DNA of 24,000 nucleotides from an uncultured bacterium (lineage in GTDB: Bacteria; Patescibacteriota; Minisyncoccia; Phycocordibacterales; CAIZIN01), in NCBI GenBank assembly GCA_903933085.1, contig CAIZIN010000047.1, forward strand, positions 2,885 through 26,884, given 5' to 3'. Of this stretch, positions 1 to 24,000 are shown piece after piece. The notes under the pieces were generated by a model. The model did not search any database. It had not been told where the DNA came from and was given only the letters and a program-made list of their open reading frames with translations. Made by a program: the position numbers and the translations under genes. How positions within the stretch are numbered: position 1 is the stretch's first letter; every line of letters starts with the position of its first letter.

Positions 1-177
1 TTCAGAAATAAGTCCCTTCTTTGCAAGAGATTCGAGGACTGGATAAATGGTAGTACGATTAATTTTTGTTTTCTCAGCTAAATCAAGCACGGAATCATTG
101 TCCACTTCCAAAAGCGACAAATAAACCTTTGCTTCCTTCTCTGATAAACCTAAATCTTCAAGATATTTTTCAAACAT
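1..177 (-). CDS. TrmB-family winged-helix transcriptional regulator, N-terminal 59 codons only (rest lies beyond window start)
   Basis: Reverse-strand ATG at 177. Translation MFEKYLEDLGLSEKEAKVYLSLLEVDNDSVLDLAEKTKINRTTIYPVLESLAKKGLISE parallels the N-terminal HTH of the TrmB-like ORFs starting at 5638 and 14635. Absent from the ORF track because it is truncated. Confidence 0.65.
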   Translation of the reverse strand, partial: MFEKYLEDLGLSEKEAKVYLSLLEVDNDSVLDLAEKTKINRTTIYPVLESLAKKGLISE

Positions 178-274
178 AAATTTATTATATCACACATGTC
201 AAAATACAATGACAGAAATTTTTGTAGACATGTTGTTTCCCGACAACCAATAAAAATGATACTATTTAAACACT

Positions 275-787
275 ATGAAACTACTCAAGCTTTTAAACGA
301 TGAAAATATAACTGAAAAAGAGGTTGAAAATTTTAAACATCGACGAGCTGTGCGAGTTATTGCTTTTGATACGGATGGAAAAATTGCATTGGTTCATGCC
401 AAAATAAGAAATTATTACACACTTCCTGGTGGAGGAGTTGAAGAAGGTGAAACCTTAGAGGAAGGTGCGATTCGTGAAGTAAAGGAAGAAGCTGGCTGTG
501 CTGTAAAAATTACCGGCGAAGTTGGGATTGTTAAAGAGTATTTGAAAGCAAAAGAACTAATAAATGAAACATTTTGCTATGTCGCAGATGTTCTTGGAGA
601 TAAAGGAAAATTAAATTTGTTGTCTTACGAAATTGAGGAGGGTATGGAAGTCATTTGGGTTGATATCAATGAAGCGATTAAACTTCTAGAATCAACGAGC
701 GAAATCAGTTTGTACGCAACCCCCTTACAGGTGAAGTACACAAAAACTAGAGATATTACTTTTTTAAAAAATATCAATAAAAAATAG
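275..787 (+). CDS. NUDIX hydrolase
   Basis: 170-aa ORF. GGVEEGETLEEGAIREVKEEAGC fits the Nudix box GX5EX7REUXEEXGU. Confidence 0.85.
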   Translation: MKLLKLLNDENITEKEVENFKHRRAVRVIAFDTDGKIALVHAKIRNYYTLPGGGVEEGETLEEGAIREVKEEAGCAVKITGEVGIVKEYLKAKELINETFCYVADVLGDKGKLNLLSYEIEEGMEVIWVDINEAIKLLESTSEISLYATPLQVKYTKTRDITFLKNINKK

Positions 788-793
788 AAAAAA

Positions 794-2122
794 ATGAACA
801 ATACAGAACACAAGGCAAAACAAGTAGAAAGCAAAGCAGAAAATACAAACGTTGAAGTTGAAGAACTATCACCAACAAAAGAAAGGCTTCGTCGCATAGA
901 ATCCATTGATCATCAACTCAATGGCTTAGTTGATGTGCCGAAATCAAAAGTGGAAATCGAAGAAATTCAAAACATTAAGGAGGTAGAATACACGACTGAA
1001 CTTGATAAATTAGAAGCAGGTCTTGGCCAACCCCTTTCTGAAGAAGTTAGAGATAAAATCCATAAAAATATGGTAAATAGCCCTACTGAAAAAGCAGAAG
1101 AAAAGGGCGAACAATATGACCGACTTATGATTGAGAAAATAGTTTTAGAAAACATAGAAAATCCTGACTTCAAGAATAGGGTCTTTCCGTTGGGGAGTGA
1201 AAATGTTACTCAGAAAACTTTTCAGAACGGATTAGACAAACTTTTGGATGCAGATATCGCCTTACCAAAAGCAGATAGAATCCGATTATTCAAACAAACA
1301 CTAGAGTATTATTCAAGCCCAGTTATGACAGAAAAACCACTTTGGCATTCTACAAGTTCTTATACATTACGAAAATGTTTGGAGGACGGACTATCTGGCG
1401 GGCACGGAAAATTTTCTGGAGAAGCAGGCTCTACAAACAGTAGTGACCAAACACAAAAGGGCTTATCTGTATCTCATCCCAATTATCCATCAGCTGAAAC
1501 ATTCCAACAATTATTTGCAAGATTGAGTGCTAAAAAGAAGGGGCTAGCAAATTATTTAGAGATCGATTCCGAAAAAATAACAGGAAAAACCCTACCTGAA
1601 GTGTTTGTTGCTGAATTATTCAATACAACAAGTCATGAAGAGATGAGGGAGATATTGGCAAAAAGAATGAAAATGAAAACAGATCAAATTGATGATGAAA
1701 TGATTAAAAAAGGAATAAGTGAAGAAGCTCAAAAAGCTTGGATCGATTACTTTAATAAACAAGAATATCCTCCAATAAAAGAAGAGATAGAAGGAAAAAT
1801 ACTTCCAACCATATCGAATGAAAAATTGCGACAAGAATTACAGTTTGAGGTAAATCACCCTTTCCCATGCATGATTACCTTAGAGTCATCAGGCAAAGAG
1901 CAACATCTTACTAGTGTATCTAGGGGCGAAAAAGCAACCCACATTCCTTTTGAAGATTTTTATTGGGATACTTTTCAAGGCGAAGATATTCGCGAAATTC
2001 GCGTGCCAGAAAATCAGACCAAGAAAGTTAGTGGCTGGCTTGAAGAAAAAGGCTTAGTCGGAATTAAAATCGTTCCCTTAGAAATTTTTGAAATAAAAAG
2101 AGTAATACAAAATAGTATTTAA
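794..2122 (+). CDS. hypothetical protein, 442 aa
   Basis: Long uninterrupted ORF directly downstream of the NUDIX gene. Antisense ORFs inside it are short and low-complexity. No motif recognised. Confidence 0.7.
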   Translation: MNNTEHKAKQVESKAENTNVEVEELSPTKERLRRIESIDHQLNGLVDVPKSKVEIEEIQNIKEVEYTTELDKLEAGLGQPLSEEVRDKIHKNMVNSPTEKAEEKGEQYDRLMIEKIVLENIENPDFKNRVFPLGSENVTQKTFQNGLDKLLDADIALPKADRIRLFKQTLEYYSSPVMTEKPLWHSTSSYTLRKCLEDGLSGGHGKFSGEAGSTNSSDQTQKGLSVSHPNYPSAETFQQLFARLSAKKKGLANYLEIDSEKITGKTLPEVFVAELFNTTSHEEMREILAKRMKMKTDQIDDEMIKKGISEEAQKAWIDYFNKQEYPPIKEEIEGKILPTISNEKLRQELQFEVNHPFPCMITLESSGKEQHLTSVSRGEKATHIPFEDFYWDTFQGEDIREIRVPENQTKKVSGWLEEKGLVGIKIVPLEIFEIKRVIQNSI

Positions 2123-2613
2123 CCATGTAAATAATTGTCTACCTGTTCAAAGGAAGTCATTCTGATTACCTTATCTTCATAAGGAGCAAGCATCTCCTCG
2201 AAACTTTCTAGCTTTTTATTTATACCAAGCTTATATTTCTTTTTGATTTGATAGATAATCAGATCAAATAAATTTTTTAAATTTTCATTATCTCTACTTC
2301 TATTCCTTTTATAAAGAACCCAAATTTGATGAAAAATATTCTTATAGGTTAGATAAAATATTTTATCTGCTTTTGGCATACCAATTTTAAGCATTCGACG
2401 AGTTCCTCCTTCTATAATCCACTCGTCTTTTTCAAAAACTTCTTTTGCCATCTCCACATCTTTTTCTTGTCCGCGAGGTTTTGAAAATTTTACTTCCCAG
2501 AAAAAATCATCTGTGGAATATTTTGGAATGCCTAGTTTTTCTGAAAGCTTTTCCGCAAAAGTAGTTTTCCCTCTTCCCGCATCACCAATAATTATAATTT
2601 TTGAATCTTTCAT
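2119..2613 (-). CDS. P-loop NTPase, adenylate-kinase / topology-modulation (FlaR)-like
   Basis: Walker A motif IIIIGDAGRGKTT near the N-terminus. I prefer the ATG at 2613 (MKDSKIIIIG) over the track start at 2637, because 2621-2631 reads ATGTTATATAAT on the minus strand (a -10 element) just upstream of that ATG. Confidence 0.75.
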   Translation of the reverse strand: MKDSKIIIIGDAGRGKTTFAEKLSEKLGIPKYSTDDFFWEVKFSKPRGQEKDVEMAKEVFEKDEWIIEGGTRRMLKIGMPKADKIFYLTYKNIFHQIWVLYKRNRSRDNENLKNLFDLIIYQIKKKYKLGINKKLESFEEMLAPYEDKVIRMTSFEQVDNYLHG

Positions 2614-2635
2614 TTTGTGTATTATATAACATAGC

Positions 2636-2669
2636 AAATAAAAAAGCGCCGTACCAAAAGGTCGTGCGC
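2636..2669 (-). terminator. Rho-independent terminator closing the ribozyme-containing operon
   Basis: Minus strand reads GCGCACGACC-UUUU-GGUACGGCGC followed by UUUUUU. The 34-nt sequence is identical to 6937-6970. Confidence 0.6.
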
Positions 2670-2693
2670 ATGGTTTTTAAACATCTTATACAC

Positions 2694-3272
2694 TCAGCGA
2701 GGTTTCTGAATACCTAACCCGCACCCAGACATGAGTTTAATGTGCGTTTCAAGATCTTGACGACCTTCTTCGGTATCTAATCCTAATATTTTTGAAGTTC
2801 GTTGAGCTAAATTTTCTTCATAGATTAACTTCGCTCTTTTTTCTTCTTTTTTCTTTCTTTGTAAATCTGTCTCTGGGTTACCTCGTTTGATAAACCTTAC
2901 CCATTTCTTCTCTATTTTTGAATGATGAGATTCAAACTGTCTATGATTCGCTACTACACAGCATGCGTACACGCAACTTGCATTATAGTTTTCAGAACCA
3001 ATAGCCCAAAACTCACCGGACTCGAGCGGAGGAAATAATTTACAAAGCTCATTATTACTTTTACACTTCTCAACCGCAGTTATAATGTCTTGATAATGAG
3101 GAAGTCTGATCGCTGAATGCATTCCAGCAATCTCAATAGCTTCAAGCCATGTCATCTTTTGAGGTTCGGTTGATAACCATACCTCTCCGGGATACAAGCA
3201 GAGATCGAAGTTTTCAAGAGACCGATCGTCGCAAAAATCTTCTTGGCACATGTAACTGTATAGAATATTCAT
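2694..3272 (-). CDS. hypothetical protein, 192 aa (weak resemblance to DUF1566/Lcl-type lectin-fold domains)
   Basis: ORF with an ATG 28 nt downstream of hammerhead 1. The MTWLEAIEIAG...IRLPHYQDI pattern resembles the TWxEA...RLP signature. This similarity is judged by eye only. Confidence 0.65.
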   Translation of the reverse strand: MNILYSYMCQEDFCDDRSLENFDLCLYPGEVWLSTEPQKMTWLEAIEIAGMHSAIRLPHYQDIITAVEKCKSNNELCKLFPPLESGEFWAIGSENYNASCVYACCVVANHRQFESHHSKIEKKWVRFIKRGNPETDLQRKKKEEKRAKLIYEENLAQRTSKILGLDTEEGRQDLETHIKLMSGCGLGIQKPR

Positions 3273-3300
3273 ATTTTCCTTTCTTTTTCAATGTACTATT

Positions 3301-3364
3301 CTGTTTCGTCTTTTTCACACACTCGTGAGAGAGACTCATCAGTCCACCTCACAGATGGAGACAG
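3301..3364 (-). ncRNA. type-III hammerhead ribozyme, copy 1
   Basis: Minus strand: CUGUC | UCCAUC-UGUGA-GGUGGA | CUGAUGA | GUCUCUCUCAC-GAGU-GUGUGAAAAAGAC | GAAACAG. Full core is present (C3-A9, G12-A14, A15.1:U16.1, GUC triplet). Stems I and II are closed and stem III is open. Predicted cleavage after the C at plus-strand position 3360. Confidence 0.85.
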
Positions 3365-3366
3365 TA

Positions 3367-3394
3367 CCCCACATCGCGTAAGCGCGATGTGGGG
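3367..3394 (-). other. 12-bp GC-rich hairpin immediately 5' of hammerhead 1
   Basis: CCCCACAUCGCG-CUUA-CGCGAUGUGGGG on the minus strand, 2 nt upstream of stem III. No U-tract follows. Confidence 0.7.
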
Positions 3395-3458
3395 CTCCTT
3401 TATCATTAATAAAGGAGAATAATCTTAAAACAATCTAGATTTTCAAACAGAAACTATC

Positions 3459-4061
3459 CTAAATTCGAATAAATGTACGAACTTTTTCACTGTACCAACC
3501 CAACATTTGCATTTTTTCGACAAAAGGCTTGAACTGTTCTTTGCTCGTGATTAAAACTACATCTAGAGCCCTCCAGAATCCAGGCACTTTGTAGACAATG
3601 TCTGGTAGCATTACCGAACGGCTATGTCGATCCACTTCGGTTGTAGAACTCGTATAACACAATGTAATAGCAACTATTCCTTGTGTTGAAGGTATTCTTA
3701 CAAAAAAGAGATTACCTCCCTTCCAGTCTTCCAACAGTGGTCCTCCCGTCTTTTTTTCTACACCAGAACTCATTTTGAGCATAAAAACAATGTCGTGGAG
3801 CGTATGAATCGAAGATCGTGAGTTAAATAACTTACTCAACTCTTCGAGTAGCACTTCTCTATTATCTGAAATTTTTATGTCTAGTCCACATAGAACATGT
3901 TTTTCTTGTGGACCCTCAGTCTCTCCACCAAATAATTGCTTAAAAGGAGACACGTTGTTTCCGTCTCCATTCTGAAATGGCATATTGGTCTTATACTTAT
4001 CTTTTTCGACGCTCGGTATTCTGATAGATTCATTTGATTCTGGAATTGTTATCGCGTTCAT
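3459..4061 (-). CDS. hypothetical protein, 200 aa
   Basis: ORF with an ATG 26 nt downstream of hammerhead 2. No motif recognised. Confidence 0.7.
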   Translation of the reverse strand: MNAITIPESNESIRIPSVEKDKYKTNMPFQNGDGNNVSPFKQLFGGETEGPQEKHVLCGLDIKISDNREVLLEELSKLFNSRSSIHTLHDIVFMLKMSSGVEKKTGGPLLEDWKGGNLFFVRIPSTQGIVAITLCYTSSTTEVDRHSRSVMLPDIVYKVPGFWRALDVVLITSKEQFKPFVEKMQMLGWYSEKVRTFIRI

Positions 4062-4087
4062 TTATTTGTTGTTTTCAATGTACTATT

Positions 4088-4152
4088 CTGTTTCGTCTTT
4101 TTCACACACTCGTGTGATTGACTCATCAGCCGGAGAAACTACTCCGGGACAG
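4088..4152 (-). ncRNA. type-III hammerhead ribozyme, copy 2
   Basis: Minus strand: CUGUC | CCGGAG-UAGUUU-CUCCGG | CUGAUGA | GUCAAUCACAC-GAGU-GUGUGAAAAAGAC | GAAACAG. The core is identical to copy 1 and stem I is fully compensated. Predicted cleavage after the C at plus-strand position 4148. Confidence 0.85.
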
Positions 4153-4168
4153 TGATTTGTTTTTTAAA

Positions 4169-4200
4169 GGAAATCGACGAGCGAAGTGATTATGATTTCC
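4169..4200 (-). other. hairpin upstream of hammerhead 2
   Basis: GGAAAUC...GAUUUCC 7-bp stem with an 18-nt loop, lying between the HIT gene stop (4217) and the ribozyme. Confidence 0.5.
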
Positions 4201-4216
4201 CTAATCCCTTCCTTCT

Positions 4217-4642
4217 TTATGTATTTAAGGGCGTAGGTTGGGCAAGAAAAATCGCGATATCTTTATCGCGTTTAGTTTCGACCAGTCTTTCTTTCAATGT
4301 CAGCAAGTGTAAGTGATGATGCATCGGTATGGATTTTAGTTTTATACTGTTTTCTATGATTACGTCGTAGTCTTCTTGTGCCTCCATTTTTATTTTTTTG
4401 TATTCTTTTATTTCTTTGTTTGTTAAACCACCCTCAGTTATGTGACGCTTTGGTGCTATGATGTGACTTTTGCTAGCGATCTCGTCGTAAGGAAATTCAT
4501 TTTCGACCACCTTCCAGTATTTATATTCTTTTAATGATTTTGATGAGCAGAAGAAGCACTTTGGCAGTGTTCCTGCTTTTATTTGCTCTTCGTATTTGAA
4601 GAGAGTTTCTGGTGTTCTTAATGTTTTTATTTTTCTTATCAT
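4217..4642 (-). CDS. HIT (histidine triad) family protein
   Basis: 141-aa ORF with the HHHLHLL histidine-triad motif and an upstream CFFC motif typical of HIT proteins. Confidence 0.8.
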   Translation of the reverse strand: MIRKIKTLRTPETLFKYEEQIKAGTLPKCFFCSSKSLKEYKYWKVVENEFPYDEIASKSHIIAPKRHITEGGLTNKEIKEYKKIKMEAQEDYDVIIENSIKLKSIPMHHHLHLLTLKERLVETKRDKDIAIFLAQPTPLNT

Positions 4643-4708
4643 CTTTTAATTCCACTCTGCGTTTTTTCGGACTTGTGACCGTCACCTTTTATTTGTTTTT
4701 GGTGGTCG

Positions 4709-4741
4709 CATTAAAATTGGAGGATGTTTTAATTCCTCCAA
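4709..4741 (-). terminator. terminator-like hairpin between the small ORF and the HIT gene
   Basis: Minus strand UUGGAGGA-loop-UCCUCCAA (8 bp) followed by UUUUAAUG. It may be an attenuator or stabiliser rather than a full stop, because no promoter is seen before 4642. Confidence 0.45.
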
Positions 4742-4749
4742 GAGTCGGG

Positions 4750-4926
4750 TTACCTCTTCCCCATGACCTCGTCGAAGCGTTCTCCAAATACCTTTTTAAG
4801 GAGTATTTGGTGACACTCGGTGTTCCATCTCTCGGCAACGCGACAGCTCTCGAGTTCTTCTGGGTCTGGTATGTGGTAGGCTTCACCTTCGAGATCAGTA
4901 AATTCGTCAGCATGGATGGTTGGCAT
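4750..4926 (-). CDS. small hypothetical protein, 58 aa (below the ORF-track size cutoff)
   Basis: ATG at 4926 lies 25 nt downstream of hammerhead 3. My translation is MPTIHADEFTDLEGEAYHIPDPEELESCRVAERWNTECHQILLKKVFGERFDEVMGKR*. It looks more protein-like than the overlapping 104-aa track ORF, which would start inside the ribozyme. Confidence 0.45.
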   Translation of the reverse strand: MPTIHADEFTDLEGEAYHIPDPEELESCRVAERWNTECHQILLKKVFGERFDEVMGKR

Positions 4927-4951
4927 GGTAGTGTGGGGTTGTAAAGAACGC

Positions 4952-5015
4952 CTGTTTCGTCTTTTTCTGCCACTCGGCAGAGAGACTCATCAGTCGGAAT
5001 CACATTCCGAGACAG
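4952..5015 (-). ncRNA. type-III hammerhead ribozyme, copy 3
   Basis: Minus strand: CUGUC | UCGGAAU-GUG-AUUCCGA | CUGAUGA | GUCUCUCUGCC-GAGU-GGCAGAAAAAGAC | GAAACAG. The core is intact. Stem I and distal stem II covary relative to copies 1 and 2. Predicted cleavage after the C at plus-strand position 5011. Confidence 0.85.
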
Positions 5016-5017
5016 AA

Positions 5018-5034
5018 GCAGGGGTAGAACCTGC
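5018..5034 (-). other. hairpin immediately 5' of hammerhead 3
   Basis: GCAGG-UUCUACC-CCUGC on the minus strand, 2 nt upstream of the CUGUC. Confidence 0.5.
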
Positions 5035-5084
5035 TAATTTGTTTCAGTTTCAGGAAGTTGTTTCTCCCTTTCCGAGACTGGAGG

Positions 5085-5456
5085 TCAATCCCAAGGGCGA
5101 GGTCCGTCTATCCTCACTCCTCCGCGTGGACCAATCCACACTTTGAGTTTGATTCCCTCAAACTCCGCCTCGATGGATCCACCCTTCTGAGTGACTCCAT
5201 GCTGGTCAAGAATCTCTCTTGCCCAGTCTTTTCTCCGTTGGTAGTAGGCAATTTGCCCGCTCGCGAAGATGTTACTCTCTTCGTTTCTACCAACCCGAGC
5301 CTCGAACTCGGCACCGCAGTCCTCGCATCGGACTTTTACATCGATTGTGCGAGCTGCAGTTCCGAAGCAGGGGGTTTCTGTAAGTTCAAAACCTACAGCT
5401 GTCCCACCGCATCGGCAGGTTCGGGTGACGTCTTCTGGCTGGATTACTGTTTGCAT
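5085..5456 (-). CDS. zinc-ribbon protein, 123 aa (CxCG...CxxCG)
   Basis: I start at the internal ATG at 5456 (MQTVIQPEDVTRTCRCGG...VRCEDCGAEF). The track's N-terminal extension to 5585 runs through the AT-rich promoter region. The segment is GC-rich, which explains the many overlapping shadow ORFs. Confidence 0.6.
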   Translation of the reverse strand: MQTVIQPEDVTRTCRCGGTAVGFELTETPCFGTAARTIDVKVRCEDCGAEFEARVGRNEESNIFASGQIAYYQRRKDWAREILDQHGVTQKGGSIEAEFEGIKLKVWIGPRGGVRIDGPRPWD

Positions 5457-5505
5457 AGTGTTGTTGGGGTGGTTGGTTGTGAATGTGCTGTTTGTTCTGA
5501 AGATC

Positions 5506-5511
5506 ATTATA
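5506..5511 (-). promoter_or_regulatory. candidate -10 box (TATAAT) for the ribozyme-containing operon
   Basis: TATAAT on the minus strand about 50 nt upstream of the ATG at 5456. No good -35 was found. Confidence 0.3.
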
Positions 5512-5579
5512 CTTGACAATATAAAAAATACTTGTGCAATCAAATGAATTTGTAACACTTTTTGAAATTTAACTAAAAC

Positions 5580-5607
5580 TTGCATATTTTTAGGGATATT
5601 ATATAAT
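5580..5607 (+). promoter_or_regulatory. candidate sigma70-type promoter for the TrmB-like gene
   Basis: TTGCAT, 16-nt spacer, TATAAT; about 30 nt upstream of the ATG at 5638. Confidence 0.4.
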
Positions 5608-5637
5608 ATAAATGTGTAACAAAAAGTTTCACTTTCT

Positions 5638-6372
5638 ATGAATAAACAACAAATATTGCAAAAAATAGGACTAAATAAGGACGAAAGTGCTATTTATCTA
5701 GCTCTTTTAGAGCTTGGTCCGTCCCATATTTCTACAATTTCGGATAAGACAAAAATCCATAGACCCCTTATTTACAAGGCTATTCCTTCCCTTTTGGAGA
5801 AAAAACTCGTAACACAAACACATAAAGAAAAAACTATACTTTATGTAGCGGAACCGCCAAACAGGCTTGAATCAATTTTTGAGGACCTGAAACTTGATTT
5901 ATTCGAGATTCTTCCAGATTTGGAGGATATATATGTGACAAATACAAAGAAAGGAATAAAAATAAGGTTTCTAGAGGGTCAAAGTGGCACAATGAGAGTT
6001 TTTGATGATGTTGTACGAAGTTTAAAGAAAGATGAGACCTTCTACCGAATAAGTTCCAACAAAGACGGACAAGAAAAAAGAGATAAGTATGTACCAAGAA
6101 ACTACAGCAGAATCCGCGACTCAAAGAAACTTCAGAGAATGGTTATCACAAACGAACAAACTGCGGAACATAAAGAAGATAAACTAGATAGATTTATAAA
6201 AGTAATGCCAAGTGACTTTGGTCTATTTGACCATAATGTTACACAAATTATCTACGGAGACAGAGTTGCGTTTATAGATTATAATTCAGAGACAGCCTTA
6301 ATAGTTGAGAGTAAAGCCATAGCCGACTTTCAAGCTCATGTTTTCAAGAATTTTTATAAAAAACTAAATTAA
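5638..6372 (+). CDS. TrmB-family HTH transcriptional regulator
   Basis: N-terminus LNKDESAIYLALLELGPSHISTISDKTKIHRPLIYKAIPSLLEKKLV is a TrmB-type winged helix. The gene is divergent from the ribozyme operon. Confidence 0.8.
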   Translation: MNKQQILQKIGLNKDESAIYLALLELGPSHISTISDKTKIHRPLIYKAIPSLLEKKLVTQTHKEKTILYVAEPPNRLESIFEDLKLDLFEILPDLEDIYVTNTKKGIKIRFLEGQSGTMRVFDDVVRSLKKDETFYRISSNKDGQEKRDKYVPRNYSRIRDSKKLQRMVITNEQTAEHKEDKLDRFIKVMPSDFGLFDHNVTQIIYGDRVAFIDYNSETALIVESKAIADFQAHVFKNFYKKLN

Positions 6373-6378
6373 ATATAA

Positions 6379-6885
6379 ATGAAAGACCCAAATCCAAATA
6401 CAATAGGGAACCCGATAGTAAAAATTGAAACAATAATACCGAGTTGGGCAAAACAATACATTGAGGAAATTCGAGAATTAGGCCACGACGGAATAACCTA
6501 TACTTATTTAATAATTAAAGAAGATGAGTTAGGAAAAGTCGCTAATGTGCCAAAAACTTTCGCAAGCTATAGTAAAGAGGGATTGATTTCTGTAAGTAGT
6601 AATTATCCCGAGCAATATAGGGAACTTGGCCTAGCCCATGAAATACGAGAACATAATGAGCATAAAGGCGAAAAAGGTTGCTGTTTAGTTTGTTTGAAGT
6701 CAGAACTTCAGGATTTAGAAAAGACAGAGTTAAATAAAAAAGAATACATTCAATTTAGACTAGAATTCTTTAATGATCTAGTTTCTTTTTACGAGGGTAA
6801 ATCGAGAGATGAAGGAGAAGATTCTCTACTAGAAAATTTAGTCCTGAGCAGAGATTATTTAATTGAAGTGTTAAATACATTGTAA
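6379..6885 (+). CDS. hypothetical protein, 168 aa
   Basis: ORF 6 nt downstream of the TrmB-like gene, so likely co-transcribed. No motif recognised. Confidence 0.7.
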   Translation: MKDPNPNTIGNPIVKIETIIPSWAKQYIEEIRELGHDGITYTYLIIKEDELGKVANVPKTFASYSKEGLISVSSNYPEQYRELGLAHEIREHNEHKGEKGCCLVCLKSELQDLEKTELNKKEYIQFRLEFFNDLVSFYEGKSRDEGEDSLLENLVLSRDYLIEVLNTL

Positions 6886-6936
6886 TTCGATTTTAAAAAA
6901 TATTCAAAATAAATATCATCTAATATATAAAGAGTT

Positions 6937-6970
6937 AAATAAAAAAGCGCCGTACCAAAAGGTCGTGCGC
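6937..6970. terminator. bidirectional terminator between convergent genes
   Basis: AAATAAAAAAGCGCCGTACCAAAAGGTCGTGCGC, identical to 2636-2669. A-run on one side, U-rich on the other. Confidence 0.6.
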
Positions 6971-6993
6971 TTAAGCTTTTCTTGCAGATTTGA

Positions 6994-7254
6994 TTAACTT
7001 CCAGTTCCTTGATAATACATCTCGGCTTGGTATGCGGGAAGCCCCAAGCTATGTCCCGCATCTCGGTAGACTGAAGTTTCGTCTAATGTAAGTTCCAAGA
7101 TGTAAAGAGGTGACTTCAAACCGTTTTGCTTACGTTTTTCATACAACTCCTTTTCTAACGCAAGAAAGCCTTGAGTTAGCTTAGTTTCACTAGTTTTTTT
7201 CAGAAGCTCCATAGCTCCTTCAAAATCATCGTAAAACGAAGCGATTTCTGTCAT
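6994..7254 (-). CDS. hypothetical protein, 86 aa
   Basis: ORF with ATG start and a terminator downstream. No motif recognised. Confidence 0.6.
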   Translation of the reverse strand: MTEIASFYDDFEGAMELLKKTSETKLTQGFLALEKELYEKRKQNGLKSPLYILELTLDETSVYRDAGHSLGLPAYQAEMYYQGTGS

Positions 7255-7419
7255 TCTTTCAAATCTTATATCTTCGTGTGAGGTAGTTTCGTCTATAGTG
7301 TATATGTGATGTTTCCGAAGAACACTTTGGCCAATCCCTTATTGACAAAAGTTTCCTCTAAAACCATACCACACTATTTCTAAATACGCAAATCATGAAA
7401 AATTAAGTCACAAAACCTA

Positions 7420-7448
7420 AACCCACCGCGCTGTTGGCGCGGTGGGTT
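7420..7448 (-). terminator. Rho-independent terminator after the DksA-like gene
   Basis: 12-bp stem AACCCACCGCGC/GCGCGGTGGGTT followed on the minus strand by UUUAGGUUUUGUG. A second hairpin lies at 7482-7509 (CCGCCCTT/AAGGGCGG). Confidence 0.6.
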
Positions 7449-7546
7449 TGTATTTTGTTATATGTTACGTGTTATCCACCACCGCCCTTAAATACTTAAA
7501 GAAGGGCGGGGTGAATTAAAATATAGTCGCGGGTACGCTCCTTATT

Positions 7547-7906
7547 TTAATTCATGTGCTCCTTGCAGGTTTTTGCGGAAGGATTTGCATCCATTCGATC
7601 GTCTTCAATTTCCTTATCGCAAACCTCACAAATACCGAACTTATCAGTACCTATTTTTGTCAAAGCTTCATCAACCTCTCTCAACTGTTCTTCAAGAGCG
7701 TTAATCAGGGCTTTATTACCTTCGAGTTCTTCAAACATATCTGCTACATCATTTTCGTCAGCAGGTAATACGTCTAGATCGGTAACAGTAGCTTCCCAAT
7801 CATTTGGATTTTTTGGATCTCTCCTGCCAATACCAGAAAGATCAGCTTCTAATTGAACCTTCTGGTTTTCCAATATTTCTTTGAAATGCTTTGTATCTTT
7901 AATCAT
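7547..7906 (-). CDS. TraR/DksA-family zinc-finger protein
   Basis: 119 aa. C-terminal CEVCDKEIEDDRMDANPSAKTCKEH zinc finger preceded by a coiled-coil-like acidic region. Confidence 0.85.
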   Translation of the reverse strand: MIKDTKHFKEILENQKVQLEADLSGIGRRDPKNPNDWEATVTDLDVLPADENDVADMFEELEGNKALINALEEQLREVDEALTKIGTDKFGICEVCDKEIEDDRMDANPSAKTCKEHMN

Positions 7907-7915
7907 ATGACTATT

Positions 7916-9217
7916 CTATTGTTTAAATTGACTTGTGGCAAGTCTTTTCACTATCTCATCTAATGTCCCAAGATCTTTTGCTATAAGTAATATTCTATCA
8001 TTAATAAATGTGTAGTACATCAATATCTTCCCTGAAGTTGTTCTGAGGACTCTCATATCTCGATTATTGAAAATCTCATCTTTAAAAATCAAAGAGTTAG
8101 CGATGATATACCTTGATTTAAATTCCCTAAAATCAGCTTCGTTTACAATTGGTGTACTTGAGGAAGTGCTAGCAACAACAATTGACGTAGTCCCAACTTG
8201 AGTCAAAACACTTGTCGTTCCAGTATTCGTACCTACAAATGTACTTGTACTCATAGTACTAGTACTTAACACAAGAGCTTTACTTGTTGAAGCAGAAACA
8301 GAAGAGGAAGTTGCTACAGGAGGAACTTCTACCAAATCAGCTTTAGTAAAAAATAAATCTCCGATATCATCTGCCATAGCAGTTTCCCACTCCAACATTC
8401 CTGCATACATCTGATTAAATGAACCAGATGTAAGGAGAATGAAAGAACTAACTTGATCAGCATTTTTATTTATTCCCAACATAAAAGTACTATCAAAGGC
8501 CCGCATGAGAGCTGAAGATATTCTTACATCAAGCATAGACAAAAATAAATTTGTACTAACCAATGATGTGCTTGTAGATTCTTTATAGGCAACTGGTGTA
8601 TACACAATTGATGTATCACTCTGATAAGATTGTTTTTTTGCTTGCAACAAACCTTCTACTACTTTCTTTCTTTCTATGGAATCTAAAGTAATGTCAAACT
8701 CTTCATCATATGGAATAATCGAAACTTTATGTTGTTGTGCCACAGGATTAACAACAGTATTTCTATTGCCTATAAAGTACCACACACCAACAAAACCAAC
8801 ACAAGCAACAAGAATCATAATCACACTCAAGACGATAATATTCCTATTCTTAGGAGTGGAAGGACTGAGTTCTTCTTCAATCATTCTTTCAGCCTCTTGC
8901 TTCTTTGCTTCGGCCATTACAATCTTCGCCATTGATATCCCATCATTTTGGACGGTATTCTTAACATCATCAGCATATGTATGAATCGGACTTATCTTAA
9001 CAGTATTTTCAGATGGATGAAAAGCTATTTTTTTTTCTTCATTAGGAAGTAACGGTGTTTCAGTCTTTTTTTCAGCCACATTATTCATATTGTTTTCTGG
9101 ATGGAAAAAATTCTTCCCTTCAGTATTTTGATCAGAAGGAACAACCCCATTTCTGTTAGGGATAATCCTTATTGGCTCATTACTATTACTTTGTTTGTTC
9201 TCCTGTTGTGGTTCCAT
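7916..9217 (-). CDS. membrane-anchored hypothetical protein, 433 aa, with Ser/Thr-rich linker
   Basis: Single TM segment IIVLSVIMILVACVGFVGVWYFI. S/T-rich stretch (TSSSVSASTS...STSSSTP). Its stop lies 9 nt before the DksA-like start. Confidence 0.75.
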   Translation of the reverse strand: MEPQQENKQSNSNEPIRIIPNRNGVVPSDQNTEGKNFFHPENNMNNVAEKKTETPLLPNEEKKIAFHPSENTVKISPIHTYADDVKNTVQNDGISMAKIVMAEAKKQEAERMIEEELSPSTPKNRNIIVLSVIMILVACVGFVGVWYFIGNRNTVVNPVAQQHKVSIIPYDEEFDITLDSIERKKVVEGLLQAKKQSYQSDTSIVYTPVAYKESTSTSLVSTNLFLSMLDVRISSALMRAFDSTFMLGINKNADQVSSFILLTSGSFNQMYAGMLEWETAMADDIGDLFFTKADLVEVPPVATSSSVSASTSKALVLSTSTMSTSTFVGTNTGTTSVLTQVGTTSIVVASTSSSTPIVNEADFREFKSRYIIANSLIFKDEIFNNRDMRVLRTTSGKILMYYTFINDRILLIAKDLGTLDEIVKRLATSQFKQ

Positions 9218-9308
9218 TCCAATAGAAATTTTAATTTGTAACGTTTAACTTATATTTACACACCTCACTTTAACTTAATCTTTAACTAATTATACTTTAT
9301 ATAATTAG

Positions 9309-11447
9309 TTAAAGGGATAAATTTTTTGGCGTCTCACCATATGGGTTTTTAATGAAATCAGGGTTAGCGGATTTGATAGATAAATTTATTCTTTTCTTCT
9401 CATCAATTTCTTTTATCATTACAGGAACTTCCATTCCTTCACGTAACACATCAGAAACTTTTGAAACACGAAAAGGTGCAATCTCTGAAATATGGACCAT
9501 TCCTTCCGAATTTGGAGCAAACTCTACGAATGCACCAAAATCCATAAGCCGAGTAACTTTTCCTGTAAATTTTTCTCCGGGCTTAAATTCTCTTGTAAGA
9601 TTATACACCATTTCGCGAGCTAAATCTGCAGAACCATTTTTCCCTGTGATATAAACAGTTCCATCTTGTTCAATATTTAATTCTGCCCCAGTCTTTTCTT
9701 GAATTTCTTTAATAACTTTTCCGCCAGGACCAATCACAGCACCAATCAATTCTTTATTAATCACAATCGTAACTATTTTTGGAGCATTTTCAGAAATGTT
9801 TGGACGTGGAGCAGGAATAGCTGAAGTCATAACATCAAGAATCTTAAATCTTGCATCTTTTGCTTTTTGCAATGCAATTGCAAGAACTGGAAGTGGAATT
9901 CCATCTACTTTAATATCCATTTGAATTGCAGTGATTCCCTCTTTAGTACCAGCAACTTTAAAATCCATATCACCAAACTCATCTTCAGGGCCTTGAATAT
10001 CAGTTAAAACTTTATAATTATTTTCATCCCTCATCATAAGACCAGATGCTATACCCGCCACAGGAGCCTTGATAGGTACTCCACCATCCATCATAGCAAT
10101 ACATCCCGCACAAACAGCCGCCATTGATGTTGAGCCATTTGAAGCCATTGATTCAGCTACAAGTCTTATTGTGTAAGGAAAGCCAGGCTTCTCAGGTACT
10201 ACTGCTTTCAACGCTTTTTCTGCGAGAGCTCCGTGACCGATCATTCTTCGATTTGTCCCACCCATTCTACCTGTTTCACCACCTGAGTAAGGAGGAAAAT
10301 TGTAGTGATGGATAAAATGTTTTGAAGAAGTTTCTTCAGCCCCTTCTACAGTCATTGAATCTTGAGGACCACCGAGAGTAAGCATTGATAGCATATGTGT
10401 TCCTCCTCGATAAAATATTCCAGCTCCATGTATTATGTTTGAAATTCCTCCTGCTTGTGCAAAAAGAGACCGTACTTCGTCAAACCCACGTCCATCGGCT
10501 CTTTTATTATCTTCAATCGCACCTTTATGAATCACTTCATCAACTTTGTCTTGGTAAAATGAAAGTGCGAGCTTGATAGATTTGCCATCAATTTCTTTAG
10601 CTTTCAACGCTTCGGCAAATTCATCTTCAAGATCATGAATCGCACCTTTTCCAGCCACTCCACAGAAAACTGCATCGTAAAGTTTTGGTTCAATATTTTC
10701 CTTATATAAAGAAATGACTTCCTCTGGTAATATAGGTGCAGGAATTATAACTTTTACTTTTCCGATTTCTGAAATTATTTGTTTTTGCCAAATTTGAATC
10801 TTTTCTATTTCTTCCTTTGCTTTAGCAAGTGCTTTTTCTGCCATCTCTTCACTAATTTCTTTTGCACCAACTTCAATCATGTTTATATTTCCATCTTTTC
10901 CACAAGCAAACATCTCCATCAAATATTCTGGATTTTCATCATATCCAAAAACTGGATTAACAGTAAAACCCTCTTCATCCTTAAATGCAACGAGTCGAAC
11001 CCCAGAAACAGGGCCTTTCCAAGGGATATCGGAAGTTCCAAGAGCGAGTGATGAGCCAATAAGTCCCAAAACATCAGGATCATCTTCACCAATAGAAAGA
11101 GTTGTTGTTACAACCTGCACATCTCGGCGGATATACTGATCAAAAAGTGGTCGAATTGTTCGATCAATAATTCTTCCCGATAAAATCGCTTCATCTGAAG
11201 GTTTTCCTTCTCGTCTTTGGTATTTATTTCCCAAAATTTTACCAGAAGCATAAAAACGCTCCTCAAAATCTACAGTTAGAGGAAAAAAATCTCCGTCTTT
11301 CTCATTTTTACCAAGGCAGGCTGTCACTAATACAACAGTTTCGCCGTATCTCATTATTACCGAACCATTTGTCTGGTCGGCTAGGTCATTAAATTCAGCA
11401 GTAAGTTTCTTACCACCAACCTCTAATGAAAATTCTTTTTTAATCAT
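9309..11447 (-). CDS. pnp: polyribonucleotide nucleotidyltransferase (PNPase)
   Basis: 712 aa. Two RNase PH-like domains, a KH motif (GPGGKVIKEIQEKTG) and a C-terminal S1 domain (FGAFVEF). Confidence 0.97.
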   Translation of the reverse strand: MIKKEFSLEVGGKKLTAEFNDLADQTNGSVIMRYGETVVLVTACLGKNEKDGDFFPLTVDFEERFYASGKILGNKYQRREGKPSDEAILSGRIIDRTIRPLFDQYIRRDVQVVTTTLSIGEDDPDVLGLIGSSLALGTSDIPWKGPVSGVRLVAFKDEEGFTVNPVFGYDENPEYLMEMFACGKDGNINMIEVGAKEISEEMAEKALAKAKEEIEKIQIWQKQIISEIGKVKVIIPAPILPEEVISLYKENIEPKLYDAVFCGVAGKGAIHDLEDEFAEALKAKEIDGKSIKLALSFYQDKVDEVIHKGAIEDNKRADGRGFDEVRSLFAQAGGISNIIHGAGIFYRGGTHMLSMLTLGGPQDSMTVEGAEETSSKHFIHHYNFPPYSGGETGRMGGTNRRMIGHGALAEKALKAVVPEKPGFPYTIRLVAESMASNGSTSMAAVCAGCIAMMDGGVPIKAPVAGIASGLMMRDENNYKVLTDIQGPEDEFGDMDFKVAGTKEGITAIQMDIKVDGIPLPVLAIALQKAKDARFKILDVMTSAIPAPRPNISENAPKIVTIVINKELIGAVIGPGGKVIKEIQEKTGAELNIEQDGTVYITGKNGSADLAREMVYNLTREFKPGEKFTGKVTRLMDFGAFVEFAPNSEGMVHISEIAPFRVSKVSDVLREGMEVPVMIKEIDEKKRINLSIKSANPDFIKNPYGETPKNLSL

Positions 11448-11529
11448 TATTTATTATGCGGGTCTTTACTTCCGAGCGCTCCCCTAGTAAATTCAATCCT
11501 TGATTATAATCCTCTTTGCCACCCTTTTC

Positions 11530-11562
11530 CCTTCTGTCATTGCCGACCTGATCGGCAATCCA
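11530..11562 (+). repeat. GTCATT-family palindromic element, copy A (short)
   Basis: CCCTTCTGTCATTGCCGA-CCTGA-TCGGCAATCC. Same 5' flank CCCTTCTGTCATT as copies B, C and D. Confidence 0.6.
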
Positions 11563-11641
11563 TGAGAATTTGTGTTGCAATTAGGCCTATAATCAAAAAT
11601 TGAAATTTCACCTCAGGGGTTTTTAAAATCTCAAGCCTCTC

Positions 11642-11768
11642 CCTTCTGTCATTCCGGATTTAGGCCACAAGTATTTTTCTGGTGAAAAATCTTCTGGCCA
11701 CACCTCGGCTCGTCAGCCTCCGGTCTTGCAGTCGGGTCCTTCCCCGACTTCACGGAATCCAGTCTGCA
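11642..11768 (+). repeat. GTCATTCC-family palindromic element, copy B (multi-hairpin)
   Basis: CCCTTCTGTCATTCCGG...CGGAATCCAGTCTG. Closing helix ATTCCG/CGGAAT encloses three hairpins (11664-11700, GGCU/AGCC, GUCGGG/CCCGAC). Confidence 0.6.
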
Positions 11769-11969
11769 GAATTCTTGAAATCTTTGCTCAAAAAGACCTC
11801 AAAATTAATTTATTAATGAGCAAATTATATCACACTAGCGGTTATACCACGAGAGCACTTCTTGTGTTCCTAATTCGCTTCGCTCATAAGGAAACAAAGT
11901 CGAGCTCTAGGTATTAAAATTGTTATAAATGTTGTAATTGTTCAAAATGTTCTATGAGTAAATGTAAAG

Positions 11970-12029
11970 GGTGGGTTTTGCGAAGCAAAACCCACCTAAG
12001 AAAAAAACCTATCACAACTATGATAGGTT
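11970..12029 (-). terminator. tandem terminator hairpins after the 90-aa gene
   Basis: Minus strand AACCUAUCA-loop-UGAUAGGUU followed by a U8 run (12006-12029 plus the A-run 11999-12005), then GGUGGGUUUUGC-UUC-GCAAAACCCACC (11970-11996). Confidence 0.7.
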
Positions 12030-12051
12030 AATCAAGATAAATTCTGCGAAA

Positions 12052-12324
12052 TTACGACCCAAGCGTATAACCCCCACCCATGCCCCAACCAAGATTATTG
12101 CCAGCGAAGACAATAATCCCAGCCTGACTATAGAATGTTTGTTGCTCGCCACCAGAACTTTGGATTAAACCGACGACTTCGACAACATTTTCGGGGCTGA
12201 AGCTAGTCGCCATTAGCGGCTTAGATTTTGCTCCTTCGATTGTAAGTGGAACAAGAACGCTCCCCTTGGGAAGTCTTAGGGCATCCTCGGGCTTTGTTTT
12301 CAGGTCGATTATCAAGCTTTTCAT
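12052..12324 (-). CDS. hypothetical protein, 90 aa, Gly-rich C-terminus
   Basis: ORF with its own promoter and terminator. C-terminus is GNNLGWGMGGGYTLGS. Confidence 0.6.
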   Translation of the reverse strand: MKSLIIDLKTKPEDALRLPKGSVLVPLTIEGAKSKPLMATSFSPENVVEVVGLIQSSGGEQQTFYSQAGIIVFAGNNLGWGMGGGYTLGS

Positions 12325-12412
12325 TTCTTCAATTTTCTGTGGCCGTTCAAAGGACAGTGAGATTATTCAACCTCATGCAATCCAAAACAGTTTGGCAGAC
12401 TATTCTACCCTC

Positions 12413-12440
12413 AAATTACTCTTTTTGAAATTTATGTCAA
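12413..12440 (-). promoter_or_regulatory. promoter of the 90-aa cassette
   Basis: Minus strand TTGACA, 16-nt spacer, TAATTT. The -10 and downstream leader are conserved with 13301-13329. Confidence 0.55.
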
Positions 12441-12441
12441 G

Positions 12442-12467
12442 AAAAAAGCCTCGTATTTCTACGAGGC
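12442..12467 (-). terminator. Rho-independent terminator after the 229-aa gene
   Basis: Minus strand GCCUCGUA-GAAA-UACGAGGC followed by UUUUUU. A near-copy lies at 13432-13458. Confidence 0.7.
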
Positions 12468-12482
12468 CTGAAATCGAATTCG

Positions 12483-13172
12483 CTATTTAGCGCCATACTT
12501 GCACTGATTTTCCACATCCCGAACAACTCTTAGACGTTGATACGAAATGCGAACCGAGTTTGCCGCACTGATACAAACATCTAGCCTGAGACTCAATGAA
12601 TCGCCTATTATACACAATTCCTCAACTTCTCGAACTGTGGAATATGGGCAGCCGCTCGCAAACTGCAATGATTGCTGAAAAAATAGGAGTTTCTTCACCA
12701 AAATTATCAATGTTTCTCGAATACCTGACTCTGTTAAAACCCCACGGCTTCTAATTGTTCCGGCACGAAGATCAGCCGGATCAAGCACATCAATCACCTT
12801 TTCAAAGGCATCGAGCTTTTGTTCTGCTTCTGATATAATTTTGTCTAGTTTGTTAGTTTTGCGGATTACCAATACAAGCGCAGTAACAGGTGGCGACATC
12901 AAAATAATCAAGTAAAGGGTAGAATATAGAACTCTGATTATTGATTCCTCGTTTGTAATGATAGGCCGTATAATCAAAACAATAAATGCGGCGAGACAAT
13001 ACAACGTAAGCCCGACAAGCCAAGCTCTCCAAATGAATTGAATTTTCTTAATCGCCTTAACCATTTCCCCAAACTCTTCCCGAAGGTTGATGTTGAAGTT
13101 TTTGCTGTAAGATTCTTGCAATGTGATAGCCACAGAATCAAGCAGTTTCTTGTATTTTTCAATCATATTCAC
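12483..13172 (-). CDS. hypothetical membrane protein, 229 aa (two predicted TM helices)
   Basis: Hydrophobic segments WLVGLTLYCLAAFIVLII and LYSTLYLIILMSPPVTALVLVI. The track start at 13172 is GTG; an ATG two codons in (13166) is an alternative start. Confidence 0.7.
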   Translation of the reverse strand: MNMIEKYKKLLDSVAITLQESYSKNFNINLREEFGEMVKAIKKIQFIWRAWLVGLTLYCLAAFIVLIIRPIITNEESIIRVLYSTLYLIILMSPPVTALVLVIRKTNKLDKIISEAEQKLDAFEKVIDVLDPADLRAGTIRSRGVLTESGIRETLIILVKKLLFFQQSLQFASGCPYSTVREVEELCIIGDSLSLRLDVCISAANSVRISYQRLRVVRDVENQCKYGAK

Positions 13173-13300
13173 TTTTTTGTTTCTTTCAAATGCCAGAATG
13201 GGAGATTAGGGATGGGTCTTCAAACCATTCTGAAAGGCTTCAACCAGTCAGAATATAGCTTCATATAATCGAAACAGTTTGGCGGACTATTCTGCCCTTC

Positions 13301-13329
13301 AAATTACAACAACGCAACAACCTTGTCAA
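13301..13329 (-). promoter_or_regulatory. promoter of the 229-aa cassette
   Basis: Minus strand TTGACA, 17-nt spacer, TAATTT, followed by the same conserved leader as at 12385-12419. Confidence 0.55.
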
Positions 13330-13336
13330 TCTCATA

Positions 13337-13373
13337 CAAAACAGCGATTTCACTATGTGAAATCGCTGTTTTG
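13337..13373. terminator. 17-bp perfect palindromic hairpin (bidirectional terminator-like)
   Basis: CAAAACAGCGATTTCAC-TAT-GTGAAATCGCTGTTTTG. Its core is repeated at 22408-22432. Confidence 0.5.
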
Positions 13374-13431
13374 TCTTTGAATTGTGTTAACAAAATATGT
13401 CGAACTATAATTGTTGACCCCCCCACCCAAG

Positions 13432-13458
13432 AAAAAAGCCCCGTATTGCTACGGGGCT
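13432..13458 (-). terminator. Rho-independent terminator after the 74-aa gene
   Basis: Minus strand AGCCCCGUA-GCAA-UACGGGGCU followed by a U-run. Confidence 0.7.
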
Positions 13459-13466
13459 TAAAATAA

Positions 13467-13691
13467 TCAAAATGGCGACTCACAAAAGATTTTGTTGTCT
13501 ACAAACGGACTACGATGATCCGAGTAGACTAAAGTTCCAAAAAATTTGAAAAGGTCAACGAGAGTGAACTCGAACCACCCATCTTGCTTTTTATGGGTTT
13601 CAATCTTTTCCAGCAAATATTTTTCGCTGTAAACCCTCGCCAGTGGAGTAAGCTTTACCCACACCCTATCTTCTAATCGCAAATGAGACAT
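13467..13691 (-). CDS. hypothetical protein, 74 aa
   Basis: ORF flanked by a near-consensus promoter and a terminator. Confidence 0.55.
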   Translation of the reverse strand: MSHLRLEDRVWVKLTPLARVYSEKYLLEKIETHKKQDGWFEFTLVDLFKFFGTLVYSDHRSPFVDNKIFCESPF

Positions 13692-13734
13692 ATTGGTTTA
13701 TCTTTGGTTGACTGTTGAAATTACTACCTTTTTT

Positions 13735-13763
13735 ATAATAGCATCAATAAGCCTTACTGTCAA
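13735..13763 (-). promoter_or_regulatory. promoter of the 74-aa gene
   Basis: Minus strand TTGACA, 17-nt spacer, TATTAT; about 45 nt upstream of the ATG at 13691. Confidence 0.55.
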
Positions 13764-13849
13764 TTAATATCTATAAATATCCATATTCCAAGCCAATAAG
13801 TCAAAGGGGTTTATACCGGACTAGTTTTTATTTTAAAAATCTTTTTTTG

Positions 13850-14635
13850 TTATTCCTTACAAACTTCCCACATTCGTTCCCACAAAAGCTGTTGTAAATT
13901 GGCAAACTCCATACTATGTACAACAAAAGCAATCTTTTCCTCGCTCCCGCTCGCAAAAAGGCATTTATCTCCATATATCCAATAGCTCATATGCCAATCA
14001 GTACCTTTTGGTGCATAGCGTTTTTTATTTAGTTTGTTGGCTGGATCTTGTTTTAGCCATTCATGTCCTTCTTTTTCTCTCAAAGGTCGGTCTCTCTCTG
14101 GCTCTATCACATTTACCCGAACATCAAGCTCAATACCCGGTTTTCTATGATCAAACAAAAATTCTACTCCTAGCATTTCTATCATATCGCTAGTTGGCCA
14201 CATTAAATAGGCTTCTTTATATTCACTATTCCAAGACATGTCGCGAAAGGCCTGTTTGATCCCTTCGACTCCAGAATAAAACTTTATTCTAGGCCGTGCA
14301 GTCTGGCTTTTCTTATTATGTCGCGCTATAAAATCAACAAGTTCGGCCTGAGCATTTTGTAATTCTTCAATTTTTTGCTTGTGAATACGAACAATTTGCT
14401 CATTATCAGATATTGCAAAGGTTTTCCCTCTATCTTCACTGTATTCTGTGACCAAACTTTTCTCAATTAGTTCATTAAGTGAGTCATACACGGAAGATTT
14501 CGGCATATTGAGCTTGGAAGCAATATCCGAAGCCCCCATTGTGCTTTCTTCCGATAGGGCAATAAGCACCCTTTTTGATGCAGGTTTTAACCCTAAGATT
14601 CCTAATGTTTGATTTATATTAATTTCTTTTTTCAT
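13850..14635 (-). CDS. TrmB-family HTH transcriptional regulator
   Basis: N-terminus LKPASKRVLIALSEESTMGASDIASKLNMPKSSVYDSLNELIEKSLV is a TrmB-like winged helix. Length and layout resemble the ORF at 5638-6372. Confidence 0.8.
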   Translation of the reverse strand: MKKEININQTLGILGLKPASKRVLIALSEESTMGASDIASKLNMPKSSVYDSLNELIEKSLVTEYSEDRGKTFAISDNEQIVRIHKQKIEELQNAQAELVDFIARHNKKSQTARPRIKFYSGVEGIKQAFRDMSWNSEYKEAYLMWPTSDMIEMLGVEFLFDHRKPGIELDVRVNVIEPERDRPLREKEGHEWLKQDPANKLNKKRYAPKGTDWHMSYWIYGDKCLFASGSEEKIAFVVHSMEFANLQQLLWERMWEVCKE

Positions 14636-14657
14636 TTTGTTATATGTTATCCCAGTA

Positions 14658-14758
14658 CCCTCTCTGTCATTCCCGCACCTGTATCCACGAGTGTAAACTC
14701 CAGCTGAATCCAGTCTGAAAATGCGGACCTGGATCCCCGCATTCGCTAGGATGACAAA
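14658..14758 (+). repeat. GTCATTCC-family palindromic element, copy C
   Basis: CCCTCTCTGTCATTCCCGC...GAATCCAGTCTG...ATGCGG-loop-CCGCAT...AGGATGACAAA. Termini GTCATTCC/AGGATGAC pair with each other. Confidence 0.6.
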
Positions 14759-14797
14759 CTATGGCCTATTTATTGATTATTCGCGTTTCGACGAATA

Positions 14798-14826
14798 TTG
14801 TAATAAGTATATCACAGTGTTATAAT
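14798..14826 (+). promoter_or_regulatory. promoter of the 401-aa gene (extended -10)
   Basis: TTGTAA, 17-nt spacer, TATAAT, with TGt immediately upstream of the -10. Confidence 0.55.
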
Positions 14827-14836
14827 ATTGTCTAGA

Positions 14837-14853
14837 TGATTCATGGTGAATCA
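14837..14853 (+). promoter_or_regulatory. candidate operator palindrome
   Basis: TGATTCA-TGG-TGAATCA, 10 nt downstream of the -10, in the divergent region shared with the TrmB-like gene. Confidence 0.4.
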
Positions 14854-14886
14854 GCAAAACAAACTGAACTTTGAAAGGAAAATAAA

Positions 14887-16092
14887 ATGAGTATTAGTAT
14901 CGATACGAGAAATGTAACAATGGATGATATGGAGCGGTTCATTCTCGACATCTCTTCTTTGCATGAAGTCCTTACACGCCCCTATGATGGAAAATTTAGG
15001 TGGAGTGAAAACTCTGACGAACTTACCCCATGGCATATTTTTGGACCTTGTCCAAAATTCACAATTAAATCAATTGGCTCTGTCTATGGCAAATCCGAAG
15101 ATTGGTGGCGTGAACGTGGGGGGAATAAAAATGCAGATGAATACACAAAACGGGTTCTTACCGAACTGAATGAAGCAAATATGTATCAATTAGAGCTGTA
15201 TGCACAAAACGGTACAGATTTGAGACGCGGTTGTGTGTCATCAAATAATTGTTTCGGTAATGCATCAATGGAAATCACCTATCGGGCTCAATGCTTAGTT
15301 CGGTATATAAAGGCAATGAAAGCCATGGCCGAAGTGGCACGAAGACTTTCTGTTATTCGCCTGAAAGATGTCGAGAATACTTTGGAGGATCCAAGGCTTA
15401 AAAAAAGTTATGTGAAAACAATGCGTAGCAAAATGAAGCAGGGCGAGAGCCTCTTCGAAGGTTTTGATCCAGACAACCTAAACCTTCCTTCTTGGGCAGC
15501 AGATGAAGCTACTCGAAATTTCAATTACAAAGAATACCAGAATAGCTCATACCCGTCTAAGAAAGCTCCTGTCCGTAGGTTTCCTACTTCATGTCTGGAT
15601 AAAATGGATATGTCGCTATCATGGCATCCAACTACATATTCATTTTTCACATGGTTACTTGTGGCAGCTGGAGGATTGCATCCAACAGAATACCGAAAAG
15701 TGATTAATGAGTCAGGTATTGAAAGACGTGATTTTCTACCCAATGAATGCAATTATGTTTCGATTGAACCACTTTTTTCAGTACACCACATTAAAGCTGA
15801 AGAGTTTGATCGTGACTGGTTAGATTCATCTGGAGAATTTCGTTCTTTCCCTCTTGAAGAAGACATAATTCATACTCTCTTTCGGTTTAAGGAGTGGGGT
15901 TACACTTACGAAAAGGCTATTGGTTTTTTCGAACCAGGACATGGCTTAATTTCACATCTTTACTACCGTGAAAAGATCAGCAGATTTGACAATCTTCCAG
16001 CAGTGAAAGACGCGTACTTAAAAGATTACGTCATGAAGCTATTTCGGATTGTGTTTGGTAAGTCGAAGAGAAAGCAAAAAGCGAAAAGTTAG
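14887..16092 (+). CDS. hypothetical protein, 401 aa
   Basis: Long ORF with AAAGGAAAA upstream of the ATG and its own promoter and terminator. No motif recognised. Confidence 0.75.
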   Translation: MSISIDTRNVTMDDMERFILDISSLHEVLTRPYDGKFRWSENSDELTPWHIFGPCPKFTIKSIGSVYGKSEDWWRERGGNKNADEYTKRVLTELNEANMYQLELYAQNGTDLRRGCVSSNNCFGNASMEITYRAQCLVRYIKAMKAMAEVARRLSVIRLKDVENTLEDPRLKKSYVKTMRSKMKQGESLFEGFDPDNLNLPSWAADEATRNFNYKEYQNSSYPSKKAPVRRFPTSCLDKMDMSLSWHPTTYSFFTWLLVAAGGLHPTEYRKVINESGIERRDFLPNECNYVSIEPLFSVHHIKAEEFDRDWLDSSGEFRSFPLEEDIIHTLFRFKEWGYTYEKAIGFFEPGHGLISHLYYREKISRFDNLPAVKDAYLKDYVMKLFRIVFGKSKRKQKAKS

Positions 16093-16110
16093 TTCAGGGT
16101 CAACACCCAC

Positions 16111-16148
16111 AAGGCCGAAGAGTTCTAACTCTTCGGCCTTTATTATAT
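16111..16148. terminator. terminator between convergent genes
   Basis: AAGGCCGAAGAG-TTCTAA-CTCTTCGGCCTT (12-bp stem) followed by TATTATAT. Confidence 0.65.
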
Positions 16149-16191
16149 AATCATTCTACTTTTAACTTATTTTATTTCCCCCTTCTGTATA

Positions 16192-16548
16192 TTAATAATT
16201 ACTAACTTTCGATCCCATATATTCTTTATCCAAGATAATTTGATCCCCTACATATATCTCTACCCTTGCATTCCTATACACATCTCCAATGTCAGCTGTC
16301 CCATACTTACTTGGATAAGGCACATCATTGTTTTCAACTACAACTTTAAGATTTGAAATATCAATCCCGTTTTCTTTAAGTAATGCTTCTACTTTTTCAA
16401 CACTATCTATACCATCGGCACCGCTTGCAATACCATGACCCGCTTCCTCACCTCTCTCATCTGCTGTCTTTTCAAAATCTCTATATGTATTATCTAAAAT
16501 CTGAGTAATTTTTTCTTTTAACCCTTCTTGTTTTGCTAGTTGTTCCAT
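16192..16548 (-). CDS. hypothetical protein, 118 aa, acidic
   Basis: ORF with ATG start. No motif recognised. Confidence 0.65.
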   Translation of the reverse strand: MEQLAKQEGLKEKITQILDNTYRDFEKTADERGEEAGHGIASGADGIDSVEKVEALLKENGIDISNLKVVVENNDVPYPSKYGTADIGDVYRNARVEIYVGDQIILDKEYMGSKVSNY

Positions 16549-16660
16549 AGTTTTTATTTAATTTATAACCACCTAATTATACACCTCCAAAATCCTCAGT
16601 CAAAAAACCTTGGTTTTGTATTTATATTATTCTTGAATCTTGAATCATAAATCCTAAATC

Positions 16661-16688
16661 ATTTCATAACTCTTGACTCATAACTCTT
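16661..16688 (-). repeat. tandem 14-nt repeat x2 (AAGAGTTATGARWY on the minus strand)
   Basis: Plus strand ATTTCATAACTCTT GACTCATAACTCTT. The unit is related to the tandem repeat at 18251-18287, which is in the opposite orientation. Confidence 0.6.
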
Positions 16689-16699
16689 ACCTCACACCT

Positions 16700-17233
16700 C
16701 TATTTCTTCTTCATTGATGGCCTCTTCCCTCCACCTATCAAATATCTATTCGAATAAGAATCCAAATCGAAGAAATCATCAGCTTTTTCAATAAGTTTTG
16801 CAGACGAGGAACGTCCGAACGAAACAACCTCTACCTGACAACCTTCATTAACCTGCAAATATTCAACAAGCGGAATAAAATCTCCGTCTCCTGTAAGTAA
16901 AACAATAGCATCAAGCTTTGGAGCGAGCTTCACAGCATCTATAGCCATTCCCACATCCCAGTCAGCTTTTTTTGACCCTCCAGCAAAAATCTGTAAGTCT
17001 TTTGTCTTTGTTTCAATCCCCGCTTTTTCCAATGCACTAAAAAACGCTTGTTCTTCACCACTTTCTGTGGAAATTACATAAGCAATCGCTCGCACCAGCT
17101 TTCTTCCAGCAAGTGCGTCTTCCACAATTTGTGCAAAATTCACACGCGAATGATAAAGATTCTTTGCACTATGATATAGATTTTGTGCATCTATAAAAAT
17201 CCCTACTCTTTGTTCTAAATGTTTTATGATCAT
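16700..17233 (-). CDS. NYN-domain (LabA/DUF88-like) protein, putative RNase
   Basis: VGIFIDAQNLYHS and LLTGDGDFIPLVEYLQ motifs typical of NYN/LabA. I prefer the ATG at 17233 over the TTG at 17251 used in the track. Confidence 0.85.
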   Translation of the reverse strand: MIIKHLEQRVGIFIDAQNLYHSAKNLYHSRVNFAQIVEDALAGRKLVRAIAYVISTESGEEQAFFSALEKAGIETKTKDLQIFAGGSKKADWDVGMAIDAVKLAPKLDAIVLLTGDGDFIPLVEYLQVNEGCQVEVVSFGRSSSAKLIEKADDFFDLDSYSNRYLIGGGKRPSMKKK

Positions 17234-17237
17234 TGTT

Positions 17238-17293
17238 TTAGGCTCTAGCAATTAGGCTCTAGTTACTAGCTTTAAATATAAACTAGGCTCGAG
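17238..17293 (-). promoter_or_regulatory. direct repeats upstream of the NYN gene (candidate operator array)
   Basis: TTAGGCTCTAG at 17238 and 17252 (14-nt period) and CTAGGCTCGAG at 17283, directly abutting the start codon. Confidence 0.35.
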
Positions 17294-17382
17294 CAAATAT
17301 TAAAAAATAAACACCTTCCTTATAAAAAACCAACTCATTAAGTATACCACCCCTAAAACAAATTTGTACTTATATATTTTAG

Positions 17383-17413
17383 TCAAAGAAAAACTCGCTA
17401 CGAAAGCGAGTTT
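17383..17413 (-). terminator. Rho-independent terminator after the 115-aa zinc-ribbon gene
   Basis: Minus strand AAACUCGCU-UUCGU-AGCGAGUUU followed by UUCUUUG. Confidence 0.7.
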
Positions 17414-17420
17414 GGAATTA

Positions 17421-17768
17421 TTAGCAGGGACCAGCACCACCTGAGCAATGCCCACCTGTACGGCGAATCCATCGACGAAGTGGGTCTCTGTCATGCTCAT
17501 ATGGATCATAAAACGAAGACCGAGACACGGGAGCCGGGATATCTTCTGGATTTTTCATATGTTCCACTAAATGTTTGTAAGGTTTCTTCTCGATAAGAGA
17601 TTCCCAATTATTTAAAAGGGTTTCCCAAGAGTGGCCCCATGAAGCAAAATTGATTTTCTCACCTCCACATTTGCATAAAAGAGAGTAGCAATACCCTTTG
17701 AGATAGGTATTTTCCTCAGGAATACGACCGCATCTGCAAGGTATTGGCGTTCTTTTTTCTTCACTCAT
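17421..17768 (-). CDS. zinc-ribbon protein, 115 aa, Lar (restriction-alleviation)-like pattern
   Basis: I start at the ATG at 17768 (MSEEKRTPIPCRCG...). The pattern PCRCG-x19-CKCGG...LLNNWES resembles the CPFCG...CxxCG...AWN layout of Lar-family proteins. This assignment is by eye only. Confidence 0.6.
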   Translation of the reverse strand: MSEEKRTPIPCRCGRIPEENTYLKGYCYSLLCKCGGEKINFASWGHSWETLLNNWESLIEKKPYKHLVEHMKNPEDIPAPVSRSSFYDPYEHDRDPLRRWIRRTGGHCSGGAGPC

Positions 17769-17867
17769 AATAGTAATTTCTAGTATTGAGTTCAAACCAA
17801 ACGCTGAACCGACAGCGTTCAAAGAACTCATTTCTGCCAGATTACCACTCCTCCATATTTTGTAAAG

Positions 17868-17893
17868 CAAAAAAAATCACACCCTCTTGGGTG
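17868..17893 (-). terminator. terminator after rpsO
   Basis: Minus strand CACCC-AAGA-GGGUG followed by UGAUUUUUUUU. Confidence 0.6.
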
Positions 17894-17931
17894 CAATTTT
17901 TTGTTGTGCATTTAAACTTTCAACTTTATAC

Positions 17932-18201
17932 TTATTTCGTCTTCTTCTCCAACTTCTTCACCACTGTTGCATGTCGCTTTGGGTCTTTTTTAGCGATATA
18001 TTTTAGAGTTTTCTGTCGAGTTGCAACCATACCAAGCAAACCTCTTCGGGAATGATTATCCTTTGGGTTTTTCTTAAGATGTGATGCAAGTGCGTCAATG
18101 TTTTTGGTCAAAAGGGCGATTTGCACCTCTGGTGAACCAGTATCAGTGTCGTGAACTTGTATATCTTTAATGATTTTTGCTTTTTTAGTTTTAGTTAACA
18201 T
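17932..18201 (-). CDS. rpsO: 30S ribosomal protein S15
   Basis: MLTKTKKAKIIKDIQVHDTDTGSPEVQIALLT...HSRRGLLGMVATRQKTLKYI is the S15 signature. ATG at 18201; the track extension to 18228 is unlikely. Confidence 0.95.
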   Translation of the reverse strand: MLTKTKKAKIIKDIQVHDTDTGSPEVQIALLTKNIDALASHLKKNPKDNHSRRGLLGMVATRQKTLKYIAKKDPKRHATVVKKLEKKTK

Positions 18202-18222
18202 TGGCTGATATGATAGCACATC

Positions 18223-18249
18223 CCCCAAAATTTGGCAAGAATTTTGGGG
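18223..18249 (-). promoter_or_regulatory. rpsO 5' leader hairpin
   Basis: CCCCAAAAU-loop-AUUUUGGGG, 9-bp stem about 20 nt upstream of the rpsO ATG. Confidence 0.45.
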
Positions 18250-18250
18250 A

Positions 18251-18287
18251 GAATTATGAATTAAGAATTATGAATTAAGAATAATTA
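18251..18287 (+). repeat. tandem 14-nt repeat (GAATTATGAATTAA x2 plus a partial third unit)
   Basis: Exact duplication at 18251-18264 and 18265-18278. Confidence 0.7.
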
Positions 18288-18477
18288 GCTCAAATACAAA
18301 AAAAGGTATATACAGAGCCGATTTTTAAGAAAAAGTGTCTAATTTTCGACAATATAAATAAAATATATGATATAATATTGTGCGACATTGTTTCCTTATG
18401 AATGAAACGAATTAGTAAACAAGAAGTACTCTTGTGGTGCGACATTGTATAATATTCAACATAACTAACTAATTTCG

Positions 18478-18545
18478 TTTGTCATCTTCGCGGAGGTTGA
18501 AATCGGGTCCCGTCCCAATTTCAACCTCCGCGGGAATGACAGAGG
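18478..18545 (-). repeat. GTCATTCC-family palindromic element, copy D (inverted orientation)
   Basis: Minus strand CCTCTGTCATTCCCGCGGAGGTTGAAAT...ATTTCAACCTCCGCGAAGATGACAAA. It has a 15-bp perfect inner stem. Confidence 0.65.
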
Positions 18546-18587
18546 ATTCAATTTTACTTTTTACATTTTTAATTTTACATTTGCAAC

Positions 18588-19544
18588 ATGTCATCTAAAA
18601 TAGATCAATTAAAACTCCAGTACCTCGAATATATCGAGATTGAAAAAGGGCGAGCAATACGCACCGTGGAAAACTACGCTCATTATCTTGATGTGTTTTT
18701 TAAACAAACTCAAATCAAAAATCCCGAGGATCTTACAAATACAAAACTTCGTGAATTTCGTGTTTGGCTCAATAGACAATCGGCTGGAAATAATGCAAAG
18801 TCTGGCGAAACAATGAAAAAGAAAACTCAAAACTATTATTTAATAGCGGTGCGTTCATTTCTAAAATATTTAACAAAAATAGGAGTCTCCTCTTTGGCTG
18901 CGGATCAAATTGAGCTTGCAAAGGTGCCAGAAAGACAAATTGATGTAATTACGGCAGATGAATTAAAAAGATTACTCGATGCACCGAATAAAGAAAAAGA
19001 TCCACAGAAAAAAGCTCGAGGTCTCGCAATTTTAGAACTTCTTTTTTCAACCGGACTTCGTGTCTCTGAACTTTGTTCACTTAATTCTGATTTAGATTTA
19101 ACTCGCGATGAACTTTCTATTCGGGGAAAAGGTGGAAAAGTGCGTGTAGTCTTTCTTTCAGATGAAGCAAAAGATAAAGTGAAAAAATATTTAGCTTTGA
19201 GAAAAGATATGAGCGATGCACTTTTTGTGAAAGTTGGAAACGAGAAAACAAAACTTGGTGAAGCAAAAAAAGATAAAGATGAGGAACCAACAGAAGGTTT
19301 AACACGTCGTTCAATCGAAAGAATTGTAAAAAGATACGCAACAATGGCGGGAATTTCAAGCAAAGTAACTCCTCACACGTTGAGACATTGCTTCGCGACA
19401 GATTTACTTTCAAACGGTGCCGATTTACGCTCTGTGCAAGCTCTCCTTGGCCACGCAAACATCAACACGACACAAATCTACACCCACGTTACAGACAAGC
19501 ATCTGAGAGATGTACATAAGAAATTCCATAACAAACCGGAGTGA
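18588..19544 (+). CDS. tyrosine site-specific recombinase, XerC/XerD-like
   Basis: 318 aa. C-terminal catalytic motifs HTLRHCFATDLL and LLGHANINTTQIYTHV. Confidence 0.9.
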   Translation: MSSKIDQLKLQYLEYIEIEKGRAIRTVENYAHYLDVFFKQTQIKNPEDLTNTKLREFRVWLNRQSAGNNAKSGETMKKKTQNYYLIAVRSFLKYLTKIGVSSLAADQIELAKVPERQIDVITADELKRLLDAPNKEKDPQKKARGLAILELLFSTGLRVSELCSLNSDLDLTRDELSIRGKGGKVRVVFLSDEAKDKVKKYLALRKDMSDALFVKVGNEKTKLGEAKKDKDEEPTEGLTRRSIERIVKRYATMAGISSKVTPHTLRHCFATDLLSNGADLRSVQALLGHANINTTQIYTHVTDKHLRDVHKKFHNKPE

Positions 19545-19633
19545 TACTTATACAGCGAGAGGAAAAAATACATAATTTGACTTCAACATAAGCATAATGT
19601 AAGTTTAGAGTTGAATATTAACCAGTACCTTAA

Positions 19634-19780
19634 ATGAACCCTTCAGCAAAACAAATACTAAAATGTCTTTGGATAATCTTTAAAAATACCGCTTGGAATT
19701 TTTTTCACCCATTCAAACCGATCAGAGACCCTTTCATGGAATATCCTAATCGTTTCCAAACCCCACCCAAACACCCATAA
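19634..19780 (+). CDS. possible small ORF (48 aa) or small RNA between the recombinase and the membrane-protein gene
   Basis: ATG at 19634 to TAA at 19778-19780. My translation is MNPSAKQILKCLWIIFKNTAWNFFHPFKPIRDPFMEYPNRFQTPPKHP. It is flanked by TTGACT-17-TAAGTT upstream and a terminator at 19770-19806. Coding status is uncertain. Confidence 0.25.
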   Translation: MNPSAKQILKCLWIIFKNTAWNFFHPFKPIRDPFMEYPNRFQTPPKHP

Positions 19781-19806
19781 AGCAAAGTCTGGGTGTTTTT
19801 ATTTAT
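19770..19806 (+). terminator. Rho-independent terminator
   Basis: AACACCCA-loop-TGGGTGTT followed by TTTATTTATATT. Confidence 0.65.
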
Positions 19807-19828
19807 ATTAAATATTAGATATGTTTTT

Positions 19829-20164
19829 ATGCTAAACTACCAACATATGCCACCAATTATTTTATTATTTCTAGGAGGGACGATTCTCACCATTGGAGAT
19901 ATTATTTTTAAATTTTATTTTGAAAAATCCAGATATTCCTTATATGTTTTAGGTTTAATGACTTATTTGGTTGGTCTTATTTTCCTTGTAAAAACATTTA
20001 AAACACAAAATATTGCCGTTGCTTCTGCTGTTTTTATCATCATAAACATCATAACCCTCCTATTAGTAAGTCGTTTCTATTTTGGAGAACATTTATCCAA
20101 TTTCCAAACAATTGGAATTGTTATTGCCATAATTGCAATATTTTTTCTTGAATTAGGTAAATAG
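19829..20164 (+). CDS. small 4-TM membrane protein (SMR/DMT-like)
   Basis: Strongly hydrophobic, about 111 aa counted from the in-frame ATG at 19829. The track start at 19793 is GTG and lies inside the upstream terminator. Confidence 0.65.
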   Translation: MLNYQHMPPIILLFLGGTILTIGDIIFKFYFEKSRYSLYVLGLMTYLVGLIFLVKTFKTQNIAVASAVFIIINIITLLLVSRFYFGEHLSNFQTIGIVIAIIAIFFLELGK

Positions 20165-20191
20165 AAAGTGATTTATGATAATATATAAATT

Positions 20192-21016
20192 ATGAAATTA
20201 ATCTCTTGGAACGTAAACGGCATTCGCGCTTGGTATAAAAAGGGTGCAATGGAAGAACTCTTAAAAGAAAAACCTGATATTTTTTGCTTTCAAGAAACAA
20301 AAGCTCATCCAGAGCAACTTCCAGAGGAGCTTAGAAATATTCCTGGCTATATATCATATTTTGATCATTCAAAAGTGAAGAAGGGGTATTCAGGCGTGGC
20401 AATCTATTTGAGCGACAAATTACTCTCCTTAAGGCCAGACCTTAAATCTCCAAAAAGGTCTGGCCTTCTCCTGAATAATTTTCCACTCGACTACGGCTTC
20501 GGAATCCCCGAACTTGATCAAGAAGGGCGTTTTCTTTCTATTCACTTAAAAGATTTCACAATAATAACTTGCTACTTCCCTAATGGTGGAGGAGGTCCAC
20601 ACCGTTTGGAATATAAAATGAAATTTTATGATGCTTTTTTTACATACATCGAAAAATTAAAAAAGAAACAACCAAATATTATTTTCTGCGGAGATGTAAA
20701 TACAGCCCACAATGAAATCGACCTTTCAAGACCAAAAGAGAATGAAAAAAGTACTGGATTTCTTCGAACAGAAAGAGATTGGATTGATAAAATTATAAAA
20801 AAGGGTTGGATAGATAGTTTTCGCCACCTTCATCCGAAAAAAATCCAATACTCTTGGTGGGATATGAAAACATTCGCTCGAGCCAGAAATATCGGTTGGC
20901 GTATCGACTACTTCTTCGTCTCCCCTGCCCTAGAAAACAAAATTAAGAAAGCAGAAATCCTCGACCAAATGCTTGGATCAGATCATTGCCCGATCAGCAT
21001 AGATATTAGTCTATAG
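20192..21016 (+). CDS. xth: exodeoxyribonuclease III
   Basis: MKLISWNVNGIRA, FCFQETK, GYSGVAIY, CGDVNTAHNEIDL and GSDHCP motifs of the ExoIII/AP-endonuclease family. Confidence 0.92.
   Translation: MKLISWNVNGIRAWYKKGAMEELLKEKPDIFCFQETKAHPEQLPEELRNIPGYISYFDHSKVKKGYSGVAIYLSDKLLSLRPDLKSPKRSGLLLNNFPLDYGFGIPELDQEGRFLSIHLKDFTIITCYFPNGGGGPHRLEYKMKFYDAFFTYIEKLKKKQPNIIFCGDVNTAHNEIDLSRPKENEKSTGFLRTERDWIDKIIKKGWIDSFRHLHPKKIQYSWWDMKTFARARNIGWRIDYFFVSPALENKIKKAEILDQMLGSDHCPISIDISL
20431..20467 (+). repeat. perfect 11-bp-arm palindrome inside the xth coding sequence
   Basis: AAGGCCAGACC-15 nt-GGTCTGGCCTT, in frame, encoding part of LSLRPDLKSPKRSGLL. Confidence 0.8.
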
Positions 21017-21047
21017 TCTTTAGTAAATAGTACGTAGAATACGCAAC

Positions 21048-21086
21048 AAAAAAACAATAGTATAATACACAATACTATTGTTTTTT
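21048..21086. terminator. bidirectional terminator between xth and the 91-aa gene
   Basis: A7-CAATAGTAT-AATACACA-ATACTATTG-T6. Confidence 0.7.
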
Positions 21087-21096
21087 ATATTGAAAT

Positions 21097-21372
21097 CTAC
21101 AAAACTTCTTCTATTTTTTTAACCGCATTTTCATATTCTTGTGAAACCTTTCTTAGAAGTTCCACGCCTCGTGCCATATCTTCTTTTGTAGCTATTTTTT
21201 CACCCGAAATATCATATCCCTTGTTCCTTAAATAAACTTCAATTTCTGGTAGCAAACCTTTTAATTCAGAAACTTCTGGTATTTGATCAATTTTCAAAGC
21301 TTCTTCTGCTTCCTCAAAACTTTTAATTTTTTCATTCGTTAACACAGCAATCACTCCTCCTTCTAATGTCAT
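21097..21372 (-). CDS. hypothetical protein, 91 aa, acidic
   Basis: ORF with ATG start and a terminator downstream. Confidence 0.6.
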   Translation of the reverse strand: MTLEGGVIAVLTNEKIKSFEEAEEALKIDQIPEVSELKGLLPEIEVYLRNKGYDISGEKIATKEDMARGVELLRKVSQEYENAVKKIEEVL

Positions 21373-21493
21373 GTTATTTTTTGATTAATGATAACCCAAA
21401 TATTGTAACATTATTTTAAATTTCCGTAACCTCTCAGATATCTAATAATTTTTAGGCAAAACATTATTTTTCTTTTTTCTTTTTATATTTGAA

Positions 21494-21765
21494 AAATCTC
21501 ACCCCACTTACACAGACGCCATATTAAAATTAACCAGGAAACGGGTACTTAGAGGAGAGAGTTTTCTTGGCCGTCACATTTTCATGTGATTAGGTTATTT
21601 GCAATCATTGCAGTGCAATAATCACCAAACACTCATACCTGCCTCCCAATCCGTTTTCTTTTGACGCCTGTGTGGACGTAATCGTCCAAATAACACAAAA
21701 CCGCCAAACGCGATTTCCTTAATTCATACATGGAGCCACGTGGCGGTTTATTTTGTTTCTTGCAA
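21494..21765 (+). ncRNA. candidate structured non-coding RNA (class unknown)
   Basis: No ORF. Local helices: CCAGGAAA/TTTCTTGG (includes a G:U pair that only works on the plus strand), TCACAT/ATGTGA, GTGATTA/TAATCAC, GGACG/CGTCC. Long-range pairing CCAC..ACAG/CTGTGTGG. 3' stem ACCGCCA/TGGCGGT is followed by TTTATTTTGTTTCTT. Confidence 0.25.
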
Positions 21766-22223
21766 AACTAGAAACAAATAGATTTGGAAACGAAAGAACT
21801 ATTACAAGCGTTAAAATTGATAATGCTTTAATAAGATGCATGGAACTTAGACTTCATCGCAATCCAAATATATATAAAGTTTGAGAATTCGTGAAGTGTC
21901 CGACATCTTTTGAGCGAATCAAAAGTTAATGCTTTAATGAATGAAATCAAAAGAGATGATTTCAAAAATATATTGTGAGCATTTTTTTTTGCAAGAATGA
22001 TTTGAAAAAGAGAAGACCCCTCAACTCTTTCCAAAAATTCAAAGAACTGTAAGAAACATATACGAGAAACTAAACTGGAACAAAACGAAACAGATTCATA
22101 AACATAAACGAGAAACCCTAGAAACCCATATTCTGTTTTTATAATGTACCAATCATTGATCCTCACTAATTGTATTCCTATCTAAAGGACATGTAAAGGA
22201 CATGCCTGTGGATAACTCTCCTT

Positions 22224-22391
22224 CGCTGAATTTTTTCTGCTAAAGCGCTACAATGCTAGTAAATTTCAGGTCGCTTTTTTTTACGAAAAATCAAAGACTC
22301 GGTCTACTAACCTCAAACAGTTTGATTTTTCTAAAAAGCTTCCGAAATTTTCAGCATTTTCGCTAACTCGCAGAAAAAATTAACTCAGTCG
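22224..22391. repeat. long imperfect inverted repeat (about 170-nt hairpin, MITE-like or RNA)
   Basis: Arms CGCTGAATTTTTTCTGCTAAAGCG...AAATTTCAGG versus the reverse complement of CCGAAATTTTCAGCATTTTCGCTAACTCGCAGAAAAAATTAACTCAGTCG. Inner perfect 11 bp GAAAAATCAAA/TTTGATTTTTC (22285-22295 and 22321-22331). Confidence 0.6.
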
Positions 22392-22407
22392 TTTTTGAAA
22401 CACAAAC

Positions 22408-22432
22408 AGCGATTTCACTTCGTGAAATCGCT
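22408..22432. terminator. hairpin, repeat of the 13337-13373 core
   Basis: AGCGATTTCAC-TTC-GTGAAATCGCT, followed by CTTTGATGTTTTGTT. Confidence 0.5.
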
Positions 22433-22500
22433 CTTTGATGTTTTGTTATATGTTACCTGTCCCCCTAAGTTTTTGTGATCAAAAAGTTTGGAGGGTGTGT

Positions 22501-24000
22501 TTACACTTTATGTCTTTTACGTATTTCCTTCACCACCTCCTGTTCCGCTTTTTCTTGTAACTCCTTACCCTGATCACTTAGCTTCTTTAATTCACTCAAA
22601 TCTAGCTTAATAAGCTCTAGAGTCTTTGTTTCAAGATATTCTGGAGTATTTAAACTAGGATCCTCCATCACCTCCTCAAGCAAAGCATGTAAAACAAAGC
22701 CAATTTTTGGACCAGGCGTTTCATGTGTAACCTCCATCACCCTGTTTCCATCAATCTTAAGCATTCCTACAGAAACAGGATCATGCATCACCTGCTCAAT
22801 CATTGCCTTATACTTACGTAATCTATATGGATTTTCCTTTGGTCTTCCTGTTCCAATACGATCACATTCACGAACGTGCATTAAATCCCATATATTATCT
22901 TTTCCAACATTGGCTACCATTCTCCTAACAGCAGAGAGACTTATAAGGTCTGGATCTGAGAAAAACATATGCCAACGCACAAACTTAGCAACCTTTTCAA
23001 TGATTTCACGTGAAAACTTTAGGTCTTCTAGGATTTTCCTAGTTATTCTCTCTCCAACCACATCATGCCCGTAAAATGTAGGCTCATCACCCTTTTCACG
23101 TGTAACGTGTCTTGTTTTAGGTTTACCAATATCATGGAACAGTGCTGCTAGCCTTATTTCTAGGCCAAAACCCTTATCTGCTGAGTGTTGCACAGTGCGT
23201 AACAAATGCTCCCAAACATCATAAGCATGTGCTTGGTTTTGAGTAACCCCAATAGCAATCTCTAATTCTGGGCAAATATATTTCAATATCCCTAACTTTT
23301 CACATGAAACAATTCCAATCAGAGGATTGTCACTCATGACAATTTTCACAAATTCATCACGAATTCTTTCTTTTGCGATGTTTTTAAGCAAGTCCTTGTG
23401 TTTTAGAATTGCATTCTGAGTACTTTCTTCAATAACAAAGCTTAAATCTGTTGCCAATCTAACTGCGCGAAGTATTCTAAGGCCATCTTCCTTGAATCTA
23501 TCCTCAGCATCCCCCACCGTTCTTATTGTCTTTAATGCCAAATCCTCTTGTCCTTTATAAAGGTCAATGATATGTCCTTTAGAACCATCTCCGATATCTA
23601 CAGCAATTGCATTAACAGTGAAATCCCTTCTTTGAAGATCATCTGAAATATCTTTACTAAAAGTAACATTATCTGGTCGTCGATTATCAGAATAGTCTGA
23701 TTCTAGTCTATATGGAGTCACTTCAATCACTTTCAACGTTTCATCTTCTTCAGTTTCATTCTTAACACCAACTGTTCCATATTTATTTTCATAGAATGAA
23801 TCTGGGAATACACCCTGAATCTCCTCAGGTGTCGCATCAGTGGTTAAATCCCAGTCTTTAGGCTTTCTGCCAATAAGCATGTCTCGAACGCATCCACCGA
23901 CAATATAGGCCTCAAAACCTGCATCTTTAAGCTTATAAACAGTTTGTTTAACAATTTCTGGTATAGAAAAATCAATATCTTTTGGGGTCTTCATTAACAT
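22501..24000 (-). CDS. cca: CCA-adding tRNA nucleotidyltransferase / poly(A) polymerase family with HD domain
   Basis: GGCVRDMLIGRKPKDWDLTT nucleotidyltransferase head and an HDIGKP HD motif. An ATG sits exactly at the window edge (23998-24000), so the true start may be there, at 23994, or beyond the window. Confidence 0.9.
   Translation of the reverse strand: MLMKTPKDIDFSIPEIVKQTVYKLKDAGFEAYIVGGCVRDMLIGRKPKDWDLTTDATPEEIQGVFPDSFYENKYGTVGVKNETEEDETLKVIEVTPYRLESDYSDNRRPDNVTFSKDISDDLQRRDFTVNAIAVDIGDGSKGHIIDLYKGQEDLALKTIRTVGDAEDRFKEDGLRILRAVRLATDLSFVIEESTQNAILKHKDLLKNIAKERIRDEFVKIVMSDNPLIGIVSCEKLGILKYICPELEIAIGVTQNQAHAYDVWEHLLRTVQHSADKGFGLEIRLAALFHDIGKPKTRHVTREKGDEPTFYGHDVVGERITRKILEDLKFSREIIEKVAKFVRWHMFFSDPDLISLSAVRRMVANVGKDNIWDLMHVRECDRIGTGRPKENPYRLRKYKAMIEQVMHDPVSVGMLKIDGNRVMEVTHETPGPKIGFVLHALLEEVMEDPSLNTPEYLETKTLELIKLDLSELKKLSDQGKELQEKAEQEVVKEIRKRHKV

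Follow-up and report, generated by a model that had tools for sequence, protein, structure and literature searches.

The window, i.e. the whole 24,000-nucleotide stretch of DNA analysed, contains a run of small minus-strand genes lying divergently to a TrmB-family regulator gene and interspersed with ribozyme motifs (Table 1). Ribozymes fill every gap among five consecutive genes, all of them in the sense orientation, so that four ribozymes are found within 1.7 kb. No ribozyme was found in the gap ahead of the strand's last gene, which encodes a P-loop protein. The first gene of the run has 52% G+C in a genome of 35% G+C, and family searches gave no match for its product. Its start is probably ATG 5455 (5585 according to the gene callers); the homology of this region with the related locus L006 stops at 5473. 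The HIT-like protein belongs to a family for which exhaustive search gave 466 cluster representatives and word-indexed search 3 proteins; its AlphaFold model has a pLDDT of 91, and its best Foldseek matches are HIT hydrolases. The 200-aa protein has no homologue but itself among 5.8 billion clusters.

Promoter scanning of the divergent intergenic region yielded weak sigma-70-like matches only and did not pin the promoter down. The pairing of the TrmB gene with the array recurs in locus L127 and in one further relative. Wider neighbours include PNPase, a DksA-like gene, TrmB, NUDIX and a CCA-adding enzyme. The PHROG search produced nothing beyond generic P-loop matches, and neither the operon DNA nor the HIT-like protein matched anything in 50,697 phage records. 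Action of the P-loop or HIT-like protein on the RNA ends made by the ribozymes was considered and rejected as unsupported, the former being FlaR/adenylate-kinase-like and the latter having no specific assignment.

Table 1. Features of the array and its flanks, in the order of minus-strand reading
Feature	Position	Strand	Evidence or remark
TrmB-family regulator gene, divergent from array	5638..6372	+	Pfam PF01978, E 1.6e-14
Divergent intergenic region, presumed array promoter region	5586..5637	.	89% conserved with L006
Cassette gene 1, 123 aa, CxxC-rich	5085..5455	-	composition
Conserved 3'-UTR element GGGAGAAACAACUUCCUGAAACUGAAACAAAUU	5036..5069	-	between cassette stop codon and hairpin plus hammerhead
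Hairpin AGCAGG...CCUGCU abutting stem III of hammerhead 1	5017..5035	-	conserved in L006
Hammerhead 1, type III, long stem II	4952..5015	-	RF00008 41.6 bits, E 4.5e-6; model R1 87.9 bits
Cassette gene 2, 58 aa, no family match	4750..4926	-	present in protein collection
Type-P1 twister ribozyme	4648..4718	-	RF03160 51.5 bits, E 5.4e-9
Divergent HIT-superfamily gene, 141 aa, HxHxH motif	4217..4642	-	weak HIT/DcpS_C/GalT matches
Hammerhead 2, type III, long stem II	4088..4152	-	RF00008 31.3 bits, E 3.6e-3; model R1 87.8 bits
43-nt tract identical to 3327-3285	4072..4114	-	spans distal stem II, GAAACAG and 16 nt past the ribozyme
Cassette gene, 200 aa, ORFan between hammerheads 2 and 3	3459..4061	-	homologue search
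12-bp G+C-rich hairpin, 2 nt 5' of stem III of hammerhead 3	3367..3394	-	-26.5 kcal/mol
Hammerhead 3, type III, long stem II	3301..3364	-	RF00008 36.7 bits, E 1.1e-4; model R1 78.9 bits
192-aa gene 3' of hammerhead 3	2694..3272	-	47% identity to L011 1015..524
Adenylate-kinase-like 'DNA topology modulation' (FlaR-type) P-loop gene, last of the strand	2119..2637	-	NCBIfam PRK08118, E 8.9e-20

Structure and conservation of the four ribozymes

The initial annotation had recognised three type-III hammerheads on the minus strand, with the core intact in each and a position just ahead of a gene, and the present analysis bears it out on these points. In every copy the CUGU/ACAG stem III is followed by C17, a closed stem I, CUGAUGA, the G10.1-C11.1 pair, an extended stem II and GAAA; CUGAUGA, GAAA, U16.1 and C17 are unaltered in all three. 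Loops close stems I and II while stem III is open, and the type-III model of Rfam aligns with the three from end to end (positions 1-54). At the sequence level the motifs are confirmed as complete type-III hammerheads. They end 25, 26 and 28 nt before the next start codons (4926, 4061 and 3272, respectively). The pattern CTGATGA-N8-38-GAAAC has three matches as against 0.13 expected by chance, a number reached in none of 100 shuffles.

The Rfam covariance-model search proposed earlier as a check gave significant E-values (4.5e-6 to 3.6e-3), and the lack of a significant hit, named there as a refutation, was not observed; the scores of all three hammerheads are nevertheless below the 48.5-bit gathering score of the Hammerhead_3 model (RF00008). 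Searched at gathering thresholds, the window yields no ribozyme, and the E-value mode is needed. A 12-nt insertion in loop II, a hairpin that the alignment handles as an insert, accounts for part of the shortfall, and the short-stem II hammerheads of the same genome (42-44 bits) are also just under the gathering score. None of these ribozymes is caught at the standard Rfam thresholds, and CPR genomes may therefore be under-annotated for ribozymes. The local covariance model R1, built on 16 local hammerhead copies, detected in the window no copy beyond the three (78.9-87.9 bits).

Stem II of the window hammerheads consists of a 3-bp helix, a UC/AAAA or AA/AAAA internal loop, a 6-bp helix and a GAGU cap. 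In the alignment, the tetraloop of short-stem II copies (GAAA/UAAA/AAAA) corresponds to the A-rich 3' side of this internal loop, so that the long-stem II copies may keep the same surface for the tertiary contact between loops I and II, to which hammerheads owe their fast cleavage at physiological Mg2+. The stem I helices are as quoted in the initial annotation, and stems I and II do covary strongly, but CUCAC/GUGUG, given there as a distal stem II helix of hammerhead 3, contains one U.U mismatch. The mismatch could be read as a trace of chimeric origin, but one A-to-U substitution in the common CACAC arm (present in L006) fits equally well, and no direction of change is claimed. For hammerhead 3, the calculated energy of the hammerhead fold is -11.6 kcal/mol, and an alternative fold is more favourable at -19.3 kcal/mol.

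Covariation was assessed on 16 hammerheads from the window's genome and its close relatives. Pairing is found in 99.6% of helix positions and drops to 31-50% in slid controls. Of the 19 pairs, 13 show compensatory changes, distributed over stem I (6/6), proximal stem II (2/3) and distal stem II (5/6); none of 500 shuffles attained this. Stem III is invariant in all 16 copies and hence uninformative in this respect. The core is invariant as well, the sole exception being a permitted C17-to-U change in one relative. The sub-threshold Rfam scores, together with the mismatch and the competing fold of hammerhead 3, could suggest inactive relics or chance look-alikes. Such a reading is scarcely tenable in view of the intact core in the window and local copies, the compensatory changes, the copies kept at the orthologous sites of relatives with 80-89% identity and the low chance expectation.

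The fourth gap contains a twister, which was missed by the initial annotation. The RF03160 model is matched from end to end (positions 1-68), and the score is below the gathering score of 67.2 bits; the model gives no credit to compensated changes in the pseudoknots, and the P3 loop is long and A-rich. The double-pseudoknot structure, drawn after the pairing scheme in PMC5408937, is 92.9% paired over six sequences: all cells of P2 and P4 and 90% of those of P1 are paired, and the tertiary contacts T1 (L4 with L1) and T2 (L4 with L2) are paired in 100% and 92%, respectively. In place of the consensus C-G, the middle pair of T1 is A-U in five of the sequences and U-A in the sixth; one pair of T2 is A-U in four sequences and G-C in one. 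The departures of the window twister from the consensus, namely A-U for C-G in the middle of T1 and A-U for G-C in T2, are thus compensated. The P1-P2-P4 helices, the conserved L1 and L4 nucleotides, the N-A cleavage site and the double pseudoknot of the twister class are thus present at 4718-4648. The 3' end of the twister lies 5 nt ahead of ATG 4642.

Besides the hairpins listed in Table 1, a second one is found near hammerhead 3 at 3417-3395, and no U-tract follows these hairpins on the minus strand. Hammerhead 2 has no adjoining hairpin. The 3' end of the HIT-like gene contains a terminator-like hairpin with a U-run (4270-4253), so the genes located 3' of it may need read-through or internal promoters. 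The 3'-UTR element upstream of hammerhead 1 is repeated at 15617 and 17996 of L001, at 758 of L006 and at 6263 of L127.

Related loci and gene turnover between the ribozymes

The array of three proposed initially is part of a larger assemblage: the three hammerheads are real, but the twister belongs to the same series, and a second array of seven hammerheads lies just outside the window, beyond its position 1, which gives 10 hammerheads and one twister in about 10 kb of L001. The CPR-like context that was also suggested is supported indirectly, as the closest relatives of the hammerheads and homologues of two operon genes occur in Patescibacteria MAGs.

In the orthologous locus L127 (~80% identity), the series of hammerhead, twister, HIT-like gene, hammerhead, gene, hammerhead and gene is the same as in the window. 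The HIT-like gene is flanked by a twister on the 5' side and by a hammerhead on the 3' side here and in L006, L127, L011, L018 and L128, and it forms the array's conserved anchor. Ribozymes and HIT-like gene are common to the window, L006, L127 and a 5.6-kb relative, whose intervening genes are unrelated. At the site of hammerhead 1, homology spans the hairpin, stem I and CTGATGAG and breaks exactly at the start of stem II. The homologue of the 192-aa gene in L011, a Saccharibacteria MAG, is located directly 3' of the HIT-like gene and a hammerhead; the two conserved genes adjoin in L011, and in the window an extra ORFan with a hammerhead lies between them. The 43-nt tract shared by hammerheads 2 and 3, whose units are otherwise different, shows that they have recently recombined or undergone gene conversion.

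Two findings from the relatives were discarded. A tmRNA match in L127 is really a 79-nt acceptor/T-arm minihelix, which is absent from the window's genome and unseen by ARAGORN. The contig ends of L008 lying within hammerheads were rejected as evidence of cleavage; they fall at core repeats and represent assembly breaks.

This turnover could mean that the ribozyme units are mainly the junctions of a gene-cassette array, their invariant cores, which are all that the units have in common in sequence, serving as recombination joints for the exchange of small genes among arrays and strains; cleavage would be secondary or enabling and would insulate any gene arriving there. The swapped genes, the homology break at stem II, the identical tract, the G+C-rich cassette and the insertion seen against L011 all agree with it. 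The covariation, however, keeps RNA helices and points to RNA-level selection; no recombinase adjoins the array, the only tyrosine recombinase being XerC/D-like and 13 kb off; the comparison rests on three or four related loci, and the apparent mosaic L003 may be an assembly chimera. As the principal explanation it is rather unlikely, and it does not exclude self-cleavage, with which it is compatible. In a speculative and likewise improbable extension of this idea, the hammerhead with its abutting 5' hairpin and its 3' GUUCUUU-type flank would form a boundary module acting both as an RNA insulator or end protector and as a DNA exchange joint. If true, this would be a platform for gene capture and expression run by RNA self-processing and not by an integrase. 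The setting of such a module would be a strain-variable chromosomal array beside TrmB-type regulators, with small genes or non-coding RNAs as inserts.

A wider scan was made with a relaxed sequence pattern derived from the copies of this genome, about 280 related hammerheads being compared overall. Matching hammerheads belong mostly to Patescibacteria genomes and also to viral contigs, and the sequence type was found in 69 contig stretches of IMG/VR. The exact long-stem II variant was absent from the viral and genome collections; one 1-kb metagenome contig matched it. In a set of 195 hammerheads, the distance from the ribozyme end to the next ORF start on the same strand is 20-40 nt in 63 of 178, as against 14 of 174 in the opposite-strand control. 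Neighbouring hammerheads are on the same strand in 60 of 63 pairs, and the median distance between them is 750 nt. Just upstream, 121 of 185 have a hairpin with a folding energy of -8 kcal/mol or lower (56 in the control); in 107 of these 121, a spacer of 0-2 nt separates the hairpin from stem III. Viral contigs show the same pattern. A GUUCUUU-type motif is conserved in the 3' flank, and the search for its pairing partner found none. Any model of these ribozymes must explain the fixed distance to the start codon, the hairpin abutting stem III and the conserved motif of the 3' flank.

Proposed processing of the array transcript

With a probability of roughly 70%, the minus-strand array is read as one transcript that cleaves itself co-transcriptionally into structured single-gene mRNAs. 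Transcription from the region divergent to the TrmB gene would span the genes between about 5455 and 2694, possibly as far as 2119, and the four ribozymes would fold on the emerging RNA, each cutting itself by internal transesterification. In the hammerheads, C17 is located at 5011, 4148 and 3360, after which the cuts would be made, with predicted new 5' ends at 5010, 4147 and 3359 (hammerheads 1, 2 and 3, respectively); the twister is predicted to cut between U4713 and A4712. The mRNA upstream of each cut would acquire a 2',3'-cyclic phosphate end, in the case of hammerheads 1 and 3 just past the hairpin abutting stem III. In the downstream mRNA, the first base of stem I would bear a 5'-OH, and the 5' end would consist of nearly the whole compact ribozyme, followed by an A-rich leader of about 25 nt and the start codon. 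A promoter-less string of small strain-variable genes would in this way be converted into separate mRNAs with standardised structured ends, and the expression of each gene would be insulated from that of its neighbours. The identity and placement of the ribozymes, their covariation and the pattern across relatives are direct results of the analysis; from them we infer that cleavage takes place in vivo on a single transcript and has a stabilising or insulating consequence.

Several observations were counted against the cleavage model. These are the sub-gathering Rfam scores of all four ribozymes and the mismatch and competing fold of hammerhead 3. The list further includes the missing hairpin of hammerhead 2, the terminator-like hairpin at 4270-4253 and the promoter not being pinned down.

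Cleavage could also have the opposite effect, as the 5'-OH end left by the glmS ribozyme triggers decay in Bacillus, and the downstream mRNA might here be destabilised and not stabilised. By this analogy, the 5'-OH products would be degraded, and the downstream genes would be damped, expressed in a graded manner or uncoupled from a strong promoter. The glmS precedent and the reporter effects of 3'-UTR twisters, as summarised in PMC6765202, are in its favour. Small ORFan cassette genes may, moreover, need tight limits on expression. The ribozymes, however, have no ligand-binding domain, the hairpin next to stem III resembles a protector of the upstream product's 3' end, and the 3' product starts directly in the 6-7-bp stem I with no single-stranded 5' tail. 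A 5' stem of this kind should hinder 5'-end-dependent nucleases such as RNase J and RNase E. Lowered expression is on balance a doubtful outcome.

It is highly improbable that the RNA between consecutive cuts is ligated into circles or spliced in the manner of retrozymes and viroid-like RNAs, the array being a source of circular RNA. The type-III hammerheads are indeed arranged as direct repeats, and the stem III invariant in the 16 local copies, unlike the variable stems I and II, could let any 3' end rebuild a working hammerhead with any 5' end; the possibility was raised by Perreault et al. (PMC3088659), whose own search for circles or spliced products was negative. The invariance of stem III may equally be a matter of recent common descent, and the units hold ordinary ORFs preceded by leaders. 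The window showed no reverse transcriptase, nor do the annotated ORFs include an RNA ligase.

Comparison with known systems

Reports of clustered hammerheads and twisters beside small non-conserved ORFs go back to 2011 (PMC3088659, PMC6155905, PMC10085705), and such clusters are common in the related loci, so the initial view of the array as unusual was overstated. Perreault et al. (2011) reported clusters in prophages of Clostridium scindens and Azorhizobium caulinodans and at the ardA locus of Agrobacterium tumefaciens, showed that triple-hammerhead transcripts cleave in vitro and in vivo, and proposed that long transcripts are thereby converted into gene-length mRNAs (PMC3088659). The window array likewise has several hammerheads flanking genes, with the same processing role proposed, and comprises at least two ribozymes within a few kb on the strand of the flanked genes. 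Unlike the prophage clusters, it is chromosomal, lies amid housekeeping genes of a CPR-like genome and is accompanied by no phage genes, a phage or prophage association being absent from the PHROG search, the phage records and the neighbour genes. It is also denser, and its hammerheads are all type III, the window copies having a hairpin inserted in loop II. A literature search on hammerheads with Patescibacteria or the candidate phyla radiation found nothing relevant.

According to PMC6765202 and PMC10085705, twisters and hammerheads near the same genes were reported by Roth et al. (2014) and Weinberg et al. (2015). Similarly, the window twister occupies a gap equivalent to the hammerhead gaps of the same array, which suggests that the ribozyme class is interchangeable between gaps. 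The strongest association in those summaries is with Mu-like phage genes, whereas the partner here is a divergent HIT-like gene beside a TrmB-family regulator. The role of many bacterial hammerheads and twisters is an acknowledged open question (PMC6765202, PMC6155905, PMC10085705). The locus is a useful test case for it, since four ribozymes of two classes occupy equivalent gaps of one short operon, a seven-copy array adjoins, and the relatives keep the ribozymes while the intervening genes change.

The Bacillus glmS ribozyme, whose 5'-OH end triggers decay according to its citation in PMC6765202, is similar in being a self-cleaving RNA of a bacterial mRNA leader with a 5'-OH end that decides the fate of the mRNA. 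It uses a metabolite cofactor, serves one specific gene and leads to decay; the window ribozymes lack a ligand domain and are found ahead of unrelated genes. Retrozymes and viroid-like RNAs share with the array an RNA unit bounded by direct type-III hammerhead repeats (PMC6155905). Their units are, however, non-coding, circularised and copied via RNA or reverse transcription, and those of the window are small chromosomal protein genes.

RiboJ-type insulators are engineered parts in which the sTRSV hammerhead is placed between promoter and gene. As in RiboJ, a type-III hammerhead of the window would strip the upstream RNA and give the transcript a standard, structured 5' end ahead of the ribosome-binding region; unlike in the engineered part, the insulating role of these natural hammerheads is a supposition. 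Integron cassette arrays also consist of small promoter-less strain-variable genes with short structured repeats between them, read from one end. The window array differs from them in having neither an integron integrase nor attC sites, its separators being catalytic RNAs under RNA-level selection.

Ribozymes in the gaps of the operon

The initial annotation had placed three type-III hammerhead ribozymes in one minus-strand operon, and at all three sites identical elements recur in identical order. Each copy starts with CUGU and C17, then forms a closed stem I (6-7 bp), followed by the core CUGAUGA with G10.1. Stem II begins with 3 bp, opens into an internal loop (UC or AA / AAAA) and continues in a 6-bp distal helix with a GAGU cap; C11.1, GAAA and an ACAG that pairs with CUGU follow. 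Distances of 25, 26 and 28 nt to the next ATG (4926, 4061 and 3272) agree with those in the initial annotation. The distal stem II proposed for hammerhead 3 (CUCAC/GUGUG) contains a U.U mismatch. The loose core pattern CTGATGA-N8-38-GAAAC has three matches vs 0.13 expected, and none of 100 shuffles reaches three.

At gathering thresholds, Rfam shows no match anywhere in the window. In E-value mode, the only Hammerhead_3 matches in the window are the three sites. They cover the model end to end, with E-values of 4.5e-6 to 3.6e-3, but miss the 48.5-bit gathering cut-off; most of the shortfall comes from the distal stem II hairpin, which the model counts as an insertion of 12 nt. A local covariance model, R1, built from 16 copies of this genome and its close relatives, gives the window copies 78.9-87.9 bits (its E-values are rough, the calibration having been shortened) and detects no hammerhead in the window besides these three.

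When the three window copies are aligned with 13 others, drawn from this genome and its close relatives (n = 16), the core is invariant except for one C17-to-U change, which is permitted. Standard pairs occupy 99.6% of the pair cells and 13 of the 19 pairs have changed on both sides, which bears out the claimed covariation of helices around a fixed core. These values are reached by 0 of 500 shuffles, and a control in which the 3' partners are shifted by 1-3 columns lowers pairing to 31-50%. The covariation argues against inactive relics, a very unlikely reading. Stem III (CUGU/ACAG) does not vary in the 16 copies and is therefore uninformative in this respect. An invariant stem III would permit the formation of circular RNA, but Perreault et al. 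found no circles (PMC3088659), and this explanation is highly improbable.

The best match of the Rfam E-value scan is a type-P1 twister ribozyme overlooked in the initial annotation, so that the three hammerheads stand but the operon is not a three-ribozyme one. The twister lies between the 58-aa and 141-aa ORFs and ends 5 nt before the ATG of the latter. With this remaining gap filled, all the gaps that separate the five successive genes between 5455 and 2694 have a self-cleaving ribozyme. Six twisters (window, L006, L127, L011, L022 and L076, the last five from related loci) fit the double-pseudoknot pairing scheme (PMC5408937) in 92.9% of cells. The window copy departs from the Rfam consensus twice, both times in compensated pairs; its middle T1 pair is A-U where the consensus has C-G (U-A in L076), and one T2 pair is A-U where the consensus has G-C. 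Its score below the threshold arises partly from the inability of the covariance model to see compensated pseudoknot changes. These comparisons establish the identity, conservation and position of the ribozymes.

Features of the ribozyme arrays and their surroundings (window coordinates unless a related locus is named; L001 contains the window in reverse orientation)
Feature	Position	Strand	Remarks
TrmB-family gene	5638-6372	plus	divergent from array
CxxC-rich ORF, 123 aa	5455-5085	minus	start extended to 5585 by gene callers
Hammerhead 1	5015-4952	minus	Hammerhead_3 5018-4949, 41.6 bits, E 4.5e-6
Flank motif GUUCUUUAC	4936-4948		hammerhead 1
58-aa ORF		minus	between ribozymes
Twister	4718-4648	minus	Rfam match 4717-4649, 51.5 bits, E 5.4e-9, cut-off 67.2
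HIT-like protein, 141 aa	4642-4217	minus	
Terminator-like hairpin	4270-4253	minus	with U-run
Hammerhead 2	4152-4088	minus	Hammerhead_3 4155-4085, 31.3 bits, E 3.6e-3
Variant flank motif GUACAUUGAAAA	4072-4087		hammerhead 2
ORFan, 200 aa		minus	between ribozymes
Hammerhead 3	3364-3301	minus	Hammerhead_3 3367-3298, 36.7 bits, E 1.1e-4
Variant flank motif GUACAUUGAAAA	3285-3300		hammerhead 3
192-aa protein		minus	between ribozymes
FlaR/adenylate-kinase-like protein		minus	beyond 192-aa gene; preceding gap ribozyme-free
TrmB-family paralogue	13850-14635	minus	
TrmB-family paralogue	L001 13885-14634	plus	
Promoter TTGACA-17-TATAAT, near-perfect	about L001 15220-15250		ahead of second array
Second array, seven hammerheads	L001 15671-19087	plus	window's minus strand
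ORF-less element, ~135 nt	L001 15729-15865, 16836-16972; L127 10910-11046		nearly identical copies
Micro-ORF, 23 codons	L001 about 17383-17454; L127 11377-11448		within second array
tmRNA-like minihelix, 79 nt	L127 12758-12836	plus	

Genes between the ribozymes and their turnover

The 141-aa protein is a divergent member of the HIT superfamily. It carries an HxHxH motif and matches HIT, DcpS_C and GalT weakly; its AlphaFold model (pLDDT 91) has HIT hydrolases as top Foldseek hits. Its family comprises 466 cluster representatives, with neither a Pfam family nor annotation, and in at least six lineages a hammerhead lies directly 3' of the gene. The poorly conserved C-terminal tail of this gene includes a hairpin resembling an intrinsic terminator, whose palindrome seems, by eye, to be kept in L006; inside the array, this hairpin may serve as an attenuator. 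The 200-aa ORFan has no homologue among 5.8 billion clusters. The G+C content of the 123-aa ORF is 52% vs 35% for the genome, and further cassette ORFs, in the neighbouring array, appear G+C-rich as judged by eye, which suggests foreign origin or unusual constraints.

Other window genes encode PNPase, DksA-like, NUDIX and NYN-domain proteins, an XerC/D-like recombinase, Xth and the CCA-adding enzyme. Two of the three TrmB-family paralogues, all within ~25 kb, adjoin ribozyme arrays, and the same pairing is found in L127 and one other relative. There are no phage genes in the window, and a search of 50,697 phage records gave no match to the operon DNA or to the HIT-like protein.

The related locus L127 (~80% identity to the window) is syntenic from PNPase onwards, in the order TrmB, hammerhead, twister, HIT-like gene, hammerhead, gene, hammerhead, gene, TrmB and a second array. 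L006 (89% identity) has four hammerheads and a twister within 2.9 kb. These loci and the window have in common only the ribozymes with their flanking sequence and the HIT-like gene, and carry otherwise unrelated genes. Homology at the site of hammerhead 1 covers a 3'-UTR element, a hairpin, stem I and CTGATGAG and ends exactly at the start of stem II. At the hammerhead 2 site, the sole difference of L006 from the window and L127 is a fully compensated swap of distal stem II. In the window, a 43-nt tract is identical between hammerheads 2 and 3 (4114-4072 = 3327-3285) and runs from stem II to 16 nt beyond the ribozyme.

In L011, a Saccharibacteria MAG, the twister is followed by the HIT-like gene, a hammerhead, a homologue of the window 192-aa gene and another hammerhead. 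Since the homologue there directly follows the HIT-like gene and its hammerhead, the ORFan of the window together with one hammerhead looks like an inserted unit. Opposite-strand ORFs of L011 (219-512 and 795-1064) are identical over ~69 codons, and a tandem duplication of ~210 bp appears to take in the hammerhead upstream of the 163-aa gene together with the 5' portion of that gene. The turnover of genes between ribozymes, and breakpoints coinciding with ribozyme cores, support ribozymes acting as cassette junctions; this is judged unlikely as the explanation of the array, and is compatible with self-cleavage.

L003 49-1353 is 100% identical over 1305 bp to window 4392-3088, with unrelated flanks on a 10.8-kb scaffold carrying glycosyltransferase and lasso-peptide-like genes. 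The edges of the identical stretch lie within genes, which leaves a chimera of the assembly or a real mosaic as explanations for L003. L127 also has a tmRNA-like minihelix 25 nt upstream of a hammerhead, with a G.U-containing acceptor stem and a T-arm, lacking the mRNA-like domain. It scores above the Rfam tmRNA gathering score, ARAGORN makes no call on it, and the window's genome has no copy.

Past window position 1, L001 continues into a second same-strand array, 1.6-5 kb beyond that position and downstream of another TrmB gene. It comprises seven type-III hammerheads within 3.4 kb, long-stem II copies being mixed with short ones (4 bp and a GAAA-type tetraloop), which brings this stretch of L001 to 10 hammerheads and one twister in ~10 kb. 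Directly 3' of short-type hammerheads lies the ~135-nt element, a long imperfect hairpin (-45 kcal/mol) with no Rfam match; its copies are nearly invariant, so the structure is a prediction from folding. The array also includes the conserved micro-ORF MAYV[V/I]V[D/N]GLVMSL[E/P]EYREYVQSK.

Distribution and flanks of the hammerhead type

A relaxed hammerhead pattern designed from this genome, which also selected the related loci, matched at least 118 genome stretches; by record title, those listed comprise 78 from Patescibacteria lineages, 26 from unclassified 'bacterium' and 14 from other phyla. A CPR bias is suggestive, though not a measured one, the pattern having been built from this genome. 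In IMG/VR, 69 viral contig stretches matched. In ~0.9 Mb of the listed genome loci, R1 gives 238 matches, several loci having 4-7 copies. A purpose-written descriptor search of these loci gave 195 hits, with short stem II in 138 and the 28-nt window form in 18. Neighbouring pairs lie on the same strand in 60 of 63 cases (median spacing 750 nt), and in 63/178 hits the next same-strand ORF starts 20-40 nt past the end of the hammerhead, vs 14/174 in the opposite-strand control.

A hairpin abutting stem III is a general flank feature. The 36 nt upstream of stem III fold at a mean of -9.9 kcal/mol, vs -6.3 at a position 60 nt farther upstream and -4.5 in shuffled sequence. Folds of -8 kcal/mol or stronger occur in 121/185, with a gap to stem III of 0-2 nt in 107 of the 121. 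In viral loci 63/87 reach this strength vs 10 in the control (gap of 0 nt in 54 of the 63). Of the window copies, only hammerhead 2 lacks such a hairpin. A GUUCUUU(G/A)AAA-type motif is the other general flank feature, starting 1-6 nt past stem III in 57/188 hammerheads of related loci vs 4 in the control. This motif includes a -35-like TTGAAA.

Proposed self-cleavage of the array transcript and known systems

Co-transcriptional self-cleavage of a polycistronic RNA, as proposed in the initial annotation and the literature, is the best-supported reading of these sequence data. Cuts are predicted after 5011 (hammerhead 1), 4713 (twister), 4148 (hammerhead 2) and 3360 (hammerhead 3), with new 5' ends at 5010, 4712, 4147 and 3359; hammerhead 3, with its U.U mismatch, may cleave slowly. 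The upstream product would carry a cyclic-phosphate end just past its hairpin. The downstream product would begin with the base that opens the pairing of stem I, hence with no single-stranded 5' tail, and would carry a compact ribozyme fold ahead of a short A-rich leader. Cleavage of the twister would remove the 5' strand of P1; with the 3' strand of P1 only 5 nt away from the start codon, this loss could open the initiation region.

Several observations count against self-cleavage: ribozyme scores below the Rfam thresholds, the competing fold of hammerhead 3 (-19.3 kcal/mol, more stable than the hammerhead fold at -11.6), the terminator-like hairpin within the end of the HIT-like gene, and a promoter of the array that was not located. 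To these is added the glmS precedent as cited in PMC6765202, where decay is promoted by the 5'-OH end. Damping of expression via decay of the cleaved products is a doubtful alternative to self-cleavage into separate messages.

Perreault et al. (2011) described genes, singly or in short blocks and of varying identity, that are flanked by several hammerheads, and triple arrangements that cleave in vitro and in vivo (PMC3088659). The Weinberg group reported that twisters and hammerheads have common gene neighbourhoods and cluster together, most strongly near Mu-like phage genes, and that no reason for this is known (PMC6765202, PMC10085705). The searchable literature yielded no connection of hammerheads with Patescibacteria and no mention of an abutting hairpin, of the flank motif or of a strain comparison at ribozyme resolution. 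Since clustered hammerheads and twisters beside genes have already been described, the window array belongs to a known kind, and these four points are modest additions to the known picture.

Follow-up and report, generated by a model that had tools for sequence, protein, structure and literature searches.

A 58-codon open reading frame on the minus strand, here called ORF58, lies between two ribozyme motifs of different classes and is probably a real gene, namely a lineage-restricted, orphan small-protein cassette that would be expressed from a ribozyme-excised monocistronic RNA. ORF58 occupies positions 4750..4926 of the window, the 24,000-nucleotide stretch of DNA analysed here, with its ATG at 4926..4924 and its TAA at 4752..4750 in the open reading frame (ORF) listing. 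The encoded 58-aa product is acidic (14 D/E vs 7 K/R), and the GC content by codon position is 0.62/0.34/0.53. The two bracketing elements, a hammerhead at 5018..4949 and a twister at 4717..4649, are located on the same (minus) strand. Read along this strand, the order is zinc-ribbon gene, hammerhead, ORF58, hairpin plus twister, 141-aa gene, hammerhead, 200-aa gene, hammerhead, 192-aa gene, and P-loop kinase-like gene.

A 58-codon frame following the hammerhead had been proposed in a first-pass annotation of this DNA. The frame is borne out, its strand now being stated as minus, and the 8 nt that were noted between its stop codon and a hairpin (4741..4717) are found as described. The description of the frame as unannotated and likely missed by gene callers has to be withdrawn, as 3-4 public contigs already carry a gene call for exactly this 58-aa product.

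Codon usage and the choice of reading frame

Two codon models were applied to ORF58. In the whole-genome model, for which 407 long ORFs from this genome served as the training set, the ORF58 frame ranks top of the six with 0.088 per codon, and the other five frames are negative. The genes beside ORF58 score 0.127 and 0.100 per codon. It counts against coding that the ORF58 score corresponds to the 3.5th percentile of native genes, a low rank that accords with a foreign, GC-richer composition (0.50 vs about 0.35). The cassette model was trained on 23 ribozyme-operon genes and picks the true frame in 22 of the 23 when each gene is left out in turn. Here, ORF58 reaches 0.35 per codon compared with 0.20±0.11 for true genes, which places it above 96% of the true cassette genes. 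Wrong frames (n=115) score -0.41±0.19 and none attains 0.35, nor does any of 1,878 non-coding ribozyme-slot windows, whose maximum is 0.12. The score is robust, remaining at 0.35 when the genes of the window are removed from training and at 0.23 without the ZnR/HIT families.

Two longer frames overlap ORF58: a 104-aa GTG-initiated ORF on the minus strand (5003..4689) and an antisense 110-aa ORF on the plus strand (4612..4944, ORF listing). It is extremely improbable that one of these is the true gene. Their greater length speaks in their favour, as does an antisense 75-aa ORF that is called across the hammerhead in a relative (ENA ERZ1426856), but the codon scores of both frames are negative and neither has a family match. 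The 104-aa ORF opens inside stem I of the hammerhead, as noted before, its start being the stem I loop; it ends in the twister, and the predicted cuts would sever both of its ends. Its AlphaFold2 model is almost devoid of secondary structure (pLDDT 50.2, pTM 0.15). The earlier preference for the ORF58 frame over this ORF is upheld by the negative codon scores and the poor fold of the latter. For ORF58 itself, AlphaFold2 run on the single sequence with no alignment yields a beta-hairpin and two helices with a pLDDT of 71.3, which in single-sequence mode is a weak indicator only, and a pTM of 0.42.

The start codon can be compared with that of a cassette on contig C74 of the same genome. Homology between the two extends from the hammerhead across the leader and the ATG into the coding sequence, where it ends after four codons (ATG CCN ACC ATC). 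Within the common codons there is one difference, which is synonymous. The C74 protein shares 42% identity with a cassette protein of the same length in the related genome G034, and because it is conserved there, the ATG context common to ORF58 and C74 is regarded as a working start. The absence of a Shine-Dalgarno sequence before ORF58 counts against coding.

Searches for homologues of ORF58 were extensive. A word-indexed search of 5.8 billion proteins matched ORF58 with itself only, and an exhaustive phmmer search of 1.84 billion representative proteins returned, apart from ORF58 itself, the spurious P0002. The latter was rejected as a homologue, as it is the translation of a tandem repeat, and its match is confined to eight repeats of a 22-residue stretch. 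The tblastn check suggested in the first-pass annotation was carried out on 60 related genomes and gave no match below E 0.03. Metagenome, genome and viral contigs scanned with the back-translated sequence likewise gave no match, nor did comparisons with Pfam, PHROGs, NCBIfam, PADLOC and the PDB sequences, and a Foldseek search of the AlphaFold2 model against the PDB found nothing below E 4. The sole other DNA copy of ORF58 (locus L001) is 100% identical and hence offers no variation for dN/dS. That no homologue was found in any collection searched, from which purifying selection could be read, counts against coding. The contig ERZ1426856, known from gene calls only, encodes an upstream protein with 98% identity to that of the window, and no ORF58 is called on it; the flanking genes lie 4 nt closer together than here, a difference that is not a multiple of 3. 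The missing call is a mild negative, and the antisense ORF chosen over the hammerhead may have excluded ORF58.

Alternatively, the slot might have no coding role, being a spacer or what is left of a cassette that was replaced, with a 58-codon frame that is open by chance; only the ribozymes and hairpins would then matter. This fits the ORFan status of ORF58, its lack of a call in the 98% relative, and the fact that three of the six frames are open across the ORF58 stretch. Related slots are also non-coding, and in the genome G085 the twister-to-hammerhead slots (245-353 nt) contain no ORF. The chance of such a frame can be estimated, however: the 231-nt slot was dinucleotide-shuffled 20,000 times, and 1.4% of the shuffled sequences hold a sense ATG-initiated ORF of at least 58 codons, and 5.6% of these attain the ORF58 codon score, amounting to a joint chance of about 0.08%. 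Together with a cassette-model score that tops every non-coding control and a start context in common with the proven C74 gene, this makes the spacer reading unlikely. With ORF58 read as a gene, a low-confidence guess is that its small, acidic product serves in binding or inhibition, and that it possibly partners the zinc-ribbon protein encoded next to it.

The bracketing ribozyme motifs and the proposed RNA processing

The upstream element (4949..5018, minus strand) is a type III hammerhead with an extended stem II, assigned to Rfam RF00008 (Hammerhead_3). The match scores 41.6 bits, and its E value is 4.5e-6 for a search of the window and 3.7e-8 for one of the genome. It is below the Rfam gathering score of 48.5 bits, largely because of a 12-nt insertion in stem II. 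The Rfam alignment spans all 54 model positions and comprises three stems, with stem III open. The core is intact (CUGAUGA...GAAA), with CUGAUGAG, CGAAAC and the cleavage triplet GUC all present. Among the 13 related hammerhead copies in the genome, stems I and II differ in sequence yet pair, owing to compensatory changes. Self-cleavage is predicted from the motif, with the cut after C5011 (GUC^U).

Immediately 5' of the hammerhead lies a 6-bp hairpin (5017..5035, minus strand), which, once the ribozyme has cut, would form the 3' terminus of the mRNA lying upstream. It is preceded by a 34-nt repeated module (5036..5069, minus strand) that has exact copies at C47:1296-1329 and C74:1156-1189, as well as 97% identical copies in the related loci L032-L034. 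It has the look of one part of a module that recurs at cassette boundaries.

On the other side of the hammerhead, a 22-nt C/A-rich leader (4927..4948, minus strand) without a Shine-Dalgarno sequence leads to the start codon of ORF58. The leader begins with GUUCUUU, a motif that follows most hammerheads of this genome. The other two hammerheads of the operon (4155..4085 and 3367..3298, minus strand) have ATGs 23 and 25 nt past their ends. The first-pass annotation had given the same spacing for all three ribozyme-gene pairs, and with 22, 23 and 25 nt past the ends of the Rfam matches this similarity stands; the figure of 25 nt quoted for ORF58 does not, as 22 nt are measured. In the genome as a whole, 12 hammerheads were assessable, and 10 of these have their first ATG 18-67 nt downstream at the head of an ORF that runs for 55 codons or more.

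Downstream of ORF58, an 8-bp hairpin with a 9-nt loop (4717..4741, minus strand) is present in the minimum-free-energy and centroid folds and is the predicted 3' end of the ORF58 RNA. This is the hairpin of the earlier annotation, which was right about its presence; it is the front part of a hairpin-plus-twister unit whose twister had gone unrecognised. A role as an intrinsic terminator was considered and rejected, as a terminator scan did not flag the hairpin, whose U-run supplies the 5' strand of P1 in the twister. An equivalent hairpin lies ahead of the twister in the related loci L032, L035 and L036.

The twister-P1-like ribozyme itself (4649..4717, minus strand) matches Rfam RF03160 over the full model (1-68/68) with 51.5 bits (E 5.4e-9), under the gathering score of 67.2 bits. 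The window copy was aligned with seven related ones, three of them located in syntenic loci and the remaining four in two further genomes of the order, which gave an alignment of eight sequences. Compensatory double changes occur in 12 of the 18 predicted pairs, and the core blocks AAUGC, GGUYMCAAGYCC and AAAYGCAGAG are conserved. By family consensus, cleavage is predicted at U4713/A4712, a U-A step after P1. The twister was found in 3 of 151 genomes of the order, with one copy in the present genome.

These elements suggest a route by which ORF58 could be expressed. Transcription of the operon would proceed leftward from a promoter near 5600-5630. Cleavage by the hammerhead after C5011 and by the twister near U4713 would then release a monocistronic RNA of ~298 nt, consisting of an 84-nt leader that is mostly folded hammerhead body, ORF58, 8 nt, the terminal hairpin, and a few bases. 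The 5' end would carry a 5'-OH followed by the folded ribozyme body, while the 3' end would be the hairpin with a cyclic phosphate. Translation is proposed to start from the first AUG, 22 nt past the ribozyme, in the unstructured C/A-rich leader carrying GUUCUUU, and would yield the 58-aa acidic protein with its predicted beta-hairpin and two helices. Through cleavage, the stability and translation of the ORF58 message could be uncoupled from those of its neighbours. Circularisation of the excised RNA by RtcB was also considered and is judged unlikely, as no RtcB gene was found in the 96%-complete genome.

The same slot in related loci

The protein encoded upstream of the hammerhead is a 123-aa Cys-rich, zinc-ribbon-like protein (5085..5456, minus strand) with weak Zn_ribbon matches only. 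Its homologues show 98, 75, 68 and 65% identity. The gene starts at 5456 and not at 5585, as four homologues (including P0004-P0006, 65-75% identity) open at the equivalent MQT. The stretch 5457-5585, included in a listed 166-aa ORF, is a spurious N-terminal extension of 43 codons with a GC content of 0.30 and a negative codon score. A search of 400 genomes of the order for the zinc-ribbon gene gave one partial homologue, and neither JGI metagenomes nor viral contigs yielded a further locus. An unrelated 94-aa ORF comes after the hammerhead in G012, where the zinc-ribbon homologue is partial.

The gene order zinc-ribbon gene, hammerhead, slot, hairpin, twister and next gene is kept in three related loci. 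Their slots (L032:1038-1456, L035:5507-5888 and L036:5522-5916) are 380-420 nt long, have stops in every frame, and show no similarity to ORF58. Compared with shuffled sequences, they fold with z values of -7.7, -6.2 and -11.9, respectively. When the three are aligned, compensatory double changes are seen at 38 of 100 predicted pairs, and the conserved single-stranded blocks of the ~400-nt RNA include CAAAAUACCAGC and ACGGAGAAGCUG; the loop of the 3' hairpin reads CUUACCA. No Rfam match was obtained for these slots. The ~380-420-nt slot RNA is therefore put forward as a candidate new structured RNA that would be released by two ribozymes, always beside the zinc-ribbon gene. An nhmmer search gave no copy of it in the present genome, and its exact pattern found nothing in genome contigs.

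The hammerheads in front of the slot RNA (L032:983-1037, L035:5452-5506 and L036:5467-5521) read CCGAUGAG, with C for U at core position 4. This change is kept in all three loci, and the Rfam scores are 38-40 bits. These three hammerheads may be slow or regulated cleavers.

The relatives raise the question of whether the excised ~298-nt RNA of the window acts as an RNA, regulatory or as a ribozyme-released non-coding transcript that would be analogous in function to the ~400-nt RNA, with the ORF being incidental. The syntenic slots do hold structured RNA, and structure protects both ends of the window RNA. The window slot, however, has a folding z of -1.5, indicating no excess structure, and is without sequence similarity to the RNA of the relatives, while the frame-specific codon bias of ORF58 is strong. 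An RNA-level function is thus very unlikely, and reading ORF58 as a protein-coding cassette is preferred.

Hammerheads and twisters also occur together outside the zinc-ribbon loci. In G085 (L037 and L039; G085:C3:55216-59981), they alternate on one strand, and the hammerhead-to-twister slots hold two genes of 80 aa and 113 aa, membrane-/lipoprotein-like by look; by analogy, these speak for ORF58 being a gene. Among the related loci, the hammerhead-to-twister socket is conserved and its cargo variable, being either a small protein gene or an RNA. A stronger version of this reading holds that the hammerhead-slot-twister unit is a conserved excision socket with interchangeable cargo, ~400-nt RNA in three relatives and the ORF58 mRNA here; it is considered unlikely.

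The module is missing in G034. There (L031:1051-2499), the TrmB gene directly adjoins the histidine-triad-like gene, and the GC-richer zinc-ribbon/hammerhead/slot/twister module is not found. Between the window and G034, the operon head shows an insertion/deletion polymorphism.

Operon setting and relation to known ribozyme clusters

The genome has a size of 837 kb at 96% completeness, with relatives in the order ranging from 0.5 to 1.1 Mb, and this size fits an ultra-small, CPR-type bacterium. The operon is headed by a divergent regulator gene of the TrmB family (5638..6372, plus strand; Pfam TrmB, E 1.6e-14), and the same divergent TrmB arrangement is found in G034. Downstream of the twister follows a 141-aa histidine-triad-like gene (4217..4642, minus strand) with an HHHLHLL motif, which starts 6 nt past the twister; homologues of it occur in 30 out of 301 genomes from this order. 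The part of the window from 4650 to 5585, comprising the zinc-ribbon gene, hammerhead, ORF58 and twister, forms a GC-richer block (0.47-0.54 vs about 0.35 for the genome).

The genome contains 13 hammerhead-like motifs in three clusters. Three further hammerhead clusters are located at G000:C47:143-1275, to the left of the window, at C10:1786-2716, and at C74:744-2248, and their cassette ORFs encode 55-161 aa. In one C47 slot (about 600-1220), no ORF starts with an ATG close to the ribozyme.

Clustered hammerheads that flank single genes or short gene blocks have been described in bacterial and prophage polycistronic transcripts, and cutting of the long transcript into single-gene mRNAs was proposed as their role (Perreault et al. 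2011, PMC3088659). The present operon resembles these clusters in that it has several hammerheads, each followed by a small, variable and mostly unannotated gene. In contrast to them, the hammerheads here belong to type III and carry a long insert in stem II, ORF58 is bracketed by two ribozyme classes, and the host is an ultra-small genome instead of a recognisable prophage. A phage family search of this locus gave no matches. Bacterial twisters are known to share gene neighbourhoods with hammerheads; the reason is unexplained, and processing of polycistronic RNA has been suggested (PMC6765202). The window is similar in this respect, both ribozymes lying within 300 nt in one transcript. It differs from the bacterial twisters reviewed there in that its twister variant is sub-threshold, rare in the order, and always paired with an upstream hairpin. 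The ORF58 locus belongs to this published, unexplained pattern of ribozymes flanking small genes.

Synthetic ribozyme insulators such as RiboJ are engineered elements that remove the 5' leader and give a cistron a defined 5' end whatever lies upstream. ORF58 shares with them a self-cleaving ribozyme motif just upstream of the start codon. In contrast to the engineered elements, the arrangement here is natural and includes a 3' ribozyme as well, with activity predicted from the motifs.

Taken alone, the ORF58 protein is of modest interest, being another small orphan in an ultra-small bacterium; the more interesting lead is the ~400-nt structured RNA of the related loci, outside the window. If it is true that the slot RNA and ORF58 share a role, e.g., by partnering or antagonising the zinc-ribbon protein, an RNA and a protein would have been exchanged naturally in one ribozyme-defined slot, and the socket reading would provide an experimental handle on the purpose of bacterial hammerhead and twister ribozymes. 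Since 2011, it has been unsettled why bacteria and mobile elements put self-cleaving ribozymes between small genes. The ORF58 locus is a clean, compact case of this arrangement, with a single tiny gene between two different ribozyme classes. Related loci keep the socket and vary its cargo, which is a protein gene or a large structured RNA, and the ~300-nt unit of the window lends itself to easy tests of cleavage, of message stability, and of translation that lacks a Shine-Dalgarno sequence.
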